From the IMG/VR virus record IMGVR_UViG_3300045988_125874: a stretch of 64,000 nucleotides of DNA. The stretch is one strand, 5' to 3'. Below are positions 1 through 64,000 of the stretch, piece after piece. The translations under genes were made by a program, and so were the position numbers. How positions within the stretch are numbered: position 1 is the first letter of the stretch; each line of letters begins with the position of its first letter. Under the pieces are notes generated by a model that searched no databases, was not told the origin of the DNA, and was given only the letters and a program-made list of their open reading frames with translations. The stretch is from a virus.

Positions 1-44
1 CATTCGTAACGCGTAGGTCGCCAGTTCAAGTCTGGCTAGCGGCT
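1..44 (+). tRNA. 3' part of a host tRNA cut by the window edge; anticodon loop TTCGTAA suggests Thr(CGU), identity tentative
   Basis: Variable loop AGGTC, T-arm GCCAG-TTCAAGT-CTGGC, acceptor 3' strand TAGCGGC plus discriminator T. Integrase gene lies 150 nt downstream. Confidence 0.75.
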
Positions 45-51
45 CTCAAAT

Positions 52-93
52 GGGAACCTATTAATTGTCTTATATTTAGCGGTTTAGGTTCCC
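52..93 (+). repeat. 9-bp inverted repeat GGGAACCTA/TAGGTTCCC followed by GTTTTTATTT; possible tRNA terminator or att flank
   Basis: Read directly from sequence. The 24-nt loop is large for a canonical terminator. Confidence 0.4.
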
Positions 94-141
94 GTTTTTA
101 TTTACTAGTTCTTCAATATATAGATTAAAAAAAAGGAAAAA

Positions 142-182
142 TTGTCCAGTGGTGGACAAAAAAACTTATCCAAAACTTATCC
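142..182 (+). promoter_or_regulatory. Palindrome TTGTCCA-GTGG-TGGACAA plus tandem direct repeat AACTTATCC x2 just upstream of int; candidate int promoter/operator or arm-type site
   Basis: Read directly: palindrome at 142-159, repeats at about 162-182. int ATG is at 201. Confidence 0.3.
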
Positions 183-200
183 TTTAAATTTTAATCTATT

Positions 201-1451
201 ATGGCAACTCTTAAACTTACAATTTTCAAAGCAAAAGTTTTAAAGGACGGGAGGCATAAAATAAGAATAGCCGTATGTCATAAGAAAGAGACATGTTATA
301 TTGTAACACGTTTCATTATTGATAACTTGTCGCAGTTTAAGGATGGACAAGTAACAAAGCGTCCTGATGCTTCAATTATTAATTCCAAGCTAAGAAGCAT
401 GATGAATGATCTACAGGATAAATTGGATGAAATAAACCATCAATCACTTTATTCTTGTAAGCAAATTAAAGATATGCTTATATCTGGCTTGGATTCGAAA
501 GGAAAGCATAATATTACTTATCAAAAGGCTTGCAGTGATTTTATAAGTGAACTGAATTCTGAAGGAAGGGAAAGTTATGCTGTATTAATTGAAAGAAGTT
601 GTCGATATTTTACGGAGTTCACTAGGGGAGAAATACCTATGTCAGATATAACTCCAAATATGATTGAAGGATTTTCAAAATACTTGAAAACAAAAAGGAA
701 CATAGGGAATACAACAATTGGGATGATGATGTCTCAAATAAAAGCTGTTATTAATAGAAATATAAATTCAGGTTATGTCAGATATGATATACATCCATTT
801 GTGAACAAGAAAATTCCTAAATCTCCAGTTCGCGAAGTTGATATATCTTTGGAAAGCCTTAATATGTTAAGGTGCAGTAATCCAAAAGAGAAAAAATACA
901 TTGTTGCAAGGGATGTATTTATGCTTTCTTTTTATTTAGGAGGAATGAATTTAATAGATATAATGAATACTCGTTTTGTTAATGACAAAGTAGATTATGT
1001 CAGAATTAAAACGAGGCTTAAAACGGAAGCCGAACAGCATTGCCTACTTCCAATTACCGAACCTGCAAAGATGATAATAAATAGGTGGATAAATAATAAG
1101 ACAAAAAAACTGGATTTTGGATATAAATTTTCGTATCATAATTTTTCAAGGTATACATGCCGATCTCTTGCTACATTAGCAAAGGATTTGGGAATAAAAG
1201 AAAAGGTAGTCTTTTATTCTGCTAGAAAGTCGTTTGCTCAATATGCTTTTGATTTAGGAATCCCCGATAATGTAATAGACTATTGTCTTGCTCATTCAGA
1301 CAAGGGTAGGGGAATTGTCAGGTATTACACAAAAACTCGGTTTAAGCAAGCTGAAATAGCTATAAATAGGGTTATTGATTATATTAATAATCCTGATAAA
1401 TACAAGGAATATATTGAAATGAAAGCCGATATAATGATGATGAAAGGGTAG
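201..1451 (+). CDS. int: Tyrosine recombinase / phage integrase (Bacteroidetes type with N-terminal arm-binding domain)
   Basis: 416 aa. N-terminus KLTIFKAKVLKDGRHKIRI is typical of Bacteroidetes integrases. C-terminal catalytic pattern ARKSFA ... LAHSDKG ... VRYY (R..H..R..Y). Adjacent to a tRNA. Confidence 0.9.
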   Translation: MATLKLTIFKAKVLKDGRHKIRIAVCHKKETCYIVTRFIIDNLSQFKDGQVTKRPDASIINSKLRSMMNDLQDKLDEINHQSLYSCKQIKDMLISGLDSKGKHNITYQKACSDFISELNSEGRESYAVLIERSCRYFTEFTRGEIPMSDITPNMIEGFSKYLKTKRNIGNTTIGMMMSQIKAVINRNINSGYVRYDIHPFVNKKIPKSPVREVDISLESLNMLRCSNPKEKKYIVARDVFMLSFYLGGMNLIDIMNTRFVNDKVDYVRIKTRLKTEAEQHCLLPITEPAKMIINRWINNKTKKLDFGYKFSYHNFSRYTCRSLATLAKDLGIKEKVVFYSARKSFAQYAFDLGIPDNVIDYCLAHSDKGRGIVRYYTKTRFKQAEIAINRVIDYINNPDKYKEYIEMKADIMMMKG

Positions 1452-1453
1452 GG

Positions 1454-1478
1454 GAAGGCAGCTTATTCGGCTGCCTTC
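1454..1478. terminator. Hairpin between convergent int and the 71-aa gene (bidirectional terminator candidate)
   Basis: GAAGGCAGC-loop-GCTGCCTTC, 9-10 bp stem, immediately after the int stop codon. Confidence 0.55.
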
Positions 1479-1479
1479 T

Positions 1480-1695
1480 CTATTTCAATTCAACAGGTTT
1501 ATCCTCCCATGTTAGTTCTCGTCCAAGGATTTTCTTTATTGTACCTTTGGGGAGTTCGATGCATACATCATTATGCGGATCATAGTCCCAACATTCTTCG
1601 TCTCTATAGGGTTCTTCGTCTCCTCCTCTTTCACAATAGACTTCACATTCAATAATACGTTCAGTCCCATCTTTGTCAACACATAAATAAGTCAT
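1480..1695 (-). CDS. Hypothetical protein (acidic, Cys-containing, 71 aa)
   Basis: ORF 1 nt from the upstream gene; last gene of the NYN operon. Confidence 0.5.
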   Translation of the reverse strand: MTYLCVDKDGTERIIECEVYCERGGDEEPYRDEECWDYDPHNDVCIELPKGTIKKILGRELTWEDKPVELK

Positions 1696-1696
1696 A

Positions 1697-1984
1697 TTAT
1701 TTTCCTTTCTCTATCTTTTCTCTAAATGTTCTCAACTGGTCTACAGTCGGGTAAAACGTAGGGTTCTCCCAGTTCCTCGAAATCACCGCTATCATCGAAT
1801 CAAGGTACTTTCCGCAGTCAAGAATCTTTGCGCATTTATCCAGCTGGAATTCCCCGGTCGGGTATCTCTTATTGTTGAGCGTTTCTTTAGCCCAAGTTAG
1901 CAACTCGTTTATTGAGTCGTAGTCGTATTTCTTTTCTTCTGCCATAATGTTAGTTTTCGGCAAAGGTATAAAAAATCCCGGCAT
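1697..1984 (-). CDS. Hypothetical protein (95 aa; alternative start MAEEKKY at 1945)
   Basis: ORF co-directional with and downstream of the NYN gene. Confidence 0.5.
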   Translation of the reverse strand: MPGFFIPLPKTNIMAEEKKYDYDSINELLTWAKETLNNKRYPTGEFQLDKCAKILDCGKYLDSMIAVISRNWENPTFYPTVDQLRTFREKIEKGK

Positions 1985-2038
1985 ATTTAATACACCGGGA
2001 GGATTCCATTTTAAAGAGGCAGTTATAAATGGAAGGAG

Positions 2039-2800
2039 CTATTTTTTCTTTGCATCTTTCTGATGATATAAAGGTATGCTTTTTAATCCATCAATGTGTT
2101 CATATAGATCATTTTCGATATGTTCACAATGCATAGGATCAAGAACAAAGTCAATTCCCTCACGCCTAGCCAATTTTGCAGCAGGAACGAAATCTGAATC
2201 TCCAGAAATAAGAACAATCTTATCCACAAAACCTTTTAAAGATAAAGAAGCGATGTCAACACCAATTTTCATATCAATTCCCTTTTGACGCAATTCATAA
2301 TACACATCATCTTCCTTAATGTCATCAAGAGAAATTTCTTTCTTTAGTAATTTTCTCATTGTGTTATCATAGAAAATCCATCTTTTACTTTCCTTGATAT
2401 TACCTAAACGCAAAGCAACTTTTCTTTTTTTCTTAAGCTCGTTTATTAACTCACTTCTACGAAGTGCTTCTTCTGTTTTAGAGTAGTCGACACATTTCTT
2501 GGAAATGGGGTTGTGTATCTTTTTGGAGAATGGCACACAATCATAATAAAAAATACGATATAAATAATTATTTTTTCCTACATGAGAATGAGATATAGTA
2601 TATAAATCATTAGCAATGGTTAATGCTGTCTTTTTGCCAGACTTATTGTACATTGCATTATAGCGTTTTATAAAATACCCACCATCAATTAATATGGCAA
2701 CTCTTATAGGAGTTTCTGTGTACGATGTATTTGGACGTGTTTTCATAAAATAAAAAAATGGCCTTTGGTTAGGCATGCCCATTATCAAGAGGGGGGACAA
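2039..2800 (-). CDS. NYN-domain (LabA/DUF88-like) putative ribonuclease; true start probably an internal ATG (2782 or 2746)
   Basis: VAILIDGGYF near the N-terminus and LISGDSDFVPAAKLARREGIDF near the C-terminus fit the LabA-like NYN pattern. Confidence 0.7.
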   Translation of the reverse strand: MSPLLIMGMPNQRPFFYFMKTRPNTSYTETPIRVAILIDGGYFIKRYNAMYNKSGKKTALTIANDLYTISHSHVGKNNYLYRIFYYDCVPFSKKIHNPISKKCVDYSKTEEALRRSELINELKKKRKVALRLGNIKESKRWIFYDNTMRKLLKKEISLDDIKEDDVYYELRQKGIDMKIGVDIASLSLKGFVDKIVLISGDSDFVPAAKLARREGIDFVLDPMHCEHIENDLYEHIDGLKSIPLYHQKDAKKK

Positions 2801-2829
2801 ACGTAAGCCAAAGGCATAATCATGTGCTG

Positions 2830-2860
2830 CAAATGTATGAATTTAATTTGTATTTGCAAA
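2830..2860 (-). promoter_or_regulatory. Bacteroides-type promoter for the NYN operon
   Basis: Minus strand reads TTTG, a 19-nt spacer, then TACATTTG, matching -33 TTTG / -7 TAnnTTTG. Confidence 0.6.
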
Positions 2861-3118
2861 AGATAGAAAATAAATTGCAATAAAAAATAGATTATTTTAT
2901 ATGTTTTGCACTCATTAAGCTGCAATATCACCTTTCAATTTAGTACAACGTAAACATTACAATATCAATCGTGCACACAAAGATATAACCCTTGCAATAA
3001 TCGCAAGAGGAATCAGCCAGTACAACCACCTTTCTAGGCGTTCCATAGCATCACCAGCAGAAGCCGGCAGAAATCCGAGTGATACCGGTCGTCGGCCTGT
3101 TCAAGCAATATATCCAGT

Positions 3119-3283
3119 TTATCGTTTCTCATTTTCGAGCACTGACTTTATTCGTTCTTCAGTAAAACCAAAACGGGCGGCAAACTTCTTGAAAGCCCGC
3201 ATCCTGTTATCCGGAATAAGAGCATACATGCTATTAATAGGAGTATCACTTTTTAATGCTTTTCGGACCTGCTTATTCTTCAT
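3119..3283 (-). CDS. Small hypothetical protein (54 aa, MKNKQVRKAL...), below the ORF-track cutoff
   Basis: Its ATG overlaps the stop of the upstream 149-aa gene by 11 nt (coupled arrangement). Confidence 0.4.
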   Translation of the reverse strand: MKNKQVRKALKSDTPINSMYALIPDNRMRAFKKFAARFGFTEERIKSVLENEKR

Positions 3284-3722
3284 AAGGTTGGTGAATTAAA
3301 TGTTTAACTTCATTTTTGCAACATTTGCACTCGCACAATAGTGATTTAGCATATTCCCACGTCTTTTCAATTATATCATCTCCGATATACTGAATTTCCT
3401 CACCGTACGGGTCTATCCCAAATGCCTGACAGATATGAGTAGCCATGTGCCCGCACTCATGCCTCCATGACTTGGCAAATTCCTTCGAAGACGAAGTAAG
3501 GGCAATAACCATAACCGTTTCCCGTGTCCCGAAGTTGGAGTAAGTAACTCCGGTATTCAGGTTGCCGGAGTTTATGTTATCGTATGCAGTACGGAGCATA
3601 TCACCGTCGCAGCCGATGGAATGCATATTATTCAGTATCTCTTCTGTATAATATGTATCTACTGCATAATATACCATGCAGCTCCAGCCATACTTGGGTA
3701 ATGTAAACCGTTGCCTTATCAT
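3273..3722 (-). CDS. Hypothetical protein with an HExxH (HECGH) metallopeptidase-like motif and a C-terminal Cys cluster
   Basis: 149 aa. Motifs WRHECGHMATH and CECKCCK seen in the translation. Confidence 0.55.
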   Translation of the reverse strand: MIRQRFTLPKYGWSCMVYYAVDTYYTEEILNNMHSIGCDGDMLRTAYDNINSGNLNTGVTYSNFGTRETVMVIALTSSSKEFAKSWRHECGHMATHICQAFGIDPYGEEIQYIGDDIIEKTWEYAKSLLCECKCCKNEVKHLIHQPYEE

Positions 3723-3725
3723 TTA

Positions 3726-4148
3726 TCAAAGCATTTCGTCCCACTCCACCGGTTCTCCGGCTCTGTTCATCTTGGCATACCACATACACATTGCCATGCC
3801 GTCAGGAGCATCCGGATCGTCAATCATATCCTTTATGTATAATGCCATGTGCGCTTCATCCGGCACGGAGGATTTGAATAAATCCGCCTTGCATTGGTTG
3901 GCCCAATACACATAATCATATAACACATTGTTTTCAAGCTTTATTCCGTAACGGGTGAGCAATTCGTCAACCTTCTCTTTGGAGATTGGTTCAATACGTT
4001 CTTTCTTTCCGGTTGAAGGATTCATCTTCTTCATCAACGATACGGCAAATTCACACATTTTCTTGTTGAAATGCCACCCAAAGTGTGAAAGATACGCTTC
4101 CATCTCTTCCGGTCTTCTGTCTCTTATATCCAGCGGTTCTCTTCTCAT
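3726..4148 (-). CDS. Hypothetical protein (140 aa)
   Basis: ORF 3 nt from its neighbour within the cargo module. Confidence 0.6.
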   Translation of the reverse strand: MRREPLDIRDRRPEEMEAYLSHFGWHFNKKMCEFAVSLMKKMNPSTGKKERIEPISKEKVDELLTRYGIKLENNVLYDYVYWANQCKADLFKSSVPDEAHMALYIKDMIDDPDAPDGMAMCMWYAKMNRAGEPVEWDEML

Positions 4149-4198
4149 GATTTAATAAAGTTATAGGGAGTAGAAATAATCCACCCCCTAATTAAACA

Positions 4199-4468
4199 TT
4201 AACGATAACGGGAATAGCGTCCTGTACCACGTACGCCACGTCTTTCTCCATAGCCGCCACGGTCGGAACCACCGCCATAACCACCACGTTCGCCCATCTC
4301 GTCATAACGCTCGTCGTCATCGTCATAATAACGTTCACGTCTTCCCATGCTTTCACCTCCGGAAAGTTCCTCGATGCACTGCATCAGTTTACCACCGTAT
4401 TTGAGCATTTTTTCAGCATAGTCGGACATTTTCTCGACTTTGCTTTCTGTGATTTCAATTATCTGCAT
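4199..4468 (-). CDS. Hypothetical protein with an Arg/Gly/Tyr-rich low-complexity tail
   Basis: 89 aa. C-terminus ERGGYGGGSDRGGYGERRGVRGTGRYSRYR. Confidence 0.55.
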   Translation of the reverse strand: MQIIEITESKVEKMSDYAEKMLKYGGKLMQCIEELSGGESMGRRERYYDDDDERYDEMGERGGYGGGSDRGGYGERRGVRGTGRYSRYR

Positions 4469-4471
4469 AAT

Positions 4472-5005
4472 TTATTTACTTTTAGGATTGTTACTACCAC
4501 TTCCCAAAGCCTTGGCAAGCATATCTTTTATATCGGTAAGGGTGTTTTCAACTCCGGAAACTTTCTGTTCAAGGACACCGATTTTCTCTTCCTGTTCTTT
4601 TTCTTTCGCCAGTTGTGGATTCAGCTCCCTTAGCATAACATCACAGGAGGAAATGACCTTCTCATGGTAAGGGACACTTTCTATTACTCCTCGGCTTATT
4701 CTCAACATAGATTCCACCTCGGCATTCATTGCTTCCCGGCTTTCCGATACAACAACTCCATTCGCGCCAAAATTGGCTATCGAAAGATTTGCCGGAAGTT
4801 GTTTAAAATCAATAGTTTCCTCACCAACCTTAACCGAAACGTCAACAACTGTTTCCATATTTTGGCCATAAGTTTGCCCTGGTACATACTGTCCGTATTT
4901 AGGTTGTGGATTACTTACGGAAACAACCTGCCCTACTTTCAATTCAGGGTTTTCCCCTTTTTGAAGGATATAAAATATATTGGATTGTCTTAGACTTTGA
5001 AACAT
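4472..5005 (-). CDS. Hypothetical protein (177 aa, C-terminal coiled-coil-like segment)
   Basis: ORF 3 nt upstream of the next gene. Confidence 0.6.
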   Translation of the reverse strand: MFQSLRQSNIFYILQKGENPELKVGQVVSVSNPQPKYGQYVPGQTYGQNMETVVDVSVKVGEETIDFKQLPANLSIANFGANGVVVSESREAMNAEVESMLRISRGVIESVPYHEKVISSCDVMLRELNPQLAKEKEQEEKIGVLEQKVSGVENTLTDIKDMLAKALGSGSNNPKSK

Positions 5006-5050
5006 AATTTATTAACTCTTTAAGGAGCGGGATTACTCCCACTCCATATT

Positions 5051-5557
5051 TTACTTTGCCTTTACAGCATTTACGCTTGTCGCTGCCGGTTCGCCATTGC
5101 TGGCAGCAGCCGGTGTTGAAGCCGTAAATTCCAGAAAACGTATAACGCCTGTGCGCTTATTAAGATAAGCAAGACGTTCCGTAGTGCCTGTAACATCTGT
5201 TCCAGTAACCGGATTGTTGTTGCTGTCTACAACAGGAACCTTTGAAGTACCTGTAGTAGTACCGGCAACTGCCAATGTCGACTGTCCTAAGTTAGGAGCT
5301 ATAACATTTATAGGTAAAGCTTCTCCACCTGCCGGAACATCTGCATGAACCTTCAACAGGATTATGCTTTCGCACGGAAGTGCATTATAGCAGTGAGGAT
5401 TAATACCATAATCTACACTTGCATCCGTTAACTGAACAGCGTTCGTTGAAAGTTCGTAGATACCATTAACGTCAACTCTCCTAATTCCTCTTGCGGAACG
5501 ATTCATTAGGAAAGGGCTTGGAAGCCAGTAAGGATACATTAAGTTAGGATATAACAT
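5051..5557 (-). CDS. Hypothetical protein (168 aa from MLYPNLMY; Thr/Gly-rich centre)
   Basis: Start chosen at an ATG preceded by a strong SD (GAAAGGAGGTAATT-ATG). This removes the overlap with the upstream gene. Confidence 0.6.
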   Translation of the reverse strand: MLYPNLMYPYWLPSPFLMNRSARGIRRVDVNGIYELSTNAVQLTDASVDYGINPHCYNALPCESIILLKVHADVPAGGEALPINVIAPNLGQSTLAVAGTTTGTSKVPVVDSNNNPVTGTDVTGTTERLAYLNKRTGVIRFLEFTASTPAAASNGEPAATSVNAVKAK

Positions 5558-5571
5558 AATTACCTCCTTTC

Positions 5572-6561
5572 TTAGCAACCGCAAGTTCCTAATGTAGATA
5601 CACCGAAGTTTACAGGAACGGAATAGTTTACAGGAACATAGTTACCACTGGCCGGGCAATAAGGCATCGGGAATGTAGGCGGTTGCGCACATTCGATCTT
5701 TGCCAGACGGCTACTCAAATCACTCAACGCAGCACCAAGAGGAGCAGTAGCCTGTGCCACAATCTGAGAAGTCATTGCGGAACTCTTGAACGTGCTGTTT
5801 TCTTCACGCAAGTGGTCAATCTTGTTCTGCATTTCACGCATTTCAGCCGCACGTTGTCCGGCAAGAATTTGCTGTGTGCTGTCCTTGATGGAGTTTTGCA
5901 GATCACAGGTCTGTCTTTGAGTTTCGTATGCAACGGAAGCGAAGCCTCTTTCCTGACCGGTTGCAACACCGTTAATGGCATTCTGCAATGTGTTGGTCTG
6001 TTGACAGATTGCCAAGCGGTTTTCGCAACAGCATGATGCAATCTGTTGAGCGATCTGACAGTTACCCTGCTGGATAGCATTAATAATCTGCATTGAACTT
6101 TGTCCAACCTGGTTACCAACTTGTTGAACTTGAGACATTACGCCATTGATGGCATTCTGAACCTGACCGATTGAACAATTCAAATTAGTAGCCAGATTGT
6201 TAATTGCTTGTCCGTTTCCTTGAATTGCGCTCATAAGTAGCTCCCTTCCTGCATCATTGTTAATTAAGTTAGGGATACCGGCGCCAGCAAATCCACCACC
6301 GTTACCGCCATCTCCGTTGTTTCCCCATCCGTTGCGTCCGAAAAGTGGGAACAGGAAGAAGAGGAAGATTATCCACATGAACCATGAACCATCACCGCCA
6401 AATCCATTGTTGTTTTTTCCTTGCATAGCAACCAATAAGTTTGGATCAATACCTTTCTGTTGCAATAGTGGGGCAAGCATAGCCATCATTCCACTACCGC
6501 CACCATTCCCGCCTGATTCCGGGAAAACGTAAGTTTTTGTTTCACTCATATTAATATACAA
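5572..6561 (-). CDS. Hypothetical membrane-anchored Gly/Asn/Gln-rich, Cys-rich protein
   Basis: 329 aa. GGNGGGSG tract, hydrophobic WFMWIIFLFFLFPLF segment, Q/N-rich repeats, CCC cluster and C-terminal TCGC. Confidence 0.6.
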   Translation of the reverse strand: MYINMSETKTYVFPESGGNGGGSGMMAMLAPLLQQKGIDPNLLVAMQGKNNNGFGGDGSWFMWIIFLFFLFPLFGRNGWGNNGDGGNGGGFAGAGIPNLINNDAGRELLMSAIQGNGQAINNLATNLNCSIGQVQNAINGVMSQVQQVGNQVGQSSMQIINAIQQGNCQIAQQIASCCCENRLAICQQTNTLQNAINGVATGQERGFASVAYETQRQTCDLQNSIKDSTQQILAGQRAAEMREMQNKIDHLREENSTFKSSAMTSQIVAQATAPLGAALSDLSSRLAKIECAQPPTFPMPYCPASGNYVPVNYSVPVNFGVSTLGTCGC

Positions 6562-6617
6562 TTTAATACGGTCGACATTAACCGCATCACAAAAGTATAT
6601 ATTAGATTCAGCCTAAG

Positions 6618-6914
6618 TCAGCACTCATTTTCAAGCGATTTGCGAATATTTTGCAGATATATTGCAATCATTTTGTTTGTATTTTTACGGCTTTCAAAAG
6701 TGGATATAAGATAGCGTATACTGGAAGATGTCTTATGAAGTAGAGCGGCTATCTGTTCAGGATATAGACCGTATTCAGTAAGGAAGAATACTACGATAGA
6801 GCGGGCATCGACAACCTCGGTCACTTTGCTTGATGAAAGGATTAGTTCAGTAGAAACTTCTGTTTCTTTTCCTACAAGGTTCAATATTTCGGCAAAAATC
6901 TCTGACTTACACAT
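6618..6914 (-). CDS. Small HTH protein resembling the DnaA C-terminal DNA-binding domain (start at MCKSEIF)
   Basis: VVDARSIVVFFLTEYGLYPEQIAALLHKTSSSIRYLIS follows the DnaA-C pattern. First gene of the cargo module. Confidence 0.5.
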   Translation of the reverse strand: MCKSEIFAEILNLVGKETEVSTELILSSSKVTEVVDARSIVVFFLTEYGLYPEQIAALLHKTSSSIRYLISTFESRKNTNKMIAIYLQNIRKSLENEC

Positions 6915-7280
6915 GGTAATTAATTTTTTTGTTGTACTTTTGCCCTTGCCAATCAGTACATATACCAAAAGAACAAAAGCATACTTCGGAATGTTAAGGA
7001 TATTATACCCCCTGACACAACCGATGTATGCTTTGGTGTATTAAAGTATTGATTGGCGTCAACTTTAATGTGTCGGGGGTTCTTTTTACTCTACCCCCAA
7101 AAGAGCTACATTTGTTATGATAACCGGCCTTCTACTTTACCGGGTAAACTTAGTGCTTAGTATTAATTAAAGTATCATTTTATCCTCCTTTCCTTTAAAA
7201 CCTTTTTCCGTAGGAAATTGTTATATAAGTGAAACTTAAACTTTTCATACCGGAAACGGTCTGTGAAGATAGTGCCGGTA

Positions 7281-7754
7281 TTACCATATAAATAAGTTAT
7301 AACTAACTCCGGCTCCTATGTACCAACCACCCGGATAACTATATCCTGCCTGCAAACCTAATCCCCATCGTTTCTTATTCTGTAAAGGTGGAAAAGTAAT
7401 AATTTTATTGTCTCTGTATATTTCCATAGAATCAAGGTTGGGATTATACCCACTGACTACCGCCCGGTAATCATCGGTCTTATACTCCTTACTTGTAATC
7501 GGTATTAGTACCGGAATTGAATCACCTTCTACGGTTCTATCAGTGGTAGTATCTATCAGGATCGGTAGATATACCGTATCGGTACGTTTTAGAGTTTCCC
7601 TTACCGGTTTGGGTATTGTGTCTCTTACTGTGTCCCGGATACGTACAGTATCTCCTTTAATGTTGTACACCGTTGACGGTTCGTGCGGATTACACTGCAT
7701 CCACACGATCACGCCAAGCAACAGGCAGACTAGCATCCAAGGGAGGGACTTCAT
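7281..7754 (-). CDS. Membrane/envelope protein (N-terminal signal-anchor, beta-rich aromatic C-terminus); spanin-like candidate
   Basis: MKSLPWMLVCLLLGVIVWMQC at the N-terminus and ...GAGVSYNLFIW at the C-terminus. ATGA overlap with the upstream gene. Confidence 0.5.
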   Translation of the reverse strand: MKSLPWMLVCLLLGVIVWMQCNPHEPSTVYNIKGDTVRIRDTVRDTIPKPVRETLKRTDTVYLPILIDTTTDRTVEGDSIPVLIPITSKEYKTDDYRAVVSGYNPNLDSMEIYRDNKIITFPPLQNKKRWGLGLQAGYSYPGGWYIGAGVSYNLFIW

Positions 7755-8023
7755 AGGATACTTTCGTTCGAGGTCCATTCCGGACTAGACAACAAAACAT
7801 TTAAATCCTCGCCTTCATAGGTAGGATAAGGAAAAGACAGTTCTTCCGTTCCGTCATCAGCAATAGTCCTAATCATCTTATGAGGAAATAACGCAGCATA
7901 GTGCTGGCATTTCATCAAGGTTTCACTCTCATTTACGCTCTTGCGAGGAACAAGGTTACGCTTGTCTATCTCCTCCTGAGGGACCTCTTGCAAGTCAATT
8001 GTTGGGAATACAGTGTATTTCAT
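7751..8023 (-). CDS. Hypothetical protein (90 aa)
   Basis: ORF between the beta-helix gene and the membrane protein. Confidence 0.5.
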   Translation of the reverse strand: MKYTVFPTIDLQEVPQEEIDKRNLVPRKSVNESETLMKCQHYAALFPHKMIRTIADDGTEELSFPYPTYEGEDLNVLLSSPEWTSNESIL

Positions 8024-8054
8024 AATTATATAATAAGTTTAAATTTATGCAAGT

Positions 8055-8927
8055 TTATTCATATTCTACAAGTGTTCCCGTTATTTGTTTGTCAGTCGTG
8101 TTGCCATTATACTTACAGTTAATTGCATATATTGAGCATAACTCATCAACCTTTAATCCTGATGCATTTCCCACCATAACACAAGAATTTATTATCCCTT
8201 TCATATCTGTGTGACCACTGGGAGTTGATAAATAGCCAATACCTATTTTATTATCTTTACAAATAGCGGAATACACATTAACTTTCGCTCCGTATGCTGG
8301 TGCGATACCACATTTGCCATTTCCTTCAAATACCCCACCATTAATTGTTCCTACGCATCCATCGTGGTGGCTACATCCATCGTCATTATTATACTCGGAT
8401 ATGCAATCATTTAGAATTGTTGTTCCATAACCATGAAAATTAAACCCATCGTATTTATTTTTAGTAGAATAACACTTGTTAAAGACAGCGTTTGTATTAA
8501 TTACTTCAAATCCCATTAGGTTCACACTATTATTTGCTTGACAATAATTTAGTACTACATTATTACAATCAACAATTTTTAATACACTATTGCCTGCTGT
8601 ATCAAATATAACCTCTTCAATGTGCAAATTATTGCAATTTGTAAAACTAGCGACATTATTATCTAACTGTGTTCCCCTTATTGTAATTACATCCCTACAC
8701 GGAACCTCGTGCGAATATTCTTCGTTATTATCATAAGGCATAATTGTGATATTGTCCTTATTGACAATTGCAAATGTTTCATTGTAAACACCACGTTTAA
8801 CTTTAATATTTGTACCTAAACTTAACGCTTTTGCAAACGATGCAAGTGCCGTTTCGATGGTTAAACCATCGTTGTTATCGTCGCCTTCTGTAGATACAAA
8901 AATTGTGCGATTTAAAACTTCATTCAA
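8055..8927 (-). CDS. Right-handed beta-helix (pectate-lyase-fold) tail spike / depolymerase candidate
   Basis: N-terminus IFVSTEGDDNNDGLTIETALASFAKAL plus repeated N/C/G-rich turns (NCNN, DCNN, NDC). Confidence 0.55.
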   Translation of the reverse strand: MNEVLNRTIFVSTEGDDNNDGLTIETALASFAKALSLGTNIKVKRGVYNETFAIVNKDNITIMPYDNNEEYSHEVPCRDVITIRGTQLDNNVASFTNCNNLHIEEVIFDTAGNSVLKIVDCNNVVLNYCQANNSVNLMGFEVINTNAVFNKCYSTKNKYDGFNFHGYGTTILNDCISEYNNDDGCSHHDGCVGTINGGVFEGNGKCGIAPAYGAKVNVYSAICKDNKIGIGYLSTPSGHTDMKGIINSCVMVGNASGLKVDELCSIYAINCKYNGNTTDKQITGTLVEYE

Positions 8928-9451
8928 TTGTTTTTGGATCGTTGGTACAACTCCTTTTTTTCGATAACTGCAATTTGTATTTCTGTTTGCTCATACCTTT
9001 TCCCAACACAGAGAAATTTATCGGTTATTTCAATTTCAAAAGAATATCTTCCTTCTACCGCCTTGTTATAACATTCTAATTCATGCGTAATTCCACTATA
9101 TTGTAATGAAGCTTCGCTTATATTATCATCATTTCGGAACCCGCACAAAATTGCCCATGAGGAAGGCGCCGCACTGCCATGCCAATCAATACTAATTTTG
9201 AGTTTTTTACCGATATATTGTTCTACATTGATTGCATTATAATACCATGTAGTAGGGCTACCGCTATAATTTATAAGACTCAAGTACTCACCATAATACT
9301 TCCCAGAAATAGGTGCACCTAAATCTATTGTAATTTCTTCCTCAAAACCATAGATTTGTTTTTCCACTTCCTCAAATTTCCCATCAATCGCAGTAGCTAA
9401 AGTACCCCACTTTTGTTCGGAGTCTTTTGCTATATCAAATATCTTTTCCAT
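8924..9451 (-). CDS. Hypothetical tail-fibre-associated protein (175 aa)
   Basis: ORF with 4-nt overlap to the beta-helix gene, 1 nt after the fibre gene. Confidence 0.55.
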   Translation of the reverse strand: MEKIFDIAKDSEQKWGTLATAIDGKFEEVEKQIYGFEEEITIDLGAPISGKYYGEYLSLINYSGSPTTWYYNAINVEQYIGKKLKISIDWHGSAAPSSWAILCGFRNDDNISEASLQYSGITHELECYNKAVEGRYSFEIEITDKFLCVGKRYEQTEIQIAVIEKKELYQRSKNN

Positions 9452-9452
9452 A

Positions 9453-11831
9453 TTATTCGTTTTTAATTAATGTTTCATTGGTTATTAAAGTCTCGTTGTC
9501 TAACATTGTCAAGTAGCTGGAGATAACAAGGTTTATCTTTTGAGGAGATTTAACTACCTTTCCCGTAATCTCGTAAACGCCATTGTCACCGGATATGGAT
9601 ATGTCACTGATAGCATTGCACGATACCTCCATTAGTTTATCAGAAGTATTTGGTAACGTTACAGTGATGGTAACCATGCTATCTACAGAGATATATTCTC
9701 CGGGATTAACAGAATAGGAAATTGAAGAATAAGGTAGATTACTCTTCACTATCGGTCTGAACTCCACCATATCCGGATACAGCGTACCCAGCTTGTGCTT
9801 CTTCAACTGACGCTCGATCAAGAACTCGGACATACTATAGGGGAAGAGCATTAAAGACCAAAGACATATAGCAGAATATTGTACTCCATTACCAAATTTA
9901 CCTAATGTAATGCCACCCCCTGTGGAGATTGCATTTCCCTTAGGTATAACATATCCCATATATGAATAAGTAGACTGATATACTATCTTTTTATTTATAT
10001 CTAGTGGAATATCAGTAGTACGTGATGCACCATAACTAAATGATATAGCATTAGAACCAGTATCCCAATGTTCTACTATAAATGGAGTTTGATCTTCAAC
10101 TATATTAGAACTTATTAAAGGCACTTGATTATTAATAAGATTATTATATGCTCTATTCATAATCAAAGTATAATCCTTCAATCCCAAGTCTCCTACAAAC
10201 TGCCCGAAGTCATTTACTCCGTCAAGGCAGAGAGCACCTGCGTGGGAAGGAATTTGGGTGATAGTTATTATGTTGGCTTCGTTCTTTACAACTTGAAATC
10301 CCGAAGTATTACTAGTTTGAGGTTTTGCAGTTCTGACATCAGATGGTAATGTATACTCTCCGTCTTTACCCATCGAATAAACATTACTTTGTCCGTTTGA
10401 ATCATAATATCTATAAATCAGCTCTTGACCTTCTAATAAACCTTTTATTTGGATTTTAAAAGAAGGTATATCGGTACTATTGGTTAGTTCCGTGTTAGCA
10501 AATAATATCCATCCTGATAAGCCATTATAACTAAAACTAAAAGGAGAAGAAGTTATTTCTTTACTTTGAGTCCATATTCTTGTATCTGACAGGTCTGTCT
10601 CATACTTCCCAATGCCTGAATCCAATTTCCAAGCTAGATTGTTCAACTGAATATCCCTACCATTACCGGAAAAGTCAATCAGCTTATCGCCAAACTCTGC
10701 GTGGTTCTCGTTGGTGATTCCCTGCTTCTTGACATCACACAGTATATCAGGTTTAAGAGTTCTATCCAAGTTGAAGTAGGCGATTACTTGGTTGATTTGG
10801 TCGGTTGTCAGTCCCTTGTTGGCTATTACTGTCCAGTACCAAGCGACAGAGGAAAAATCACCCGTATTGTTACTGTTATTATATGAATATCCTTGAACGC
10901 TAAAATTACCATTAATTATAGTGTCTCTGTTGTCACCATTAGATGTATAATCATTCTTATCACCCAATATATTATTTATAACTAACAAACTTCTTAAATC
11001 AGAAGAAGTATATCCATATATTCCAGTCTTGCCATAGTTGTTTACAATATTACGGAAATAACCATTGGCACTTCCTCTTATGTAATTAGTAAAAGATACA
11101 TTATTAGCTGTATCTTTAACCTGATGAACCATGCTAACTACCGTAATCTCATTGCTTCCTCCCAACATCTCCTGAACCGTCTTGGTGGAAGTAATCAGGT
11201 CGTCAATTCCGTCGGTGACAAATGCGCCTTCGAAAGAGGGGATTTGCTCGATGGTAATCTCATTATCGCCTGATATATAGGCAAAACCTATATTGTATGT
11301 TTGTCCATCTTCTTTTGCATAGCTTTTCGGAAGAGTGTTTATACCGGAAGTCAATCTTATTTCTGACCTAGCAGTATCATCAGGATTTGCTATATACCAA
11401 TATATCAATTCGGTAACATTCCCGATGATGTTTACTTTCATTTCCTCAACTTCAATAGCTGCATGATTGCACAGCCTACCATTGAGTGAGATAGAGGCTT
11501 TGTTATGTTGTTTTTGGCTTATTCCTATAGTCCAATCAAAAGATTCGAAATCGGCACTATACTTCCCAAACCCACTATTAAGCTTGAAAGCTGCGTTGCT
11601 AATCACAAACGGATTGTCAGGGTCTACCAAGTTTTTGATAATAGCCCTGTCCGGATCGTCGTTGCTCTTACCATAACAGATGCACACAGCTTTCAAGGAG
11701 GCTAAGACTTCCGGGTCGATGTAAGGACGGTCGGAAGCAGCTCCCGGAACTCCCAACTTAATCGCATTGATGCGGATAGGATCAAGCCCTATCCGGTCAA
11801 GCCTAATCGGATTTAATCCTATCGCTCCCAT
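9453..11831 (-). CDS. Tail fibre / receptor-binding protein with an internally duplicated module
   Basis: 792 aa. AFKLNSGFGKYSADFESFDW...ITIEQIPSFEGAFVTDGIDD is repeated as AWKLDSGIGKYETDLSDTRIW...ITITQIPSHAGALCLDGVND. Confidence 0.65.
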   Translation of the reverse strand: MGAIGLNPIRLDRIGLDPIRINAIKLGVPGAASDRPYIDPEVLASLKAVCICYGKSNDDPDRAIIKNLVDPDNPFVISNAAFKLNSGFGKYSADFESFDWTIGISQKQHNKASISLNGRLCNHAAIEVEEMKVNIIGNVTELIYWYIANPDDTARSEIRLTSGINTLPKSYAKEDGQTYNIGFAYISGDNEITIEQIPSFEGAFVTDGIDDLITSTKTVQEMLGGSNEITVVSMVHQVKDTANNVSFTNYIRGSANGYFRNIVNNYGKTGIYGYTSSDLRSLLVINNILGDKNDYTSNGDNRDTIINGNFSVQGYSYNNSNNTGDFSSVAWYWTVIANKGLTTDQINQVIAYFNLDRTLKPDILCDVKKQGITNENHAEFGDKLIDFSGNGRDIQLNNLAWKLDSGIGKYETDLSDTRIWTQSKEITSSPFSFSYNGLSGWILFANTELTNSTDIPSFKIQIKGLLEGQELIYRYYDSNGQSNVYSMGKDGEYTLPSDVRTAKPQTSNTSGFQVVKNEANIITITQIPSHAGALCLDGVNDFGQFVGDLGLKDYTLIMNRAYNNLINNQVPLISSNIVEDQTPFIVEHWDTGSNAISFSYGASRTTDIPLDINKKIVYQSTYSYMGYVIPKGNAISTGGGITLGKFGNGVQYSAICLWSLMLFPYSMSEFLIERQLKKHKLGTLYPDMVEFRPIVKSNLPYSSISYSVNPGEYISVDSMVTITVTLPNTSDKLMEVSCNAISDISISGDNGVYEITGKVVKSPQKINLVISSYLTMLDNETLITNETLIKNE

Positions 11832-12118
11832 TATTCTTCTGATTCAAAGTATTGAGCCTTGGTTGGCTGCGTTTCACATTCAACCTTGATGTATTGTCCG
11901 GGTATAAGACCGACAACGGGACGGGCGAAATTCAGAGTAGTGAAATTTCTAGTCTCTACAACGGAGTATTTTTCTCCATCATAGCTTATATAAACAGCCA
12001 GCTTCCCGGATTCTTTAAACTCTAGCTGGAGCCCAATGGTTTCTGAATTTACCTGTATGGGATCGCTTAGGTAACGTTTTTCTGCGATCTGGCTAAATGT
12101 AATATCTGTTGATTTCAT
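11831..12118 (-). CDS. Hypothetical protein (95 aa)
   Basis: SD (TAGGAGGAACAATC-ATG). Stop overlaps the fibre gene start. Confidence 0.55.
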   Translation of the reverse strand: MKSTDITFSQIAEKRYLSDPIQVNSETIGLQLEFKESGKLAVYISYDGEKYSVVETRNFTTLNFARPVVGLIPGQYIKVECETQPTKAQYFESEE

Positions 12119-12136
12119 GATTGTTCCTCCTATAAA

Positions 12137-12544
12137 TTATAATTTTAAAACCTGTTTTTTCACATTGCAGCTATCATAGCTAACGTGAACCCATGAGAAG
12201 TTCTTCTCATCTATCAGCTGCGTAAAAGGAAGTTCAAGTTCTTGTACGAGATTGAATAGCCTTTTGTTTTCCGATTTTGTATTCGGAGTGCCAACTATAT
12301 CGGCTGCCATTCCTTTCATGTGTTCGCTGGTCTTACTTCCTCCTACAGCCTTGTTTAATGCTTCGCAACGGTATCCGCTCGTTACAGTGATAGGTTTGCC
12401 ATAGGCTTCTCGGAGAGGATCAAGAACGTTGTCTATTAAGCCATTCACATTACATATCAATGCTTTCGGCAGACGGTTGTCGATACCACGCCTATCTGCC
12501 GTTTCGCTCTTTACCATTTCGGCTACAGTGAAATACTTTCCCAT
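12137..12544 (-). CDS. Endolysin, peptidase M15 family (D-Ala-D-Ala / L-Ala-D-Glu peptidase type)
   Basis: TSGYRCEALNKAVGGSKTSEHMKGMAADI and WVHVS give the H-x6-D...H zinc motif. SD upstream. Confidence 0.8.
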   Translation of the reverse strand: MGKYFTVAEMVKSETADRRGIDNRLPKALICNVNGLIDNVLDPLREAYGKPITVTSGYRCEALNKAVGGSKTSEHMKGMAADIVGTPNTKSENKRLFNLVQELELPFTQLIDEKNFSWVHVSYDSCNVKKQVLKL

Positions 12545-12556
12545 ATATCTTTCCTC

Positions 12557-12826
12557 CTATAATATCAATGTTAATACTCCCAACGCCAGACCCACGCAAT
12601 CACAGATGATGTCTTTAATTGAAAACTCTGTTTTCTTGCAGTACTTGTCGTATACTTCCTTCAGAACGAAGATTACGACGGTTATAATGATTGCCAACCA
12701 CAGTGGCGTATATTTCGATAACCACATTACCAAGTTCTGACAGACTATAATGTGAGCCATTCCGTCTATTCCGATCTTGGATAGAAGCTTGCTGGCTAAT
12801 GCGCTGATTTTATTTATCATATTCAT
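12557..12826 (-). CDS. Small membrane protein (2 TM), holin/antiholin candidate
   Basis: 89 aa with hydrophobic segments; sits between the holin and the endolysin. Confidence 0.5.
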   Translation of the reverse strand: MNMINKISALASKLLSKIGIDGMAHIIVCQNLVMWLSKYTPLWLAIIITVVIFVLKEVYDKYCKKTEFSIKDIICDCVGLALGVLTLIL

Positions 12827-12957
12827 ACTTTCTTTTTAGGTGGTTTAATTTGTACGTACCTTTTATGCGATTCCGGAACATGGAAGCATCTTGAACAATA
12901 AACAATACCTCCACACCATCTATATGAATGTCCGAATAATCTGCATATTAAATTCAT
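12823..12957 (-). CDS. Small Cys-rich protein (44 aa, MNLICRLFGHSYRWCGG...CSRC), DUF1660-like
   Basis: Below the ORF-track cutoff. TGA overlaps the ATG of the next gene. The LFGH..Y..C...C.RC pattern is typical of small prophage proteins. Confidence 0.4.
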   Translation of the reverse strand: MNLICRLFGHSYRWCGGIVYCSRCFHVPESHKRYVQIKPPKKKV

Positions 12958-12959
12958 AC

Positions 12960-13421
12960 TTACTTCTCCTTTTCAATAATTTCCTTCACATCTTCCTTAT
13001 CAACCTTAAACACCTTCTTACCAAACACGCCCAAAGCCCCGATAAGATTGATGTTAATCCCCTTTGGCTTCAGTATATTCCCAACTATCGAGCATCCCTC
13101 TATGAAGCATACCAATAAGCAGGAATACACATCTATCGGATATTCATTGTGACTTGCTACGCTAATCATGCAGACCATGCATACGAAAGCAAAGTAAGTT
13201 ACCATCTTCCCCATAGTGGCACGGATCGCACGTGAGAATCTGACCTTTTCACCCATTAACATACTTTTCCTGACTCCGAATAGGAGATCGCAGAGAATTA
13301 CCGCACACGTGACAATCAGCCACGGGACCATATTTTGCAATGATTCGGCAACAAATGCGGTAGCTATTGCGGCAAATCCTCCGGTTGTGGTGTGTACTAT
13401 TGCTTCTTTCATACGATACAA
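12960..13421 (-). CDS. Phage holin-family membrane protein
   Basis: 153 aa, 3-4 TM segments. WLIVTCAVILCDLLFG and GCSIVGNILK resemble LL-H/toxin-secretion type holins. Located in the lysis cassette. Confidence 0.6.
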   Translation of the reverse strand: MYRMKEAIVHTTTGGFAAIATAFVAESLQNMVPWLIVTCAVILCDLLFGVRKSMLMGEKVRFSRAIRATMGKMVTYFAFVCMVCMISVASHNEYPIDVYSCLLVCFIEGCSIVGNILKPKGININLIGALGVFGKKVFKVDKEDVKEIIEKEK

Positions 13422-13909
13422 GTTAGATAAACGGTTAACAACGAAATTACCTCAATCCAGAACATCGGCTTTCTCTTTATGAAGTCGGAGATGAAGTTAC
13501 CGTTCCAGTGCTCACTCATGGAGATAACCATGTAAGCGATGAATCCAGCCCATAACAGTAACCAATACCAACTATTGCAACCTACCCATATCTGGGAAAA
13601 AATTAAAGACATGGCGGCACCGATACAGTGAGGAATCTTTTGTTCTGTTCGAAAATTAGGAGATACACCTAATACAATCATTCCGACAACCGAAAGGAAT
13701 ACAAGAAACCGGCTGTTTTCCGTGCTTGCTTCAAATGCTGACGGAAGAAGCAATACACCGGAGCCGATCATACAAAGCCCGAACCAGAACTTATGCGTCA
13801 GGGCATAGTAGGTATCACTGATAGAATACGGGATTCCCTTCATCTTCTTTATCATTGCAAAGACGTAGCCGGCAATGAGGATGAACGACATTAATACTAG
13901 TAGAATCAT
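13409..13909 (-). CDS. Polytopic membrane protein (about 5 TM)
   Basis: 166 aa, very hydrophobic. Overlaps the holin gene by 13 nt. Confidence 0.55.
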   Translation of the reverse strand: MILLVLMSFILIAGYVFAMIKKMKGIPYSISDTYYALTHKFWFGLCMIGSGVLLLPSAFEASTENSRFLVFLSVVGMIVLGVSPNFRTEQKIPHCIGAAMSLIFSQIWVGCNSWYWLLLWAGFIAYMVISMSEHWNGNFISDFIKRKPMFWIEVISLLTVYLTCIV

Positions 13910-13936
13910 AGCTTTATTTGTTTATAGTTTATATAA

Positions 13937-14197
13937 TTATTCTTCTTGTGATAGAGCATTGATAACCGACAAACGATCAATAGCCCGAACAAAAAGATTT
14001 GCATATTTCTTTAATGAATCAGCCTGTTTGGGAGTCAATTCCACCTCTCCATTTTTATACATTTCTCTTGCAAGTTCAAGCTCTCCAATATCGCCCGTAT
14101 TTTGATAAATTGCATTGGCGAATTTCTGTGATACATCGATGGTACTCTTATTCCCTTCGAGATCGGTTAATTCTATTTTTCGAAAGTCTATTTTCAT
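13937..14197 (-). CDS. Hypothetical protein (86 aa)
   Basis: 4-nt overlap with the hub/fibre gene. Confidence 0.5.
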
Positions 14198-17100
14198 ATA
14201 GGATATAAATTATTAACTCCAGAATAAGTATCAGCTGTTATAAACGCTTTAGCACTCCATGCATCCATTGTTATTGTTGTAGACAATCTATTATTTGTTA
14301 CTACCCTCTTTGCATATTCTGAAAAGTTAACAATAACTAGCATCTTATACATAGGAGAATCGCATATACGCAATACATACTGTCCGTCACCCTGCATGAC
14401 TACACAATCAATAGGTTGTCCCGATTGTGGATATTTATGGTTCCATAAGTCTGTACCATTGCCGTATATATGAGCATACATATCAGCATTTGCATTCCAC
14501 AATATTGTAAGTGTAGTCATTTGATAATGTCCGAATTGTCCACGGCACCAAATGTCAGAAGCGTAAAATCTCCAGGCACGACTCTCATCGTAGTTATACC
14601 CCTGTTGGTATAAATCACCGGAAATCCAAGTTTTTGAGAAATCAATATTAAATGATGATGAAACATTATCACCTGAACCGGAAGTATTAAAGGATATCTT
14701 ACCTTGTATATTTCCAACATTATCAACTGCTTGTAATTCTTTGAAAGTGCCCGTTGCCCCTTTTAATTTTGTCACTTCAAGAGTATCAACGTTAATAAAC
14801 TCTGTCTTTATCTTGCCGGCTTCTATGAAAGTCTTTCCGCCTACGTTTATTCCACCGGTTTCTGGAAGAGATATTTTACCGTCAGATGTTAGCTCGACAC
14901 CTGTAACATTATGCTTAATAGAGCCTTCAGTCATTATCCAGCCCTTCGTTTTATCTAAGTTTCCAACAAATATTCCGGAAGAACCGAGAACATCAATCGT
15001 CGCATTCTGCGCAAGAAGGACGTTTGTTGCTATGTTCTCGAACTCGCTGAACTCTTCCCACTTTGTTGAGTCAAAAGAAGTTGTAGACGTATGAGTGATC
15101 TTACAAAGTTTGTTTTGACCGTTATAGATTACTGTGTCTATAAATGTCTCATTTCGGTAATACTCGGTATTGGTTTTCCATACTCCACGAGGGCGGAGCA
15201 TTGCACCGGGTAATCCTGTATCTCCCTTGTCTCCTTTATCACCTTTAATTTTACTCCACTTATATTTTGAAAATACGGTGCTGTCTGCCTCTGTAAAATC
15301 CACATATTGACCGATCCATGCTCCGGGAGTCTCACCGTTGTTAGCTGTGAAGCTACTACCATCGTCAGAATATTTAATATGGAGATAGCTGGCTTGCCCG
15401 TTCTCTCCATCTATACCGGGTATACCCTGCTCGCCTCTTTCTCCTTGTGCACCTTTAAATCTAGCCCATGTATATGATGTATATGAAGTTGGAGCCGTAG
15501 GGCTTGTAGTAACAGCGGTACCGATATAAGTATTGGGAGTATCCGTCATCGGGTTACCGTTAGAGTTTGCCGAGTACTTGACATGAAAATATGAAGAAGT
15601 ACCCGGAATACCCTGTGAACCCGTAGGCCCCCGTTCTCCCTGCGGTCCGGTAGCTCCTTGAGGACCTTGTTCCCCTTGCTCACCCTTTATCTTAGACCAT
15701 TTGTAATCAGAGAATACATTACTGTCATTTTCCTCAAAGTCGGTATACTGTCCAATCCATTCCCCTGAAGTTTCCCCATTATTGTCTGTAAACGTTTGGC
15801 CGTCATTTGAATACTTAATATGCAAGTAGGAAGTCTTTCCATCTTCGCCATTAATACCGGGAATCCCTTGTTCACCTGTTGCACCCTGTAGTCCTTCAAA
15901 TCTGGCCCATGTATACTTGGATGGATCATTACTATCCTCCTTAGTAAAGTCTACATAAGTACCGATGAACACATCTGGCGTTTCTGTCATTTGGGAAGCT
16001 GTAGGATTCTGGACGGGAGAATATTTTATATGAAAATATGATGTTAGTCCATTTTCTCCATCTTTGCCGGGTATTCCATCCTGTCCGGCTGGCCCTTGCA
16101 AACCTTGTAATCCCTGCGGTCCTTGAGGGCCTTCAGGACCGACTGGACCTTGTGCTCCCTGCTCTCCTTTGGAAGTATACTTCAACCAGTCAGTAGAAGA
16201 ATCTGACGGCTCCTGCGTAGTCGTGGATTCAATGCAAATCCATGTGCTTCCGTTGTGGGTTACTTCGTCATAATACCAATACGTCCCCGCTTTCCATTCA
16301 CCTTTGAAAGCCGGAACCGGTACTTCCGTCACACCATCGTTAGAAATCTGTTTGATCGTACCGGTCATGTAGATTCTGTTAAGATATGCACTATACCCAG
16401 TCATATCCATTCCAAACAGTTTCAGGTTAGACAAGTCTCCCAACTGCATGGCAATCATATCCTTTGTGATCTCCCAGTTGTTTACACCCTTAAGGAAACG
16501 GATATAATTCTGCGTGGAATAGCTGGACTTCTGGCGTTCTGCATTGGTGAAGTTACCATAGCAAACAAAGTGCATAGCCTTTTGAGGATGATAAGTATAT
16601 CCGCTGCGGAGAACGTATTTAAAAGAACCATTATCCAGCTTTTCGGTGATCCGGAAATAGGTTGTCTGAAAACCTGTGTCATTGTTAAAGTTAGCCTTGC
16701 AAATATCATCCACTTCAACAGCTGCAACCTCGCCCGGTTCAAGCTTCAGGTAAACGATACTGTTATCTTCGTCCACTGATTCGATTATACCGCCTCCGGG
16801 TGCGTTCCATTCCTCACCCGTGATAACTGATACCCGGTTATATCGCAATTCCGGTACTTCAAGGAAATCACGTAGGCGCAACGATTTCGCATCTATATCT
16901 CCGGATGGGGTTATCAGCCAGCCAAGTAACTTTTCAGCATAATCAACAGAAGATATATTTCCGGAGAAAGCGGCATTATTGGCTGTAAGCTTATCAAGTA
17001 CCTTTACGATATTGCTGCTCAATTCTGTTGCAGTTATCGTGTCCGTTACAATACCTTTGGTAACATTAATGCCGTTCAGAAATGAAATAAGCCCTAGGGC

Positions 17101-19614
17101 TGTGTCATCTTTCGTCTTACTTATAGCATAAGCTATAATCTCCTGAAGCACTCTCTTTGCGGAGAATACGTTTCTGTCAGACGGGATTGTCTTGTCATTA
17201 ACCCCAATAACATACACACTCGTTCCACCGCCTCCAACGGCAGAGCCGGAATAGGTTTGTCCCTTGTAAGTAAGGGAATCAAGCTTGCTCTCTATCTCAC
17301 CGATACGGGAATATGAAGCCGTCTCTCCAACTGTATAAATCGGGTGATCGTAAGGAATATCCAGCGGCCACTCGAAACCGATTATTCTTGATTGTCTGCC
17401 TTCCGGGAAAAATGCCTTATTTATCAGATTGATCTTAGCCCCGACTTCGTATGTACGGATATTACCCTTATTGTAGATGAAATCAGCATCCATCTCACAA
17501 TCGTAGGTGGACGGGTCAATCATGGATTTCTTTACGTATTCCTTTGCCTTTTTGAGTAGATTCTGCTCTGCGTCCGGCAACATCTGTTCGGAGATGTATG
17601 CGGTATCAAAGCCGTAAAGGATATATGTGTCTGCGGGGACTTCTTCACCGTCCTCCATGTGTGCGGTTTGCGGATAAAGAACATCATCCGGAAGAAAGCG
17701 ACCGTAATCCTCATTGCGGACAATTTCGAAGGTTGTTCCGGTGTTATCGCTTTCTACAATATTGATAGCAAAGTCCATCCCGGCAAGCTTGCCAGTTTGG
17801 AATATCATGTGAAGTTCCTCACCATCCAGCCTAAAATCTTCTGTAAAGTTCTTCAGTCCCGTATCTTTGAAATTATAGATCCGATATTCCTTATCGTTAT
17901 CGTCTACCTTGTCATCGTGGATGACACTGGATATTGTGCCCTTGTATTGGGGATATTCATCCTCAAATATAACGATCTCTTCGATTGCCTCCTCTTCCGG
18001 CATTTCCACGTTACCCGGATCATTATAGCGTTCATCTCCGATGTTGATACGTTCACCAGTCGGGTTGTATTTATAAGCATCTACATAAGAAATGCCCTCC
18101 GGGAGCATAAGACGTTTCTGAACAACTCCGTTAAGGGTCATTTTCTTGTCATCCTTACTGAAGTAGTTATCGGGGACTTTACCGCTTATGATGTTGTTAA
18201 TGGTGTACCGATTACCTAAAGAGGCGGTTACACCTTCCGGTAACTGGATAATGTTTGCTGCGTCACCGGTTAAAAGGTCGGGATTGTAAACAGCAGCAAA
18301 AGTCTGTCCGGCATTTGCACCGGAAAGGAATGTTACGGAAGTCGTTGCAGAAGAACCGCCATACACGTTAATATCGTATGTTACATACGCCTGAAAAGTC
18401 GATAACAGCTCGGAAGAAGCTGGAGCTGGTACATGAACGTATACCCTTACTTTTAAATCAGAACTGTTTTTGCCGATAACCAACGTGTCGGGAACCTGTA
18501 TTTTAGACACAATCTCATATTGTTGATTTTGGGCTAATGAAACGGTCTGATTACCAATAATCACCTCTTTTGATTCCCCGGAAACATTATAGATATATGA
18601 CGCCTTCAATATATAATCTCCTGCCGGTAGAAAAGCACGGTTCCCTATTTGCGGAACGGCTGTTGATATATTGATTGAAATTCCTCCCGAAACAACTTTA
18701 TAAGAACCACCCTTGGCTGATGAAGCTAAAGTCTTATCAAGCGTCCATTCTGTATAAGAGGGAGTAAAAGAACCGCTGCCTTCGTTGCTACTAGCGGTAT
18801 AGTCTTCCTTATACGTAACTCGTGACGGAAAGTAGTTTATTTTGAGCGGTCTTGACGTATCGGATATATTACGTCCATTAACCTCTTTTACGTCGAATAT
18901 CAAATCTTTCCGGTAGCTGGAAGGAATGTTGCGGGTGGAGCCGAAAGCGTAGATACGGGTCGCATAAGTGGTCTGGCTGTCGCTGCGTGTCATGCTGTTG
19001 ACATTCACATTTTCTGTGTCTGTCAAATCACCGGCTTTAAAATCAACAGGAGAACTATATTCACAACGCCCGAAGCAAATCTTATGATTCTCTATCCACC
19101 ATTCACACTCCCAAGTCTCCGCCATCTGTGTGAGAGCGTCGATCAGATTTACGTTATCGTAGGAAACGAGCTTGGAAGTGTTTTCTACTGTGCTGTCAAT
19201 GTCCCAAGTAAAATCCAGATCCCTGAATTTATATCCAAGAGCTTTCAGGTTATCCAGAAAAACATTTAAATGCTTGTCAAGGGTAGCGGTAAGATTCCAT
19301 GCGGCTTCGCGTCCGGTGGTTTCCGGTGTATAGAAGAACTTCTTGTTCTTCCATTTCCAGTAATAAGCATCAAGGCGGAGTTCGTAGTCGTATGCACCTG
19401 TAGTTGTATTGTAGGTAGGCTTATACAAGTCTACTAACTCGAATATTCCCAACTCATTGTCTACATAGTCGCCTAGTTTGAAATAAACTGGATTAGAAAG
19501 GCTAAATAGCAAAGTGATATAATCTTCCTGCATCAAAAGGAAATGTCTTTTCGAACCCTCATTGATAGGAGTCGAAAAGCGAATGTTGCCGGATATGTCT
19601 TTGATGTCTATCAT
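14194..19614 (-). CDS. Tail-associated hub/fibre protein (Tal-like N-terminus) with collagen-like repeats
   Basis: 1806 aa, second gene after the tape measure. Four G-X-Y tracts alternate with conserved globular modules. Confidence 0.8.
15202..16170 (-). repeat. Coding tandem repeat: 2 x (collagen tract - module A - collagen tract - module B)
   Basis: aa 1149-1471. Module A: SYFH(I/V)KYS...YTWARF. Module B: SYLHIKYS(N/D)DG...WIGQY.DF...YKWSKIKG. Each module occurs twice, separated by GxY runs. Confidence 0.8.
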
Positions 19615-19686
19615 AAGTTTCGTATACCTTCATACGATGTTTATGCAAAGATAATAAAAGTGAAATAAACTATGCCACTTAAAACG

Positions 19687-20142
19687 TTAAATTGTACGAT
19701 TTTCAGGCGATGGATTATATTCAACTAACTTTAGTGAAAACTTAGCTATGCCTCTCATAAACTGTGTGAACTGATTACATGAGAGATATACTGTACGGTA
19801 CATAATATTAGGTTGGTACTTTGTCCTAATATTTAATATACCGGTAGCAAGTTCTTTACAAAAATTGTTGTACTTCTCGAAAAAATCATCTTCATCTTTA
19901 GCTGTGAGATGAATGGTCAAAGTAAGATTACGTTCGTCCATTTTAGGATTAGCGGTTATTATACGCTTTCCGTGTTCTAATCTTGACTTGTTCTCTATGA
20001 ACTCCTTATTAGGTGCAGGGGTCATCAATGCTGATAGGGAAGACGTGTCCATACTAATCCCCCAGCTATCGTAGGAATCTTTGTTGTTTATAAAAAGCTC
20101 ACCTTTAGGCATATTCTTATATTTTATAGTGTTCAATATCAA
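19687..20142 (-). CDS. Putative distal tail protein (by position)
   Basis: 151 aa. 4-nt overlap with the tape measure stop. Confidence 0.4.
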   Translation of the reverse strand: MILNTIKYKNMPKGELFINNKDSYDSWGISMDTSSLSALMTPAPNKEFIENKSRLEHGKRIITANPKMDERNLTLTIHLTAKDEDDFFEKYNNFCKELATGILNIRTKYQPNIMYRTVYLSCNQFTQFMRGIAKFSLKLVEYNPSPENRTI

Positions 20143-23100
20143 CGAGTTGATAAACCTTTAGTGTTGACTTTAACCTCTGAAATATCAGCTCTTATATCAT
20201 TCAAAAGTTTAGTATATTTAGTAATGTCCTCTAAATAACTGTTTGTTATAACGTGCTGATTGAGAATGTTGCTTAATGTTTCATTACCGGCAGATGAGAT
20301 TCCTATAAGGGAATTAACCCCAACCACAACAGCTATCATTTGATTCTTTATTTCTTCTCCGGCAATTTGCAAAGCGGTGAAACGTCCGTTAAGTTCGTCG
20401 ATTGAATCCTGCGACGCAGTGGCAAAGCCTTTCTTTGAGGCTTCTTGGGATGAAGAGGAAGAACCTGTATATCCTGTTATTTCAGCAATCTTATCTCTTT
20501 CATTTATCGCGTCTTGGACCATTGCATCGTATTCTTTTCTAGCATCTTCCAACTGTTGCTTAGTAAGTTTTCCTCCATTTTCCTTCATCAGTTTTGCAAT
20601 GCCATTATACCATTCTCTCAATTCATCATCAAACAACTCTCCCATAGAGAAATTAAGTAGTGCACGTTGCATATATTCGGAGAAATCTTCAGAAAAGCTT
20701 TTAGCATCCTTATCCATATCCATTAATGATTCCAAGAAGTTATCTCTCAAACCATCAAAAGAAATTTGCATCAGAGACTCATTGATTTTCTCTGTTAACT
20801 CATCTAATTTTCCAGCTTGGTCGGCATACGCTTCAAGCTTTTCCATTACACGTTCTCCATATCCGCCTTTGCCGGAACTCTTAATTTGCTCATATATATC
20901 AGCATTACTAAGAAGCTCTCTCATTTGTTCGGGTGTTAGTCCCCATAACGAGTTAGTACCGGAGAAATTTTTATCCACATTTTCACGAACCCAACGTAGT
21001 TGTTCGTCATTCCATTTCATATAATATTGCCAGCTATGATGCGAATTGCTGTATCTAGCTTGCTCACGTGCTATTTTGAGAGTATTATCAATCTGTTCTT
21101 TTTGATATTTATATGCTTGTTCATATGCCGATATAGATTTGGAACCTGCGGACTTATCCATTACATCAGTTAATCGGTCAATCGATTTTTCTAATGTTTC
21201 GTTTCGGTCTGTTAATCTGTCGATCGCCTCTTGCACTTCTTTAGCATTGCTTCCGCTAATCTTGTTTATCAGAGAGTCAAATCCGCCAAAGGAAATAGCA
21301 TTAAAAATATTGCTTACGCCATCCCGTATGGATTTGCCTAATGTGACAAATAAATCACCGGATAAAACATCGCTAAGAATTCCACTAACTGCATTGAATA
21401 CTGAATCCAGCAAAGTTCCAACAAAATTACTAAGTCCATCCTTAAACACATCAATGATTGATATGATCCAACCGACAATCGGAACTTTATCAAGTTTATC
21501 AGCAAACTTTTCCATAGCTCCTCCGGCTCCTTTACCAATTTGCAACAATCCTTCGTAGGCATTTTTAATGCCTCCAGAAGATAACTTCTGTAATCCACTC
21601 GTTACATTTTCCATATTAGCCTTTAAAGCTGTTGCGGTGTTAGTTAGGCTTTGTTGCATTTCATTGGCAGCACTTGTTTGAGCTTGTACGTTCATAGATG
21701 CTGCATTTGCATTTTGTTGGGCTATCTCAAAAGCATTTTGAGCTGCTTTTTTCTCCTCTTCTGTTCCACTTTTTAACGCTTTGGTGTAATCATCTTGGGC
21801 TTTGGCTAACTTGTCATGAGCCATAGTCTCTTCCTCAATAGCAGCAAGACGATTTTGTTCAGCTAGTTGATATGCTTTTATGTCTTGACCTAACTTCTTG
21901 AAGTTTAAACCACCAGCTCCGCCTAAAGATTGCTCCATTTGGTTGATGGCATCGATTAATGCTTTTTGGCTGTCTTGGTCTGAACTTTTAAACTTATCTG
22001 TTTGGACGTATTTCTTTGCTTCTTCAAGTGCAGGTTTAATCATATCATTAAACATGCTCCCAAATTCACCAAATACAGTAACCCAATCTATATTGGCTTT
22101 TATAGCTTCGGTTTCCTTGTTTTGGATGGCAACGTCACGTTGCTTTTCTAATAACTTAACTTGCGCACTATTTGCTCCACTTTCTTCTTGTACTTTTTTT
22201 ATCTTTTCAGCATATTCCTGTGCTATGGCAAATTTCTGTTGCTGGAATGTTCCATATTCTTTCAAATAATCATTTAAAGCCTGTTGTTCGGCTTTAAGTT
22301 GTTCCTTGGTTACATCAGCAATTGCTTTGTCTCTCTTGTTTTCAGCGTTGGTATAACGAGCGGAAATTTCAATAGACTGCTCCGAAGTCAACTTTCCACC
22401 CTGTCTTTCACTCAAATCTTTTTCTTGTTTCTTGATGGCGTCAAGTTCTTTTTGATAGTCAAGGTCAATCTGTTTTAGCTTTTTCTCTGTGCCTTCCTTC
22501 ATAAGATTGATTTCCGCTTGTTGATTTTGGCGACGAAGCGACAAAAGTTCTTCGGCTGTCTTTTGTTGTTCTTTTTTTTGCTTGTCAGCAGCGGATTCTC
22601 GCTTGGAAGAAGAGTCATAGACTTTTAATTCTTTTTCTGCCTCTTTTAGCTTCTTAGTGTTATCTTTATAGGATTTTATAACGGAAGCGTCAATTCCTTC
22701 AAACTTACCAGCATCCAACATTTTTTTTTGAGAAGATGCTATAGAATTTAAGGCATCTTCAGCTTCTTTCTTTTGATCTTCCCAATATTTCTTATTGAAT
22801 ATAACAGGTTTCTCGGCCTCTTTTTTAGCTTGCTCATCAGCTTTTTCAAAATCTTCTAAAGCTTTTGTATAAATCTCAAGTTCTTTTTTAGCGGCAGTTA
22901 AATCTTCTTTTAGTGCACCAGTATATCCCCCTCTGTTTGTAGTTCTGATTATACTATTTTCTAGGCCTTGTACTTTTTGTTGTGACATTACAACTTTGGT
23001 CTTTAAACCAATACGTTGTTGGCGCAACATTTCATCTGTTTCCAGTTTGATTAATTCGGCATTTGTTTTTCTTTTTGCTGTTTCCCAATCCATATTTTGA

Positions 23101-24362
23101 AATACTTCAGGCATTAAACGCTGTAATTGGCGATATGCGATGAAGCGTTCTTCTATAGATTTGGATTCATTACTTAGAATATTGGATAGTTCTCCTGCTT
23201 TATTTTTCAGATCGTCGTAGTGGCTTTTTTGAGCTTCAAGAGCATTATTTGTTTCACGGATGGCTTTTTCTGTCTCACTTTCTGCAGTGGCAAGTTTATA
23301 AATGCCGTATGCCAATCCAGCGATAGCAGCTGCTGCTAATACATAGGGATTTTTCAGCATTGATAAATTCAATGCATCTTGCGCTTTTTTTGTCAAGACT
23401 AACCATCCATAGTGAGCTGTTTCTTTAGCTGTTAAAGCTGTAATACCTGATGCTTGTAAAGCTTGCAAGGCATTAGTTACCATTAAAGCGGTGCGATATG
23501 CCCCGTAGGTCCCTACGATTTCTATTAATATTCGTCCTACTTTCTCATAGTTTTCAACAAGATAGGAAACCCCGGATAAAGCATCATTAATAATACCTTC
23601 ATTAGCTTTCCCTATTTCATTAAACATGGTAGAAATTGCATCCTCTATATTGGAAATCTGACCAGTGATTGTCTTGGACTGTTCTTGCATAAGGTTGTAG
23701 AACATTCCTCCTTCATTTGTAAGGTTCTGGATAACTTTCTGGACTTCTGGAAATCCTACTTTTCCTGCTTCAACTAAACTTTTTACTTCTCCTTCTGCTA
23801 CTCCGAACACTTTTGCCAATTCGCGAATCATAGGAATACCACGCCCTGTGAATTGATTCAGGTCTTGTGTATATAGACGACCTTGGGTCATAGTAGTACC
23901 ATAAAGATAAACGATATCTCCGAGAGGCTGGGATAAACCGGCAGCAATGTTTCCTAAACGTATTAAATCGTCATTTACGTTTTCAACATTTTCTCCATAA
24001 GCAAGAAGTTGTTTAGCTCCATTTGCTACGCCTTGAAGGTCGAATGGGGTAGTAGCTGCTGTCTTTACAAGTTGCTGCATGAGGGCATTCGCCTTATCTT
24101 CACTGCCAAGCATTGTTTTAAATGCGACTTCCAATTGTTGGAACTCTCCGCGAACCTTCGCAATATTTGAAATTAATTCTTTTGCCGTAAATCCTGCTCC
24201 AAAAGCTGCTGCAGCTCTTGTCATACGGTTAAACAAATCTTCAATGCCTAACCCGCTTTGTTCTATTTGTTTGGAAGCGTTTTTTACTCCGTTTTCACAC
24301 TCGTGTAGTTTCCGTATAAAGTTGGAGTTGTCACCGGTAATATCGAAGTGTAATCCAGCCAT
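20139..24362 (-). CDS. Tail tape measure protein
   Basis: 1407 aa, highly alpha-helical/coiled-coil, Gly-rich hydrophobic segments. N-terminal TAATTPFDLQGVANGAKQLLAYG matches the TP901-type tape measure domain. Confidence 0.9.
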   Translation of the reverse strand: MAGLHFDITGDNSNFIRKLHECENGVKNASKQIEQSGLGIEDLFNRMTRAAAAFGAGFTAKELISNIAKVRGEFQQLEVAFKTMLGSEDKANALMQQLVKTAATTPFDLQGVANGAKQLLAYGENVENVNDDLIRLGNIAAGLSQPLGDIVYLYGTTMTQGRLYTQDLNQFTGRGIPMIRELAKVFGVAEGEVKSLVEAGKVGFPEVQKVIQNLTNEGGMFYNLMQEQSKTITGQISNIEDAISTMFNEIGKANEGIINDALSGVSYLVENYEKVGRILIEIVGTYGAYRTALMVTNALQALQASGITALTAKETAHYGWLVLTKKAQDALNLSMLKNPYVLAAAAIAGLAYGIYKLATAESETEKAIRETNNALEAQKSHYDDLKNKAGELSNILSNESKSIEERFIAYRQLQRLMPEVFQNMDWETAKRKTNAELIKLETDEMLRQQRIGLKTKVVMSQQKVQGLENSIIRTTNRGGYTGALKEDLTAAKKELEIYTKALEDFEKADEQAKKEAEKPVIFNKKYWEDQKKEAEDALNSIASSQKKMLDAGKFEGIDASVIKSYKDNTKKLKEAEKELKVYDSSSKRESAADKQKKEQQKTAEELLSLRRQNQQAEINLMKEGTEKKLKQIDLDYQKELDAIKKQEKDLSERQGGKLTSEQSIEISARYTNAENKRDKAIADVTKEQLKAEQQALNDYLKEYGTFQQQKFAIAQEYAEKIKKVQEESGANSAQVKLLEKQRDVAIQNKETEAIKANIDWVTVFGEFGSMFNDMIKPALEEAKKYVQTDKFKSSDQDSQKALIDAINQMEQSLGGAGGLNFKKLGQDIKAYQLAEQNRLAAIEEETMAHDKLAKAQDDYTKALKSGTEEEKKAAQNAFEIAQQNANAASMNVQAQTSAANEMQQSLTNTATALKANMENVTSGLQKLSSGGIKNAYEGLLQIGKGAGGAMEKFADKLDKVPIVGWIISIIDVFKDGLSNFVGTLLDSVFNAVSGILSDVLSGDLFVTLGKSIRDGVSNIFNAISFGGFDSLINKISGSNAKEVQEAIDRLTDRNETLEKSIDRLTDVMDKSAGSKSISAYEQAYKYQKEQIDNTLKIAREQARYSNSHHSWQYYMKWNDEQLRWVRENVDKNFSGTNSLWGLTPEQMRELLSNADIYEQIKSSGKGGYGERVMEKLEAYADQAGKLDELTEKINESLMQISFDGLRDNFLESLMDMDKDAKSFSEDFSEYMQRALLNFSMGELFDDELREWYNGIAKLMKENGGKLTKQQLEDARKEYDAMVQDAINERDKIAEITGYTGSSSSSQEASKKGFATASQDSIDELNGRFTALQIAGEEIKNQMIAVVVGVNSLIGISSAGNETLSNILNQHVITNSYLEDITKYTKLLNDIRADISEVKVNTKGLSTR

Positions 24363-24487
24363 AAGTCTTTTCGATAGAAATAGTTCCGTGCAACATCACA
24401 CGGCATTGCAAATATACAAAATATGCTTCTTTGTGTGCTATATTTGTTATTAAAACATCCTTAAAAGTTTATTTTTTTATCTTTAAT

Positions 24488-24518
24488 TTTGTTTGCATTG
24501 ATGTATTAAATATATTTG
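24488..24518 (+). promoter_or_regulatory. Bacteroides-type promoter of the plus-strand moron
   Basis: TTTG (24488-24491), 19-nt spacer, TATATTTG (24511-24518). ATG lies 28 nt downstream. Confidence 0.65.
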
Positions 24519-24545
24519 CACATATACAACAATATAAATAGAGTA

Positions 24546-25670
24546 ATGGATTTTAAAGACAAAATCATGCAGCTATCTGACAATATAAAGAAACAGAAAG
24601 ATAGGATAGCTACAGAGGAAGCGACAAAAAATGCTTTCATTATGCCGATGATAGCTGCTTTAGACTACGATGTTTTTAACCCTTTTGAGGTTGTGCCTGA
24701 AATGGATTGCGACTTAGTAAAGAAGAAAGGGGAGAAGATAGATTATGCTATAATGAAGGATGAAAATCCGATTCTTCTTATTGAGTGCAAACATTGTAAA
24801 CAAGATTTAAACTTGCATGATACTCAATTACAAAAGTATTTTGTCGCTTCTAACGCACGTTTTGGAGTGCTTACTAATGGTATAGAATATCGTTTTTATA
24901 CTGATCTGGAAAAGGTAAACATTATGGATGAGAAACCTTTTCTTGTTGTGAATATGCTGGAGCTTTCGGACGCAGATATAGAACAGTTGAAGAAGTTTCA
25001 CAAATCTTATTACAATGAAAACGATATTTTAAGTACTGCGAACAAACTTAAATACACGACAGAAATAAAGACAATCTTGAATAGTGAATTTGTTTCACCG
25101 TCATCAGATTTTGTGAAATTCTTTGCTAAACAGGTATACACAACAGGGCAAATAACCCAGAAAGTTGTTGAGATGTTCACGCCACTTGTGAAGAAATCAA
25201 TGTCTAGTGTTGTCAATGACATAATATCTGACAGGCTTAATACAGCTATGAAGAACGATGAACAGGCTGATGATGAAGTTTTCGAAGAGGAAAGTTTGCC
25301 AGATTCCCCCCGACAAGATATAGGCGATAAACTCCCAGAAGGAGTTGTGCACATGGACAAGGACTCCGGTATTATAACTACACAGGAAGAATTGGACGCC
25401 TACAATATTGTGAGGAGTATCTTAAGAAAAAGTATAGATGCCGCACGTATAACTTATAAAGACTATAAAACATATTTCGTTGTTAATCTCGATAGCAGCG
25501 AATGGTTCTGGATATGCCGCATTTCCATTGGTGCAAGAAAGAAACGAATTGGGATACCAGTAGACAGGTACAAAAGCTGCGACTGGATTCAAATTGATAG
25601 CATAGATGACATATTCAAATATGCGGATAGACTTGAAGAATCACTTAAAATGGCAATAGAAAAGTTGTGA
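24546..25670 (+). CDS. HsdR-N-terminal-like PD-(D/E)xK nuclease-fold protein (stand-alone)
   Basis: TEEATKNAFIMPMIAALDYD...GEKIDYAIMKDENPILLIECK...FGVLTNGIEYRFY follows the type I HsdR N-terminal domain pattern. Start taken at ATG 24546. Confidence 0.6.
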   Translation: MDFKDKIMQLSDNIKKQKDRIATEEATKNAFIMPMIAALDYDVFNPFEVVPEMDCDLVKKKGEKIDYAIMKDENPILLIECKHCKQDLNLHDTQLQKYFVASNARFGVLTNGIEYRFYTDLEKVNIMDEKPFLVVNMLELSDADIEQLKKFHKSYYNENDILSTANKLKYTTEIKTILNSEFVSPSSDFVKFFAKQVYTTGQITQKVVEMFTPLVKKSMSSVVNDIISDRLNTAMKNDEQADDEVFEEESLPDSPRQDIGDKLPEGVVHMDKDSGIITTQEELDAYNIVRSILRKSIDAARITYKDYKTYFVVNLDSSEWFWICRISIGARKKRIGIPVDRYKSCDWIQIDSIDDIFKYADRLEESLKMAIEKL

Positions 25671-25689
25671 AAATTAAAACTCAATAATT

Positions 25690-26187
25690 ATGAAGAAGAA
25701 AATTTTATTCTTACTAGCAGTGTTTGTGTATTCAATAATGGGGTTTGCTCAAGAAAAGAAAGAAGTCATCATTAAAGCTGGTACTGTTGTTCCTTTGGAA
25801 GCCATAAGTAATGTTAGAGCCTCTCAAGTACATGAAGGACAGAATATCGATTTTAAAGTTTCTAGGGATGTTATTGTAGATAAAATAGTAGCTATTCCAG
25901 CTGGCACTATAGCTAAGGGGATAGTGTATGAAGCAAAAAGATCGGCATGGTTTGGAACCAAAGGAAGATTAGGTATTAAACTACGTTATTTAACTCTTCC
26001 ATCTGGAGATAATGTCAACTTTTCATCCTCTGAAGTATATATAACAGGGAAAAACAGAACTCCATTATCTGTTGTTATATTTTGTTGTACTTGCATTCCT
26101 CTTCCTTGTGGATCTAAAGCTGAAATGAAAATAGGTTATGAGTTTGATGCATCAGTAGCTAACAATACTACAATAACTTTAGAGTAA
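25690..26187 (+). CDS. Secreted/periplasmic protein of unknown function
   Basis: 165 aa. Signal peptide MKKKILFLLAVFVYSIMGFA-QE. C-terminal Cys cluster CCTCIPLPCG. Confidence 0.6.
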   Translation: MKKKILFLLAVFVYSIMGFAQEKKEVIIKAGTVVPLEAISNVRASQVHEGQNIDFKVSRDVIVDKIVAIPAGTIAKGIVYEAKRSAWFGTKGRLGIKLRYLTLPSGDNVNFSSSEVYITGKNRTPLSVVIFCCTCIPLPCGSKAEMKIGYEFDASVANNTTITLE

Positions 26188-26216
26188 TTATTTTAAAATT
26201 GTTCAGTTTTACCAAT

Positions 26217-26256
26217 AAATCACGAGGATTTTTATATAACCCTCGTGATTTTTTTG
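26217..26256. terminator. Rho-independent terminator ending the moron (bidirectional position)
   Basis: AAATCACGAGG-loop-CCTCGTGATTT followed by TTTTT, between convergent genes. Confidence 0.75.
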
Positions 26257-26291
26257 CCTTCTATTTTTGCTTTTTGTTCTATTGGTCGTAT

Positions 26292-27008
26292 TTAGTCCCA
26301 TCTCATAGCTTTTATCTTTTCCATGTTTTTCGGGTCGTCTGCATTGACAAATGTCCTGTCATTGGAAATACGGGCTTCTTTCTTTTCTTCGTCAGTAAGA
26401 TATACGGAAGTAATAGCATCTGCCATCAGCATTTGAAGAAATGAAAAACTAATTTCCCATACAATCTGCTGTGGAGTCATGTTGAGTTTTTCACATGCTG
26501 GTAATATTAAAGAACCAAATACGCTTTTACCGCCAAAAGTGATGGAATTGCCTTTCTTGTTTTTTATCATTGAAACTTTAGCTAGTTCTTTACGTTCCCG
26601 GTCAATCCCGAAATATTTGATAAACTCATCTGTATTATCTTTAGTAAGAACCATAACAAGAAGTTGAGCCATTTCTTCATTTGAAAGATTTTTCCTCAAA
26701 AACTGGCATCTGCTATTTACAATTCTGTTATTAAATAGTTCTTCTTTCTTGTTGAGTGTATGGTAAGATAATAGCTGGCAAACAATCTCTTTTTTTTCTT
26801 GGCATAATCTTAATGCTTCCATATATGGGTTTGCTTTAATAATATCAGCCTTCATATCAAGGCTTTCAATGAGCCTTGAAAGTAGATATGTTTTGCCCAA
26901 AGTTATTGGATATAGATAAAAATGTCGCTTATTGACCCGAAAGCCGTATGGTCTTTCCATTATGGTATCAGCGATATTCATTTCTATTATTTTTCTATTT
27001 TCGACCAT
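26292..27008 (-). CDS. Hypothetical protein; tail assembly chaperone candidate by position
   Basis: 238 aa, between the major tail and tape measure genes (interrupted by the moron). Confidence 0.4.
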   Translation of the reverse strand: MVENRKIIEMNIADTIMERPYGFRVNKRHFYLYPITLGKTYLLSRLIESLDMKADIIKANPYMEALRLCQEKKEIVCQLLSYHTLNKKEELFNNRIVNSRCQFLRKNLSNEEMAQLLVMVLTKDNTDEFIKYFGIDRERKELAKVSMIKNKKGNSITFGGKSVFGSLILPACEKLNMTPQQIVWEISFSFLQMLMADAITSVYLTDEEKKEARISNDRTFVNADDPKNMEKIKAMRWD

Positions 27009-27093
27009 ATACTATTACTTTTAGAAAATAAAATGGCTATCTTCACAGACTGCCAATTTCAGACATGAAAACAAATCAACTCATGATTTTTAG

Positions 27094-27165
27094 AGCGGAT
27101 TGATGGGCCTGCACCATCCCCTTCACTCTGGTAGAGCGACGCACGCCTGTGTGTGCTTAATCCGC
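27094..27165 (-). ncRNA. tRNA-like cloverleaf (71 nt + discriminator) with non-canonical U8 and T-loop; anticodon-loop equivalent CUACCAG
   Basis: Minus strand: GCGGATT-AA-GCAC-ACACAGGC-GTGC-G-TCGCT-CTACCAG-AGTGA-AGGG-GATGG-TGCAGGC-CCATC-AATCCGC-T. All four stems are fully paired. It sits in a GC-rich island within an AT-rich spacer. Confidence 0.55.
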
Positions 27166-27223
27166 AGGTGTGCATCCACCTAATAGATGCACGAGCCTCT
27201 ATAAAAAATATACCTATTGTAAC

Positions 27224-27775
27224 TTATCCGCCTATTCCTGGATTAGGAGCAACTTCAAACTTGTCTCCATCGCCATCTTCGTCATCCGGGTCACATTCAA
27301 TTTTTGTAATAGGAGATCCTGTTGTAGGAGTAACAATAATTTTACCCCATTGGACTTGATTCTTATTAGCAGCAGATTTTAAGGCATCAAACGTATATGC
27401 CCAAACACCACCATCTGCACTAGTAAACGTATCTTCAACTGATACCGTTGTCTTTTCCATGCAAAATCCGGGAACTTCAGGATCTTCCGGTTGTAGTGCA
27501 ACAGCATAATTGTGAGCAACTACGCCATCACTGTCGCTGATAGGTCTTTTGCGCCCTTTTGCCGCACGTATGTTGACTACTAGGGCATAGGTGTTTTTAC
27601 CATACTTGACGTCTTCATTTTCTCCACCTTCAATTTTGGCTTCTTGCTTGTCGCCTTTTGTTGTTGTCAACTGTGTGGAATTTTCCACAGGTGTAGGAAG
27701 CTCTTCCCATTTGGGCGAAGTAGCATCCAGGTCTTTTACGAAAATTCGGGGTTTACCCCATCCGATTACTGCCAT
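27224..27775 (-). CDS. Major tail protein (by position and composition)
   Basis: 183 aa. First gene downstream of the head-tail joining genes and upstream of chaperone/tape measure. Confidence 0.6.
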   Translation of the reverse strand: MAVIGWGKPRIFVKDLDATSPKWEELPTPVENSTQLTTTKGDKQEAKIEGGENEDVKYGKNTYALVVNIRAAKGRKRPISDSDGVVAHNYAVALQPEDPEVPGFCMEKTTVSVEDTFTSADGGVWAYTFDALKSAANKNQVQWGKIIVTPTTGSPITKIECDPDDEDGDGDKFEVAPNPGIGG

Positions 27776-27804
27776 AGTTCTATATCACTTAATATAGTTA
27801 ATAC

Positions 27805-28227
27805 TTATTCGTTATTTATTTCAATATACAGTTTGTTATTGATGAAATGCTCGGTATGTCCGTCTTCAAAAGGAATGCCTGTGGAATTAGTTTTCTGACT
27901 GCATTTTGAAGGAACTGTATGATACTCATCTTTGCGTATAAAAACAAGGAACTTGCATAATTCACATAGTTCACCTACGCGTTGAGTATTCTTTTCCCAC
28001 GATTTTGTTTCTTCATTCCATTGGTCACTGACATATACATTGACATTAACATAAGCTCTCTGGATCTGACCGCATCCCTCATTAGCAAGAACAGATATAA
28101 CTATATCTTCCTTATCTGATTTATTGGGTCTTCCTCTGTCACTCAATTTACCAGAAACATTCTGTTCAAGGCTTGTTCCCTTAATCTTGTGGTAAACGAA
28201 CTTCTGTATTTCAATGTCTGATTTCAT
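27805..28227 (-). CDS. Tail completion / tail terminator candidate
   Basis: 140 aa, positioned between the gp10-like gene and the major tail gene. Confidence 0.4.
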   Translation of the reverse strand: MKSDIEIQKFVYHKIKGTSLEQNVSGKLSDRGRPNKSDKEDIVISVLANEGCGQIQRAYVNVNVYVSDQWNEETKSWEKNTQRVGELCELCKFLVFIRKDEYHTVPSKCSQKTNSTGIPFEDGHTEHFINNKLYIEINNE

Positions 28228-28769
28228 TATTTAGCAATCTGTCTTTTTAGCTTTTCAAGCATTTGAGGAATTTTGTCTGTCGCCCATAATTCCGTTGATG
28301 CAAGTACGTCTTTATTATCCATCGCTTCTACATATTCAGCGTAATTCATTCCGGCAACAATGACAAGTACATAATCATTAGAATACCTTTTTATGAGTTC
28401 TTCGGCAAGGTCTTTCCCGGCTTTTGCACCTTCCTGACCTCCGGCTTTGACACGTGCTGTAAATGAAATTTTTTTGCCATCTTTAGTAACATATTCAACT
28501 TGTTTTGTATGGGCTGCTTTCCCCATGCTACTGTCAAAACCGTAGCTTGAAACTATGTTGCCATTATGGGAAATAATATATCCAACAGAACTTCTAAGAT
28601 TACCGGACTGGTCAAACCAGCTCTTTTCTCCGGGACGATCTCGGATTCTTCGTACACATTGCTCTCCAAGATAAGCTAAAGCACGTATTGTTAGTGTTTC
28701 TACGCGTTCTGCTTCTTTCATTAAAGTCTTATGTATTTCGTCCAGCTTGCCGGATAATTTTATTCCCAT
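28227..28769 (-). CDS. HK97 gp10-like head-tail joining protein
   Basis: 180 aa. SGNLRSSVGY and YAEYVEAMDNK resemble the gp10-family pattern (TG.Lr.s...Ya..vE). Confidence 0.5.
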   Translation of the reverse strand: MGIKLSGKLDEIHKTLMKEAERVETLTIRALAYLGEQCVRRIRDRPGEKSWFDQSGNLRSSVGYIISHNGNIVSSYGFDSSMGKAAHTKQVEYVTKDGKKISFTARVKAGGQEGAKAGKDLAEELIKRYSNDYVLVIVAGMNYAEYVEAMDNKDVLASTELWATDKIPQMLEKLKRQIAK

Positions 28770-28772
28770 ATT

Positions 28773-29099
28773 TTAAACCCAAATTTTACACTGAAGTTGG
28801 TAACGATGGAAACCTTTTACTTCAAATTCTCTTTCAATTCCTCCGAGCAGATTTATTTTAACCCTGTCTCCAATAGTAAAGGTCTGACAATTACTTGGAA
28901 GACAAACCGTATATGAATAGCTTCTTACAACACCGTCTTCAAACTCCCTTTCTTCCGCCTTTCCGGAAGGTACTGCATCACAAGGGATTGAGCCCTTCCA
29001 TTCAGATGAACCGGGATGATAATTTCCATTTTCATCTTCATAGCCAGGTACAGCCACTAGGTATTGTAAACGATGTGGATTTCTATTTGCTACTGCCAT
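28773..29099 (-). CDS. Head closure / head-tail adaptor protein
   Basis: Start at MAVANRNPHRLQY. Size and pattern fit the Phage_H_T_join type. Confidence 0.5.
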   Translation of the reverse strand: MAVANRNPHRLQYLVAVPGYEDENGNYHPGSSEWKGSIPCDAVPSGKAEEREFEDGVVRSYSYTVCLPSNCQTFTIGDRVKINLLGGIEREFEVKGFHRYQLQCKIWV

Positions 29100-29100
29100 A

Positions 29101-29439
29101 CTACAACAAACAATCACCCACATATACCATTGGTTTTGCTTCCAGTTCTACTGAAGGCTCACCAATAGTATTGTAGATGGAGTTAACACGTAATAGTATT
29201 CGTTCTTTGTCTTTATCAGACAAAGCCCCGAAGGACTTGTCTGCTTCAGAGAAATTGATAGCCTGAACCAAAGACCAAAGACAATCAGCTAGAGCTCCCT
29301 GATATTCGTTAGAATGAGCTATGTCGTAATTAAACTCATCATCACCATTGAGATTACGTTTAATCATCACATTCTCTACAAAACCGATAGGGATCGGATA
29401 ATGTATTTCGTCTATGAGGGCTTGCTGAATTGTCTTCAT
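29101..29439 (-). CDS. Putative head-tail connector protein
   Basis: 112 aa, immediately downstream of the capsid gene. Confidence 0.4.
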   Translation of the reverse strand: MKTIQQALIDEIHYPIPIGFVENVMIKRNLNGDDEFNYDIAHSNEYQGALADCLWSLVQAINFSEADKSFGALSDKDKERILLRVNSIYNTIGEPSVELEAKPMVYVGDCLL

Positions 29440-29442
29440 GGT

Positions 29443-30780
29443 TTACGATGCTTTATGAGATTCAACCGCCTTTTTCAATGCTTCTTCGTCTGCGTCACTT
29501 AATCTGTTGACTGCTGCGATTAGTTTATCATCGGAAACGGTGGAAGTAAGGTTCTTGCCTGCAATCTTGTTATATTCCGTCACAAACTCCGGCTTTTTGT
29601 AAGTTGCTCCCCAAATTGTAATCTTAACATCAGAAGTATCTTTCTCTTCTTCTGTTGTGTCTACTGTTTGGGCTTCCAGTATATCCAAAGAATAGATTTG
29701 ATCTACGTTTTCGATAACCGGCAAGCAGATAGCCTGTCCGTTTGTAAATTCCTGCAATGGGTCTGTTTTAGAGTAGCGGCTAATCAACTTATATTCGTCA
29801 ATAGTAGTATATTCCACTCCATTAACGGGATTAGTTGCTTCAGCCAAAGTTCCCCATACAAAAGAACCTACATTATCAGCGGAAGGGAGGAATATAAGTT
29901 TGTTTGCATTCCACGGCTTATAAGAAACCCTTTTCCCATTCTTCTCATAGGTAACAGAACGGTCAACTTTCAAGAACGAAATGCCACCATATTGATCCGA
30001 AAACGCTTCATCAAATAAAGTAGATGTAGGAACCGGAAGTTTAGTATCATTATCAAAGGTTTGACCACGATAATTTGCGGCTAGTTCTTTAGCCCATTGA
30101 GATTGACGCATTTTGTTATATGTAGATAAAGCCAGCATAATAACTGAAATACTGTTACCGTCATCGTTAGCTTTACTTATAACTCTTTCAATATCATCTC
30201 CTGTAACTTCACCGGTAGTAACAACCCCAAAGCTATGTTCTGGTAAATAACCATAATCAAAACGGAGACCTATACCAGTATTTTTATCATCGTCACCCTC
30301 AACAATGATGATACCATCGGATAGTCCTGTAAGGAAATTTGCTTCATTTCTCTCATCAATACCAATAGAGCAAGCTGTTCCATCGTCCAACATACGAGTG
30401 ATTATGCGGTTAAGAACAGATTTCTTAGCTGCATCCGTGCTGGCGTTGGATAAATGAGCTCTCATAATGTTGATAGCATTAATTTGAGTCTCTCTTAGAA
30501 TCTTTTTAATTCCGATCTTAGGCAATTCTCCGTTTGACCGTGCGATAGAATCTCGCTTTTTAGGTGAAAGCGGAGAGTCCATAGCCACCATATCAGCAGC
30601 GACATGCGTAGTATTGGCAGATGTGCCTTCCCATTTCTGATCGGGGGAGTACACTTTAGTAAGCATCGTTTTGTGAAGATAGGTCAATGTCTTGTTTGTA
30701 TCATTGATCTTTTCTTTCACATACAGGCTTAATTTAGGCCATATTCTTCTTACAAATTCAATAAACAATGATTCATTCAT
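29443..30780 (-). CDS. Major capsid protein
   Basis: 445 aa. Strong SD (AAGGAGGTG) upstream. Follows the scaffold and decoration-sized genes. Confidence 0.75.
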   Translation of the reverse strand: MNESLFIEFVRRIWPKLSLYVKEKINDTNKTLTYLHKTMLTKVYSPDQKWEGTSANTTHVAADMVAMDSPLSPKKRDSIARSNGELPKIGIKKILRETQINAINIMRAHLSNASTDAAKKSVLNRIITRMLDDGTACSIGIDERNEANFLTGLSDGIIIVEGDDDKNTGIGLRFDYGYLPEHSFGVVTTGEVTGDDIERVISKANDDGNSISVIMLALSTYNKMRQSQWAKELAANYRGQTFDNDTKLPVPTSTLFDEAFSDQYGGISFLKVDRSVTYEKNGKRVSYKPWNANKLIFLPSADNVGSFVWGTLAEATNPVNGVEYTTIDEYKLISRYSKTDPLQEFTNGQAICLPVIENVDQIYSLDILEAQTVDTTEEEKDTSDVKITIWGATYKKPEFVTEYNKIAGKNLTSTVSDDKLIAAVNRLSDADEEALKKAVESHKAS

Positions 30781-30793
30781 CTTTCACCTCCTT

Positions 30794-31195
30794 TTAATCG
30801 TGTAAAAAAACGAGTTGTGGCAATGCCGTTTTTAATGCAGCTTTGATGCTGTCAACGGAATAAGGACTTGCCACATCATTAACTTCACCAGCATACATAA
30901 TGCCTACAAATGGTTTGTCGGCAGGTTTTGAACAAACAACTACGCCAACATATTCATGATTGGATGGTAATGAATCGTAAGCTGTACCTGCAGAATTAAC
31001 AGGCATCGGCTTATAAGTATCGTTCTCTGTATCGCGGATAACGATGTGCCCGGCTTTGATTACAGACTGCTTAAATCCAGTCATGTCTAACGTCCGGCCA
31101 TTCATAATTCCGCCCAAATAGTTACGAATAACAATCGAATCCATTCCGGTTAGGATTGTTTCTTGTTCGTTGACTAAATCAGCTTTTGCGCCCAT
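30794..31195 (-). CDS. Putative head decoration / accessory head protein
   Basis: 133 aa, between the scaffold and capsid genes. Confidence 0.35.
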   Translation of the reverse strand: MGAKADLVNEQETILTGMDSIVIRNYLGGIMNGRTLDMTGFKQSVIKAGHIVIRDTENDTYKPMPVNSAGTAYDSLPSNHEYVGVVVCSKPADKPFVGIMYAGEVNDVASPYSVDSIKAALKTALPQLVFLHD

Positions 31196-31212
31196 TTTTA
31201 ATTTGTTTTTGA

Positions 31213-31920
31213 TTAAAGGCCTTTAGCTATTGCTATGACCTCTTCGTCAGTTAATACTTCATTTTTTTCTTGTTTCTTACTTCCTGCACCTGGAGGATTC
31301 CCCAAACTAGATAGTCCTGCGTCGGCACGTTCTTGGTTGTAAGATTTCAAATCTTCCTCAACTTCGGAATAGAATTCTTCAAACTCTTCATCATTTTCAA
31401 ACTTCATTTTATTGAAGGATTTCAATGTGCGAGTTCCGAATGTACCAGCATCTTTTAAAAGGGATTCAAGTTTTTCTCTACGTGTAGTGGTTACTTTTTC
31501 ACCTTTTAATGCTGCAATTTCATCATTCAGTATTTGTACTGTCTGAACCAAACCTTTAGCCCATTCAGGGGCATCATCATTCTTTCCTTTGTTTTGGGGA
31601 TTTTTTTTGTTTGAACCCGGCTGGCGATTAGTGGAATTTGATGACTCATCGTCATCGTCGTCATCGGTTTCATCGTCGTCATTCTTTTTACGGTTTTCTT
31701 CGATTACTCGATTTGCAAAAGACTGGCTGACTTGTAGGTAGGGGAGAACCGCATCAATAGCTGTATCAATTTCTGCGTTTACGTCCTCATCGGAGGCATC
31801 GTCTGTGGAAGTTAGATTGTCGGCAATCTTGGCAGCGACACTCATCAATTCCTTTTTATTGAACCCGAACGCCTTCACTTTCGGTTTCAATCTCAACAAT
31901 ACTTGTTGTTTTCTGTCCAT
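31213..31920 (-). CDS. Scaffolding protein
   Basis: 235 aa, helical, acidic run DDDETDDDDDDESS. Located upstream of the capsid gene. Confidence 0.65.
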   Translation of the reverse strand: MDRKQQVLLRLKPKVKAFGFNKKELMSVAAKIADNLTSTDDASDEDVNAEIDTAIDAVLPYLQVSQSFANRVIEENRKKNDDDETDDDDDDESSNSTNRQPGSNKKNPQNKGKNDDAPEWAKGLVQTVQILNDEIAALKGEKVTTTRREKLESLLKDAGTFGTRTLKSFNKMKFENDEEFEEFYSEVEEDLKSYNQERADAGLSSLGNPPGAGSKKQEKNEVLTDEEVIAIAKGL

Positions 31921-31942
31921 TGTACAATGTTTTGGTTACTAA

Positions 31943-31977
31943 AATAGTCTGCGAAGTACGTATACCAGCAGACTATT
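31943..31977 (-). promoter_or_regulatory. 10-bp leader hairpin followed by U-run, between promoter copy 1 and the scaffold ATG (attenuator/terminator candidate)
   Basis: AATAGTCTGC-15 nt-GCAGACTATT then TTTAG on the minus strand. Confidence 0.4.
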
Positions 31978-32057
31978 CGCTTAGAACTTTACCAAACAAT
32001 AGAGCAATGAGTTTTTACGACAAGTTCTGTGGCGTACGTCTTCATACGCATCTGATA

Positions 32058-32094
32058 CAAAAGTAGTAAAAGTGGCGTAAACTCAATCACGTTT
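32058..32094 (-). promoter_or_regulatory. Conserved promoter/operator, copy 1 of 4
   Basis: Minus strand AAACGTGATTGAGTTTACGCCACTTTT then the -7 box TACTTTTG. Upstream of the scaffold/capsid operon. Confidence 0.55.
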
Positions 32095-32156
32095 AGTGTT
32101 AAAGTATATAAAAAGTAAATGTTTGGATTTGCCTGAATGAGAGGTGTTTAATTAGG

Positions 32157-32588
32157 CTATTCCTTTAGGTATCTATATGCTTTTAGGTATTTGTTTAGTC
32201 TGTAAATATCTTTCTCTGCAAGTTCGTTCAAACGTGTTATATCCATGTTGTCTTCCAAGTCATGCAATTTAACTTGTCTTCCTATAGGGTTAAGCTTAGA
32301 ACGTTTTATAAAATCTTCGTAACTTTCTCCTTTATTACGAGTAACTGAAATAATAGCATCAACAATATATTGTGGGAATCCTCCCATTAGTAAAAAATCA
32401 GCGGTAACTTCAGTATCTTCTATCGTATCATGCAGCAAAGCAACAATCCTTTCGTTATCTGTAGAACATTTATTTGCGACGCGGATAGGATGAAGTATAT
32501 AAGGCATTCCTGCTTTGTCAACTTGATAAATATGCGCATCTGTTGCTATATGAAGCGCTTTCTCTAATAAAGTACTAATATCTGTCAT
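32157..32588 (-). CDS. Small alarmone hydrolase (HD-domain RelA/SpoT-type hydrolase)
   Basis: HIYQVDKAGMPYILHPIRV, ALLHDTIEDT, ISVTRNK, VKLHDLEDN. Start at MTDIST overlaps the upstream stop. Confidence 0.85.
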   Translation of the reverse strand: MTDISTLLEKALHIATDAHIYQVDKAGMPYILHPIRVANKCSTDNERIVALLHDTIEDTEVTADFLLMGGFPQYIVDAIISVTRNKGESYEDFIKRSKLNPIGRQVKLHDLEDNMDITRLNELAEKDIYRLNKYLKAYRYLKE

Positions 32589-32802
32589 ATTCTGATTTTG
32601 AAATTTCTTTTCCGCCAAGAATTATATTACAAACTGTTTTATTGGATTGTGGAATTTCTATCTCGTTACGCCCACGATGTTTTATATACGATTTTGTTTG
32701 ACCGTTATCGAGATGTAAACGGATAACTGCTTCCTCAAAATCGTCAAGTAAATAAACCGTTTCACCTGACTGTAATTTATTATATAATTCCTTTTGGTTC
32801 AT
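32575..32802 (-). CDS. Hypothetical protein (75 aa) between the MuF fusion and the hydrolase
   Basis: ORF translationally coupled to the hydrolase gene. Confidence 0.5.
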   Translation of the reverse strand: MNQKELYNKLQSGETVYLLDDFEEAVIRLHLDNGQTKSYIKHRGRNEIEIPQSNKTVCNIILGGKEISKSEYDRY

Positions 32803-32826
32803 TTTTATATGTAAAGATAGTGATTT

Positions 32827-34443
32827 TTATTGGAAATGACTATAATATTCAATTGATTTTTCAGCTATTTTTTGTGCCTTTTTATCAGCTTTGTCTAATA
32901 CTCGCCATTCTTCATAATATTTATGTCCTAATCCTCCTTCCATACCTGTTTGCTTCTGTATTTCTTTCCAACGTTTTTCTCCAAGAATTCTTTTTGCGTC
33001 TTCCGGCTTTTCTTTGGCATAAATCATACGTTCTGTATTAACTTGAATTTCGGCAATTAATCCGTTAGATGTTTGGATATTGACTATATTGCCACTATAT
33101 CCCATAAAGGATTCCGGTTTTTGCCTTTTCAGTCGTACAAACGAATCGCTTTCAGATAGTTCGTTTAATACTTGATCTATTTGTGATCTGGGGACTATAA
33201 TTGTCGTCCTAACTGCGTCTTTTATATCGTATGGAGTTATACCTTCCGTTGTAACCTTTCTTGTTATTGATGAGATGCTTTTGTAATTGATTGGCGTTAC
33301 AAATCCTTTATTCTTTTTAGCTATGGATTCCGCTAAACTTTGTACCTCATTCCCGACTAAAGAAGCACGATTAACAAGCTCTTTAGCTGAATTCTCGGTA
33401 TTTATATTTTGAACAATTGATTTGTTATCTCTCAAAAAATAAGGTAGGGTGTTTCTTTTCTGGGCTTTCTCGATCTTTTGACGGTTTTCGAGTACCCATT
33501 TTTTGAATTCGTCAGGAACATCCTTTACTTCATTTATACTTTCTGTGGAAACATCGCTTCGTCCATCCCATTCCCAGAATTCTTCTTCTGTTTTGAGGAT
33601 AGGAACTTTATAACATAAATCATTCGGATGCCATCCTGTCCAGGTGAAGTCTTTAGGATATTTACCGGCAAGTGTGTCACAAATGTCTCCATGTGGCATA
33701 CGACTATGATGAGAAGAACTTAGTTTTATTTCATATCCGACTACGAAATCCATTTGTTTCCATCTTTCGTTTTCGGCTGTTCTATAAGCCATGTTTATTT
33801 CTGAACGGGCTAGACGTATGGAACGATACTCACAATCTTGTATATGTTCAGCACTGCCATATCTGTCTTTGTAATCTTTTTGCAGTAATGGGAAATCAAG
33901 AAGATACTTACTTATTTGCTTACTCAACGTAACAGCACTGGTTCCTTTTTGAATAGCGCATGAGATCGCAGCCTCCAGTTCTTCTTTGTAGATCATAGAT
34001 TGCTGCCAGAGTTTTGCAGATATATTGAATCCTTTATCTTTTCGGTTCTGGAATGCTTTCAAAGCATCTGAATTTGTTTGATATAGTATTTTATATTTTT
34101 CTTTGTCAACTTGGGCGTTATATGCTTTTAGTACTTTGTTTGCTATTAAATCCTGCGCTTCATTACTATTCTTCCATTCTTCGGTAGTACCGCGATAGAT
34201 AGTTGCATTTATATCCTCTACAAAGTGCTTCTGTATATCGTCAATTTGCTTTTTAGTTTGAGGGTAGTCAGACCATTTAAACGGCTTATCGCTATCAGGG
34301 GAATATTTAGTACGTGAAACGGCTTTGGCAGCTTCCAAATTCAGGGTATCGTATATTTGCTCAACGAGGGCTACATATCTGTTTAATCTCCCGTTGAGTT
34401 CTTGGTACTTCTTTTTCTGATTTGGAATCTTGGGTTTTGCCAT
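32827..34443 (-). CDS. Minor head protein (SPP1 gp7 / Mu F family) fused to a C-terminal RelA/SpoT-synthetase-like domain
   Basis: MuF core: SIRLARSEINMAYRTAE, HHSRMPHGDICD, WHPNDLCYKVP. C-terminus (aa 383-480): YKSISSITRK, DIKDAVRTTIIV, MGYSGNIVNIQ, AEIQVNTERMIYA. Confidence 0.7.
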   Translation of the reverse strand: MAKPKIPNQKKKYQELNGRLNRYVALVEQIYDTLNLEAAKAVSRTKYSPDSDKPFKWSDYPQTKKQIDDIQKHFVEDINATIYRGTTEEWKNSNEAQDLIANKVLKAYNAQVDKEKYKILYQTNSDALKAFQNRKDKGFNISAKLWQQSMIYKEELEAAISCAIQKGTSAVTLSKQISKYLLDFPLLQKDYKDRYGSAEHIQDCEYRSIRLARSEINMAYRTAENERWKQMDFVVGYEIKLSSSHHSRMPHGDICDTLAGKYPKDFTWTGWHPNDLCYKVPILKTEEEFWEWDGRSDVSTESINEVKDVPDEFKKWVLENRQKIEKAQKRNTLPYFLRDNKSIVQNINTENSAKELVNRASLVGNEVQSLAESIAKKNKGFVTPINYKSISSITRKVTTEGITPYDIKDAVRTTIIVPRSQIDQVLNELSESDSFVRLKRQKPESFMGYSGNIVNIQTSNGLIAEIQVNTERMIYAKEKPEDAKRILGEKRWKEIQKQTGMEGGLGHKYYEEWRVLDKADKKAQKIAEKSIEYYSHFQ

Positions 34444-34571
34444 TATTTCATTTGCTTTTTCTTATCCTTGTCGTCGGTAGGGTAGAGGTGGTGTTTTACT
34501 ATAATCTTACCACAGATAGGACAATCCTGTACTATGTATTCCACTGTGACTACTCTAGTATGCTTTTTCAT
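34443..34571 (-). CDS. Small zinc-ribbon-like protein (42 aa, CPICG), below the ORF-track cutoff
   Basis: TAATG overlap with the MuF start. MKKHTRVVTVEYIVQDCPICGKIIVKHH... Confidence 0.4.
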   Translation of the reverse strand: MKKHTRVVTVEYIVQDCPICGKIIVKHHLYPTDDKDKKKQMK

Positions 34572-34573
34572 AT

Positions 34574-34936
34574 TTATTCCTCCGAAATTCTATCAGGTGC
34601 TGGCATCTCCAATAATCGGATAGCTTTAATTGTTTCCTTTCCCTCCAATATCGCTTTACATAAACGATGGTAGCCATCAGCAATTTGACCTACTTCGTCA
34701 AGGATAATAGGATATTCAAGAGAACATTGATTCACCCGTTTGCATTGAAAAATGAAACTGTGAAGCTGATTACATTCAAATGGTTCAGCTGTAAGGTCTA
34801 TATTCCATAGCGGCATATCAAGCACTGGGTATTCTTTTGCCTTAGCAAAATCGTAGAGTGTTTGAGCTTTCCAGATCTTGTCTCCACGATGATATTCACT
34901 TTCGCTAAAAGTTATGTTATCTATAGGAACCTGCAT
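34574..34936 (-). CDS. ParB/Srx-fold (ParB N-terminal-like) small protein
   Basis: PIILDEVGQIADGYHRLCKAILEG contains the DGxHR motif. Confidence 0.5.
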   Translation of the reverse strand: MQVPIDNITFSESEYHRGDKIWKAQTLYDFAKAKEYPVLDMPLWNIDLTAEPFECNQLHSFIFQCKRVNQCSLEYPIILDEVGQIADGYHRLCKAILEGKETIKAIRLLEMPAPDRISEE

Positions 34937-34937
34937 A

Positions 34938-35285
34938 TTATTCTTTTTTTATATATACTTTGATTTCACCGGTAACATGGAGTTCATCACCAACTTTTTC
35001 AACGGAGTATTCTATTAGCCCCCTCTGGTTGATTGAGCTTACAATTGATTGGAGAACTTCATCCTTTACTTCTTTGATGAACATTTCATCTGATTTTCGA
35101 TTAGACCAACCTTCATCAAGTTTCTTCTTTTTTCGGTAATCCTTGATTTCTTTTTTAGTTCGGGCAAGGCAGATACCAAGCTTCTTTGCTTCGTAGTTAT
35201 CAACTCGTTCAATACTACTCAATCTTTCTTGTGGATTGATTTTTTCTGCTAATCTAATAAGCCAGTTTGATATTTTTGTCTTCAT
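34938..35285 (-). CDS. Hypothetical protein (115 aa, Lys-rich)
   Basis: ORF 1 nt from the neighbouring gene. Confidence 0.5.
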   Translation of the reverse strand: MKTKISNWLIRLAEKINPQERLSSIERVDNYEAKKLGICLARTKKEIKDYRKKKKLDEGWSNRKSDEMFIKEVKDEVLQSIVSSINQRGLIEYSVEKVGDELHVTGEIKVYIKKE

Positions 35286-35321
35286 GATTTTAAGTTTTAA
35301 GCCAGCAGCGTAAACATCTGC

Positions 35322-35861
35322 TTACGCTGCTTTAACCTTTTTTACAGCTTGGCAGATAGGATATTGTACAATTTCCCAGTCTTCTGCAAACACATCACTG
35401 ATGGATGGTACCCACGAATCAGCACGTCCCGTATTTTCGTTATAGATAAGGCATTGGCTTGTATAGTCAATAAAACCTTTTCCTTTCAGAATAAGGTCTT
35501 TTGCTGATTGAGGAAGCGATTGCATCTTGGGAATGGTATCGCTTTCAATATGTGCAGGCACTTGCTTGAATACCGTCAGGCCTTTGCCGTTCCAGCCGTT
35601 TCTACGGATAGCCCCACCTTGCTTCAAAACTTCGATAGCATCACCGAAACACATAGGAGTTTCTTTCTTGACTTCTCGATATGATTCTTCAAACAATTCT
35701 TTGGGGGACCAACTTTCATAGCCATATTCAGCACGAGTGTGATATCCAAGCCTGCAAGATTCATGCTCTCCTATTTCACTTTTTACCAAACCTTTACGGT
35801 AAGCTTCGCCTAATGTCATAGGTTCTGCTTCAATCTGTTTTGTGCTAATGTACTTTTTCAT
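35322..35861 (-). CDS. DUF2829-domain protein (family of the Thoeris anti-defence protein Tad2) with an N-terminal extension
   Basis: FGDAIEVLKQGGAIRRNGWNGKG ... SWVPSISDVFAEDWEIV. Confidence 0.7.
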   Translation of the reverse strand: MKKYISTKQIEAEPMTLGEAYRKGLVKSEIGEHESCRLGYHTRAEYGYESWSPKELFEESYREVKKETPMCFGDAIEVLKQGGAIRRNGWNGKGLTVFKQVPAHIESDTIPKMQSLPQSAKDLILKGKGFIDYTSQCLIYNENTGRADSWVPSISDVFAEDWEIVQYPICQAVKKVKAA

Positions 35862-35882
35862 GATAGTGTATTTATTTACAAA

Positions 35883-36173
35883 TCAAACATCTTCCTCTTC
35901 ATAAGCCATCTTTGCACTCATGACACCAACCGAACTTAGCATCCTGATAGAAAGCCCCTTTTGTACGTCAAGCTCAAAAATCATATTGTCATTGAATTGA
36001 GCGGCAGGATATTGATACAATAGCGCATAATCCATTCCTTCCAACTTTGCGTATATACTAAGTGTGCCACTCTTCTCTCTGTCTATCTGTATTACACATT
36101 TCCCAACAGAAGTAAACTCACAGGAATAGCCCTGTTTTTCTTTACTAAATTTTAGTACATCAGTTTTTGCCAT
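35883..36173 (-). CDS. Hypothetical protein (96 aa)
   Basis: ORF directly downstream of the portal gene. Confidence 0.5.
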   Translation of the reverse strand: MAKTDVLKFSKEKQGYSCEFTSVGKCVIQIDREKSGTLSIYAKLEGMDYALLYQYPAAQFNDNMIFELDVQKGLSIRMLSSVGVMSAKMAYEEEDV

Positions 36174-36193
36174 AATATTTATATTTTAGATTG

Positions 36194-37594
36194 TTATTCC
36201 GGTTCTTCGAATATATTGCTTATCCTGCTTCTGGAAGCATCTGCATCTTCTTTTTGGATTTGGGCAAGAGTTTCTTGTGGATCAGTAGAGATACCTAAGT
36301 TCTTGATGGCTTCTAATTGGCTGACAACAGCTTTTCCACCACTTGCTGTAACCCATTTTTCTATTTCTGACTTTTCATCATTTTGGATAAATGGAGTTAT
36401 GATGTGCTCAATCTCAACATTATCTACTTCATTTTTCCAAGAAACATTCATCATTTTCAGGAAAGCTTTGATTACGCTACATTCACGTTCAAATGCTTCT
36501 ATCCATGCACCACTTTCATCTCCAACCTTTAAATGAGCGTCAGTAAGTAAAGTCTGCCTTGCATCAAATCCGATATTGCCAAGAGACTTCATGTTTTCGA
36601 AGGAAATATCCGGCATTTGTGATTGTGACCAGAACAACTTAACAAGGGTATCGACATGATATTTTAACGCCTCGATAGATTGTGCCCATGAAACATAGGA
36701 CACGTCCCCGTTTTGTTCTACTCGGTAAACTCTACGGCTTTCTCCTTTATCTTCTCCTCCTTTTATGCTACCTGCTATTTTTAGGATAGGAGCGGAGTTA
36801 TATGCTATGACATCGCTATTGCGTGAAAGGGTATATTCGATTTCTTTTCTGATATAGGAAAGACCGTGATAAATGGGAACAGGACGATAAACGTATACTC
36901 CGGGTATTTTCAGAATAACGACCGGCTCTGATTTAACTAATTCCCAACCGTTTCCCTGTTGTTTCCATTTATAATGAATGTTTGCCGTGTATGTCTCGAA
37001 ATACGTAACTTCTTCATTTTTGACCTTTTTTGTGTATTCAAAAGACATTGCGATCATATCGCCAAGCTCATCAAGTAGAGGGTATAAGCTAACACCGTCC
37101 ATTGGTGAGTAGGTTTTGCATTTTAGCTTATATTTACTTTTAAAGCCGTATAGAGTGTTGGGATTCTCAACTGTGTACCAAATGGTGAACACTTCGCATG
37201 AAGCAAAGTAAGCATTGCCTCGCTTAATATTCTCACTGTCAATACGGGCATACTTATATATCGCTTCAATCGCTTTCGCAATACTTTGGCGGGTTTCATT
37301 GTCTTCTATATTGTGATATACACGTTTAACCGGGATAGCGAACATGAATTCAGTCATTCGCTTGGTGAGGAGTTTTTCAAGTCCGATGTAGATACGGGAA
37401 GCTTTTTCTGTATCTCCATTAGATCGGATCTTATCTTTACGGGTAACTGTGTCAGATACTATATCATGTTCTGTTGGTTCGTAGTCTTTGAGAAGTTTAT
37501 CCCATGAGGGGACTGTTACAGACTTTTCTTTCAAATCGTTGATTATGTTATCAACGGGCCGCGTACTGTCTAAGATAGAGGTGATTTCGTCCAT
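36194..37594 (-). CDS. Portal protein
   Basis: 466 aa. First large gene after the terminase block and upstream of the MuF gene. Confidence 0.75.
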   Translation of the reverse strand: MDEITSILDSTRPVDNIINDLKEKSVTVPSWDKLLKDYEPTEHDIVSDTVTRKDKIRSNGDTEKASRIYIGLEKLLTKRMTEFMFAIPVKRVYHNIEDNETRQSIAKAIEAIYKYARIDSENIKRGNAYFASCEVFTIWYTVENPNTLYGFKSKYKLKCKTYSPMDGVSLYPLLDELGDMIAMSFEYTKKVKNEEVTYFETYTANIHYKWKQQGNGWELVKSEPVVILKIPGVYVYRPVPIYHGLSYIRKEIEYTLSRNSDVIAYNSAPILKIAGSIKGGEDKGESRRVYRVEQNGDVSYVSWAQSIEALKYHVDTLVKLFWSQSQMPDISFENMKSLGNIGFDARQTLLTDAHLKVGDESGAWIEAFERECSVIKAFLKMMNVSWKNEVDNVEIEHIITPFIQNDEKSEIEKWVTASGGKAVVSQLEAIKNLGISTDPQETLAQIQKEDADASRSRISNIFEEPE

Positions 37595-37629
37595 TTGAGT
37601 AGAATATTACTTAATATTCGTTTTTACTT

Positions 37630-37670
37630 GGTGCAAATATAATAAAAGTCGCGTAATTTATATCACTTTT
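37630..37670 (-). promoter_or_regulatory. Conserved promoter/operator, copy 2 of 4
   Basis: Minus strand AAAAGTGATATAAATTACGCGACTTTTATTATATTTGCACC, with -7 box TATATTTG. 35 nt upstream of the portal ATG. Confidence 0.55.
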
Positions 37671-37672
37671 AT

Positions 37673-37945
37673 TTATAAATATCCAACTAATTTGATAGCT
37701 TCATGCATGTAATAAGGGAAATTAATGACAGCAATCTCACCAGAATATCCACAACGCCATAATTCAGCCTGCCAATCTTGTATATCATCACGTTCATCAA
37801 TATTGTACTTCTTCATTAAATCTCTTATGATAGCGCAATCCTCATATCTTTCCATAACTTTAGCAGAAGAATAAAGATTGAGTAAGACGTATTCTCCATA
37901 AAGGAGGAGTACTTTTTCAAATATATTAAACCGATTTTGTGTCAT
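37673..37945 (-). CDS. Hypothetical protein (90 aa)
   Basis: ORF in the terminase-portal spacer block. Confidence 0.5.
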   Translation of the reverse strand: MTQNRFNIFEKVLLLYGEYVLLNLYSSAKVMERYEDCAIIRDLMKKYNIDERDDIQDWQAELWRCGYSGEIAVINFPYYMHEAIKLVGYL

Positions 37946-37953
37946 ATCTATCT

Positions 37954-38271
37954 TTAAAAGTCACACATTATAGTATATTTAGTTTGCAAAATCTTTAGGA
38001 CCTTTTCTGTTACATGAATTATATCTTCATTATACCTTCTTACGTTTCTGCCATATCCTTGTATGTCTTTGTTTATCTTCTGGCGGAGTGTAGTACTTTT
38101 AGGCAAACTGATTTCATAGAAATTGCCATCAATTGAAGTTATCAACATATCAGCTTGCTTCTTTTGACAATCCAATTCTGTTTCTTTGTATTCACCTTTG
38201 GGTATGAAATTAGGATTGGGTACTAAGTAGCCTTCTGCTACTACATTTCCATTTATATCATATACTTTCAT
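37954..38271 (-). CDS. Hypothetical protein (105 aa)
   Basis: ORF co-directional with its neighbours. Confidence 0.5.
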   Translation of the reverse strand: MKVYDINGNVVAEGYLVPNPNFIPKGEYKETELDCQKKQADMLITSIDGNFYEISLPKSTTLRQKINKDIQGYGRNVRRYNEDIIHVTEKVLKILQTKYTIMCDF

Positions 38272-38430
38272 AATCGTGTGTGCTAATAGAAAAACATTTT
38301 ACAGTGGTTATTGTACAATCTTGATCTCAACGGGCTAGGGTTGGCGAGCCAAGCAAAATGAAAATTTAGGCTAATTTCACACATTACGTTTTTATGGTGA
38401 ATCCATTGTTCTTTTGTCATAATCGTATAT

Positions 38431-38613
38431 TTAAGCGTTGATACCAATTGCATTTCTCATAAAGTTACTCGCTTGCTCTACTGACATATTCAGTTTTTTC
38501 TGAATCAGAAGAAGCATACAATTAACTTGTTCTTTCGTATCCAAATTACCTTGTACAAACTCTGACATGATAAATTTTTCTATTGTTCTTTGTTGGATAA
38601 TTGTTGCTTTCAT
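38431..38613 (-). CDS. Hypothetical protein (60 aa)
   Basis: ORF 11 nt downstream of the previous gene. Confidence 0.45.
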   Translation of the reverse strand: MKATIIQQRTIEKFIMSEFVQGNLDTKEQVNCMLLLIQKKLNMSVEQASNFMRNAIGINA

Positions 38614-38624
38614 TAAAACCTGTT

Positions 38625-38981
38625 TTAAAGATGAGTATATAAACCTGTCACTTGTGTAAACACTTCTTGCAACTGTTCAGAATAAATATCGCTCGTAAAG
38701 TAGATCTCTTCAGTTTCAGAGAAAGAGAAGGTCCTTTTGTTGAATTTCGAGGATTTGATGAATTTCATAGAATAAACATCCTTACCTTCTTCATAAGTGA
38801 CGATTAATTTATCCGCGCCAGATTTGTTCCTGCTCAATTTAATAATCTGCTCCATGTTGCCAGATTCATTTTCCATATAACCGGTAAATTCTGAACCCGT
38901 CATAACTACAAATTTATGTCCACCAAGTTGTTGGTATAGGGACAACATAATTTCTTTTATTTGTTCTTTTGAATGTTCCAT
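38625..38981 (-). CDS. Hypothetical protein (start at MEHSKEQ)
   Basis: Internal ATG avoids overlap with the upstream gene. YQQLGGHKFVVMTG and TGLYTHL motifs seen. Confidence 0.5.
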   Translation of the reverse strand: MEHSKEQIKEIMLSLYQQLGGHKFVVMTGSEFTGYMENESGNMEQIIKLSRNKSGADKLIVTYEEGKDVYSMKFIKSSKFNKRTFSFSETEEIYFTSDIYSEQLQEVFTQVTGLYTHL

Positions 38982-38994
38982 TGTAATATCGGAA

Positions 38995-39246
38995 TTAAAA
39001 AGCTGGAAGAGTTTCTGATTGACCATTTGCATAAGCGAAAATTTGTGCTATTTCTTTAGCTAATCTTCGACTATGTTCTTTGTCACGGCCATCGTATCCA
39101 TTTCTATTATGTTTTTTGAGTTCTTCTCTTGCATTAGAGAGTGTTGTTGCTGTTTTCGTACAGGGATTTGCATCAAATTTAGCTTGGGCTTCATCAAATT
39201 TAGCTTGCAACTCTTTTTCTTTATTCATCCATTCTTCTTTTTTCAT
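38995..39246 (-). CDS. Hypothetical protein (83 aa, helical)
   Basis: Start lies inside the conserved 84-bp promoter/leader repeat. Confidence 0.5.
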   Translation of the reverse strand: MKKEEWMNKEKELQAKFDEAQAKFDANPCTKTATTLSNAREELKKHNRNGYDGRDKEHSRRLAKEIAQIFAYANGQSETLPAF

Positions 39247-39325
39247 TGCTCTTATGTTTTAATTGTTAGTATTATTGGTTTCTTTTAGTATTGTAAAGAT
39301 ACTCATTATCAGTGAGTTAACCAAA
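39242..39325 (-). repeat. 84-bp promoter/leader repeat, copy A (81/84 identical to 51167-51250)
   Basis: Contains the start codon, leader ATAAGAGCAATG, a -7-like TATCTTTAC and the palindrome ACTCA-N7-TGAGT. Confidence 0.8.
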
Positions 39326-39486
39326 TATTTATTCAATTATTTTAGGCGTAATTCGTTCATAATCAAATATTTAACTTTTGCTATAAAACAAAAATGGCGC
39401 CGACTTTCACAAGCCAGCGCACATAAGAGCAATGAAAACACCAAAAAGAAGTGTTTTCAAACGCAAAGGTACTAAAAGAAACACAA

Positions 39487-40998
39487 CTACAAAAAATCTT
39501 TGAGCAACTCTTCATCACTAATAAAGTTGTAATCTCTAGGATAAAACGTATTCGCTAATGCGTCCATATAGTCAGGAGAACGTTTGATACGTTTCTTGAC
39601 ATCTTCTTTAGGCTCAATGATAATCTTTCCATTACTAAGGAATTTCCATTTGGTTTCGGTAGCTTCCTCCATTAGTTGATCGCAGGGTGGGAGAGCAGCT
39701 CCAAAACCATTTTTAGGATTGAGCCAGTCACGTAAAGCCCAATATAGGTATGCTCTCATATTGGCAAATTCATATTCGCCAGTAATATCGTGTAAGCCAT
39801 CTGCACCTTCGGAATATTTACAAGAAAAAGCATTCCTACACTCTTCTTCTAGTAGCCTGGAATATACTCCAGCTCCTTCACCAATAGTATCAATAAACGC
39901 TTTTGCTCCTTTCTTCTTCAGGTAGGGAATCGTCATACCTACTACGTGCATGTGATCCGCACGTCCGGCAGATTGATGAACTTCAAATTGAGAAACGTAG
40001 TTACCGTATCGCGGACAAAGCACACTATTATCGCGTCCCATACCGGCAACGTCAACACCTAGCTTACAAGATTTGGCTGGGATGAAACCGCTTGCCTGTA
40101 ATTCCTGCCAATTCCTGTTTGCTATTTCTATCCATTCATAAGGAATAAGCACATCTTCAGAAACTTTCGGGAACATACCAAGTACCTTGACGCGAAACAA
40201 ATCGTTAGGCCGGTATAGCTTACCTTCCCAATTGAAATCGCCTTCTCCCTCGTTGAAATCTGTTCGCTGAATGGGGGAGCACCAATTTATCACCTTGTCC
40301 TTAACCCATTCATAATCCACTTGACCGGGTATTACTATTTGCTTCTTTACTACATTTTCTGCATTTAGAGAGCTAAGTCTGAATTTTGCAAAACGGTCAG
40401 ACTTCATGGCACGAGCTGCGTAACCAGTAGTAACATTAGGATTGAACACTATGAGAAAGCGAGAATTACCCTGTAAGTTACCCTCAATAGCGTTGTAAGT
40501 CGCTTCTGATATACCGGAAGCTTCAGTAACAACAAACATAGTATTTACAGCGTGGAAACCAGACCAAGCTTCCGTATTGTCGTCACCAGCTTTAAACCCT
40601 GTTAGGAACCACTCTTCGTAATCAGTTTTAATGCCGGAAGACAATAAGCGTCCGGGCAAGAACCCTGCATTTCTAAATAAGCGGGATATTTCAGGTATCA
40701 TGATATTTTGAACCTGACGGGCTGTAGGAGCCGTCATGGCAATCTTGGTATTCTTGACTAACTTACCTTCTTTCCAACGTGGAGTAAGATACATAAAACA
40801 CATAGATGCACAAGCCGCAATATAATCCTTTCCCCTTGCCGTGCCTGACGCTACAGCAGTCATTGGATTATGCTGAACGGATTGAAGAATGGCTTGTTGC
40901 TCTTTGTCTAACCTTGAATGAAGAACATCATGAGCGAATTTGCACCAATCCTCCCGCCATGCTTTCATGTATCTTATAGACTTGTCATCTTTGCTCAT
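39487..40998 (-). CDS. terL: Terminase large subunit
   Basis: 503 aa. N-terminal ATPase region (VASGTARGKD) and C-terminal nuclease-sized domain. Follows the small subunit with a 4-nt overlap. Confidence 0.85.
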   Translation of the reverse strand: MSKDDKSIRYMKAWREDWCKFAHDVLHSRLDKEQQAILQSVQHNPMTAVASGTARGKDYIAACASMCFMYLTPRWKEGKLVKNTKIAMTAPTARQVQNIMIPEISRLFRNAGFLPGRLLSSGIKTDYEEWFLTGFKAGDDNTEAWSGFHAVNTMFVVTEASGISEATYNAIEGNLQGNSRFLIVFNPNVTTGYAARAMKSDRFAKFRLSSLNAENVVKKQIVIPGQVDYEWVKDKVINWCSPIQRTDFNEGEGDFNWEGKLYRPNDLFRVKVLGMFPKVSEDVLIPYEWIEIANRNWQELQASGFIPAKSCKLGVDVAGMGRDNSVLCPRYGNYVSQFEVHQSAGRADHMHVVGMTIPYLKKKGAKAFIDTIGEGAGVYSRLLEEECRNAFSCKYSEGADGLHDITGEYEFANMRAYLYWALRDWLNPKNGFGAALPPCDQLMEEATETKWKFLSNGKIIIEPKEDVKKRIKRSPDYMDALANTFYPRDYNFISDEELLKDFL

Positions 40999-41360
40999 TC
41001 TTCATCGTCTGGCAATTCTTGCATTAATTTCTCAAATGGATTAATATTCAAATCTTGCTCTACTTTTTCAACGTAACCGCGATGCTTCATTTTAGTCTTA
41101 CTTAACCAAATAAGCATGGTGTTATCTTGTTCCGTCAAAGCTTTAGCAAACATTGTCGTTTCTAGCTTATCATAGAAACTTTCTTCTACTTCTTTCCATT
41201 TTTCGGCAAAATCTGGATCATTCGATTTCCATTTATAAGCAATGGAGCGTGAGATTTCTACAGCTTCACAAGCTGCGGTAACATTCAGCATCCTTGCTTC
41301 CAATGCTTTTAAAAACTTAGCTTTCTTTTGCCTTGTATTAAGCCTGTACTTCTGTGCCAT
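40995..41360 (-). CDS. terS: Terminase small subunit (HTH)
   Basis: LNVTAACEAVEISRSIAYKWKSNDPDFAEKWKE. Immediately upstream of terL. Confidence 0.7.
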   Translation of the reverse strand: MAQKYRLNTRQKKAKFLKALEARMLNVTAACEAVEISRSIAYKWKSNDPDFAEKWKEVEESFYDKLETTMFAKALTEQDNTMLIWLSKTKMKHRGYVEKVEQDLNINPFEKLMQELPDDEE

Positions 41361-42048
41361 CTTTACTTCCCTCCAATACATTATTCACAATTTCCAACAT
41401 TTTGCATATACTCAAAGCCTGTGCTTTGATTTTGTATTTCGCCTGAACTTTTGCGGATACTTCATTTAATCGATACATTGTTTCCATGTCCAATAAAGTA
41501 AGGTTGCCAAGTTCTTTTTCTGAATAGCAATCCAATGTTTCCATTAATTTGTCAAATGAGACTTTCTGTGTATCTACAAACATAAGAGTTACTGGAACAA
41601 TTTCATTATTCGGCATTTCAACTGTATAGTTGATGTCTTTAACGCTTTCTAGTACTTCATTACTGATATGCGCATACTCTTTCAGTGCGACATCCGTTAT
41701 TTCATCAAGAAGCTGTTTTATTATCTCTTGATCATCTTGACCGTTTATCGAATTTGCGCTTAACTGAATAGCCCGTATTTCATCATTGGAAATATCTTTT
41801 TCATTAATATACATAATATGACATGATGTCAAACCAGCCATATTTGCCGCTTGTATTCTATGGTTCCCAGAAACAACAGTATAAGTTCCGTTGTCATGTT
41901 CAACACAAAATGGGACGCTGCTTAACTGGCCATCTCTACGAATATTATTCACGAGTTGGTTAAACATGGATTGCTCCATAAATCTTGCATTCTTCTTTAT
42001 CAACTTGATAGAAGAAAGCGGAACTTCTCTTATTTGAAACTGCTTCAT
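41338..42048 (-). CDS. ParB N-terminal-domain (ParB-like nuclease) protein; start at MKQFQIREV
   Basis: IREVPLSSIKLIKKNARF ... TVVSGNHRIQAANMAGL. The chosen start abuts the stop of the upstream HNH gene. Confidence 0.7.
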   Translation of the reverse strand: MKQFQIREVPLSSIKLIKKNARFMEQSMFNQLVNNIRRDGQLSSVPFCVEHDNGTYTVVSGNHRIQAANMAGLTSCHIMYINEKDISNDEIRAIQLSANSINGQDDQEIIKQLLDEITDVALKEYAHISNEVLESVKDINYTVEMPNNEIVPVTLMFVDTQKVSFDKLMETLDCYSEKELGNLTLLDMETMYRLNEVSAKVQAKYKIKAQALSICKMLEIVNNVLEGSKDGTEVQA

Positions 42049-42052
42049 ATTT

Positions 42053-42796
42053 TTATTCTTTAAATTTCCAAATAAATCCTCCTGCTGTATGGTATCTTGG
42101 TCTTTTCCTACAGCACATACCAATATTGGCACTACATACTCCTGTTTTTCTTGATGCGTCCATAATAGAATTATATTCATTCAATAAATCACCATTAGAA
42201 TTATATTGAAGAACCCTACGTACTTTTAGCTCTATCTTTATCTTCTTGGGAAATTCTTCTGATATTTTGCGACACCAATAGAAACTACCTGCATGGTACT
42301 GCTTTCCATTTATACATTGATTTATAGAAGTGTTTAGTACTCCTGTTATTCTTTCGGCTTCTGCACCAGAGTTATACTCTTTTAAGAAATTACCATCCAA
42401 ATCATATTGTAAAACCGGAATAGAACAAATTTCTTTTGTCTTTATATTTCTATTTCCATATTGGCAATTATACTTATGTGTACAAAATTCCAAATTATCG
42501 ACTGTATTATTATTTTTACATTCATCCTTATGATTGACTTCTGTAAGATTTAAAGGATTATCTAAAAAAGTTTCAGCTATTACTTTATGTACATAAAAAC
42601 GCTTGACTACATTATTCTTGCATAAACACAGGAATAGGTATCCTTTTTTATTATCACGAGGTAGCAATATTTTACCGCTATAGAATCTTCTTCCACCTTT
42701 GTATGGGACAACCCTATCTAAGGAGCGTATTCTACCTAAAGACGATGCTTGATATAAACCTTCGTACCCCTTAATATTTTTCCAAATTTCATCCAT
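42053..42796 (-). CDS. HNH homing endonuclease (NUMOD4 + HNH + two NUMOD1/IENR1-like repeats)
   Basis: WKNIKGYEGLYQASSLGRIRS; VNHKDECKNNNTVDNLEFCTHKYN; duplicated VLQY(D/N)..G.(F/L)L.EYNS module. Confidence 0.8.
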   Translation of the reverse strand: MDEIWKNIKGYEGLYQASSLGRIRSLDRVVPYKGGRRFYSGKILLPRDNKKGYLFLCLCKNNVVKRFYVHKVIAETFLDNPLNLTEVNHKDECKNNNTVDNLEFCTHKYNCQYGNRNIKTKEICSIPVLQYDLDGNFLKEYNSGAEAERITGVLNTSINQCINGKQYHAGSFYWCRKISEEFPKKIKIELKVRRVLQYNSNGDLLNEYNSIMDASRKTGVCSANIGMCCRKRPRYHTAGGFIWKFKE

Positions 42797-42800
42797 ACAT

Positions 42801-44888
42801 TTATTCCTTTCTCGGCTCATCACCGTATTTTTCTACAAATGCTTTTAAAATATCATCTAAGTTGCCACGAATACCTGCATCTTGTATGTAATGGAGTTTA
42901 CCAACGCAACGTTCATGTAATTTGAATACACCACGATATTTCATACTTACAGGTTTATCGGTGAACACGGAAGTAGCAATAACACCACATTGATGTTTAT
43001 ATCTTATATCCAGTTCTGATTTAAATTCTGATGAAAGAACGCCCATTATTAGCAATCGGCTCAACTTAGGCAGAGGGTGGTCTATGACAAAATCCGATTT
43101 CATCCAAACTGCATCCATGCCGTATTTGCTGACCTTCAGGAAGTCAAACATACAAGCTCCGAACACGTAATCATCCAAGAACCACAAATAACAGAACGGA
43201 GCTGATCCGAGTATGATGCCTTTCTTCAAGTAAATCATGCGCAGATAATCAATTTCTGCCATAGAAGCACGAACAAACCGGAGTTTGCTATTATTTGTAA
43301 GTACGTAATCGTCTGGCAACCGTTTATATTTTAGAGGGATGATAGTCCGCTTGTTAAAACTGCTGTCTCCACTTTCTACCACATTAGACCAAATATATGT
43401 GCGTTGGTCTTTGAATACCTCTCTTCTGCCCATAAATCCATGCTGCGAGAGAGCCATGTAATTAACTTGTTCTTCATCTATTTCTGCATATTTCGTTTTA
43501 GTTCGTTCTTGAGATCCAAAATCATCCAATAAGAAACGCTGTAATGCGTTGCTTGTGGCTTTCATACCGGAATGAAATTCATTCTGATAGATCAATATGT
43601 CATTCTCTTTGCAGTTAAGAATTGCATCTGATATATCAGCACAATAAAATACTTCAATAGACTTACTTTTAAGGCTGTCTACGAGCTTTTGGTAACGTTC
43701 CGTATACTTCTTATGGTAATGCTCCAATTTTGCCATAAAATCGTCATAAAGCGACTTATGGTAAATATCTTGTGAGTTCTTATGCTTCTTGATGGCATTG
43801 AACAGATGGATAGTGGCAATAATTTCAGCCGGACTTTCAGACTTGATATTCAGAAACTCATATTCATCATTAAAACGCAGTTCTTTTATCTCTCCCTTGA
43901 TTGCCTTATACATCATGTAGATAAAATACTCCTTTGTATACACCTTAATCTCACGGTTGGTAAGTATTTGCTCTATATCCATATAGTATGAGTTTACCAC
44001 ATGAGCAATATCAAATTTGGCCGCTTCTTTCTTGATGAAGGAAAGCATACGATTAGTTTTCTTAAACATGGAGCCTACTATCGTAACATTGTCCGAGTGT
44101 TCTGCTGCCCAAAGTAACGGTTTATGTCTTTGGGGAACCTTGGAATAGTCTATATGGAATGTCTCAAGACATTTGTCAATAGTGGTGAGTTGCTTATACT
44201 CTTCTATGTCTTCATGTAGGTAGGCATATTCTACAAATGAATACATGAATTTGATTGTTTCCAGCACCTTGTCGAAGTCCCATGAACTATTGAAGATACG
44301 GAATTCTGCTGTTCCTATCTTTTCAATAGAACATAAGTTGAGCCAGTACCGGATATGTCCTCTATCTGACCCATTACTAAAAACTTTCAGTAAATTCTCA
44401 ATATTATCTGCTTCAAGAACTCGTTTTACAACATCCCAAGGTGGACTGGGTACGAGATATTTTGTTTCCCACCACTCGGCAATGTCAAATATTCGTTTGA
44501 TTGGATAAGCGGTGTAGTAGGAGAGGGCAAACAAACGTTTGATAACATTCAAGTCCATATCTTTGATGTATAGATGTGCATCAAAACCTTCATTCCACAT
44601 GAGATAACTTCCTGCATCTCTCATGGTCTGAATAAAATTCTTCAACTCCTGCAAATCTTCTATACAATAATGGTATGGGCGTGTGTTTATTTCCCCGCCA
44701 AATTGACCGTGATGCGTAACTGCCGATCCATCCGAGTTATTCATCATGGTTAGCTTGTTATCCGTCCACTTGTAACCCGATGGAAGAGGAATGTGCTCTT
44801 TATCACCATCAGCGAACTCCAGTTCCATGCCAAATGTGCGATTGGCTATATAGTCAATCCACGGTTTATCTATATTCGTGTTCTGCAT
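42801..44888 (-). CDS. Large protein with an N-terminal amidoligase-like (Amidoligase_2 / GS-like) domain and about 450 aa of unknown function
   Basis: RTFGMELEF ... NNSDGSAVTHHGQFGGEINTRP fits the amidoligase pattern (G.E.Ef ... DgS ... gg.Ei.sp). Confidence 0.55.
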   Translation of the reverse strand: MQNTNIDKPWIDYIANRTFGMELEFADGDKEHIPLPSGYKWTDNKLTMMNNSDGSAVTHHGQFGGEINTRPYHYCIEDLQELKNFIQTMRDAGSYLMWNEGFDAHLYIKDMDLNVIKRLFALSYYTAYPIKRIFDIAEWWETKYLVPSPPWDVVKRVLEADNIENLLKVFSNGSDRGHIRYWLNLCSIEKIGTAEFRIFNSSWDFDKVLETIKFMYSFVEYAYLHEDIEEYKQLTTIDKCLETFHIDYSKVPQRHKPLLWAAEHSDNVTIVGSMFKKTNRMLSFIKKEAAKFDIAHVVNSYYMDIEQILTNREIKVYTKEYFIYMMYKAIKGEIKELRFNDEYEFLNIKSESPAEIIATIHLFNAIKKHKNSQDIYHKSLYDDFMAKLEHYHKKYTERYQKLVDSLKSKSIEVFYCADISDAILNCKENDILIYQNEFHSGMKATSNALQRFLLDDFGSQERTKTKYAEIDEEQVNYMALSQHGFMGRREVFKDQRTYIWSNVVESGDSSFNKRTIIPLKYKRLPDDYVLTNNSKLRFVRASMAEIDYLRMIYLKKGIILGSAPFCYLWFLDDYVFGACMFDFLKVSKYGMDAVWMKSDFVIDHPLPKLSRLLIMGVLSSEFKSELDIRYKHQCGVIATSVFTDKPVSMKYRGVFKLHERCVGKLHYIQDAGIRGNLDDILKAFVEKYGDEPRKE

Positions 44889-45744
44889 ATCTCAACTTGA
44901 CTAATGATTTATAATCAGGGACAAAACGAACCACATCACCAATGTGATAATCCGAAACATGGTCACATTGCATTATTGTATATTCGCTGGAGCTATCTAC
45001 ATACTTCAAATTGGTATAATAGGGAATTCTGCATTTAGCCATGTCCGCCATTGAATAACCGCAATCGAGAATGAGTTGATTACGCTCTGGATAGATGCCT
45101 ATTATTCTTGTTTGTAGTTCTATCCCATTAAAGCCTTTTTTCTCTTCATTATTGCAATATGGAATAGTGCCAAACAGCATATATTCTCCTATTCGCACAT
45201 CACTTATGAAGTTTGGAAGTTTGTCATACTGTCCGAGCCAAAAACTTCCTCCTAAACTGATGGATTCAATATATCCTTTTAGGTTGTCCCAGATGTCGTA
45301 TAATCGCGACATTGGCGGGTATTTGTCATTGAGGCAACCGGAAGTAATCATACCGTATATATGAGCATCTGAAAGCATCCTTATTTCGTTAGCTAGTTTG
45401 CTTGCTTCATAAATGCTTAAACCTTCTCTGTTATCGTAAGCGTCAATTGGAATGTAGTAGTTGTGTATTCCTTGGCAACCCTCTCCATTAATAGTGAGAT
45501 ATTTCCAAGAGTCAGCAAATGATGTTACTACTGCACCTATATTATCTTTTGTCGCTTTCCCAATAGAATAACATACGCTATCTTTCAAATGTAACCCGAA
45601 AATCTTATTTCTTATTTTATCCGCTATATGCTCATGAATATCTTCATAGAAGTCCTTAAACATTAATGAAATGGGAACATTAACAAACGATTGCGCCTTT
45701 TCAATGTTCTCTATTATATTCTTGGTATAGACAATAACTTTCAT
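44866..45744 (-). CDS. Alanine-racemase-fold (PLP-dependent, predicted amino-acid racemase-like) protein
   Basis: ISLGGSFWL ... VRIGEYMLFG ... LILDCGYSMADM resemble the COG3457/YhfX-type racemase fold. ATGA overlap with the GNAT gene. Confidence 0.4.
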   Translation of the reverse strand: MKVIVYTKNIIENIEKAQSFVNVPISLMFKDFYEDIHEHIADKIRNKIFGLHLKDSVCYSIGKATKDNIGAVVTSFADSWKYLTINGEGCQGIHNYYIPIDAYDNREGLSIYEASKLANEIRMLSDAHIYGMITSGCLNDKYPPMSRLYDIWDNLKGYIESISLGGSFWLGQYDKLPNFISDVRIGEYMLFGTIPYCNNEEKKGFNGIELQTRIIGIYPERNQLILDCGYSMADMAKCRIPYYTNLKYVDSSSEYTIMQCDHVSDYHIGDVVRFVPDYKSLVKLRYAEHEYR

Positions 45745-46640
45745 AGCTCCCACTTTAAGATTAAACGTTCAATCCCTTTGTATTTGGTATCACGTTTGAA
45801 CGAGAACCCGGCATTGGTAAAACTCTTGATACTTGCTTCATTTTTGGGTGAGGTCATGGCAAATACCTCTTGTGCACCGTTTGAAACCAATTTTGCAAGA
45901 TTAGCATTGAGTAGAATGTACTGAAAGCTATTACCCCTATAATCTGAACGAACGAAACATTTATCTACGTAGGCAGTACCGTATTCAGTGAAATATGCAA
46001 GCGAATAAGCAACCAGCTTATCATTTGTCAATAATCCGTAACTGCAACCAGATTGCAAGCACTTGACTATATCTTCCGGTTCCGAAGCGAAACACATATC
46101 AGGATCAGAGAGCAACTTTTGCTCAATTTCTTCTATGGTAGTAATGTCAGACATAGATAAAGCTTTCACTTGCATATTGTATTCTATGCTTCCTTTATGC
46201 GTCGGGAACAATGGTTCGTAACGGTCAATCCATGCTTTAGAAAGGAATGTGTCTATATCGACTTTAGGCAATAATGCTTTTCTATAATTGTCGAAAATGT
46301 CTAGTACAAATTCTTTATGCTTAGTAAGTTGCTCATTTTTCAACGGACATTTACTGCTACGGAAAACAAGACCTTTTTTTACCGACTTTACCCACAAAGG
46401 ATAAGTTCTACACATGATAGGTTTGTAGCCATTATCACATGATTTACAGTCTTTAGCGATACATTTAATCTTTTTACCGCCAAAGTAATCATCATCTATA
46501 ATCTGTAAATGGGAGATTTCTTTTTCATACCCGTCAAGTTCATGGGGGAGAATTACAATATGTCCGTCCGATCCGAACGAACAACACTTCCAACCGCAGC
46601 CGGAGTTTTCACATGCTCTTATTAGTCCTTTTTCGTCCAT
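45741..46640 (-). CDS. Fusion of a CxxCxxCC (YkgJ-type Zn/Fe-chelating) domain and a GNAT acetyltransferase domain
   Basis: N-terminus: CENSGCGWKCC ... KPIMCRTYPLW. C-terminus: FVRSDYRGNSFQYILL ... SPKNEASIKSFTNAGF. Confidence 0.65.
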   Translation of the reverse strand: MDEKGLIRACENSGCGWKCCSFGSDGHIVILPHELDGYEKEISHLQIIDDDYFGGKKIKCIAKDCKSCDNGYKPIMCRTYPLWVKSVKKGLVFRSSKCPLKNEQLTKHKEFVLDIFDNYRKALLPKVDIDTFLSKAWIDRYEPLFPTHKGSIEYNMQVKALSMSDITTIEEIEQKLLSDPDMCFASEPEDIVKCLQSGCSYGLLTNDKLVAYSLAYFTEYGTAYVDKCFVRSDYRGNSFQYILLNANLAKLVSNGAQEVFAMTSPKNEASIKSFTNAGFSFKRDTKYKGIERLILKWEL

Positions 46641-46683
46641 ATATTTAGGTTGTATATAACTTCATATACATTTTGCGTTAAAT

Positions 46684-46709
46684 GCCTGTCGAGCGTATTC
46701 CCGACAGGC
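46684..46709 (-). other. 8-bp hairpin between the tRNA array and the GNAT operon
   Basis: GCCTGTCG-10 nt-CGACAGGC. Confidence 0.35.
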
Positions 46710-46865
46710 CTAAATACAAATCCATCATTTTTCAAGCTACTTGCAAGAACACTTATGCAATCTATTCGGCTTCTTTACAGTCGTGTCAGATGGCAATTTC
46801 CATCACCCCGTAAACTGCACAAGCTTTAATGCTCTTGTTTTCGCTTATCGCTACTATAAGGGTTG

Positions 46866-47052
46866 AGGGATAAGCAGGATTCGAACCTGCACAAGTATCG
46901 TCTGCTTTCTCGTTTTCGTCCGTAGATTGGTTATCCTACGATCTTTAAACTACTCGACCTGTTACTAACAGCCGGTCTTGATGACATCCATTCTTATGTA
47001 CACTTGGAACTTCCGTTCATTTAGTCTTAGCTCCCTATGACCATTTTATCCC
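46866..47052 (-). tRNA. Oversized tRNA-like gene A (187 nt): canonical acceptor, D-like arm and T-arm with about 120 nt between the D- and T-arms
   Basis: 5' GGGATAA pairs with 3' TTATCCC. D-like arm TGGTC-12 nt-GACTA. T-arm GCAGG-TTCGAAT-CCTGC. The 5' end lies 4 nt after gene B. Confidence 0.45.
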
Positions 47053-47056
47053 TTAG

Positions 47057-47207
47057 TAGTGGTAGCAGGATTCGAACCTGCATGATAGGAGTTATTTTGC
47101 TGTTACATTTAAAAACAGCCATGCCCGTTTATTTTTACAACCTTAGCCTAGGGTTAACCTATCTATAAACATGTCACTTTAGCGTCTACTAATTCCGCCA
47201 TACCACC
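47057..47207 (-). tRNA. Oversized tRNA-like gene B (151 nt): Leu-type 5' half, canonical T-arm, about 105 nt in between
   Basis: GGTGGTA-TG-GCG-GAATTAGTAGA-CGC resembles tRNA-Leu. Also ...GCAGG-TTCGAAT-CCTGC-TACCACT-A and internal hairpin GCTGTT-TTTAAATGT-AACAGC. Confidence 0.45.
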
Positions 47208-47251
47208 AAATTTGCGTGTCTTTCCACGCTGTCAGATTGTTTGCAGTACCA

Positions 47252-47326
47252 ACTAAATGCAAGGAATCGAACCTTGTCGCTTACTTTACACAACCTCAAT
47301 CAACGAGCCGAGTTTAACGGCATTCG
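47252..47326 (-). tRNA. Degenerate tRNA-like element C (75 nt): good T-arm, imperfect acceptor, irregular D and anticodon arms (possible pseudo-tRNA)
   Basis: T-arm CAAGG-TTCGATT-CCTTG. Acceptor TCGAATG/CATTTAG has 5 pairs. Only 3-bp hairpins where the D and anticodon arms should be. Confidence 0.3.
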
Positions 47327-47396
47327 AGCGGAAACAGGGAATCGAACCCCACTCTTTGGCTGGAATGCCAACGCTCTACCGATGAGCTATTTCCGC
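47327..47396 (-). tRNA. tRNA with a Gly-like acceptor but a non-standard anticodon arm (TTGGC-ATTCCA-GCCAA: 6-nt loop, or 8-nt with a 4-bp stem)
   Basis: GCGGAAA-TA-GCTC-ATCGGTA-GAGC-G-TTGGC-ATTCCA-GCCAA-AGAG-TGGGG-TTCGATT-CCCTG-TTTCCGC. Confidence 0.7.
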
Positions 47397-47404
47397 AAAT
47401 GCCT

Positions 47405-47445
47405 ATGCTGTCAAACCACCGCTTGCTTGGCAAATTTGACAGCAT
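47405..47445 (-). other. 11-bp inverted repeat between the YopX gene stop and the tRNA array (terminator or processing hairpin)
   Basis: ATGCTGTCAAA-19 nt-TTTGACAGCAT. Confidence 0.4.
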
Positions 47446-47456
47446 CCCATCAAACG

Positions 47457-47837
47457 CTATTGACGGTTGGCTAATAATTCCGGATTGTCATAAATATTAC
47501 CTGCATATCTAATTCCGAACATATCTATCATTTGTCCTATTGGTTTGTTCCCAAGATTTTGAGACAGAACTTCTAATAGCACAAAAGAACCGATTTTATC
47601 ACTATACACTACCTCACATAATACGCCAGCACATTCAACTAAATCATGCTCATATATTTCTTTCCCGCTCTTGTCACACAAGCCGGTGAACTGCCCAAGA
47701 GTATTTTCGTCTATTTTTTCAACGTCATTATCGTGCAACCAAGTTCCATCTCCATCTTGAATAAGCGTATAAGAATCTCTTATCCATCCCTTACCATCAA
47801 TGCGCTTCCCTCTAAACTTAATCCTTCTCATACTCAA
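47457..47837 (-). CDS. YopX-family protein
   Basis: IKFRGKRIDGKGW ... LGQFTGLCDKSGKEIYEHDLV ... GNIYDNPELL. Confidence 0.75.
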   Translation of the reverse strand: MSMRRIKFRGKRIDGKGWIRDSYTLIQDGDGTWLHDNDVEKIDENTLGQFTGLCDKSGKEIYEHDLVECAGVLCEVVYSDKIGSFVLLEVLSQNLGNKPIGQMIDMFGIRYAGNIYDNPELLANRQ

Positions 47838-48238
47838 AATAAACTTGCTTGTTCGTATTTAGGTTCCTTTTTCTCAACTACTCCGAACTCTGTTATTTCA
47901 ATGCCAGTCTTTTCAGTAAGCCATTTTGCCAAAATATGACGATGGCAGAAATCACCCGGTTTTTCGTAACAGCATAGAGCGACATCTTTACCTTCACTGT
48001 GTCGTTGGATAGTTTGAATCAATTCTTGCGGATTGACTTTTGCAAGAACATCATTCAAATACATACTCGTGTACTCTTCATAAGTCCATTTGTCATCTAA
48101 CATATATCTTCTTGGTGCAACCTCTATAATTTGAGGTGCGTTATAAAATTTTGGTCTGCCTAAAGCGACACATATCATTTTGATGTTCGCTGCTGCCAGT
48201 TTTCTGTAATTTCCAAAATATGATGTATAAATCCTCAT
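47834..48238 (-). CDS. DUF488-family protein (start at MRIYTSYF)
   Basis: MRIYTSYFGNYRK ... VALCCYEKPGDFCHRHILAKWL. Confidence 0.7.
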   Translation of the reverse strand: MRIYTSYFGNYRKLAAANIKMICVALGRPKFYNAPQIIEVAPRRYMLDDKWTYEEYTSMYLNDVLAKVNPQELIQTIQRHSEGKDVALCCYEKPGDFCHRHILAKWLTEKTGIEITEFGVVEKKEPKYEQASLF

Positions 48239-48252
48239 TGCTTTAATTTTAT

Positions 48253-48293
48253 GGTGTAAAGATACAAAAAGTGGCGTAAATTCAATCACTTTT
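48253..48293 (-). promoter_or_regulatory. Conserved promoter/operator, copy 3 of 4
   Basis: Minus strand AAAAGTGATTGAATTTACGCCACTTTTTGTATCTTTACACC. Confidence 0.55.
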
Positions 48294-48307
48294 AGTCATA
48301 AATTTGT

Positions 48308-48493
48308 CTAATTTGATAATTTTATTGTCTCAACTTTATAGCACCTCATCATGTGGTCTGTTTCGCGTCCCATATTGAATGTTTTGCCAAGATAGTACAT
48401 GTGAGCTTCTTCCTCTGGTAGGTTGATAGGAGTGACAAACCAATCTTTATTACCTTGTTCGTCTTTTAAATACACTTTTACTGTTGTTTTCAT
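48308..48493 (-). CDS. Hypothetical protein (61 aa from MKTTVKVY)
   Basis: Start set by the conserved leader ATAGAGCAATGAAA. Confidence 0.5.
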   Translation of the reverse strand: MKTTVKVYLKDEQGNKDWFVTPINLPEEEAHMYYLGKTFNMGRETDHMMRCYKVETIKLSN

Positions 48494-48518
48494 TGCTCTA
48501 TGTTTTATAAAAGTAGGG

Positions 48519-48704
48519 TTAATCAATATTCTCAATTAATTTAAGAACAAGATATTCTGGTGAAACACCTTTGATTTCACAAAAATCGAGGACGTCTTCT
48601 TTTTTGATATTTGAGATTTCAACTCCTCGAATAGTCATTTTTTTTGTTTGGATTGTTTTTTCATTGCAATCCATACGCTTGAATCTGTTTTTGTAATCAT
48701 TCAT
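48519..48704 (-). CDS. Hypothetical protein (61 aa)
   Basis: ORF in the packed early array. Confidence 0.45.
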   Translation of the reverse strand: MNDYKNRFKRMDCNEKTIQTKKMTIRGVEISNIKKEDVLDFCEIKGVSPEYLVLKLIENID

Positions 48705-48730
48705 AATTTACACTTTTACCGTTGTTTATA

Positions 48731-49162
48731 TTAAAATGAAGGGTCGATATAATGGCTCTGATAATGGAGCATCAATAATACTCCATCTTTATACGGTTGT
48801 CCTTCCATAACCCAATATCCATTTCTTCTTTTGGTAAACACTTTTTCTTCTCCTTCAAGTTCTGGTAGAATTTCATATTTCCCATCGTAATAGTCAATGC
48901 ATCTCGTCTGGTTACAAGTGACTTCAATTTTGCAAGGAGAAATTATTTTTGTTACTGTAGCTGCGCGTTTATCAGAGTAATAGCAAATTGTACAGCCTAG
49001 ACCAAGCTCTGGTATAAGGTTCTTAATAGCTTCCATTCGTTCTTTATCTTTTTCTTGTCTCCATTTGAAAAAGTTTTTTTCGTCCGATGGGCACTCTCTT
49101 TTTTCTATTTCATGAAGAATTGCAAAACTTTCTTTGCTTGTTAATTTACTCAATGTTTTCAT
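48731..49162 (-). CDS. Hypothetical protein (143 aa)
   Basis: Conserved leader ATAGAGCAATGAAAAC at the start. Confidence 0.55.
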   Translation of the reverse strand: MKTLSKLTSKESFAILHEIEKRECPSDEKNFFKWRQEKDKERMEAIKNLIPELGLGCTICYYSDKRAATVTKIISPCKIEVTCNQTRCIDYYDGKYEILPELEGEEKVFTKRRNGYWVMEGQPYKDGVLLMLHYQSHYIDPSF

Positions 49163-49173
49163 TGCTCTATATT

Positions 49174-49458
49174 TTATCCGTTATACGTTGCTGTTATTTC
49201 TTTAGCATGAAGTTCTTTTCTCAACTCACCGTTCTTGTATATTCTTACAGATACGATTCTAACCGTATCGGATAGGAAACGTCCACAGTCTTTTGTTACC
49301 TTTTGCTCTAACTTAAGTGCCTTCGCTAAATCTTTGGTACGCTTTTTTATGGTGCTCTTGAATCCGAAGACGAAATCTTCGGTGTCAATCTCGAACTGAT
49401 AGGTGTCAGAGTGTAATATCTGGTTAAGTTCGGATGTCATTCGTTGTATTTTGCTCAT
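49174..49458 (-). CDS. Hypothetical protein (94 aa)
   Basis: ORF 11 nt from its neighbours. Confidence 0.5.
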   Translation of the reverse strand: MSKIQRMTSELNQILHSDTYQFEIDTEDFVFGFKSTIKKRTKDLAKALKLEQKVTKDCGRFLSDTVRIVSVRIYKNGELRKELHAKEITATYNG

Positions 49459-49469
49459 TGATTTATGCT

Positions 49470-49694
49470 TTAAAATTCAACAATTGCAATTTCATATTCA
49501 AGACCTGAAAGAACACCTTCAATCAAAGATTGCATTTGTTCCATTTCTTCCAACTCTGTTTCTTCAAACTCTTTTGATTCCCAGATGTTCGATGCAGTCC
49601 ATTCACCATTCTCTGAAAGGAAGCGATTATCTTCTATTCTCCAATAACCATTTCTCGCATCTCTTAAACTGATTTCAACTTCTATCTTTTTCAT
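49470..49694 (-). CDS. Hypothetical protein (74 aa, acidic)
   Basis: Conserved leader ATAAGAGCAATGAAA at the start. A -7-like TATCTTTAC lies upstream (about 49727). Confidence 0.5.
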   Translation of the reverse strand: MKKIEVEISLRDARNGYWRIEDNRFLSENGEWTASNIWESKEFEETELEEMEQMQSLIEGVLSGLEYEIAIVEF

Positions 49695-49799
49695 TGCTCT
49701 TATTGATTAATTTGTTATTTTTGATATGTAAAGATACAAATAATATATTGATTACCAATAAGTTAAATTAGAAATATGCATGGCTTAAACTTTGTTTAA

Positions 49800-50039
49800 C
49801 TATTTCATTTTCAAGTACTTCGATGTAATAATAGACTTGCTTTTCTCTATCTCCTTGTCGATGTCAATTCCAAGTTGACGATAGAACGAGCCTTTTCCGG
49901 AAAGGCTTTCACTTGCTATTTTTAAGGTTCTTTGCTCTTCTTTGGTAAATCCTATGCGAAAGGTGGAGAAAATTGCTAGTGCGGCTTTAAAATCACCGCA
50001 CTGGAGTAGTGAAATAGCTTTGTTGGTTTTCGTTTCCAT
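49800..50039 (-). CDS. Hypothetical protein (79 aa)
   Basis: Stop/start overlap with the upstream gene. Confidence 0.5.
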   Translation of the reverse strand: METKTNKAISLLQCGDFKAALAIFSTFRIGFTKEEQRTLKIASESLSGKGSFYRQLGIDIDKEIEKSKSIITSKYLKMK

Positions 50040-50296
50040 TAATCTATGAGTATTTCCGATCCAATCATTTTATTTGCTCTACTAGCATTTACAAAATAAA
50101 AGCGTCCCTTAGAAACATAACTGTCTTCTGATGTGTACACTTTTATAGCGTAGTATTGTCTTTGAGCTTGTGAATAACATATTTCCCAGATTGTTTTCCA
50201 TTTGACAATAAACTTATTGCCTTTTGCTAGTTCTTGTTCTATTTCATCTGATCTGAATTTAATACCGGCTAGTACTAGTATATTTTTATTTTTCAT
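50039..50296 (-). CDS. Hypothetical protein (85 aa from MKNKNIL)
   Basis: Internal ATG gives an 11-nt overlap with the DUF3560 gene instead of 56 nt. Confidence 0.45.
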   Translation of the reverse strand: MKNKNILVLAGIKFRSDEIEQELAKGNKFIVKWKTIWEICYSQAQRQYYAIKVYTSEDSYVSKGRFYFVNASRANKMIGSEILID

Positions 50297-50936
50297 CTCC
50301 CCATAACTTTTTAGCCAGATCATATTTTTTTTGCAACTCATTCACTTCCTTTTTGGCATAAGTGAGGGCGTAAGAGTGACTACGTGGATATTTTCCGGAC
50401 ATCACACCTTCATGGTATTCTTTCGCTTGTTCCAACTTGTGTTCGTAGAAGTCAATACTTTCCGGCATAGAAAGATTGATCGTTTCAGCGCGTTTTTCCC
50501 AGTACTTGGCTACTCTTTCATGTTCGGCAGCTTTATCACTAAGCTCGACGCTTTTCCCCATATTATTCCAGGCGTCATCTATCATTTTACGATGTCCTCG
50601 TTCGCTATGGTGTCCTACTTTGATAGGCTCACCCAAAGAAAGGAAATCCCGATGTTTGTTTGATTTCTGAAAATATTCATCGCTCTTTTGTGCTGCTGAT
50701 AATGCCCATTCATGCCTGCGTTCCGCTCTTTGCCTTGCCCATTCTTGTACATTGAAACCATCTGCTCTGACGATGGAATAGTAGTAAAAGCCACTTTTTT
50801 CGGCTATCAGATTAAAAACTATGCAAGCATTTTCTTTGCCATACTTGGTTGTAACTAGAATTTCTTCGCCTCTTTCGTGCTTCTCTTCGCACTTTGCCAA
50901 AAATACGTTTGGCGCAAATTTGTAATATGTGTTCAT
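50286..50936 (-). CDS. DUF3560-family protein
   Basis: GEPIKVGHHSERGHRKMID and downstream helical repeats. Conserved leader at the start. Confidence 0.65.
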   Translation of the reverse strand: MNTYYKFAPNVFLAKCEEKHERGEEILVTTKYGKENACIVFNLIAEKSGFYYYSIVRADGFNVQEWARQRAERRHEWALSAAQKSDEYFQKSNKHRDFLSLGEPIKVGHHSERGHRKMIDDAWNNMGKSVELSDKAAEHERVAKYWEKRAETINLSMPESIDFYEHKLEQAKEYHEGVMSGKYPRSHSYALTYAKKEVNELQKKYDLAKKLWGDEK

Positions 50937-50979
50937 TGCTCTTATGTGTTATATAGGGCTTTCGCGCTGTTGGTTAAAC

Positions 50980-51171
50980 TTATGCTAAATCTATCGCTCT
51001 TGCAGGAACCCCAATCATCGTCCATGTCTTACCGTTTTTTAGATAGTCAACAGAATATTCTGTTTCCCAAGTACAAATGTTTGTATCAACATTTGATATT
51101 ACTCCTTTTACATTACCGTTTTTTGTAGTAACTATAACAGATTGTCCTTTCTTAAATTCTGAAGTTTTCAT
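50980..51171 (-). CDS. Hypothetical protein (63 aa)
   Basis: Start lies inside 84-bp repeat copy B. Confidence 0.5.
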   Translation of the reverse strand: MKTSEFKKGQSVIVTTKNGNVKGVISNVDTNICTWETEYSVDYLKNGKTWTMIGVPARAIDLA

Positions 51172-51250
51172 TGCTCTTATCTTTTAATTGTTAGTATTAT
51201 TGGTTTCTTTTAGTGTTGTAAAGATACTCATTATCAATGAGTTAACCAAA
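51167..51250 (-). repeat. 84-bp promoter/leader repeat, copy B
   Basis: 81/84 identical to 39242-39325. Confidence 0.8.
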
Positions 51251-51308
51251 ACAAAACAATCTAAAAACTTTTACTTAAACTTTGTTTAACTTATTGAGTA
51301 ACAGTTGC

Positions 51309-51959
51309 TTAGTCTGTTAATCTGAATTCGTAAGCAAATACATAAGGATTGGATTGAAAAACTCCTTTGCCGGAAACTTTGTCTATCAGGACAGCAAAGG
51401 CTTCTTTGGGGTTCTTAAACCACTGGGAAGCGAAATAACCGTTTTCTCCATTCAAAAAGGCATCATAGGCGTAAATAAGTGGGGATTCATCAGATATTAC
51501 CTCTTGCCTAACAATCCCCTCTTTCAAGCAATCTTCATCGGATATATCCTGCAAACGCTCTATTTTTACATTGGTTATCTTTATGTGATGCTTACAAGCA
51601 TACGACTTAACGAACATTTTGTTATTCCATCCTGCGGAATTCTTCATGAGGCCACGAACGCTTAAATCTTTCGGATGCCTGTCTAGTGAGTCTGGGGAAT
51701 AGCCTGAATCTTTGTAGCTTTGCGCAATGGCAATAATCTCCCCAACCTTGTACGATGAATTGTCAATAAAAAACTCTTTTTCATCATAATATTGTCGTGT
51801 CGTAGGTGTATTTTCAACACTTACGCTGTTGCAAAAATCATCGTAATCAGTCCATTTATCTAATAGTTTTTCACTTACAATCCTTCTCGTCATAGTCTTT
51901 CGACCATCCAATACAGCTTGGGTTAAGCCGAATTCATCTGAAAACATAATTTTCTTCAT
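51309..51959 (-). CDS. ASCH/PUA-like domain protein (start at MKKIMFSD)
   Basis: FGLTQAVLDGRKTMTRRIV is typical of ASCH N-termini. SD GGGAGGAATAATC-ATG. Confidence 0.5.
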   Translation of the reverse strand: MKKIMFSDEFGLTQAVLDGRKTMTRRIVSEKLLDKWTDYDDFCNSVSVENTPTTRQYYDEKEFFIDNSSYKVGEIIAIAQSYKDSGYSPDSLDRHPKDLSVRGLMKNSAGWNNKMFVKSYACKHHIKITNVKIERLQDISDEDCLKEGIVRQEVISDESPLIYAYDAFLNGENGYFASQWFKNPKEAFAVLIDKVSGKGVFQSNPYVFAYEFRLTD

Positions 51960-51961
51960 GA

Positions 51962-52336
51962 TTATTCCTCCCATTCTACTCTAACTGTTGTTATGTATGT
52001 AACATCTTTTTCATTGACTTTCATACGCATGGCTTCTTCTTTTGATTTGTGAACCGCTCCAATACATCTTTCCATGAATGTTTCATATATATTTATCCAT
52101 CCTTCTTTCTTTTCTCCCACCATGCATAAATCGGTAGGACTGTCTTTTTCTCCATCAGAAAATCGTCCTTTTTTAGTAAAAGAAGCGGGATATTCTTTGC
52201 CATCCTCGCCTTCAAGTAGAGCAACAATAGGGAATCTATTGTTATTTGCATCAAAACATACAATTCTAGCTCTAAATCCTTCTCTTGTGCATAGAGGCGC
52301 ACCTGCTTTTGCTTTTTCTAAATCAAATGTTTTCAT
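51962..52336 (-). CDS. Hypothetical protein (124 aa)
   Basis: ORF packed against its neighbours. Confidence 0.5.
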   Translation of the reverse strand: MKTFDLEKAKAGAPLCTREGFRARIVCFDANNNRFPIVALLEGEDGKEYPASFTKKGRFSDGEKDSPTDLCMVGEKKEGWINIYETFMERCIGAVHKSKEEAMRMKVNEKDVTYITTVRVEWEE

Positions 52337-52347
52337 AATTTTGTATT

Positions 52348-52638
52348 TTATATTAGTTCAACTGCTTTCTGTATTCCAGCTTCCAATGCTTCTTCATAGG
52401 TATCCCACTGACCGCCATCGTTAGGACCGTCAAATATTCCATCGGTTATATGAGTTCCATTGTCAGCTTTGCATATATCATAGCCATAACCGCAAGCGTT
52501 TCTAATGATGGAAATATGTAGGTTATTTGTTTCACGAAGCCATTTCTGGGCTAATGATTGTGTTGGGAAATGATAATAGTTAAAGCCTTTTTGCAATAAT
52601 ATATTCAAAGTGTTTATCGGTATAAGTTTATCTTCCAT
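52348..52638 (-). CDS. Hypothetical protein (96 aa)
   Basis: SD GGAAAGGAGGAATAAA-ATG. Confidence 0.55.
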   Translation of the reverse strand: MEDKLIPINTLNILLQKGFNYYHFPTQSLAQKWLRETNNLHISIIRNACGYGYDICKADNGTHITDGIFDGPNDGGQWDTYEEALEAGIQKAVELI

Positions 52639-52639
52639 T

Positions 52640-53038
52640 TTATTCCTCCTTTCCTTTAAAGTGTTCCATTAGCTCTTCTATGGAAGCCTTGTGAATTTCT
52701 CTGTTATATCTATTAAGATAATACTTAATAGTTTCATCGCACATTTCAACCCCACATTTAAACCATAAGTTCCCATCAGTAAAACATTGGTTCTTGTTAG
52801 TGTCATCCCTCAATGCGGCTATTGCAAGGAACAAAGTCTCATTAGTTCCGCAATGAATATACCCATTACATTGTTCAGGAGGAAATGGAACATCAATTCC
52901 AAACATCTCATCATTGTCTGTCGCTAAAAAATAATCGTTTATATACCTTTCATTTCCTATTTTATACCCTAAACGAACTAACTTATCTCGAAGCTCCGGT
53001 GTGTTTTTGAGTATAAACGCAGGTGTTGTAAATCCCAT
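52640..53038 (-). CDS. Hypothetical protein (132 aa)
   Basis: ORF 1-2 nt from its neighbours. Confidence 0.5.
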   Translation of the reverse strand: MGFTTPAFILKNTPELRDKLVRLGYKIGNERYINDYFLATDNDEMFGIDVPFPPEQCNGYIHCGTNETLFLAIAALRDDTNKNQCFTDGNLWFKCGVEMCDETIKYYLNRYNREIHKASIEELMEHFKGKEE

Positions 53039-53040
53039 AG

Positions 53041-53379
53041 TTATTCGTTTTTAAGTTCTTTCAATACCTTTTTCACTATCTCATATCTATTAAACTTCCA
53101 ATTAGTATAAATATCCTCTATGTGCTTGTCATATATGTATGAATACAATTGAGAACGAAAAGATTCTCCATCTAGCCCACTATCATCATAATCATCGTAC
53201 ATCATCAATTCATGAGCTACTTCATTACATTCTTGATGTGTGACGAAATCATACAAAGTCCTATCATAAACATTTGTCTGACGGACATACTTTTGTCCCG
53301 GCTGTATCTTGCAGGCACAAAAATCACATATATGCTCTTTCTTGGCTGTTGGATAGGTTTCTCTTAGTACTATTGGCAT
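53041..53379 (-). CDS. Hypothetical Cys/His-containing protein (112 aa)
   Basis: SD GAAAGGAGACTAATT-ATG. HICDFCACKI ... HQEC. Confidence 0.55.
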   Translation of the reverse strand: MPIVLRETYPTAKKEHICDFCACKIQPGQKYVRQTNVYDRTLYDFVTHQECNEVAHELMMYDDYDDSGLDGESFRSQLYSYIYDKHIEDIYTNWKFNRYEIVKKVLKELKNE

Positions 53380-53393
53380 AATTAGTCTCCTTT

Positions 53394-53696
53394 CTATTTC
53401 AAAGTGTATTGAAAGCCTTCTTCTTTCAGTATGCTATCAATCAATCCATCTATTTCCTGATCGGATAGAAATTGCTTACCTGCATCCTTTTGCTTCCGAA
53501 GTTCAACTTTAAGCCTATTCTCTATCCTTTTCAACGCTGTACAAGTGTTCTTATCAGGATAATGCCAATCAATAGAACTGCGAATAATTGCTTTAATATG
53601 ATCTAATTCTAGGCTATCTGGGCAATGTTCATTGAGAAAGTCTAAATCCTCTTTGATTAGTTTCTCATACGCCTCTTTACTTATCTTTATGCTCAT
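53394..53696 (-). CDS. Hypothetical protein (100 aa)
   Basis: ORF in the packed array. Confidence 0.5.
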   Translation of the reverse strand: MSIKISKEAYEKLIKEDLDFLNEHCPDSLELDHIKAIIRSSIDWHYPDKNTCTALKRIENRLKVELRKQKDAGKQFLSDQEIDGLIDSILKEEGFQYTLK

Positions 53697-53699
53697 ATC

Positions 53700-53894
53700 T
53701 TATACTTTTTCCTTCTTTACCAATTCAACTTCTGTCGGCTCTTCATCTTCCCATTTTACTTCGGGAAATAGAGAAGAGTCAAGCTTATAGAAATCATGGG
53801 GATTGTCACTACATAATTGCCAACTTTCCGAATACTTCACGGGTTGCTTTTTATAAAGATACAAATCACCGTCCTTGTCTCTTGCTACATACAT
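53700..53894 (-). CDS. Hypothetical protein (64 aa)
   Basis: SD AAAGGAGACTAAT-ATG. Confidence 0.5.
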   Translation of the reverse strand: MYVARDKDGDLYLYKKQPVKYSESWQLCSDNPHDFYKLDSSLFPEVKWEDEEPTEVELVKKEKV

Positions 53895-53895
53895 A

Positions 53896-54186
53896 TTAGT
53901 CTCCTTTCTTTAGTTCTTTGATAAGAGCATCAGCTACTCTAATAGATCCAATCGCAATATCATTATAGGTTTCGCTATCATCATTCATTCCTAAAGCAAT
54001 ACAATACCCTTGCATAGCAGATTTTGCCAATTCATAACGTCTCTGTTCCCAATCAATAGTTTCAAAATCTTCAAAGAAGTCCAATTCTGACACTTTGAAA
54101 TACCTACCTTTCACTAAGGCAGTACCATCATCATATAAATCCTCAATCTCCACAATTTCTCCGGTTGCTTTTATTCTTGCTTTCAT
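53896..54186 (-). CDS. Hypothetical protein, paralogue of 62329-62664
   Basis: MKARIKATGEIVEI ... IDWEQRRYELAK ... ADALIKELKK is shared with the 111-aa ORF. Confidence 0.6.
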   Translation of the reverse strand: MKARIKATGEIVEIEDLYDDGTALVKGRYFKVSELDFFEDFETIDWEQRRYELAKSAMQGYCIALGMNDDSETYNDIAIGSIRVADALIKELKKGD

Positions 54187-54188
54187 AT

Positions 54189-54530
54189 TTAGTCTCCTTT
54201 CTCTTTAATCCGTTCTAGTACATCTCTGTTGGCTTCCAGTATTTCATCAAAAGATGGTATTGGCATCCACGCAAGTACTTCACTAGAACCAAACACCATT
54301 CTTTTTTCGCCAATATAGAAAAGTTCTTGAATTTGCATTTCCCCTTCATATTCATAAAGGACTAAAACTTTTTCCTTATAGTTCGGCAATCGTTCTTCTA
54401 CACTTATCCACGGTGATTGCTTGGTTCCAGCCTCATAACCTTTTGCATACACTTTTCGTAAATAGCCCTCTATTACACGAGGTTGGTTTATCCGGTTAGC
54501 CAATAGGCTTACTATATCTTTTAATATCAT
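54189..54530 (-). CDS. DUF551-like protein, paralogue of the C-terminal half of 63288-63674
   Basis: SPWISVEERLP ... AWMPIPSFDEILEANRDVLERIKEKG. Confidence 0.6.
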   Translation of the reverse strand: MILKDIVSLLANRINQPRVIEGYLRKVYAKGYEAGTKQSPWISVEERLPNYKEKVLVLYEYEGEMQIQELFYIGEKRMVFGSSEVLAWMPIPSFDEILEANRDVLERIKEKGD

Positions 54531-54531
54531 A

Positions 54532-54759
54532 CTATTTATTGTTTAATTTTTCTTCAAACTCCGCAATGATGCAATCAGCATCACCGCCATGTACCCAGTT
54601 TTCTAAAACAGAGGAAAGGACCTCTATTGATTGCTTTGCATGCCATTCTGCACCAGCCATAAAATCTTTTTGCGTCTCTTTGTATAAAACACCTTTATCA
54701 TCAGGATTATATAGCCCATCAGCGTATTTTTTTGCTGCTTCTTCTAATGTCTGTTTCAT
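54532..54759 (-). CDS. Hypothetical protein, paralogue of the N-terminal third of 63288-63674
   Basis: MKQTLEEAAKKYA ... GAEWHAKQS versus MKQTLEEAAKEAA ... GAQWQSKQS. Confidence 0.55.
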   Translation of the reverse strand: MKQTLEEAAKKYADGLYNPDDKGVLYKETQKDFMAGAEWHAKQSIEVLSSVLENWVHGGDADCIIAEFEEKLNNK

Positions 54760-54777
54760 ACTTTATGTTGTTTTATG

Positions 54778-55053
54778 TCAATTTATTATTGCTTTTTCTA
54801 CCAATTCCTTAGAATATTTCTCAATCTTGTCTTGAGATAGCTTTCTGAATTCAGGAAAATTCACACGCATCCAATTTCTTATTTGCATACCTTCCCTCAA
54901 TCCTACAGGATGAAACGGAATGTGTTTTCTATTGAAATTCAACCTTAGGATGGGGAAAACGCATCCTTTCAAACCTTTCAAGTGTCGGAAGTACCTTAGG
55001 TTTTCTTCCCCAAGGTACTTTTTAAGTGCATCAATGTGTTGTTGAGTAATCAT
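54778..55053 (-). CDS. Hypothetical protein (91 aa)
   Basis: 4-nt overlap with the upstream gene. Confidence 0.5.
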   Translation of the reverse strand: MITQQHIDALKKYLGEENLRYFRHLKGLKGCVFPILRLNFNRKHIPFHPVGLREGMQIRNWMRVNFPEFRKLSQDKIEKYSKELVEKAIIN

Positions 55054-55295
55054 AGCTTCAATCCATCAGCAGTAGGTTCTATAACTGTTCCCGTTGAAGG
55101 ATCTTTACTTGATGGATAAGGATTATCAGTACCCAGTCGTTTCAAATCCATACCGAGCCACATAACAGCTTCTTGTAATTTTGTGATAGTAAGGCTACGT
55201 TCACGACTTACTGGAAGGTCTTTCACTTCTTGAATCTTAGCATCAATTTCTTGACGCAATCTTTTGTTTTCTACAACTTCTTGTTCAAATGTCAT
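55050..55295 (-). CDS. Hypothetical protein (81 aa)
   Basis: ORF in the packed array. Confidence 0.5.
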   Translation of the reverse strand: MTFEQEVVENKRLRQEIDAKIQEVKDLPVSRERSLTITKLQEAVMWLGMDLKRLGTDNPYPSSKDPSTGTVIEPTADGLKL

Positions 55296-55340
55296 AATGT
55301 TTAAGGATTTTACAAAGCCCGTCCAAGGCTATTTAATTCG

Positions 55341-55556
55341 TTATTTTATCGTTTTACGGTTTTCTCTTAGTTCTTTTTCACTGACAATATTATTAGTTCT
55401 GTTACCAAGATTAGAAACAGTTGTTGTATTATTGGGCTTACAATACAAACACATTTGAGTAAAAGGTGAATATACTCTCCCACACTTCGGGCAAATCCAT
55501 CCCTGCTGCCCGAACATTCCATTATATGGATTTACTGAACTTGATTCTGTTTTCAT
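55341..55556 (-). CDS. Zinc-ribbon protein, paralogue of 63676-63870
   Basis: NPYNGMFGQQGWICPKCGRVYSPFTQMCLYCKPNN is nearly identical in both copies. Confidence 0.6.
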   Translation of the reverse strand: MKTESSSVNPYNGMFGQQGWICPKCGRVYSPFTQMCLYCKPNNTTTVSNLGNRTNNIVSEKELRENRKTIK

Positions 55557-55831
55557 AATGATAGTCTTTTAATGTCATCTACTGATAGTTTGTCCTTATC
55601 TTTGGCATATTCAAAGAATCCTACTACAGGACATACACATTCGGGAATAGTATAATCATCAGTTTCAGGTAACGTTACCAATATACTAAGTCCTACACCA
55701 TTGATATATTCGCAAGAAACAAAATTGTCAAAGTCGATATATCTTTGCGCCTCCTTAGCTATAATGTCACAATTCTTTCGATATTCATCATAGCTTTTGA
55801 TAGTACTATTAATAAATTTATCTATATTCAT
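55553..55831 (-). CDS. Hypothetical protein (92 aa)
   Basis: ATGA overlap with the downstream gene. Confidence 0.5.
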   Translation of the reverse strand: MNIDKFINSTIKSYDEYRKNCDIIAKEAQRYIDFDNFVSCEYINGVGLSILVTLPETDDYTIPECVCPVVGFFEYAKDKDKLSVDDIKRLSL

Positions 55832-55842
55832 TTCTGTTTTAG

Positions 55843-56100
55843 TTATTTAGTTACTATTGTTCTATCACTCCTTACCACTTTCATCTTAGGCTTCTTAAAC
55901 TGTTTGTCGCATGATGTATAAGGAAGCCAATACGATCTATCTTCATATAAATACTGATCTATTGGAACAAGATGAAATAGCTCATTGTCAAAATCTACCC
56001 CTATCAGCATACACTCTATATCAACTTCAGGATGCTTCTGGTGATAGACGATAATTTCACTATGTCGATAGGAGTAATGAATAAATTGATTGCGGGTCAT
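55843..56100 (-). CDS. Hypothetical protein (85 aa)
   Basis: ORF in the packed array. Confidence 0.5.
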   Translation of the reverse strand: MTRNQFIHYSYRHSEIIVYHQKHPEVDIECMLIGVDFDNELFHLVPIDQYLYEDRSYWLPYTSCDKQFKKPKMKVVRSDRTIVTK

Positions 56101-56179
56101 GATTAGATCATTTTTCGTTTTTAAGTTCCTCTAATATTTTATTTCTCCTGATAATCCCATACGATAATGTGGAAGGGGA

Positions 56180-56482
56180 TTACGTATCTTCATTTTCGGC
56201 AGTTTCAGCTATATTCTTCAACTCTTCAAATGACGGAATCCAGCCGGTAGGCATAATCCCTGAAGCGTTAATATATTGTATGGCAACCTCATATTTCTGT
56301 TTCGCAATTTCAATCATGCTGTTAGCTAAATTGATATTGTTCTTTTTGTTTCCTACGTAATCAGGCACCGGTTCTTCCCGTTTGATCTTTGCGTTTTTCA
56401 AAAGAATAAGAACTTGGTTTATCTCCCGCAGATGGGTGACTGTAGAGGTAAAGGCGTAATGGTATTCACTGTATTTGCTCAT
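56180..56482 (-). CDS. Hypothetical protein (100 aa)
   Basis: Preceded by junction motif TTAGCGTAAAACAAAATAG. Confidence 0.5.
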   Translation of the reverse strand: MSKYSEYHYAFTSTVTHLREINQVLILLKNAKIKREEPVPDYVGNKKNNINLANSMIEIAKQKYEVAIQYINASGIMPTGWIPSFEELKNIAETAENEDT

Positions 56483-56503
56483 ATCTATTTTGTTTTACGC
56501 TAA

Positions 56504-56725
56504 TCAAAAAGCACCGCCATCACAAGCAAATAAAATGGAATCTACAACTCTATATTTATCTATTCGACCATCTTCCGTTTCACATGAAGGATTTTCCTTG
56601 CTTCCTTTCAATATATTCAAATTACCGTCAGCAAAGAGTATGAGATTCTTAGGTTTCTTTCGGATTAACTTCTTCAGCTCTTTAATCCATTCCTCTTCTT
56701 TCTTCGTTAGTTTGATTATTTCCAT
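56504..56725 (-). CDS. Hypothetical protein (73 aa)
   Basis: Preceded by junction motif TTAACGTAAAACAAAATAG. Confidence 0.5.
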   Translation of the reverse strand: MEIIKLTKKEEEWIKELKKLIRKKPKNLILFADGNLNILKGSKENPSCETEDGRIDKYRVVDSILFACDGGAF

Positions 56726-56751
56726 AATGTCCCTTTCTATTTTGTTTTACG

Positions 56752-56984
56752 TTAACCTTCTACTGTTTTAAACAGAGTAACTATCTTAATCCATCTCTTA
56801 CGCTCACCCAAAGTCTTTGCAGCTTCCATTTGAGCTTGTTGATAATGACAATGCGATTTGTCGAGAATGCCATCAAGCCAATATTTTTTTATATTCCTCT
56901 GTCCGGTAAGCTAATCTGAAGGTCTCCGTGAATAAAACGTTGTCTATTTCAAATTGAACAAAGAAGTTGTCTGTTTTAAGCATA
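56752..56984 (-). pseudogene. Small gene (about 77 codons) split by a frameshift at an A7/T7 homopolymer (56884-56890)
   Basis: Frame 1: MLKTDNFFVQFEIDNVLFTETFRLAYRTEEYKK... Removing one A continues into ...YWLDGILDKSHCHYQQAQMEAAKTLGERKRWIKIVTLFKTVEG. Same junction motif upstream. Confidence 0.4.
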
Positions 56985-57164
56985 GATGTTCCTTTCTAAT
57001 TTGTTTTACGTTAATCAATTGCAGGTTCATACGTGTAGTATTTCCATCCTTTATAAGAGTTTTTCCAATTACAATAGTCTGATGCATCTTTTTCTTCAAA
57101 AAATACAGCTACGTTGTGTCCGTAACAGTCATACACTCTATATTTCTTCATATCTCTTTTGTCT

Positions 57165-57413
57165 TTAATATGGGTTTATACAATTTTTCAAAGCGTTCTC
57201 CCACTCATCCTCTGTTATTTGGATCATATCATCATAAAGATTAAATCCTATAATGTAACATCCTCTCTTATAGTTATTTTCGATATATTCACAATGAAAA
57301 TATCGAGATTCTTTATCAAACATACCTTCAGGGGTTAGTTGAAATATCTTCTTTCCTTCCTTATACCACCTGTGAGGTATTTTCTTGTTGAAATGTTTTA
57401 CAAAAGTGCTCAT
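57165..57413 (-). CDS. Hypothetical protein (82 aa)
   Basis: Preceded by junction motif TTTGCGTAAAACAAATTAA. Confidence 0.5.
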   Translation of the reverse strand: MSTFVKHFNKKIPHRWYKEGKKIFQLTPEGMFDKESRYFHCEYIENNYKRGCYIIGFNLYDDMIQITEDEWENALKNCINPY

Positions 57414-57471
57414 ATTTAATTTGTTTTACGCAAATCCTTGATAATTCTTCAAGAACTTGCAAGGTTTTACT

Positions 57472-57954
57472 CTAATTGATTCGTATATACTTACCTGCGA
57501 TATCGCAAGTTCTTAATATATCGGCATTATCTTCGCCGAAAGCGATTAGGATACTTCCGCAACCGGGCGAATCTCCACGAGTCCCATCAGGTCGGAAGAA
57601 CCTAATCCGGTTACGTAGAAATTTCATAGCTGTTGCTTTTTCAAAGATGACATCTTGGAACATCTTACTATCGCAGCGGTTGAATAGTAGAGCGATGCCG
57701 TTACCGTGTTCTGCCAGACGTTTAACGAAACGTTCTATTAGAGGACGGGAGTAAGGTGGATTTAGCCAAACACGACCTACCCAATCTTTAGTTAATCCGT
57801 CATGGTTCTTGTTGTACATTTGTGTAGCTGTTTGCCAAAGCGGTTTAACCGGAGCGCATGGATCTAAATCGAACTTTCCCAATGCGTCTATAATTTCTTT
57901 TGGCGTGTACCATTCATCGGTGGTATTAACCGATTTCTCAAAGGTTGTATTCAT
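57472..57954 (-). CDS. dam: Phage-type DNA N6-adenine methyltransferase
   Basis: DEWYTPKEIIDALGKFDLDPCA and WLNPPYS (NPPY catalytic motif). Confidence 0.8.
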   Translation of the reverse strand: MNTTFEKSVNTTDEWYTPKEIIDALGKFDLDPCAPVKPLWQTATQMYNKNHDGLTKDWVGRVWLNPPYSRPLIERFVKRLAEHGNGIALLFNRCDSKMFQDVIFEKATAMKFLRNRIRFFRPDGTRGDSPGCGSILIAFGEDNADILRTCDIAGKYIRIN

Positions 57955-57964
57955 TGAAAATATT

Positions 57965-58066
57965 TTAATTAATTGTATCCATCAAGTGGTCCGCTATCGC
58001 ATACACCACCAGGTAAAATAAGATGTTCACTCCTAGGAGAAGGAGGATGTTTAGGAGTATTCTCAT
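57965..58066 (-). CDS. Small hydrophobic peptide (33 aa, MRILLNILLLLGVNILFYLVVYAIA...), below the ORF-track cutoff
   Basis: Starts 2 nt after the upstream stop and ends 10 nt before the dam start. Confidence 0.3.
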   Translation of the reverse strand: MRILLNILLLLGVNILFYLVVYAIADHLMDTIN

Positions 58067-58068
58067 AA

Positions 58069-58473
58069 CTAATCCAGCTTCTCGTTACTTTCGAAAATAT
58101 GAGCAAACGTACTTTTTTCATCTGATAGATCGAGTCCAAGTTGTGAAGGGTGACGTTTGATGTAATTATAAAATGCGAACATCTTCTTGTCATCGTCACC
58201 GCAGCGGTCTACCAACAGCCGGATGAAAGCCAGAAGACAATCGGAGTCGTTTCCGAAGTTTTCCTGTGTGGAGAACTGTGTTTTATCCACATCTTGTTTC
58301 AATTTCCGGATCGCGGCTATTGCTGTGTTGAAATTGCGTTTCGCATCGTGGCGTAATTCATAGCCTTGCTTTCCCATTTCGCTTCTCAAATCATAGAGAA
58401 GGGTTTCTACGACATCTGTCAACACGTATGCTAGGTTGAGGGTCGTATTAAGATTTGTTGTTCCTACTAACAT
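58069..58473 (-). CDS. Hypothetical protein (134 aa)
   Basis: ORF in the early array. Confidence 0.55.
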   Translation of the reverse strand: MLVGTTNLNTTLNLAYVLTDVVETLLYDLRSEMGKQGYELRHDAKRNFNTAIAAIRKLKQDVDKTQFSTQENFGNDSDCLLAFIRLLVDRCGDDDKKMFAFYNYIKRHPSQLGLDLSDEKSTFAHIFESNEKLD

Positions 58474-58586
58474 GATTTATTATACATTTTTCAATTCCAC
58501 TTATGCGCCATGAACTTTTCGATGGCTGCTTTACTTTAGTGTACAACGAGCATCGTTTGCATATAGGCTTCAGATGCCTTCCGTCG

Positions 58587-58742
58587 TAATGAATACCGTT
58601 ACAGATTACCGGATAACTTTGGAGTATCATCTGTTCGGTTATTGGCATTGTGATTTAGTAGGTAGATAACAGGCATGAGAATAGATTGAGTGAGCCTGTT
58701 GAGTACCACTTCTTTTTCAGTTAATTTTCTTCTTGTTTTCAT
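58587..58742 (-). CDS. Small protein (51 aa, MKTRRKLTEKEV...) defined by the conserved leader; competes with overlapping ORF 58448-58648
   Basis: The leader ATAAGAGCAATGAAAAC sits at 58742. The two ORFs overlap by 62 nt in different frames. Confidence 0.35.
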
Positions 58743-58864
58743 TGCTCTTATATTTTATATGTTTCTGATTTACAGGTGTAAAGTTACTTGATTTGTAGCT
58801 TGTAAACAAACGTTACTTTTCTTATTTGCATAGCTTTAGATTAAATTACCCTGTTGCAAATCAG

Positions 58865-59653
58865 CTATTTCCTTCTGCTATTTCCTGTAAGGGGGATGAG
58901 ATTGAAACTCTTGAATCGGTCAACAAGTCGATCAGCAAAACGCTTTTTAAATTCTTCTGCATCAAGATTGCTTGTTATGTGATACATCTTGCCAAATTGC
59001 TGGTAAATCTCATATCTTGCATATAAAAATTCATCTATCACACTGTTTAGACTAGTGCCATAACTTTTCTGATTCTCCGTTTCCAGCCCTATATCGTTCA
59101 AGCAGATATTAAACGGCTCCGGTTTAAACCCTTTCGATTGTCCTTCATTGAACGTATGTCGATCTATATGACCATTCATCTTGTAATAGTTCATCATTTG
59201 AGTAACCGATAGGTTCTCAAAAGTATTCGGGTTATGAGTCAATCGTAAATAATCAGAAAAAATCTGCATAAGCATCGTTTTACCGGTACCGGGTTCTCCG
59301 ACAAGTAGCAGGTTTTTATGGATTTTGTAATCTTCATCTGGGAAAACCTGTTCTGCATACCGGCATCCATTGAAGTAGTAAAGCAGGAAAGACAACACCT
59401 TTGAGTTGTTTTCGTCTACTTCAAACTCTCTGAATTCACGTCCCATATAGTTATTCCCGATATACCTGATAAAATCACGATGGGCATAAAACTCATTGGG
59501 ATTCGTCAAGTCATATTCAAAATCTTGAAGAATAGTCTTTCTGTGGCGCTCTATCAGATTCCCGATCTGCTCCTTTTTCAGCTTTGCTGCAAATGAATTT
59601 CTCTGTTGGACCTGTTGTAGTTGATCCGATAGTTCCTTTTCCAGAATTTCCAT
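58865..59653 (-). CDS. DnaC/IstB-like AAA+ ATPase (helicase loader candidate)
   Basis: Walker A LLLVGEPGTGKTMLM. Walker B-like FNICLNDIG. Downstream of the replisome-organiser gene. Confidence 0.7.
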   Translation of the reverse strand: MEILEKELSDQLQQVQQRNSFAAKLKKEQIGNLIERHRKTILQDFEYDLTNPNEFYAHRDFIRYIGNNYMGREFREFEVDENNSKVLSFLLYYFNGCRYAEQVFPDEDYKIHKNLLLVGEPGTGKTMLMQIFSDYLRLTHNPNTFENLSVTQMMNYYKMNGHIDRHTFNEGQSKGFKPEPFNICLNDIGLETENQKSYGTSLNSVIDEFLYARYEIYQQFGKMYHITSNLDAEEFKKRFADRLVDRFKSFNLIPLTGNSRRK

Positions 59654-60524
59654 TTTTTGCCTTAGAAACGATTTCGTTATACTTCGAGTTAATATTAGCT
59701 ACGCTAAAGTTATCCAGTAACCAACTATCCTTGACGGACGTGAGGAATACTTGGAGAGCGTACAACACAGAGGCATCATCAACGGGAATATGTCTTTGTT
59801 CCCGTGAAAATGTTAGCTTACGAAGCAACTGGGACATATTGCCGGCATCTTTGGCAGTCCAGTAATATTCTTCGCCAAAAGTATTTCTGAAATGTTCTTC
59901 AAAAGCCTTTCGAGCGTTAGCATTTAGGCTATTAGCCCGTTTAGGCTTTGCAGGATTGTCTTTAGCAATCTTTTCTTCAAGTTCCTTAATTCTGGCTAAA
60001 GCCTCATTCAAGGCATGATCTTTTTCAGAAATGACTTTTTCTAAATCCTCAACCCCCTTGGGGGGTATGGGGGGAATATTATTATTTTCTATTTCTTCTT
60101 CTATTTCTATTTTAGGAATGGATTGTTCCGTGATTAATCCGTGATTAATCCGTGATTGTTCCGTGATTTTAGATAAACCCTTAAATAGTAGCTCTTTAGG
60201 CACATTTACATCTTCAAAATTTGGCTTATTTATCTTTTGGTGCAGACTAAACTTAGGCAGATAATAGAATTCCTCACCGCGATATGAGAACAGACTAATA
60301 AATCCATTTCTTAGAATCTCCTGACAAATTTTCTCAAACTGTTGAATCTGTATTTGGTCAAAAGGAAATATTTTAGACTTTAACCAAACCATATCGGCAC
60401 GGATTACCCCCAAGTCATCACAGAAGTTCCACATGCCTATATAGAGAAGTCGAGCATCCCTACTAATTTTAGCTATTTTGGAATCATCCCAGAATTGTGG
60501 TTTTATCATCCGATTTCTTGGCAT
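59517..60524 (-). CDS. Putative replication initiator / replisome organiser
   Basis: N-terminus MIKPQFWDDSKIAKISRDARLLYIGMWNFCDDLGV is typical of phage replication-organiser N-terminal domains. Followed by the DnaC-like gene. Confidence 0.5.
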   Translation of the reverse strand: MPRNRMIKPQFWDDSKIAKISRDARLLYIGMWNFCDDLGVIRADMVWLKSKIFPFDQIQIQQFEKICQEILRNGFISLFSYRGEEFYYLPKFSLHQKINKPNFEDVNVPKELLFKGLSKITEQSRINHGLITEQSIPKIEIEEEIENNNIPPIPPKGVEDLEKVISEKDHALNEALARIKELEEKIAKDNPAKPKRANSLNANARKAFEEHFRNTFGEEYYWTAKDAGNMSQLLRKLTFSREQRHIPVDDASVLYALQVFLTSVKDSWLLDNFSVANINSKYNEIVSKAKNGNSGKGTIGSTTTGPTEKFICSKAEKGADRESDRAPQKDYSSRF

Positions 60525-60688
60525 ATTAATAAGGTATTATCCATCCATAACATAATTCATGGTCAGTTATAAAAGAAGCTCTATATTTTCATTGTTTCTA
60601 TTTGTGGAACTCGGAAACAACTACTCATACAGAGCTGACTTATATTTTCCTATACGAGAGTTCCACCAATCGCATCAATTATTTTCAC

Positions 60689-60730
60689 GGTGTAAAACTA
60701 ATCAAAAGTGACGTAAACTCAATCACTTTT
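60689..60730 (-). promoter_or_regulatory. Conserved promoter/operator, copy 4 of 4
   Basis: Minus strand AAAAGTGATTGAGTTTACGTCACTTTTGATTAGTTTTACACC. 165 nt upstream of the replication gene. Confidence 0.55.
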
Positions 60731-60761
60731 GATCTATTATTTTTTCGTGATTAACTTTATT

Positions 60762-61214
60762 TTAATATCCAGTCTTATTTAACCGCAAAGCTTCCTTTTC
60801 ATAACTCAATAGAGTACGTAATGCGTCTAACTGATGAGTTGCTGAAGCGTTAAGTCGATCTAGTCGATCCACTAAGAATGATTCGTTTTCTGCAATACTA
60901 TCAAGTAGGGCGTTTTGTACTTTTGCAGACAAGCAGTTTTCCTGTGCTATCTTAATAATAGTGTTTTGTATTTCATCCGATTTTCTTTTGCGAAGCATTC
61001 TTTTAGCATCTGCAAGCATTTCACCGGTTCTTACTACATATACCATAGTAGCTGCAATCCTTTCCTGTATTTCTACAGGGTTGTTTTGGCATGTAATATT
61101 TAGGAATCCACTTATTTCTTCCATTTCTTGTATGATAGGGAGTAGGGGACAGTCGTTTATTTTACACGAGCCTGTACCATCATTTTTAGGGCAGTATTTA
61201 CAGTTTATTTCCAT
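60762..61214 (-). CDS. Hypothetical protein (150 aa, N-terminal Cys cluster)
   Basis: CKYCPKNDGTGSCKINDC at the N-terminus. Confidence 0.55.
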   Translation of the reverse strand: MEINCKYCPKNDGTGSCKINDCPLLPIIQEMEEISGFLNITCQNNPVEIQERIAATMVYVVRTGEMLADAKRMLRKRKSDEIQNTIIKIAQENCLSAKVQNALLDSIAENESFLVDRLDRLNASATHQLDALRTLLSYEKEALRLNKTGY

Positions 61215-61226
61215 AATGATGTAATA

Positions 61227-61568
61227 TTAATCTTTAGGTGAAAATTCATATTTGAGCTCTTTATCGTCAAGTATGTATTTTTTGAATAACTCATTTGCAT
61301 CTATTCCGTTATGTTCCAGATATAAGATGTAAGTATAAAAAAGAGCAGCTGCACTTCCTTCTGTCAAATACATATTCGTTTGGGTAGCGCGTCCGGAACT
61401 TTGAGGATTTTCTACCGATAACAGGTAGGCATCTTCTTCTGTATACGCAACGGTAACAAGACGGTGATCTGCAAATTCGCACCTAACCATATTATTGATT
61501 GCTACTTTTCTTGCAGATTCATTATCAAATCCAAGGGTAATTTCACCAATGTTTTTACTTTCTTCCAT
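61227..61568 (-). CDS. Hypothetical protein (113 aa)
   Basis: ORF in the packed array. Confidence 0.5.
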   Translation of the reverse strand: MEESKNIGEITLGFDNESARKVAINNMVRCEFADHRLVTVAYTEEDAYLLSVENPQSSGRATQTNMYLTEGSAAALFYTYILYLEHNGIDANELFKKYILDDKELKYEFSPKD

Positions 61569-61576
61569 AAGAGGTA

Positions 61577-62134
61577 CTATGCTTTTATAGAGTCGTTAAT
61601 GTATGATGCCAACATTTCTCCTAATGTATGAAAACGTCTCAAACCTGCTAAAACAAGACTACCGCTCATTCCACTGTGACCTTGTTTAAAGAATAAAGAT
61701 CGGCATATTTCAAATCTTTCCAACTCTTCTTTGGATGTATCATTCAATATCTCAATAAATGTCAACCAGCAGTCAAGTTCCATGCCATGATACAGGTCAT
61801 TCAATCTGATAGGGACGATTTCATCCCAGTATTCTAAATGTTCTTCCGGGATGATGCCCCTTGCACGGTTTCTGTAATCTTCAGTTAATTGAGGAATTTT
61901 AGCTTTGAACTCCGCTTCCTTACGATCATACTCTTCATGCATTTTGCGGATATATCCATCGTGTTCCGCTTTTGACTTACCGGTCACTTTTATATACACT
62001 TCATCGAGAGAATCAGTAGAATACAACGTTTTCTCGTTAAATTCACCATAACATGGTGCATTGTCCTGCAATTCTTGATATGCTTTATCAAGATTGATTC
62101 CTGGGTAAAATTCAATCTTCTTCATTGGTTTCAT
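61577..62134 (-). CDS. Hypothetical protein (185 aa)
   Basis: ORF in the packed array. Confidence 0.55.
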   Translation of the reverse strand: MKPMKKIEFYPGINLDKAYQELQDNAPCYGEFNEKTLYSTDSLDEVYIKVTGKSKAEHDGYIRKMHEEYDRKEAEFKAKIPQLTEDYRNRARGIIPEEHLEYWDEIVPIRLNDLYHGMELDCWLTFIEILNDTSKEELERFEICRSLFFKQGHSGMSGSLVLAGLRRFHTLGEMLASYINDSIKA

Positions 62135-62327
62135 TAAAATAATTAATCATATCTTCATATTCTTCACTGGATATTTCTTTATAGAAGGTGATAATACAAA
62201 ATTCCAGAGAATCACCTTGCACAAACTTAAGTCTTTCAAGTATATTAAATCGTCCATTATCAGTGCAGCATACTGCATGACCTATTGTTTTACCACGTTG
62301 GTAAGTATAGTAATAGTACTTTTCCAT
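62112..62327 (-). CDS. Hypothetical protein (71 aa)
   Basis: SD AAGGAGAAATAAA-ATG. Confidence 0.5.
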   Translation of the reverse strand: MEKYYYYTYQRGKTIGHAVCCTDNGRFNILERLKFVQGDSLEFCIITFYKEISSEEYEDMINYFNETNEED

Positions 62328-62328
62328 T

Positions 62329-62664
62329 TTATTTCTCCTTCTTTAATTCTTTAATAAGAGCATCAGCAAATATAACTGCGGCACGTGCAATATTAGTTTG
62401 AATTTGTCTTTGACCATGCTCTGCTCCCTCACATAAAACCTGATGATAGAAATCTTCATTTGACATTATTGCAGTAACTGTTTCCTTTGCTATTTCATAA
62501 CGTCTCTGTTCCCAATCAATATTATCAGACCTTTCTTGAAGTATTTCAACATCATCAAAACTTAATTCAATAGGATTACCGTAACTATCACACTTATCAA
62601 GTGTGACACGTGCGTAATCAGCAATATTGATAATTTCTCCAGTTTCTTTTACTCTTACTTTCAT
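62329..62664 (-). CDS. Hypothetical protein, paralogue of 53896-54186
   Basis: Shared motifs MK.R.K.TGEI, IDWEQRRYE.AK and ADALIKELKK. Confidence 0.6.
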   Translation of the reverse strand: MKVRVKETGEIINIADYARVTLDKCDSYGNPIELSFDDVEILQERSDNIDWEQRRYEIAKETVTAIMSNEDFYHQVLCEGAEHGQRQIQTNIARAAVIFADALIKELKKEK

Positions 62665-62666
62665 AA

Positions 62667-63092
62667 CTATTCTTTAGTTTTAATACATCCGTTTTCAATA
62701 CACCAGCAAAGCATCTCGTAGGCTGCATTCAATGGATTTTCTGCCAATTTAGAAACAAATGGTTCACATATTCCTATCTGATAACTTATACGCCAAGGTC
62801 CAGCAAAAGTAGATTCAATGTGCAGCTTATATTTTGCACCAAAGTCATTTATGTATCGCGGTAACTTGCCGAGAATATCCTGCAAGGTGTAAGTAGGAAT
62901 TGATTCATACGACATAAACCCACAAGTTTGAAATGCCTTATGCAAGCTCAAAAACCATTTACCTTTTGATTTGTCATCAATACGGATTCCATGCGACACT
63001 CTCGCCCAATACATACTTGCATCACTTGTGTCCAATCTAAGTTCCTGTAAATGTTTCATCTGTTCGACTGATAATACTTGTTTTGATTTCAT
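62667..63092 (-). CDS. Hypothetical protein (141 aa)
   Basis: SD AAGGAGGAATAACT-ATG. Confidence 0.55.
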   Translation of the reverse strand: MKSKQVLSVEQMKHLQELRLDTSDASMYWARVSHGIRIDDKSKGKWFLSLHKAFQTCGFMSYESIPTYTLQDILGKLPRYINDFGAKYKLHIESTFAGPWRISYQIGICEPFVSKLAENPLNAAYEMLCWCIENGCIKTKE

Positions 63093-63094
63093 AG

Positions 63095-63295
63095 TTATTC
63101 CTCCTTATTTAAATCTTCACAATGCAACTTATAAGCATAGGCAAACATCTTCAAAGTAATAGGTTCAAAGTGAAAGTCTGCCTGCTTGCCCTCTACCACA
63201 ACAGAGACACACAAATCTCCATCACAAAAATCAATATATGCCACAGCATCATCATTTCCCTTGATAGAAAGGGTTTGTGTCTGTACGCTATCCAT
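63095..63295 (-). CDS. Hypothetical protein (66 aa)
   Basis: SD GAAGGAGGTGAACC-ATG. Confidence 0.5.
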   Translation of the reverse strand: MDSVQTQTLSIKGNDDAVAYIDFCDGDLCVSVVVEGKQADFHFEPITLKMFAYAYKLHCEDLNKEE

Positions 63296-63674
63296 GGTTC
63301 ACCTCCTTCTCTTTAATCCGTTCTAGTACATCTCTGTTGGCTTCGAGTATATCATCGAAAGACGGAATAGGTAACCAGGCTTTTATTACGCCTTCATCGT
63401 AAAATAGATGAGGATAATCCCTAGTTGATACAAACTTATTCCATCTTTTAAAGAAATAAACTTTCTCAACGACATCACCGTCAGTAACAAAGTAACACCC
63501 ATCCTCTTCCGGCAACCGCTCCTTAACGCTTATCCAAGGCGATTGCTTTGACTGCCATTGTGCACCTTGTCTGAATGCCTCTTTAACCAACCTCATTTCT
63601 AAGCTATTATCGTATTGGCATTCATAACAATCTTCTGCCGCTTCTTTTGCTGCTTCTTCCAATGTCTGTTTCAT
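63288..63674 (-). CDS. DUF551-like protein fused to an N-terminal module that is a separate gene in the other copy
   Basis: N-terminus matches 54532-54759; C-terminus matches 54189-54530. Confidence 0.6.
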   Translation of the reverse strand: MKQTLEEAAKEAAEDCYECQYDNSLEMRLVKEAFRQGAQWQSKQSPWISVKERLPEEDGCYFVTDGDVVEKVYFFKRWNKFVSTRDYPHLFYDEGVIKAWLPIPSFDDILEANRDVLERIKEKEVNHG

Positions 63675-63675
63675 A

Positions 63676-63870
63676 CTACTCTGTTTTACGATTTTCTCTT
63701 AATTTTTCTTCACTGACGGTCGTATTAGAAATTGTATTTGCATTATTGGGTTTGCAATACAAACACATTTGGGTAAAAGGTGAATATACCCTGCCACACT
63801 TCGGACAAATCCAACCTTGCTGCCCGAACACTCCGTTATACGGATTAACTGCGCTTGATTCTTGTTTCAT
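63676..63870 (-). CDS. Zinc-ribbon protein, paralogue of 55341-55556
   Basis: NPYNGVFGQQGWICPKCGRVYSPFTQMCLYCKPNN. Confidence 0.6.
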   Translation of the reverse strand: MKQESSAVNPYNGVFGQQGWICPKCGRVYSPFTQMCLYCKPNNANTISNTTVSEEKLRENRKTE

Positions 63871-64000
63871 AATTTGATATTTTAGTTATTTCTTATGATT
63901 AAGTCGTTTAATAGCGTCCTTTTTGGAATATGCCATAACTTTCTGTCCTTTTATGGTAAACTCTCTTAACTCTTTAACTGATGACTTAACTTTATAGTTA

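Follow-up and report, generated by a model that had tools for sequence, protein, structure and literature searches.

A MuF-fused (p)ppApp synthetase-type toxin gene with two immunity genes in a prophage head module: a probable allele of the Bacteroides caccae Apk2 system

Organization and Genetic Context of the Cassette

The window, meaning the whole stretch of 64,000 nucleotides analysed (IMG/VR record IMGVR_UViG_3300045988_125874), carries a three-gene cassette on its minus strand. The three open reading frames and all the motifs quoted in a first-pass annotation of the raw sequence were found on that strand where it had placed them, and its conversion of aa 383-480, which it had compared with RelA/SpoT synthetases, into nt 33004-33297 is arithmetically correct. 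The features are as follows:

36194..37594, SPP1-type portal gene, with four small genes between it and the downstream MuF gene
32827..34443, minus strand, apk2-type gene, 538 aa, predicted MuF-fused adenosine 3'-pyrophosphokinase ((p)ppApp synthetase) polymorphic toxin
33409..34443, minus strand, MuF-like minor-head/capsid-targeting domain (aa 1-~345), with WHPNDLCYKVP at nt 33601-33633
32827..33408, minus strand, C-terminal Tas1/Apk-type (p)ppApp synthetase toxin domain (aa ~346-538)
32575..32802, minus strand, tis1-like (BcTis1/IapK-type) non-enzymatic immunity gene, 75 aa
32157..32588, minus strand, aph1-type gene for a predicted monofunctional (p)ppApp hydrolase (HD domain), 143 aa, enzymatic immunity

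These genes are tightly coupled: a 24-nt spacer separates the toxin stop codon from the ATG of the 75-aa gene, which in turn overlaps the hydrolase ATG by 14 nt. The open reading frame of the HD protein had been listed as 32157..32618 on the minus strand, with a TTG start and 153 aa. Since the crystallized homologue (7SMG) begins at the Met encoded by the ATG at 32588, translation almost certainly starts there and gives 143 aa.

The MuF gene is flanked upstream by the SPP1-type portal gene and downstream by scaffold-like and major head genes, and integrase, tape measure and tail genes are found within the window, which places the cassette among the head-morphogenesis genes of an integrated prophage. 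A megablast search of 9 kb against the phage collection matched isolated Bacteroides phages in a Tad2-like gene only. The scan for Sigma-70 promoters and terminators returned the same counts as shuffled sequence. Moreover, the coding strand has one Bacteroidota-type -7 box (TAnnTTTG) upstream of the portal gene and another after aph, with none in the interval. Since this 8-nt motif shows no enrichment over the window (80 occurrences versus ~75 expected), the gap is only weak evidence against an internal promoter and for co-transcription of the cassette with the head genes.

The Minor-Head Half of the 538-aa Protein

The N-terminal half contains three motifs that had been read as the core of an SPP1 gp7/Mu F head-morphogenesis protein:

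aa 208-224, SIRLARSEINMAYRTAE
aa 245-256, HHSRMPHGDICD
aa 271-281, WHPNDLCYKVP

Curated models gave no match above threshold for this half. The whole 538-aa protein had zero matches in Pfam, aa 1-347 matched neither Phage_Mu_F (PF04233) nor any other Pfam model even at E<=10, and NCBIfam, including its SPP1 gp7 family, returned nothing for the protein. PF04233 was matched by 3 of 63 relatives, all under threshold; in the full-length relatives P0213 and P0229, positions 3-112 of the 112 in this model were covered at aa 152-285 (E~1e-4). The hhalign comparison of a 53-sequence N-terminal profile with the single sequences of SPP1 gp7 and Mu gpF was not significant (E~0.05, probability ~1%), and therefore by sequence comparison MuF membership stays below threshold, although the aligned pieces nonetheless landed on the equivalent Cys-containing C-terminal motif, which reads DDCNCRC in SPP1, GWNCRC in Mu and WHPN(C/D)xCY in the 538-aa protein.

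Because the single-sequence profile match was not significant, it is the fold, the PHROGs, the relatives and the position of the gene that support the assignment, and on these grounds the 538-aa protein carries an N-terminal MuF/SPP1 gp7-like minor head domain, as had been proposed. Among the PHROGs, phrog_7625 'head morphogenesis' matched over aa 19-526 (E=6e-89), followed by phrog_1657 (E=9.4e-26) and phrog_115 'minor head protein' (E=3.5e-17). The AF2 model (pLDDT 92.6), searched with Foldseek against BFVD, matched entries named 'Minor capsid protein', 'Phage head morphogenesis domain' and 'MuF-like minor capsid protein', the alignments spanning ~300-330 columns with E from 1e-7 to 1e-3 and TM up to 0.60. 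Like the genes for SPP1 gp7 and Mu gpF, that for the 538-aa protein follows a portal gene; unlike the 538-aa protein, gp7 and gpF lack a toxin domain.

The relatives of the 538-aa protein formed 3404 representative clusters, most of which match aa 1-~345 alone and diverge beyond, their C-termini including Gln_amidase, ADPrib_exo_Tox, ART (ADP-ribosyltransferase), CdiA_C, LPD3 and ATLF (anthrax-LF-like) domains. The polymorphic-toxin logic of the first-pass annotation is borne out by this shared N-terminus with swapped C-termini which, together with the immunity genes and the temperate phage setting, makes the protein a MuF polymorphic toxin. Relatives of 877-881 aa (52% query cover) had also been considered as C-terminal toxin swaps and were rejected, as they are the same fusion split by an intein-like insertion. 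By tblastn with the toxin domain, a Tas1-like domain was found in just two records of the phage collection, neither of them a Bacteroides phage with virion proteomics. RelA-like MuF toxins were described by Jamet et al. 2017 (PMC5576092), who proposed their delivery from the phage head.

The Toxin Domain

The C-terminal part carries, in the order of RelA/SpoT synthetases, the following motifs:

aa 387-396, YKSISSITRK
aa 406-417, DIKDAVRTTIIV
aa 447-457, MGYSGNIVNIQ
aa 464-476, AEIQVNTERMIYA

This region is of the Tas1/Apk type and closer to Tas1 than to the (p)ppGpp SAS enzymes. In fact, phmmer matched it to Tas1 (PDB 6OX6_A) with E=6.7e-28, and Foldseek aligned the two folds with E=6.7e-11, TM 0.85, rmsd 2.3 A and 35% identity, versus TM 0.59 and 5.3 A for SAS1. 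The structure comparison that had been proposed in advance thus revealed similarity to the RelA/SpoT superfamily, with Tas1 a far better match than SAS1 or CapRel, and the proposal of a synthetase toxin of this superfamily at the C-terminus held. The Tas1 residues D327, R330, E382 and Q384 (residue list in PMC12691689) align with D409, R412, E465 and Q467, i.e., the Mg-binding Asp, the Arg three residues on and the E-x-Q motif. By contrast, Tas1 K353 and N370 have no identical aligned residue in the toxin domain, a mismatch shared by the active B. caccae Apk2. The 23 differences from the B. caccae Apk2-type protein leave the four catalytic positions untouched, and the toxin domain differs from characterized Apk2 by only 7 substitutions, all conservative.

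Of the three Pfam models suggested for checking the locus, RelA_SpoT stayed below its gathering score on the isolated C-terminus, even with a lax E-value cutoff (E=1.1e-3; 19.7 bits versus 27), HD_4 matched the HD protein weakly (E=4.2e-4), and Phage_Mu_F gave no match.

The Two Immunity Proteins

The HD protein belongs to the Aph1 family. It matched 7SMG, '(p)ppApp hydrolase', by phmmer with E=9.3e-74, 116 of 143 residues being identical to those of the crystallized Aph1 (81.1%), and all eight key residues were preserved, namely H53 and D54 of the HD motif and the six of the specificity signature (D24, R96, D116, R119, K133, Y134). It was also matched by phrog_990 'metal-dependent phosphohydrolase' (E=4.5e-49). 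Matches as strong as those of the C-terminus to Tas1, of the HD protein to Aph1 and of the N-terminus to phrog_7625 greatly exceed what chance would produce. This signature was defined in PMC10083569, in which Aph1 of B. caccae and 12 homologues hydrolysed pApp, ppApp and pppApp with ppGpp hydrolysis undetectable, and mutation of D24 or R119 widened the specificity of Aph1 towards ppGpp. The identity of 81% and the intact signature are the basis for predicting pApp, ppApp and pppApp, rather than ppGpp, as the substrates of the HD protein. The small alarmone hydrolase proposed as an enzymatic immunity is therefore recognizable in this protein, whereas the description of its residues as a (p)ppGpp-hydrolase motif set was right about the hydrolase motifs and imprecise about the nucleotide, since the Aph1 family acts on (p)ppApp without detectable ppGpp hydrolysis.

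The 75-aa protein, suggested earlier as a possible second immunity factor, is Tis1-like. Pfam Tis1_ImmP (PF24154) matched it with E=2.2e-5 and 24.9 bits, slightly under the gathering score of 27, and precomputed matches to this model exist for six close homologues. The AF2 model (pLDDT 81) had Tis1 (6OX6_B) as its best PDB fold match (TM 0.57-0.58, 3.0 A, E=0.054). A search of the PDB sequences with a profile of 19 Tis homologues did not find Tis1, which was recovered by fold only, and no match was found in NCBIfam. The protein is 89.3% identical to a BcTis1-type protein (P0284) from an Aph1-bearing locus of the B. caccae type. Pfam, fold, position and identity agree, though each is marginal alone.

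Relation to Known Systems

The Apk2 (BcTas1, BACCAC_01148), BcTis1 (BACCAC_01147) and Aph1 (BACCAC_01146; PDB 7SMG) proteins of a B. caccae temperate phage were characterized by Ahmad et al. 2023 in PNAS (PMC10083569). It was demonstrated that Apk2 is toxic and produces pApp, ppApp and pppApp in cells while ATP falls, that two immunities act cumulatively, and that Aph1 has the specificity mentioned above. In two metagenomic loci (L001 and L002), the encoded Aph1 agrees with 7SMG at 143 of 143 residues, and the neighbour of such an Aph1 (P0049) is 95.7% identical to the 538-aa protein (515/538). As the 7SMG-identical Aph1 adjoins neighbours sharing 95.7% and 89.3% identity with the toxin and Tis proteins of the window, the cassette can be regarded as an allele of the B. 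caccae system, and it is very probable that the locus is an Apk2-BcTis1-Aph1 allele of Bacteroides temperate phages, consisting of a MuF-fused (p)ppApp toxin and two immunities.

The two cassettes share the three-gene order, the lengths of 538, 75 and 143 aa, the position in the head module and the catalytic and specificity residues, with identities of 95.7%, 89.3% and 81.1% for toxin, Tis and Aph, respectively. Nucleotide identity drops to ~80% across the aph gene and the spacer that follows it, within flanks of ~93-95%, the window has an extra Tad2-like gene between the portal and MuF genes, and a ~104-nt indel lies upstream of the MuF start. These are differences of allele or prophage, not of kind. 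The cassette is therefore already known: the architecture of the system had been predicted in 2017, and the work of 2023 reported its biochemistry, its structure and its dual immunity.

Other systems share parts of this arrangement. The Tas1/Apk1-Tis1 pair of the Pseudomonas aeruginosa T6SS (6OX6) has a homologous toxin domain, a small immunity protein of Tis1-like fold and the same mechanism of (p)ppApp synthesis and ATP depletion; its delivery domain is of the PAAR/T6SS kind instead of the MuF/phage-head kind, it lacks a hydrolase immunity, and Tas1 is bactericidal whereas BcApk2 is bacteriostatic (PMC10083569). Similarly, in the tricistronic toxSAS FaRel of Cellulomonas marina (PMC11782079), a (pp)pApp toxin is neutralized by a small alarmone hydrolase, ATfaRel (SAH), and by a Tis1-like binder, AT2faRel (Tis1-like N-terminal domain); this is the functional logic that the first-pass annotation had invoked. 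Unlike the order found in the window, the FaRel toxin is flanked by both antitoxins; FaRel is a chromosomal toxin-antitoxin system with no delivery domain, and its SAH is promiscuous and not of the Aph1 type. Finally, Bxa-BAH-Bsi from a Bacteroides stercoris prophage (PMC11699363) has a homologous MuF N-terminus (phrog_16625, matched by the 538-aa protein with E=1.5e-67), lies in the head module and likewise has two immunities, an enzyme that undoes the modification and a protein that binds the toxin. It differs in the toxin domain at the C-terminus, an ADP-ribosyltransferase, and in the immunity enzyme, an ADP-ribosylhydrolase.

Cassettes of the kind found in the window are common in human-gut Bacteroidales prophages, and public records mostly label such proteins 'hypothetical'. 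This locus is useful as a correctly annotated example. It is also a case in which a real three-part toxin-immunity system was recoverable from raw sequence by a first reading.

Proposed Mechanism and Alternative Readings

In the proposed mechanism, residues 1-~345 would form the portal-associated, SPP1 gp7-like minor-head module of a MuF-family polymorphic toxin, and the C-terminal ~190 residues would transfer pyrophosphate from ATP to the 3'-OH of AMP, ADP or ATP. The resulting pApp, ppApp and pppApp would drain the adenylate pool and arrest growth. The producer cell would be protected by the two translationally coupled downstream genes: the 75-aa Tis1-like protein may bind the toxin and block its acceptor-nucleotide site, and residual (p)ppApp would be hydrolysed to AMP, ADP or ATP by the 143-aa Aph1 enzyme. 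Both immunities presumably guard mainly the cell in which virions are made.

Concerning the destination of the toxin, the MuF domain might bring a few copies of the fusion into the procapsid, from which they would pass with the DNA to the next host. That the virion carries and ejects the enzyme, as the first-pass annotation suggested, is a hypothesis put forward by Jamet et al. 2017 (PMC5576092) and still treated as one in later papers (PMC10083569, PMC11699363). Tentatively, intact MuF-Apk2 could be loaded without its immunities and ejected with the DNA, giving a burst of (p)ppApp and a depletion of ATP before phage expression. Such a burst at entry might, for instance, weaken defences that depend on nucleotides or tip the choice between lysis and lysogeny, and resident prophages expressing tis and aph would be expected to resist incoming MuF-Apk2. 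The idea of delivery dates from 2017 and novelty would lie in demonstrating it; should MuF toxins truly be injected, an alarmone synthetase brought in by a phage would be a rare means of reprogramming or disarming the host at entry.

The same biochemistry could serve a toxin that is not carried by the virion, i.e., a competition or colonization factor released at lysis, or an addiction or exclusion module, the MuF part being a structural head protein that had acquired a cargo; this is a possible but not a likely reading. Precedent comes from Bxa, a Bacteroides MuF toxin whose targets are epithelial cells and which helps lysogens to colonize (PMC10083569, PMC11699363). Full-length BcTas1 is moreover a weaker toxin than the isolated domain (PMC10083569), packaging of the toxin has been demonstrated in no publication, and the layout of the immunity genes is typical of interbacterial toxin systems. 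Against it, the gene occupies the usual place of gp7/MuF genes relative to the portal gene, downstream of it, SPP1 gp7 is present in the capsid in few copies and contacts both portal and DNA (cited in PMC10083569), and (p)ppApp synthesis requires cytoplasmic ATP, so that an extracellular role needs a route of entry; the scans described above also detected no separate promoter for the immunity genes, which is weak evidence.

The product of the toxin domain bears on two further readings. The first-pass annotation had left it open whether the enzyme made an alarmone or pyrophosphorylated tRNA, and the evidence points to a (p)ppApp product rather than to (p)ppGpp or pyrophosphorylated tRNA. A tRNA 3'-CCA pyrophosphokinase of the FaRel2/CapRel/PhRel type that blocks translation, with an HD protein removing the pyrophosphate, would belong to the same toxSAS/RSH superfamily; CapRel (7ZTB) is indeed among the fold matches (E=4.8e-4), and a 3'-pyrophosphorylated CCA end should be chemically an adenosine 3'-pyrophosphate. 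The fit to CapRel is nonetheless poor (TM 0.30, rmsd 12.4 A) compared with that to Tas1, and Tis1-like immunities go with (pp)pApp synthetases, whereas tRNA-targeting toxSAS use pZFD-type antitoxins (PMC11782079), so that by both fold and neighbouring gene the domain falls outside that group. In addition, the 96%-identical Apk2 yields pApp, ppApp and pppApp and lowers cellular ATP, and the purified Apk2tox proteins of S. pneumoniae and M. haemolytica, from further Apk2 systems, produce solely (p)ppApp (PMC12226406). A tRNA-directed toxin is accordingly very improbable, and the alarmone half of the earlier proposal is the one that stands.

That the cassette is instead a (p)ppGpp synthetase-hydrolase pair manipulating the host stringent response, as the motif label of the first-pass annotation implied, is just as improbable: it agrees with the weak RelA_SpoT and HD_4 matches, with the Rel/SpoT hydrolase domains as second-best PDB matches of the HD protein (about 1e-11) and with the target originally predicted for RelA-like MuF toxins in 2017, (p)ppGpp metabolism (PMC5576092), but the HD protein retains D24 and R119 of Aph1, for which ppGpp hydrolysis was undetectable, the synthetase is nearest to Tas1/Apk1 and has a near-identical orthologue that makes (p)ppApp, and exchanging the syn2-4 motifs leaves Apk2 unable to make ppGpp (PMC12226406).

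Within the preferred reading of a (p)ppApp toxin with two immunities, the recognition of adenosine 3'-pyrophosphate by Aph1 suggests a lower-probability extension, in which this enzyme might also strip the 3'-pyrophosphate added by CapRel or FaRel2 from tRNA CCA ends and so act as a counter-defence enzyme.

Gene layout of the cassette

ORF calling revealed three genes on the minus strand of the window, arranged as the first-pass annotation had described them:

32827..34443, minus strand: MuF-toxin fusion ORF, 538 aa
32575..32802, minus strand: Tis1-like ORF, 75 aa
32157..32618, minus strand: HD protein ORF

The crystallised homologue starts with the methionine encoded by the ATG at 32588, which was therefore taken as the start of the HD protein and gives a predicted product of 143 aa. 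The 75-aa gene starts 24 nt after the toxin stop and overlaps the hydrolase ATG by 14 nt. The seven motifs quoted in that annotation were all recovered (aa 208-224, 245-256, 271-281, 387-396, 406-417, 447-457 and 464-476). The gap before the MuF start is filled by a 42-aa ORF (34443-34571, minus strand) that contains a CPIC motif and whose stop overlaps the MuF ATG; about 104 nt of this gap had no counterpart in two metagenomic loci of B. caccae type, L001 and L002, whose own gap measures 16 nt.

Toxin domain

Curated domain models were nearly blind to the 538-aa protein: neither Pfam nor NCBIfam matched it at full length, and the Pfam RelA_SpoT model reached only 19.7 bits on the isolated C-terminus (threshold 27). 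A search of solved-structure sequences matched its C-terminal ~180 residues to the toxin domain of Tas1/Apk1 (6OX6_A, E=6.7e-28), the T6SS (p)ppApp synthetase of P. aeruginosa. The confident AlphaFold2 model of the full-length protein (pLDDT 92.6, pTM 0.81, with a flexible loop at ~aa 291-300) superposed on Tas1 with a TM of 0.85, 2.3 Å and 35% identity, and fitted B. subtilis SAS1 (TM 0.59, 5.3 Å) and CapRel (TM 0.30) more poorly. This comparison with solved structures, which the first-pass annotation had called for, was decisive, the modelled domain grouping with the (p)ppApp makers as a Tas1/Apk1-like synthetase. The proposed RelA/SpoT-type synthetase was supported as a predicted (p)ppApp maker rather than for (p)ppGpp or tRNA chemistry. 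Among the synthetase active-site residues listed in PMC12691689, the catalytic Asp D409, R412 three residues on, and the E-x-Q motif (E465/Q467) were conserved.

Immunity proteins

The 75-aa protein, previously suggested as a possible second immunity or adaptor factor, was Tis1-like by domain and fold. It matched Pfam Tis1_ImmP slightly under threshold (E=2.2e-5), an annotation that six of its close homologues carry, and the best fold match of its AF2 model (pLDDT 81) among 350,542 chains was Tis1, chain B of the Tas1-Tis1 crystal (TM 0.57-0.58, 3.0 Å, E=0.054). The sequence profile of the 75-aa family alone did not find Tis1, consistent with the 24% identity published for BcTis1.

The HD protein matched PDB 7SMG, the '(p)ppApp hydrolase' Aph1, with E=9.3e-74 and 81% identity, whereas Rel/SpoT hydrolase domains came next at only ~1e-11. 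Both the HD pair and all six (p)ppApp-specificity residues (D24, R96, D116, R119, K133 and Y134) were kept, which supports the alarmone hydrolase assignment and argues against (p)ppGpp as its substrate. A mosaic patch (~32080-32650) covers aph and its following spacer: here nucleotide identity to the B. caccae-type locus is ~80%, against ~93-95% in both flanks, which suggests that the hydrolase gene is swapped separately from toxin and tis. This patch fits the remark in the literature that aph is variably present beside Apk2.

Correspondence with the published Apk2 system

A 538-aa B. caccae protein is encoded in L001 and L002, and since the 143-aa product of the gene downstream is identical to 7SMG at 143/143 positions, the locus is, judged by sequence, the Apk2 (BcTas1)/BcTis1/Aph1 system of Ahmad et al. 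2023 (PMC10083569). The window proteins share 95.7%, 89.3% and 81.1% identity with Apk2, BcTis1 and Aph1, respectively, and the toxin domain differs from that of Apk2 by seven conservative, non-catalytic substitutions. In that study, BcTas1tox was bacteriostatic in E. coli, lowered ATP and produced pApp, ppApp and pppApp; BcTis1 or Aph1 alone gave partial protection and both together full protection, and Aph1 hydrolysed adenosine alarmones and not ppGpp. Apk2 systems of Streptococcus, Mannheimia and Pasteurella prophages were added by Paulet et al. 2025 (PMC12226406), who reported that the hydrolases are interchangeable and the binding immunities specific. Moreover, public databases hold proteins identical to those of the window from B. 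ovatus and others, some already named 'Tas1 [Caudoviricetes sp.]'. The cassette is therefore a known system and, as such, of low interest.

MuF domain and polymorphic C-termini

Direct sequence support for MuF membership was weak, as PF04233 did not match the 538-aa protein and hhalign of the N-terminal domain against SPP1 gp7 or Mu F gave only E~0.05. The MuF/gp7 head core claimed for this region was nevertheless supported by other lines of evidence. The whole protein fell into a PHROGs 'head morphogenesis' family (E=6e-89), and its N-terminus also into 'head morphogenesis', 'minor head protein' and 'Bxa ADP-ribosyl transferase' families; end-to-end relatives match Phage_Mu_F over the full length of the model in the homologous region; Foldseek against viral models aligned ~300-330 columns with 'Minor capsid protein', 'Phage head morphogenesis domain' and 'MuF-like minor capsid protein'; and the gene follows an SPP1-type portal gene and is itself followed by scaffold-like and major head genes.

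When 1.84 billion cluster representatives were searched exhaustively, 3404 relatives were returned; most align with aa 1-~345 only and then diverge, reaching lengths of 475-1388 aa, and ~15 of the top 150 match end to end. In a Pfam scan of 63 relatives, the synthetase was replaced by glutamine deamidase, ADP-ribosyltransferases, CdiA_C, LPD3 and anthrax-LF-like domains. A shared N-terminus with such varied C-termini corresponds to the polymorphic-toxin pattern. RelA-like MuF toxins were already on the list of Jamet et al. 2017 (PMC5576092), who proposed head loading and delivery with the DNA, and the 2024 Bxa paper (PMC11699363) describes ART, deamidase and Apk2-like C-termini joined to this same Bacteroidales MuF N-terminal family. 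Three end-to-end MuF-Apk relatives outside the window (P0129, P0229 and P0258; 970-1320 aa) carry an extra DUF3626 after the synthetase (best E=1e-7) and may be two-headed toxins.

Mechanism and biological role

By homology to measured systems, the toxin domain would pyrophosphorylate adenine nucleotides at the 3′-OH, depleting ATP and ADP and forming (p)ppApp, while the Tis1-like protein would occlude the acceptor site (G-loop, ~aa 447-453), as Tis1 does on Tas1, and Aph1 would reverse the toxin's product. Since the coding strand from portal to aph shows no separate Bacteroidota -7 box (weak motif evidence), the cassette may be transcribed together with the head genes, in which case the immunities would mainly shield the virion-producing cell. 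The MuF part might dock the fusion at the portal, like SPP1 gp7, so that it could exit with the DNA. Packaging of the fusion is not shown in the literature on Apk2 and Bxa, and no cultured Bacteroides phage in the phage collection carries a Tas1-like domain.

A live alternative to an injected effector is a released competition or colonisation factor serving lysogens, as has been proposed for Bxa, which differs in biological role and keeps the same chemistry. Two other readings, the C-terminal domain as a tRNA-CCA pyrophosphokinase and the pair as a (p)ppGpp synthetase and hydrolase, are at odds with how the fold matches rank, with the kind of immunity protein, with the Aph1 signature and with the products measured for the orthologue. 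The toxin-immunity observation was confirmed and its interpretation supported, with (p)ppApp in place of (p)ppGpp or tRNA, and with ejection from the virion as a hypothesis.

Intein-like insertions in relatives

Relatives of 877-881 aa (P0100, P0103 and P0121; one such relative is from B. fragilis) have the same MuF-Apk fusion with an insertion of ~339 aa that splits the most conserved MuF motif (WHPN / CYSNDSEVLT ... FWGSN / C(M/R)(D/C)YKVP). The insertion is absent from the homologous site in the window, which reads WHPNDLCYKVP (nt 33601-33633, aa 271-281). The insertion opens with Cys (position 1), ends in Asn and is followed by Cys at +1, hallmarks of an intein, here one that would include a LAGLIDADG homing endonuclease. 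The domain support is weak but consistent: in P0100, Intein_splicing scores 0.016 and LAGLIDADG_3 0.024, one representative reaches 4e-6, and a BFVD match is named 'Intein splicing domain'. The text of Jamet et al. 2017 does not mention inteins. Pfam Peptidase_C65 (otubain) matched P0103 at aa 596-701 (E=3.4e-5; 23.9 bits, threshold 24.3) and also P0100 at aa 596-697, over the intein end and the MuF-toxin linker (~aa 280-365 of the window protein), and did not match the window protein. The match is probably spurious; if true, a peptidase releasing the toxin from its delivery domain would matter.

Other genes of the prophage

The window is a prophage: it carries an integrase (201..1451) together with tape measure and tail genes. 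Further features were observed:

2039-2800, minus strand: NYN-domain protein, near the integrase end
24516-25670, plus strand: gene with HSDR_N (type I restriction R N-terminal) domains, on the opposite strand and adjoining the tape-measure gene
35322-35861, minus strand: Tad2-like protein, 179 aa (Thoeris anti-defence 2 / DUF2829; PF11195, E=3.5e-18)
42801-44888, minus strand: 695-aa protein with Amidoligase_2, phage DAM-like and phage GNAT-like domains
47326-47396, minus strand: tRNA-like element (ARAGORN), with a two-base anticodon not assigned by the caller

A second GNAT protein (45741-46640) is encoded next but one to the 695-aa protein, and these genes may form a DNA or nucleotide modification module. 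The Tad2-like gene belongs to the stretch of the head module that runs from the portal gene to the MuF gene. Compared with the B. caccae-type phage, where L002 joins 3191 to 3194, it forms a clean insertion of ~520 bp. In a megablast of the 9-kb region against the phage collection, it was the only part to match isolated Bacteroides temperate phages (BS-TP1, BS-TP2 and BF1-TP2).

Follow-up and report, generated by a model that had tools for sequence, protein, structure and literature searches.

FemXAB enzymes of Staphylococcus are GNAT-fold transferases that use dedicated, non-proteinogenic tRNA-Gly isoacceptors, poorly suited to translation. In phage Mu, Mom is a tRNA-dependent GNAT that transfers glycine from Gly-tRNAGly to N6-adenine of dsDNA (Silva et al. 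2026, PMC13219725), and it probably reads mainly the acceptor end of the tRNA (PMC13219725). Thymidine hypermodification clusters combine 5-HMUDK, aGPT-Pplase/AADT, PLP decarboxylase, rSAM, FAD lyase, and acetyltransferase genes (Lee et al. 2021, PMC8989533), and amidoligase genes without an assigned role have been noted in them (PMC8989533). In the 5mYOX-ParB system, a phage ParB-like protein activates, and is required by, a base-modifying thymine dioxygenase acting on dsDNA (PMC13229309).

We analyzed a 64,000-nucleotide stretch of a viral genome (the window; IMG/VR record IMGVR_UViG_3300045988_125874), in which 3 genes, here gA, gB, and gC, belong to a larger, widespread, uncharacterized cassette that combines enzymes with a ParB-like partner and carries a glycine-tRNA-like RNA of its own. 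We put at about an even chance the reading that this cassette hypermodifies phage DNA much as Mom does, placing a glycine-based adduct on it in a Gly-tRNA-dependent way.

Gene boundaries and domain content

Positions 42801-46640 are occupied exactly by 3 co-oriented minus-strand genes in the ORF list, gA (46640..45741, 299 aa), gB (45753..44866 as listed, 295 aa), and gC (44888..42801, 695 aa). Because its homologs begin MKV, the true start of gB is the ATG at 45744 (44866..45744), which overlaps the gA stop (ATGA) at the junction ...CTATGAAA; a 23-nt overlap (ATGCAGAACACGAATATAGATAA) joins gB and gC. Both overlaps described in the initial annotation are therefore present in the sequence. No terminator-like sites were found from gA to the end of the large terminase gene at about 39400, with the first ones located after it. 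The 3 genes, which overlap, belong to the late set of a Bacteroidales phage from the gut.

In the N-terminal domain of gA (aa 1-150, 46191..46640, minus strand), 8 Cys and 2 His are invariant, in a YkgJ/CxxCxxCC-like pattern (alignment A3). The domain had no HMM match in Pfam, and hhalign against a true PF03692 protein of a sister cassette (L092) aligned the Cys motifs congruently with a probability of only 2%. This domain is an accessory part, being a separate ORF in L003-L005 and missing from many sister cassettes. The C-terminal GNAT acyltransferase (aa about 165-299, 45741..46148, minus strand) matched Pfam Acetyltransf_1 (E 6.1e-7, exceeding the curated cut-off) as well as PHROG acetyltransferase families, and a gA-type GNAT directly upstream of the PLP gene is conserved in type-I cassettes. 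Of the earlier description of gA as a YkgJ domain fused to a GNAT, the GNAT half stands, and the YkgJ half, with no HMM confirmation, is unproven.

The AlphaFold2 model of gB (pLDDT 89.9) predicts a fold-type-III PLP enzyme of the alanine racemase/D-Ser dehydratase/D-Thr aldolase kind, with Foldseek matches to D-Ser dehydratase, D-threo-3-hydroxyaspartate dehydratase, Ala racemase, and D-Thr aldolase (E 1e-11 to 1e-12, TM about 0.72). K33, R109, G168-G169-S170, R187, and Y258 are invariant in the homolog alignment, and homologs are labeled in their sources "type III PLP-dependent enzyme" or "predicted amino acid racemase." The alanine-racemase fold claimed for gB is thus borne out by Foldseek at E about 1e-12 and by the invariance of Lys33.

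Three domains were identified in gC, all on the minus strand. The first, a glutamine-synthetase-like amidoligase (aa 1-245, 44154..44888), scored 33.7 bits against Pfam Amidoligase_2 (cut-off 22), resembles in fold many BFVD models of phage "amidoligase" proteins, and retains the invariant, catalytic-type residues E22, E24, N51, G64, E66, N68, T69, R70, H105, R180, E195, and R197, in agreement with the amidoligase originally recognized at this N-terminus. The second (aa about 268-500, 43389..44087) is a degenerate Dam-like domain of the DNA adenine methylase fold, scoring 26.2 bits against Pfam DAM-like-phage1 with a cut-off of 27 (E 5.7e-6); distant orthologs match DAM-like-phage2, and Foldseek matched E. 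coli Dam and DpnM (prob 0.98-0.99). By motif comparison, the SAM-binding and DPPY motifs are lost, motif I reading VVNSYY and motif IV Y-Q-N-E-F in place of DPPY, and this loss counts against a glycine adduct on DNA. The third (aa about 501-695, 42801..43388) is a phage-specific GNAT-like domain (Pfam GNAT-phage-like, 91.5 bits, E 6.9e-26) in which D599, L609-S610, and S648-M-K-Y-R-G653 are invariant across phyla. Fold searches place it with GNATs, among them Mu Mom (8bv8) and a model of Mom from a Salmonella phage; the sequence-level comparison found no relation to Mom or any solved GNAT, and the usual Q/RxxGxG/A motif is absent, so the donor and acceptor proposed below are guesses. We propose this domain as a candidate aminoacyl/acyl transferase. 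Profile and structure (AlphaFold/Foldseek) searches of aa 240-695, which the initial annotation had left mostly unassigned, agreed on the Dam-like (PF22555) and GNAT-like (PF22559) assignments.

Conservation and sister cassettes

From 191 relatives found in IMG/VR, 80 loci were kept, and gene order was conserved in every one (80/80) and also in prophages down to 25-30% identity; the gA-gB-gC arrangement is therefore not due to chance. A protein designated P0210 is a natural fusion of GNAT, amidoligase, Dam-like, and GNAT-like domains, and together with the gene overlaps, synteny retained down to 28% identity, and the swapping of enzymes in sister cassettes described below, it supports the proposal that the 3 genes form one functional unit. 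The neighborhood survey suggested at the outset also found the ParB-like partner nearly always adjacent, and the unit is larger than 42801-46640, also including the ParB-like gene, DUF488, and the tRNA-Gly-like gene. Some gC relatives are fused to REase_MTES_1575/DUF559, and others carry an HNH insertion.

Sister cassettes have opine dehydrogenase and D-Ala-D-Ala-ligase-like (ATP-grasp) enzymes where this one has the PLP enzyme and GNAT, the amino-acid enzymes being swapped combinatorially at fixed slots, and many related two-domain systems are without any amino-acid tailoring enzyme. The Pfam families matched by gC, its orthologs, and DUF488 (PF22555, PF22556, PF22559, and PF22751) presumably stem from work by Burroughs and Aravind in 2023, and the names suggest that the Dam-like, GNAT-like, and DUF488-N3 families were defined computationally; a literature search found no experimental work on these phage families. 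The gene combination had not been recognized initially as a described pathway; it is not wholly undescribed, as Pfam already contains models for its domain families.

Peptidoglycan and peptide metabolism likewise use amidoligase, racemase-like, and Ddl-like enzymes, which counts against the glycine-adduct reading. The Ala-racemase fold and, in sister cassettes, the Ddl-like ATP-grasp form a stem-peptide-like enzyme set; with amide ligases and Fem-like GNATs, it would suit remodeling of peptidoglycan precursors or aminoacylation of a protein of the host or phage, such as for superinfection exclusion or takeover, and FemXAB likewise uses tRNA-Gly. Phage amidoligases have been loosely proposed to work at the cell surface (PMC11318856). 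We consider this cell-wall or protein role highly unlikely; the genes are located in the late packaging operon, not among lysis or early genes, and the Dam-like fold, ParB partner, and REase fusions speak against it.

The tRNA-Gly-like RNA and neighboring genes

ARAGORN, Rfam, and a covariance model identified a tRNA-Gly-like gene at 47326..47396 on the minus strand, its anticodon loop having 6 nt (AUUCCA), called by ARAGORN as "tRNA-???" with anticodon (tc) and scoring 53 bits with the Rfam tRNA model and 80 bits with covariance model R1. Aligned with 15 cassette-linked tRNA-Gly genes, it keeps G1:C72, C2:G71, G3:C70, U73, C35, C36, and A37, which are invariant in 16/16 Gly or Gly-like cassette tRNAs. 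Every bacterial GlyRS identity element is kept in the cassette tRNA-Gly-like RNAs, several of which have abnormal anticodon loops. Covariation was detected in 16 of the 22 cloverleaf stem pairs of the cassette tRNA alignment, and covariance-model matches, degenerate minimal forms included, were all on the cassette strand (30/30).

ARAGORN identified 18 tRNA genes in 82 diverse loci, including 13 tRNA-Gly and 3 Gly-like genes with odd anticodon loops, and the type found in the window is also present in close relatives and in L073. In Bacteroidota (amidoligase-type) cassettes, the tRNA shares the strand of the cassette and is flanked by DUF488 and the next gene of the cassette; in actinophages Jeon and Sting, it is immediately upstream of the Dam-like/GNAT-like gene. 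In some two-domain loci (L116 and L162), tRNA-Gly is 1-4 kb upstream, and in L163, it is downstream. ARAGORN and covariance-model scans found no tRNA gene in L001, L006, the L076 group, L092, L103, and L164, and tRNA-Gly(UCC) is not rare among phages as a whole; both points count against the glycine-adduct reading. We found no literature description of a tRNA-Gly link to Dam-like/GNAT-like cassettes. We propose that the 47326..47396 RNA is a dedicated glycyl carrier. The initial annotation had allowed DNA or the aberrant RNAs as the substrate; by analogy with Mom, the neighboring aberrant tRNA is more likely a glycyl donor than a substrate (PMC13219725).

Genes for tRNA-Gly-like RNAs embedded in the cassette, with anticodon loops unfit for decoding, would also fit an RNA that is a scaffold or target, not a donor to DNA, on which the enzymes make N-acyl- or peptidyl-glycyl-tRNA for small-molecule release, for transfer to protein, or as a decoy or poison against host translation or tRNA-targeting defenses. 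Acetylation of Gly-tRNAGly by a GNAT has a precedent in TacT, and GNATs are also known that draw on aminoacyl-tRNA to make peptides and natural products (PMC13219725); amidoligase, ATP-grasp, opine dehydrogenase, and PLP enzymes typically work on small molecules. Such a role is improbable in our view, as it accounts neither for the Dam-like domain and REase fusions nor for the near-obligate ParB-like partner and the many two-domain systems without a tailoring enzyme.

The ParB-like gene (41338..42048, minus strand; ParB/Srx fold with SGNHR motif; Pfam ParB_N, phrog_7405 E 2e-55) probably starts at M45 of the listed ORF. Its product shares 41% identity (E 2e-28) with gp29 of Gordonia phage Sting, whose gene comes after the Dam-like/GNAT-like gene of Sting, and a specific orthologous ParB-like gene is immediately downstream of the Dam-like/GNAT-like gene in 167/169 related loci, spanning Bacteroidota, Actinobacteria phages, Proteobacteria, Nitrospirota, Bacillus, and an archaeon. 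In the window, gC and the ParB-like gene are separated by an HNH/NUMOD homing endonuclease (42053..42823, minus strand; Pfam NUMOD4, NUMOD1, and HNH_3; PHROG HNH families), found at this position in only 2 of 87 loci (L029 and L031); it is a mobile intruder outside the system.

DUF488 (47834..48238, minus strand; PF22751, Pfam "active DUF488-N3 subclade," E 4.8e-10; PF04343) probably starts at M18 of the listed ORF 48289..47834. A homolog is near the Dam-like/GNAT-like gene in 133/169 loci, directly adjoining the cassette in L006, L076, L102, and L145, and is absent from about a fifth. The terminase small (40995-41381) and large (TerL, 39487-40998) subunit ORFs, both on the minus strand, are context only, being co-transcribed downstream of the cassette in the Bacteroidota versions; terminase Pfam families occur at the matching position in L001, and the order is conserved among loci.

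Given DUF488 and the position just before the terminase genes, a DNA-end or packaging-linked role would fit too. The cassette would then act with terminase on termini made in packaging, modifying the DNA end and not a base, with DUF488 and ParB processing or binding the end and gC adding a cap, derived from an amino acid, against host exonucleases. Every Bacteroidota version of the cassette is directly upstream of terS-terL with no intervening terminator-like site, and DUF488, of the rhodanese-phosphatase superfamily, is widespread among the loci. Burroughs and Aravind reportedly predicted in 2023 that DUF488-clade enzymes function in DNA-end processing in virus-host nucleic-acid-modifying systems. 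We nevertheless regard end modification as unlikely; the Jeon and Sting pair was not seen beside a terminase gene, the Dam-like fold is suited to internal base access, the REase fusions match base-level modification and restriction logic, and DUF488 is not universal.

Proposed modification of DNA and comparison with known systems

A nucleic-acid modification role, as first suggested, is the best-supported reading, drawing on the Dam-like and Mom-matching GNAT folds, REase fusions, and ParB partner, and the function itself we infer. The probability is near one half that gA-gB-gC make up the variable "tailoring plus transferase" portion of the late-gene cassette, acting on DNA post-replicatively. 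Host GlyRS would charge the cassette tRNA-Gly-like RNA, in which the identity elements are conserved, or host tRNA-Gly. Folds, fusions, and context suggest that the C-terminal GNAT-like domain of gC would take Gly-tRNA as donor, as Mu Mom does, and that the degenerate Dam-like domain would bind DNA and present a base, assumed to be flipped and probably adenine N6. Near-universal adjacency and the 5mYOX-ParB precedent lead us to propose the ParB-like protein as a DNA-loading or activating partner, acting on double-stranded DNA. The ATP-dependent amidoligase, gB, and gA may act on the free glycyl alpha-amine, on tRNA or DNA, which would be extended and/or N-acetylated, with a D-amino acid or another altered one coming from gB; in sister cassettes, the same slots hold opine dehydrogenase and D-Ala-D-Ala-ligase-like ATP-grasp enzymes, all amine/carboxylate-coupling. 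Bulky adducts could shield packaged DNA from host nucleases, and DUF488 may serve to process a terminus of RNA or DNA.

A thymidine-hypermodification route, also raised initially, is disfavored, as no 5-hmdU kinase, aGPT-Pplase/AADT, dUMP hydroxymethylase, or TET/JBP was identified among the ORFs scanned at 39-64 kb. The cassette as proposed resembles the thymidine clusters in that combinatorial phage genes would append amino acids to bases, tailored by PLP enzymes and a GNAT acetyltransferase, but its core is Dam-like/GNAT-like, without 5-hmdU-kinase-type hallmarks in the scanned ORFs, and its activation route is probably aminoacyl-tRNA plus acyl-phosphate, not phosphorylated 5-hmdU. With 5mYOX-ParB, it shares an orphan phage ParB-like gene beside the gene of a DNA-modifying enzyme, putative in the cassette, although the partner there is an Fe/2OG dioxygenase and here a Dam-like/GNAT-like protein. 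FemXAB shares with the proposal a GNAT fold and glycine from a dedicated tRNA-Gly, whereas its acceptor is a peptidoglycan precursor and it has no DNA-related domains. The likeness to Mom comprises the GNAT fold, the phage late function, a tRNA-Gly link that is experimental for Mom and only genomic for the cassette, and the acceptor end, which Mom probably reads in the main and the cassette RNAs conserve. In contrast, the gC GNAT-like domain has no detectable sequence homology with Mom and is fused to a Dam-like domain in place of the HTH-like insertion of Mom, and whereas Mom works alone, this domain is accompanied by a ParB-like partner, often its own tRNA-like RNA, and amide-forming and tailoring enzymes.

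Domain composition of the operon

Three overlapping, co-oriented genes had been proposed at 42801-46640, and the ORF listing and junction sequences agree with both the coordinates and the overlaps. The operon comprises gA (46640..45741, minus strand, 299 aa), gB (45744..44866, minus strand), and gC (44888..42801, minus strand, 695 aa), with an ATGA junction between the gA stop and the gB start and a 23-nt overlap between gB and gC. The gB ORF is listed from a GTG at 45753, and the ATG at 45744 is preferred as the true start because homologues start with MKV. No terminator-like site was identified before the large terminase gene ends at ~39400, and a promoter scan gave no surplus over shuffled sequences, with Bacteroidetes promoters lying outside the models used.

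The structure model of gC (pLDDT 87.5) has three domains. Its N-terminus, flagged from the sequence as a glutamine-synthetase-like amidoligase, was matched above the cut-off by Pfam Amidoligase_2 (PF12224; aa 64-218, 33.7 bits vs. a curated cut-off of 22), and fold matches were to phage "amidoligase" proteins. Residues E22, E24, E66, N68, R70, H105, R180, E195, and R197 were invariant in 24 sequences, down to 28% identity, and the acidic, His, and Arg positions among them have a putative role, taken from the family, in metal, ATP, and acyl-phosphate chemistry. The remaining 450 aa, left unassigned by the initial annotation, were resolved by Pfam and Foldseek into a Dam-like and a GNAT-like domain. 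The second domain scored 26.2 bits against Pfam DAM-like-phage1, just below the cut-off of 27; PF22555 is precomputed on P0001, a 95%-identical protein, and PF22556 on distant gC orthologues, and Foldseek returned E. coli Dam and DpnM (prob 0.98-0.99, low TM-score). Dam-type N6-adenine methyltransferases carry motif I, FxGxG, which binds SAM, and motif IV, (D/N/S)PP(Y/F/W). At these positions, gC has V-V-N-S-Y-Y (motif I) and L-I-Y-Q-N-E-F-H (motif IV), and its two-domain relatives, which are Dam-like plus GNAT-like proteins without the amidoligase, have G-C-S-G-N-F and h-F/Y/L-P-P-T-Y, without Asp/Asn. Judged by its motifs, the Dam-like domain of gC is catalytically degenerate, and an active Dam methyltransferase was ruled out, as motifs I and IV are lost. 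Elsewhere, a gene at 57472-57954 (minus strand; Pfam PF05869, E 1.4e-14) encodes what looks like a normal phage N6-adenine methyltransferase of the Dam family, so adenine may also be methylated by this phage without involvement of the cassette.

The third domain was identified as GNAT-phage-like (PF22559, 91.5 bits vs. a cut-off of 27, E 7e-26), with Foldseek matches to Naa60, Naa50, Mom, and others (prob 1.0); N-terminal acetyltransferases stood higher in the fold list than phage Mu Mom, with a Mom model also matched in BFVD. The Q/R-x-x-G-x-G/A pyrophosphate motif that canonical acetyl-CoA GNATs carry after beta-4 was absent from this domain, and the site reads P-K-L-S-(R/K)-L, with an invariant L-S and no glycines. 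The invariant motifs of the domain were S-D-F, L-S-K-L, and S-M-K-Y-R-G. Run against the PDB, the GNAT-like profile recovered neither Mom nor any other GNAT chain at E<=10, and the same was true of phmmer with gC.

For gA, the GNAT half of the proposed YkgJ-GNAT fusion stood (C-terminal Pfam Acetyltransf_1, E 6e-7), but the YkgJ identity was unsupported by HMM. The N-terminal 150 aa contain 8 invariant Cys (C10, C15, C19, C20, C60, C68, C77, and C98) and 2 invariant His in an arrangement resembling the YkgJ/CxxCxxCC two-cluster pattern (CxxCxxCC ... C..C..RP..CR.(F/Y)P). Pfam CxxCxxCC (PF03692) did not match the isolated Cys-rich domain or its L003 homologue at E<=10, and hhalign with the PF03692 protein of locus L092 brought the Cys motifs into register at E 0.02 and a probability of 2%, which is not significant. 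The alanine-racemase fold of gB was borne out by an AlphaFold2 model (pLDDT 89.9), whose TIM-barrel and beta-domain matched 3anv, 3wqc, 4a3q, 7yqa, and 4v15 in Foldseek (E ~1e-12, TMq 0.70-0.74), the matches being D-serine dehydratase, D-threo-3-hydroxyaspartate dehydratase, alanine racemase, and D-threonine aldolase. Sequence models gave a weak Pfam D-ser_dehydrat match and a weak NCBIfam Orr (ornithine racemase) match (E 1.7e-7), the gB orthologue of L093 carries Ala_racemase_N (Pfam), and database homologues are already labelled "type III PLP-dependent enzyme". K33, within M-F-K-D-F-Y directly past strand 28-32, was invariant in 31 sequences, as were R109, GGS168-170, R187, and Y258; K33 has the position of a Schiff-base lysine near the barrel N-terminus and is predicted to be one. 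Sequence searches of gA, gB, and gC against the PDB returned nothing useful, and PADLOC defence models matched none of the 3 proteins or the ParB-like protein.

Gene neighborhoods and accessory enzymes

The unit proved larger than the 3 genes first flagged. Local profile searches of 169 related loci showed that in 167 the gene right after the GNAT-like gene is ParB-like and that 133 have a DUF488 gene, and the conserved core is therefore the Dam-like/GNAT-like protein with the ParB-like protein, often with DUF488. The window ParB-like protein shares 41% identity (E 2e-28) with the one encoded after the Dam-like/GNAT-like gene in Gordonia phage Sting, and gC shares only 22% with the corresponding Sting protein; the same gene pair is also present in Mycobacterium phage Jeon. 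Operon DNA had no match among GenBank phages, where at the protein level a two-domain gC relative was identified in only 15 actinophages. We found 191 gC relatives in IMG/VR, many from human gut samples, and prophage copies in Bacteroidota, many further bacterial phyla, and one archaeon. A 95%-identical gC protein bears only the annotation "amidoligase enzyme". The family is widespread and comprises 1378 cluster representatives (profile search of 1.8 billion representatives, E<=1e-3), about 25 with the three-domain gC form and most being Dam-like plus GNAT-like proteins of 430-460 aa.

Several fusions were identified in this family. The Dam-like and GNAT-like domains are fused to a restriction-endonuclease domain (REase_MTES_1575/DUF559) in one representative (P0291), the Dam-like domain is split by an HNH endonuclease in another (P0311), and a four-domain protein (P0210) has the order GNAT, amidoligase, Dam-like, and GNAT-like. 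Because an ordinary GNAT is here fused N-terminally to the amidoligase protein, P0210 supports a functional link between gA and gC. An HNH/NUMOD4/NUMOD1 homing endonuclease gene at 42053-42823 (minus strand), between gC and the ParB-like gene and overlapping both ORFs, was set aside as a cassette component; of the 87 related loci compared, two (L029 and L031) and no others have an HNH gene at this junction, so it is a recent mobile insertion.

The cassette precedes terS/terL, the terminase genes, an order that would suit a modification of DNA ends coupled to packaging. DUF488-clade enzymes were reportedly predicted by Burroughs and Aravind in 2023 to take part in DNA-end processing, and such a reading fits that prediction; however, the Dam-like fold and the restriction-endonuclease fusions fit it less well, and we consider it unlikely. 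The DUF488 protein itself (47834-48238, minus strand) matched the PADLOC candidate defence models PDC-M19A and PDC-M45 (E 1e-8 to 5e-3), and relatives of it therefore also occur on the host-defence side.

The accessory enzymes differ among lineages. In type I, which includes the window, the order is [Cys-rich]-GNAT-PLP enzyme-gC. In type II (L094-L101, L164, and L109, the last a candidate with only the ORF after ParB left on its incomplete contig), an octopine/nopaline-type opine dehydrogenase takes the place of the GNAT and PLP enzyme, and 1-2 D-Ala-D-Ala-ligase-like ATP-grasp genes follow ParB. A PLP enzyme is combined with an ATP-grasp gene in L093, and a bona fide CxxCxxCC (PF03692) gene follows ParB in L092. 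All of these enzymes couple or alter amino or carboxyl groups of amino acids. A cell-wall or protein modification would be compatible with such chemistry, but it is the enzyme chemistry only that fits, and this alternative is very improbable.

Comparison of L008-L087 with window positions 44866-46148 revealed mosaicism among close relatives, with gC 88-100% identical, gB down to 60-67%, and the gA GNAT 78-84%. The divergence of gB and the gA GNAT is out of step with gC, as in L047 (gC 93%, gB 60%), and because these identity patterns do not follow gC, they suggest that the tailoring genes have been swapped or diversified by recombination.

Amino-acid or polyamine adducts on thymidine had been raised as a parallel for the operon. 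We searched for the hallmarks of thymidine hypermodification (dUMP hydroxymethylase or TET/JBP, 5-HMUDK kinase, and aGPT-Pplase/AADT) and found none among the ORFs scanned (39-64 kb), making this pathway unlikely. By size and order, the ORFs at 1-39 kb look structural.

tRNA-Gly-like genes of the cassette

The aberrant tRNA-like genes reported beside the operon were recovered. The element at 47326-47396 (minus strand) is called "tRNA-???" with a two-base anticodon by ARAGORN, and its anticodon loop has 6 nt, AUUCCA, vs. the standard 7-nt decoding loop. It recurs in close relatives and in L073. Across 82 diverse loci (L088-L169), ARAGORN identified 18 tRNA genes, including 13 tRNA-Gly (mostly UCC), 3 Gly-like with odd loops, and 2 others. 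In Bacteroidota (amidoligase-type) cassettes, the tRNA shares the strand of the cassette and is flanked by DUF488 and the cassette gene that comes next. Phage Jeon has a tRNA-Gly(UCC) adjoining its Dam-like/GNAT-like gene, a degenerate Gly-like element is directly upstream of gp28 in Sting, and in some two-domain loci, tRNA-Gly is located 1-4 kb upstream (L116 and L162) or downstream of the cassette (L163). An origin as a prophage attachment-site remnant was rejected, since the gene is complete, lies inside the late operon, and also occurs in the actinophages Jeon and Sting.

Bacterial GlyRS has the identity elements G1:C72, C2:G71, G3:C70, U73, C35, and C36. In an alignment of 16 cassette-linked genes, all of these positions and A37 were invariant, 16 of 22 stem pairs covaried, and the window gene had every identity element. 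Anticodon loops were damaged in several of them (AUUCCA in the window, L073, and L094; ACACCA in L099; an odd loop in L097). Glycylation identity has therefore been kept while the decoding side has been repeatedly damaged. A covariance model built from cassette tRNA genes gave 30 hits, all on the cassette strand. Among them are degenerate forms lying upstream of the two-domain systems of Proteobacteria, Planctomycetota, and other groups, and in L003 a weak hit falls precisely into the gap that separates DUF488 from the Cys-rich ORF. Scanning with a simple acceptor/T-arm pattern gave 33 same-strand vs. 12 opposite-strand hits against a shuffle background of 0.2 per locus (both strands together), and only the same-strand excess is meaningful; prophages of alphaproteobacteria contributed 63-nt minimal RNAs (GCG...CGC-U-CCA) to the same-strand hits. 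No tRNA gene was found in the cassettes of L001, L006, the L076 group, L092, L103, and L164, which would thus need host tRNA-Gly.

The enzyme set would also fit a role of the tRNA-like RNA as scaffold or target, with a metabolite, protein tag, or decoy as the outcome. Such a role would leave the Dam-like domain, the ParB partner, and the restriction-endonuclease fusions unexplained, however, and it appears improbable.

Other tRNA-like sequences were observed. The minimal RNAs of L122, L140, L144, L146, and L148 (GCGGGCGG...GCCCGC-U-CCA) have a Gly-type acceptor stem, an encoded CCA, and no recognisable D arm and lie on the same strand ~4-5 kb upstream of the two-domain cassette. A second Gly-identity element at 27093-27165 (minus strand), in the gap between the ORFs 26292..27008 and 27224..27775, has a GCG...CGC-U acceptor, the anticodon-loop sequence CUACCAG, and non-canonical D and T loops; it scored 51 bits (E ~1e-9) with the cassette covariance model and was missed by ARAGORN and Rfam. 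Two more aberrant tRNA-like sequences, at ~47058-47213 and ~46865-46960 (minus strand), are located between the Gly-like tRNA and gA. One of this pair combines a Leu/Ser-type D arm (TGGCGGAATTAGTAGACGC) with a 7-bp acceptor stem and an ~80-nt insertion (Rfam tRNA 23.9 bits, sub-threshold), and the same T arm (GCAGGTTCGAATCCTGC) occurs again in the other.

Proposed function and relation to known systems

Mom, an enzyme with a GNAT fold, uses Gly-tRNAGly to place glycine on adenine N6 in dsDNA, after which the product rearranges on the base (Silva et al. 2026, PMC13219725). Mom probably reads mainly the tRNA acceptor end, and the Mom model shows a flipped dA (PMC13219725). Orphan phage ParB-like proteins activate their cognate DNA base-modifying enzyme specifically on dsDNA (2026 PNAS, PMC13229309). 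Because it combines these 2 precedents with the anatomy of the cassette, a Mom-like, Gly-tRNA-dependent hypermodification of phage DNA is the best-supported model, to which we give an even chance. The analysis itself shows the domain identities, the conserved catalytic-type residues, the gene linkage, the fusions, and the preserved tRNA identity; all chemical steps of the model, the target base, and the purpose are inferred. Its link between a tRNA donor and Mom-type chemistry is a genomic association, with tRNA-Gly or tRNA-Gly-like genes inside or beside the cassette. Host GlyRS would charge the tRNA-Gly-like RNA, the GNAT-like domain of gC would take the glycyl group from it as donor, the degenerate Dam-like domain would bind DNA and present the base, and the ParB-like protein would load or activate the enzyme. 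The free glycyl amine would be elaborated on the tRNA or on DNA: the ATP-dependent amidoligase may ligate it to an amino acid, gB may alter the stereochemistry or side chain of that amino acid, and gA may N-acetylate. In sister lineages, the amine would be reductively alkylated by the opine dehydrogenase or extended by the ATP-grasp ligases. The biological purpose would be nuclease evasion.

A possible, though rather doubtful, further reading makes the non-decoding tRNA-Gly-like RNA a carrier, on which a peptide- or opine-like unit would be built from Gly-tRNA by the amidoligase, ATP-grasp ligases, opine dehydrogenase, PLP enzyme, and GNAT before the Dam-like-guided, ParB-activated GNAT-like domain moved it to a flipped DNA base. 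If true, this would be a ribosome-independent, tRNA-borne "peptidyl-DNA" hypermodification with lineage-specific adduct chemistry.

The gene combination had not been recognised as a described pathway. No experimental work on the family was found in the literature, and its Pfam family names gave no match there. Pfam does have curated entries, under phage-specific names, for the gC domain families and the DUF488 subclade, so the core has already been noticed computationally, presumably by Burroughs and Aravind in 2023. No mention was found in the literature of a link between the family and tRNA-Gly, the amidoligase, PLP, or opine-dehydrogenase variants, or Mom-type chemistry. If confirmed, the Mom-like model would add, for the abundant Bacteroidales phages of the human gut, new DNA adduct chemistries that bear on restriction and CRISPR evasion, give orphan ParB-like and DUF488 proteins of phages a function, account for a class of "aberrant" tRNA genes in phages, and yield enzymes for site-directed DNA derivatisation. 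The cassette offers testable parts in the RNA donor, the ParB activator, and the swappable tailoring enzymes.

To our knowledge, tRNA-dependent DNA hypermodification is known so far from one enzyme, Mom, published in 2026. Were the model true, the cassette would represent a second, evolutionarily independent, and far more elaborate case. By sequence, the cassette has no membership in the Mom family, and the likeness is at the level of the fold only; by analogy, it may well work like Mom.

Follow-up and report, generated by a model that had tools for sequence, protein, structure and literature searches.

Elements A and B, two oversized genes that lie side by side on the minus strand of the viral DNA analysed here (a stretch of 64,000 nucleotides, hereafter the window), most plausibly specify non-decoding, tRNA-shaped stable RNAs that keep the top half of a tRNA, a reading to which we attach a probability of roughly 0.6 on the basis of sequence comparisons. 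Long modules modelled as folded domains stand in for their bottom half (anticodon and variable arms), the fold of B itself being a prediction. Among the readings offered by the original prediction, the evidence favours a new class of tRNA-mimicking RNA. The features concerned are collected in Table 1.

Table 1. Features of the tRNA(-like) array in the window, listed in the direction of the minus strand
Feature	Position	Strand	Basis or remark
tRNA D, first gene of the array: Gly(UCC)-like, conserved 6-nt anticodon loop	47326..47396	-	
Element C: tRNA-like remnant with a T-arm, lacking a D-arm or clean acceptor stem	47243..47325	-	
Hairpin GCGUG-GAAAGA-CACGC, 6 nt upstream of B	47214..47229	-	
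Element B: oversized tRNA-Leu-like gene, 150 nt + discriminator A47057	47057..47207	-	Sequence; frame covariation in 24 relatives
B acceptor, 5' strand GGTGGTA	47201..47207	-	Pairs with 47058-47064; G1-U72 is a wobble
B D-arm GCGGAATTAGTAGACGC, class II, tRNA-Leu type	47182..47198	-	
B insert (module b5), 100 nt, in place of anticodon and variable arms	47082..47181	-	MFE fold
B T-arm GCAGGTTCGAATCCTGC, GCAGG-UUCGAAU-CCUGC	47065..47081	-	
B acceptor, 3' strand TACCACT	47058..47064	-	Frame covariation
Spacer CTAA between B and A, 4 nt	47053..47056	-	
Element A: oversized tRNA-like gene, 186 nt + discriminator U46866	46866..47052	-	
A acceptor, 5' strand GGGATAA	47046..47052	-	Pairs with 46867-46873, 7/7 Watson-Crick
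A D-arm (UGGUC...GACUA)	47022..47043	-	G-C replaced by A-U in L004 (one compensatory change)
A arm at the anticodon position: AUGA/UCAU + GUUCC/(G/A)GAAU helix, 11-nt loop AAGUGUACAUA	46981..47020	-	RNAalifold
A long arm at the variable position: CAAGACCG/CGAUACUUG + CUG/CAG helices around the swapped module	46892..46980	-	
A T-arm GCAGG-UUCGAAU-CCUGC, identical to that of B	46874..46890	-	
A acceptor, 3' strand TTATCCC	46867..46873	-	
Conserved structured leader: ~115-nt hairpin + terminator-like hairpin	46641..46865	-	

Like canonical tRNAs, A and B have an acceptor stem, a T-arm (GTTCRANYC loop) and a D-arm, and the 7-bp acceptor, D-arm, T-arm and gene boundaries originally proposed are borne out by the sequence of both. 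The T-loop motif GGTTCGANTCC has four copies in the 64-kb window, all on the minus strand between 46877 and 47348, for a chance expectation of 0.02. The D-arm of B matches letter for letter the one in a normal phage tRNA-Leu(TAG) of L084; B derives from a tRNA-Leu type frame, and the 5' half had rightly been called tRNA-Leu-like. What neither A nor B has is a canonical anticodon arm (a 5-bp stem with a 7-nt loop after position 26, in a gene of 70-95 nt). This absence of a standard anticodon stem, already recognized in the two genes, extends further, as a conserved anticodon arm is found in none of the elements.

Related phage contigs provided 24 B-type frames and 17 A-type sequences for comparison, and covariation in these sets indicates that the acceptor, D- and T-stems of both types are under selection. 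Among the B-type frames, 99.7% of the 360 acceptor/D/T cells are paired, with double changes at 11 of the 15 pairs, which none of 500 shuffles reaches. The acceptor is paired in 100% of the cells, with compensatory changes at six of the seven pairs, so that its long-range pairing is not due to chance; all three pairs of the D-stem covary as well. Acceptor sequences vary freely, in contrast to the conserved D- and T-arms. The A family behaves similarly (99.1% of cells paired, eight pairs with double changes, 0/500 shuffles): its acceptor changes from GGG/CCC to GAG/CUC, with G-U intermediates present, and its T-stem from GCAGG/CCUGC to GUAGG/CCUAC in 12 of the 17 relatives. Of note, the E-type and L192 frames have lost G18G19 and the T-loop consensus, and the elbow is therefore not uniformly preserved. 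The copy in L121 looks degenerate.

Selection can be followed into the 131-nt insert of A, where covariation favours the helix 43-47/59-63 (pairs 46/60 and 47/59 change from C-G to U-A in five and seven sequences, respectively) and a long-range helix that encloses the swapped module, with double changes at three pairs of helix 84-87/154-157. The arm that occupies the anticodon-arm position contains no anticodon, and the swapped module of the long arm is a1 in the window and a2 or a3 in relatives. Several of the local hairpins first proposed for the inserts are not conserved in relatives: the GNRA hairpin GAAC-GGAA-GTTC of A is broken in 7 of 17, the local GCTGTT...AACAG hairpin of A has only 77% of its cells paired, and the GGCTGTT...TAACAG element supposedly shared by A and B is likewise not kept. 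For B, an MFE fold predicts a closing helix GAUAGG/CCUAUC and two hairpins, AACC...GGUU and GCUGUU...AACAGC. Since module b5 is present only in contigs identical to the window and has no independent relatives, these hairpins are thermodynamic predictions only, with an unexceptional fold energy (z-score of -1.1); the closing helix GATAGG/CCTATC is common to modules b1, b4, e1, and e2.

Comparison of frames and inserts shows that the inserts behave as cassettes, which related phages exchange. Among phages with 80-100% identity in the adjacent GNAT gene, the B frame is filled by no fewer than six mutually unrelated modules. Conversely, module b6 is also found in a GAAGGAA/TTCCTTC frame and module b2 in both GGTAGTA and GGTATCG frames. 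Element lengths range from 121 to 169 nt for the B type, 156 to 191 nt for A and 125 to 262 nt for the E type, none being of normal tRNA size. Compensatory changes are found in b6, in the inner helices of A and, by inspection, in b4 and e1.

The two genes belong, as originally stated, to a phage tRNA(-like) array, with 4 nt between them. This array, in the order D-C-B-A, is carried by a Paraprevotella phage or prophage and lies directly upstream of a conserved gene cluster (GNAT, a 289-aa protein, Amidoligase_2 + DAM-like + GNAT-phage-like, and ParB_N). Across relatives its length varies from 106 to 1057 nt, whole elements being gained or lost exactly at tRNA boundaries, and the presence of elements differs among otherwise syntenic phages: none of A, B, C, and E is obligatory, D is the sole element in many relatives, and a more distant cluster, L214, lacks tRNA genes altogether. 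A structured leader of the type found downstream of A comes after whichever element is last in the array, and the discriminator is U or G whenever an element stands in that last position. Hairpins of the type found just upstream of B recur upstream of other tRNA(-like) genes, and their stems covary. A bacterial genome scan for tRNA D returned a single MAG contig only.

Elements of this design are not confined to relatives of the window. A scan of IMG/VR with one D-arm pattern and a gap of 62-92 nt gave matches in at least 120 contigs from many environments, with Leu-like frames of 110-140 nt. Among the matches listed, 87 distinct chassis were found, 71 of which have 7/7 acceptor pairs; across the whole set, 92.8% of cells are paired, vs 59% with shuffled partners. 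The tRNA frame with inserts is, from these matches, widely distributed among viral contigs. The inserts of the 87 listed elements fall into about 74 unrelated clusters, the discriminator is A in 67 of them (77%), and the 119 loci among the matches listed have no neighbouring protein in common.

No common sequence was found in these inserts either. A k-mer enrichment analysis of the 87 inserts detected no shared motif, junction-proximal words being weakly enriched, and kissing-loop palindromes showed no overall enrichment (10 observed vs 16 expected). One self-complementary loop in A was seen to covary. Antisense targets of the modules were not in excess in the rest of the window, in all related loci or in the elements' own 10-15 kb flanks; complementarity reached 9.5 nt vs 9.3 nt in controls, with targets of 7-9 nt being invisible to these tests. 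A 14-nt complementary match in the related-loci pair L315 and L284 is probably a chance occurrence. Such near-unlimited insert diversity would also fit weakly constrained "stuffer" hairpins.

Searches for known RNA families were run with Rfam, at gathering and permissive thresholds, on the window, eight related loci, a distant relative and 20 IMG/VR loci. Across these, only the tRNA model was matched, apart from sub-threshold tmRNA segments. Neither A nor B was called by ARAGORN at default settings or by Rfam at the gathering score: relative to the 29-bit threshold of RF00005, A gave no match and B reached 23.9 bits at the permissive threshold only, in a different frame. Many relatives do pass the Rfam tRNA gathering score (31-47 bits), the anticodon arm being spanned by a local end.

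Several natural RNAs can be compared with A and B, the closest known analogues being RNAC and RNAD of phage T4. RNAC (species 1, 139 nt) and RNAD (species 2, 119 nt) are stable RNAs from the end of the T4 tRNA cluster, whose function is still unknown (PMC3014915; PMC9697503). As with A and B, these are two oversized RNAs that close a phage tRNA cluster on its 3' side, located 1-6 nt from their neighbours (the B-A spacer measures 4 nt). The T-arm of RNAC is canonical (CCGGG-UUCGAAU-CCCGG) and its termini are paired, long hairpins taking the places of the D- and anticodon arms. In contrast to A and B, with their complete D-arm and clean acceptor of 7 bp, the acceptor of RNAC is interrupted and RNAD has no T-arm; furthermore, RNAC is conserved over its full length across 728 T4-like records, whereas inserts of the A/B type are swapped between close relatives. 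The array of the window matched none of 50,697 phage records, T4 included, so there is no homology to rnaC or rnaD. Similarity to GenBank phages or plasmids was not found, and Rfam has no family for RNAC/RNAD.

Class II tRNA-Leu has the same acceptor/D/T frame as B, and A73 is common among the Leu-like elements, while A/B-type elements differ from class II tRNAs by their length of 110-260 nt and by having no fixed anticodon arm and no conserved anticodon. An engineered "tRNA scaffold", in which the anticodon arm is replaced by a foreign structured RNA, was reportedly described by Ponchon and Dardel in 2007 and is said to be processed and stable like a tRNA; unlike this man-made construct, the arrangement of A and B is natural, phage-encoded and diversified. 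Specificity regions of C4- and CI-type RNAs differ between heteroimmune phages. The C4 antisense RNA of P1/P7 and the CI RNA of P4 are matured by RNase P since their ends mimic a tRNA acceptor, and are hairpin-like substrates of ~77-80 nt with no T-loop (PMC5499578). A and B differ from them by their complete T- and D-arms, and the Rfam C4 family gave no match. Finally, tmRNA and the Y RNA YrlA combine, as do A and B, a tRNA-like module with a large non-tRNA domain. The termini of YrlA form a Ro-binding stem and not an acceptor stem (PMC4201824), unlike those of A and B, for which no Rfam Y RNA match was obtained. In YrlA, the tRNA-like domain is internal. Literature searches found no description of an RNA class built on a tRNA chassis with exchangeable inserts.

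From these data, we infer that A and B are transcribed and processed into stable RNAs that act through a partner. The array D-C-B-A would be transcribed together with the phage tRNA genes, and RNase P, a 3' processing nuclease and the CCA-adding enzyme of the host would excise and finish each RNA. Maturation by the tRNA machinery is probable, and we propose that host enzymes can process A and B because the acceptor/T-arm minihelix and the elbow are intact in them. The products would be species of 150-190 nt with a stability similar to that of tRNAs. Because the anticodon arm is absent, they would not be able to decode; they may instead have a binding partner, protein or RNA, in the conflict between phage and host, contacted via the module or through mimicry by the top half. 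A wider generalization can be advanced only tentatively, and has in our view clearly less than an even chance of being right: many phage lineages would carry an undescribed ncRNA class made of a tRNA top-half chassis (mostly Leu-like and possibly leucylated), matured by the host and bearing an exchangeable domain, that would serve as accessory anti-defence or takeover RNA and of which T4 RNAC/RNAD would be one conserved instance. Its cassettes would recombine at the conserved tRNA flanks, and the class would be nature's equivalent of the engineered tRNA scaffold.

The alternative that survives best, although we consider it unlikely, is that the chassis itself is a decoy, with the Leu-like top half titrating or blocking a tRNA-recognising protein (a tRNA-cleaving defence nuclease, LeuRS, EF-Tu or a modification enzyme) and the inserts serving only to abolish decoding and stabilise the RNA. 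The discriminator A73, kept in 77% of the listed IMG/VR elements, is a LeuRS identity element, and inserts that are essentially unique to each phage and have no common motif, freely varying acceptors next to conserved D- and T-arms, and the variable presence of elements in otherwise syntenic phages all speak for a decoy. Moreover, the literature documents defence nucleases that cut the variable loop of class II tRNAs and phage tRNAs acting against them (PMC13096335; PMC11555353). However, a decoy for an anticodon- or variable-loop nuclease should keep that loop, which is replaced in A/B-type elements, and a structured insert of 60-230 nt is unnecessary for abolishing decoding. The U or G discriminator of the last array element and the missing elbow consensus of some frames fit poorly as well.

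It is much less likely that A, B, and D are charged and donate amino acids, as non-ribosomal aminoacyl carriers, to a DNA-modification operon formed by the GNAT/amidoligase/DAM-like genes. The position of the array directly upstream of this conserved cluster, the GlyRS-like identity set of tRNA D, which cannot decode normally, and the conservation of A73 in B frames all speak for this idea. Against it, A, B, C, and E may each be missing from the cluster and L214 does without any tRNA gene, the Leu-like IMG/VR elements among the matches listed have no consistent neighbour gene, and the GNAT protein next to the array, with a Cys-rich N-domain making up its N-terminal half and a single GNAT domain, does not have the tandem-GNAT Fem or L/F-transferase architecture.

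Even less probable, and computationally largely refuted, is the reading of A and B as intron- or insertion-bearing tRNAs, spliced by themselves or by a phage nuclease and ligase to a decoding tRNA such as tRNA-Leu(UAA). Hypervariable structured inserts between conserved flanks are indeed typical of introns, UUAAA-type loops occur in the b3, b5, b6, and L267 inserts, and L267 has a 5-bp stem at the anticodon-stem position. Nonetheless, elements with an identical chassis diverge from the end of the D-arm onward to within 1-3 nt of the T-stem and have no exon-like anticodon stem in common, and in relatives the b6 loop changes from UAA to UGA or becomes an 8-nt loop. Exhaustive removal of all possible inserts, with ARAGORN run on what was left, gave no consistent product, the supposed anticodon differing from module to module. 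In addition, ARAGORN called introns in 62/101 real vs 62-64/101 shuffled inserts, so that these calls carry no information, and Leu anticodons were no commoner among the intron solutions than in shuffles. To our knowledge, bacteria have no tRNA splicing endonuclease, and known group I introns are longer than A/B-type inserts; no match to a group I intron (Intron_gpI) or ribozyme was found at E<=10 in 1.2 kb around the elements and in their relatives. The initial suggestion of intron-containing tRNAs is therefore contradicted by excision, shuffle control and the lack of a conserved exon stem, while the accompanying statement that these are not group I introns stands.

A still lower probability goes to decaying tRNA pseudogenes, or chance tRNA-like fragments broken by junk insertions. 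This would agree with the failure of ARAGORN and of Rfam at gathering score to call A and B, with the degenerate appearance of element C and of the L121 copy and with the ordinary fold energy of B, but not with the near-perfect maintenance of pairing, with compensatory changes in acceptor, D, T, and inner helices, nor with the same architecture in more than 100 unrelated viral contigs. Lastly, miniature tmRNA-like RNAs, i.e., a tRNA-like domain with a tag-encoding insert, share the topology of acceptor, D region, long insert and T-arm but can be dismissed as a negligible option: tmRNAs need G3-U70 and a tag ORF, whereas A has G3-C70, B has U3-A70 and both have a full D-stem, and ARAGORN in tmRNA and intron modes made no call at default, tmRNAs included, and, at a lowered threshold, gave overlapping and mutually inconsistent calls, Rfam tmRNA matches being limited to T-arm/T-loop segments of 17 nt (9 bits) and 11 nt (7.1 bits). 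The absence of a tmRNA-like tag noted from the outset agrees with these searches.

If A and B are indeed non-decoding RNAs on a tRNA frame, gene finders overlook such loci or wrongly list them as undetermined tRNAs or tRNAs with an intron. They would represent a widespread class of phage ncRNAs following one design rule, a conserved tRNA top half with a hypervariable bottom half. The collection of inserts would then be a natural library of RNA domains tolerated in a tRNA scaffold, of use for RNA expression technology, and a source for finding RNA-based anti-defence factors. The puzzle of T4 RNAC and RNAD is 50 years old, and the question of what RNAs of their type do would become testable by comparative genomics and module-swap genetics.

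Elements A and B are two oversized tRNA-like elements that close a minus-strand array, in the order B then A, and we read them as non-decoding RNAs built on a tRNA chassis, with a probability of about 0.6. The tRNA top half (acceptor stem, D-arm and T-arm) is conserved, the anticodon arm is lost, the bottom halves are structured and exchangeable, and the elements lie in or near phage tRNA arrays. Their inserts, i.e., everything between D- and T-arm, measure 100 nt in B and 131 nt in A; the T-arm of B is GCAGG-UUCGAAU-CCUGC, and the 4-nt spacer CUAA separates B from A. The T-loop word GGTTCGANTCC has four copies in the 64-kb window, all inside the array stretch, for a chance expectation of 0.02. 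tRNA D is the sole array member called by ARAGORN and by Rfam at gathering score; at a permissive threshold, Rfam matches B to its tRNA model at 23.9 bits, in a different frame, and of A matches only the T-arm. The window is phage or prophage, with genes for an SPP1-type portal, terminases, YopX and an amidoligase/DAM-like/GNAT cluster. Since a homologue of the array-adjacent GNAT gene is carried by a prophage in the chromosome of Paraprevotella xylaniphila, the host is assigned to Bacteroidota.

Positions of the array members and surrounding features, with GAAAGA-loop hairpins at two related loci (locus coordinates)
Feature	Position	Strand	Description
tRNA D	47396-47326	minus	first in array order
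Element C	about 47325-47243	minus	T-arm-bearing remnant, between D and small hairpin
Small hairpin	47229-47214	minus	between C and B
Element B	47207-47057	minus	GGUGGUA, UG, D-arm GCGGAAUUAGUAGACGC, insert, T-arm, UACCACU, discriminator A
Element A	47052-46866	minus	GGGAUAA, D-arm, insert, T-arm as in B, UUAUCCC, discriminator U
Leader	46865-46641	minus	conserved, 225 nt, between A and GNAT gene
GNAT gene	46640-45741	minus	after leader
Conserved gene cluster	42801-46640 and 47457-48289	minus	around array
GAAAGA-loop hairpin, L070	~2895-2925		in relative
GAAAGA-loop hairpin, L212	~3636-3655		in relative

Relatives were retrieved from IMG/VR with the GNAT neighbour as query (80 loci, protein identity 80-100%) and with the constant leader (more than 100 further loci). 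D is present in every retrieved locus, and 42-45 distinct versions of the array from D to the leader were counted, spanning 106-1057 nt. Lengths are 121-169 nt for B-type elements, 156 or 187-191 nt for A-type elements and 125-262 nt for a third type, E, and none of the B-, A- or E-type elements of these loci is of normal tRNA size. Across 24 distinct B/E-type frames, acceptor, D and T stems are paired in 99.7% of 360 cells, with two-sided changes in 11 of the 15 pairs; the acceptor stem is paired at 100% and compensated at 6/7 pairs (e.g., GGUGGUA/UACCACC, GGUAGUA/UGCUACC, GGUAUCG/CGAUACC, GAAGGAA/UUCCUUC, GAUACAG/CUGUGUC), and neither any of 500 shuffles nor any slid register came near the real score. 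RNAalifold gives a structure for the A family (17 distinct sequences) in which 99.1% of cells pair and eight pairs are doubly changed. The long-range acceptor pairing of the original prediction, against which a lack of conservation and covariation in homologous phages was to count, is both conserved and covarying in these relatives. Two other oversized elements were seen, a 104-nt one in L070 (2931-3034) with a class I-type frame, GGAUAAU...AUUAUCC, and 46 nt replacing the anticodon arm, and one in L212 (3735-3965) with an E-type frame, GGCAUAG...CUAUGUC, and an insert of ~175 nt.

The inserts behave as exchangeable cassettes. At least six unrelated ones (b1-b6) occupy one B frame at one locus among closely related phages; b6 is also housed in a frame with a wholly different acceptor stem, and b2 in two other frames. 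Gain or loss of whole elements occurs exactly at the discriminator, the element just before the leader (...CAACCC) is D in some phages and B or A in others, and one array is a C/B chimera that recombined inside the T-arm. Because multi-variant inserts show compensatory changes of their own (CAUG/CAUG to CAGG/CCUG and CCG/CGG to CAG/CUG in b6; by inspection, GUACGG/CCGUAU to GUGUGG/CCACAU in b4 and GGG/CCC to GAG/CUC in the E-type insert e1), these comparisons indicate that the inserts are folded RNA domains rather than random filler. They had no match in Rfam, GenBank phages or plasmids.

Covariation supports a class II-like layout for A. Its D-arm shows a single G-C to A-U switch among relatives. 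A 40-nt arm takes the anticodon-arm position (helix AUGA/UCAU, then GUUCC/GGAAU, with an 11-nt terminal loop), and two of its pairs switch from C-G to U-A, one of them in 5 sequences and the other in 7; the variable-arm position holds an 89-nt arm that retains its basal helices CAAGACCG/CGAUACUUG and CUG/CAG, carries a distal module in three unrelated versions (a1, a2, a3), and is followed by a single U before the T-arm. Two hairpins originally predicted in A are not maintained: the GNRA hairpin is paired in 89.7% of cells and loses its closing pair in 7/17 sequences, and the GCUGUU...AACAG hairpin is paired in 77% of cells. The 11-nt loop AAGUGUACAUA of the anticodon-position arm (46998-47005, minus strand) contains the palindrome UGUACA, which in relatives is UGCGCA, a double change that keeps self-complementarity, or GCGCGC. 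The loop is reminiscent of kissing-loop dimerisation sites, and palindromes show no enrichment across inserts overall. The fold of b5, the insert of B, is a prediction, since b5 is confined to contigs that match the window exactly; it has a closing helix GAUAGG/CCUAUC and two hairpins (z-score -1.1). The inserts b1, b4, e1 and e2 share this closing helix and the 3' junction CCUAUCAU preceding the T-arm.

A scan of IMG/VR with one pattern (tRNA-Leu D-arm 19-mer, 62-92 nt gap, T-loop) matched at least 120 contigs from gut, marine, freshwater and other samples, some longer than 100 kb. The matches listed yielded 101 distinct elements, each 110-140 nt long, with 87 distinct chassis between them; the acceptor is paired 7/7 in 71 of these chassis, 92.8% of acceptor cells pair versus 59% with partners shuffled, and all Watson-Crick pair types are seen at every acceptor position. 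Among the same listed matches, inserts sort into 74 clusters unrelated to one another, 67/87 have A as discriminator and 85/87 a U directly before the T-stem, many elements pass Rfam's gathering threshold for tRNA, a local end spanning the anticodon arm, and about one third adjoin ordinary tRNA genes, the remainder being solitary. No neighbouring protein family and no insert motif is common to the listed elements, whose inserts are no more complementary to flanking DNA than the control. Two oversized or unusual tRNA-like genes also stand side by side in L220 (397-512 and 10-148), L255 (871-1053) and L257 (2504-2897), one gene among these pairs having its insertion (42 nt) in the D-loop and not in the anticodon region.

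The observation behind the original prediction is confirmed. The prediction had proposed either intron- or insertion-bearing tRNAs or a new tRNA-mimicking RNA, and the data bear it out in part: A and B are tRNA mimics, and intron tRNAs were discarded on three tests. When each possible segment was excised in turn from nine elements and ARAGORN run on the remainder, the "anticodon" was arbitrary and varied from module to module, and A gave none. Elements with an identical chassis diverge with the first nucleotide past the D-arm, and up to a point 1-3 nt short of the T-stem, and no conserved anticodon-stem exon was found across same-chassis elements of the wider family among the matches listed. 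ARAGORN in intron mode called 62/101 real elements versus 62-64/101 with a dinucleotide-shuffled insert, again among the matches listed, the share of Leu anticodons being equal in both. A tmRNA was rejected, there being neither a G3-U70 pair nor a tag frame, and covariation contradicts pseudogene decay.

D scores 53 bits as a tRNA and has a 6-nt anticodon loop, AUUCCA (ARAGORN label 'tRNA-??? (tc)'), retained in more than 150 related loci and also in the distant relative L212, where the acceptor stem covaries (GCGCAAA/UUUGCGC). By eye, D has the identity elements of bacterial GlyRS (G1-C72, C2-G71, G3-C70, U73, C35C36), and it may be a tRNA-Gly(UCC) that does not decode or that resists nucleases. 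Element C starts directly after D. Its T-arm, CAAGG-UUCGAUU-CCUUG, covaries among relatives (AAAGG/CCUUU, UAUGG/CCAUG); C also has an anticodon-arm-like hairpin (GCCG-UUAAACU-CGGC), and has neither a D-arm nor a clean 7-bp acceptor stem. The small hairpin GCGUG-GAAAGA-CACGC precedes B by 6 nt; GAAAGA loops on different, complementary stems precede other tRNA or tRNA-like genes in relatives, the motif CUGACAGCGUGGAA is found within some inserts too, and such hairpins may be a processing or protein-binding signal. The non-coding leader, conserved downstream of whichever element closes the array and without an Rfam match, comprises an irregular hairpin of ~115 nt with several compensatory changes, a terminator-like hairpin (GCCUGUCGGG...CUCGACAGGC) and a small AU hairpin immediately before the GNAT start codon. 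The surrounding cluster reads DUF488, YopX, array, Cys-rich-domain + GNAT protein, 289-295 aa protein, Amidoligase_2 + DAM-like + GNAT-phage-like protein (695 aa), HNH endonuclease, ParB_N nuclease, terminase. The cluster resembles a module for DNA base hypermodification, and occurs as a prophage in P. xylaniphila LR215980.1.

RNase P, the 3' processing nucleases, the CCA-adding enzyme, EF-Tu and LeuRS chiefly read the tRNA top half, LeuRS recognising A73 and the elbow and not the anticodon. Because these factors mainly read that half, we infer, for the mechanistic steps past structure, that the RNAs of A and B would be cut out and stabilised in the manner of tRNAs, and possibly aminoacylated, yet unable to decode. 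The module could then be the working end and the chassis a scaffold for processing and stability, as favoured by selection on module structure and by the great length of the modules. The main rival, a pure decoy in which the chassis would be the working end and mimic tRNA, is favoured by the unlimited module diversity and by the retention of A73, but appears rather improbable. A tie to the downstream DNA-modification operon is unlikely, since neither A nor B is obligatory, tRNA genes are wholly absent from a distant cluster and the GNAT protein is not Fem-like.

Among known systems, the closest analogues of these chassis RNAs are T4 RNAC and RNAD, which resemble A and B in size and in their position at the end of a tRNA cluster, and in RNAC also by paired ends and a T-arm; what the two T4 RNAs do is not yet known (PMC3014915; PMC9697503). 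Sequence homology with A and B is absent, and the whole of RNAC is conserved in 728 phage records, whereas A/B-type inserts are cassette-like. Rfam has a family for neither RNAC nor RNAD. The P1/P7 C4 and P4 CI RNAs, phage regulators processed by RNase P, are devoid of a T-loop (PMC5499578), in contrast to A and B with their T-arm. Full-text literature searching turned up no account of oversized tRNA frames that carry a hypervariable insert. A and B represent kin in kind to the stable RNAs of phage tRNA clusters, with a distinctive design that is apparently widespread.
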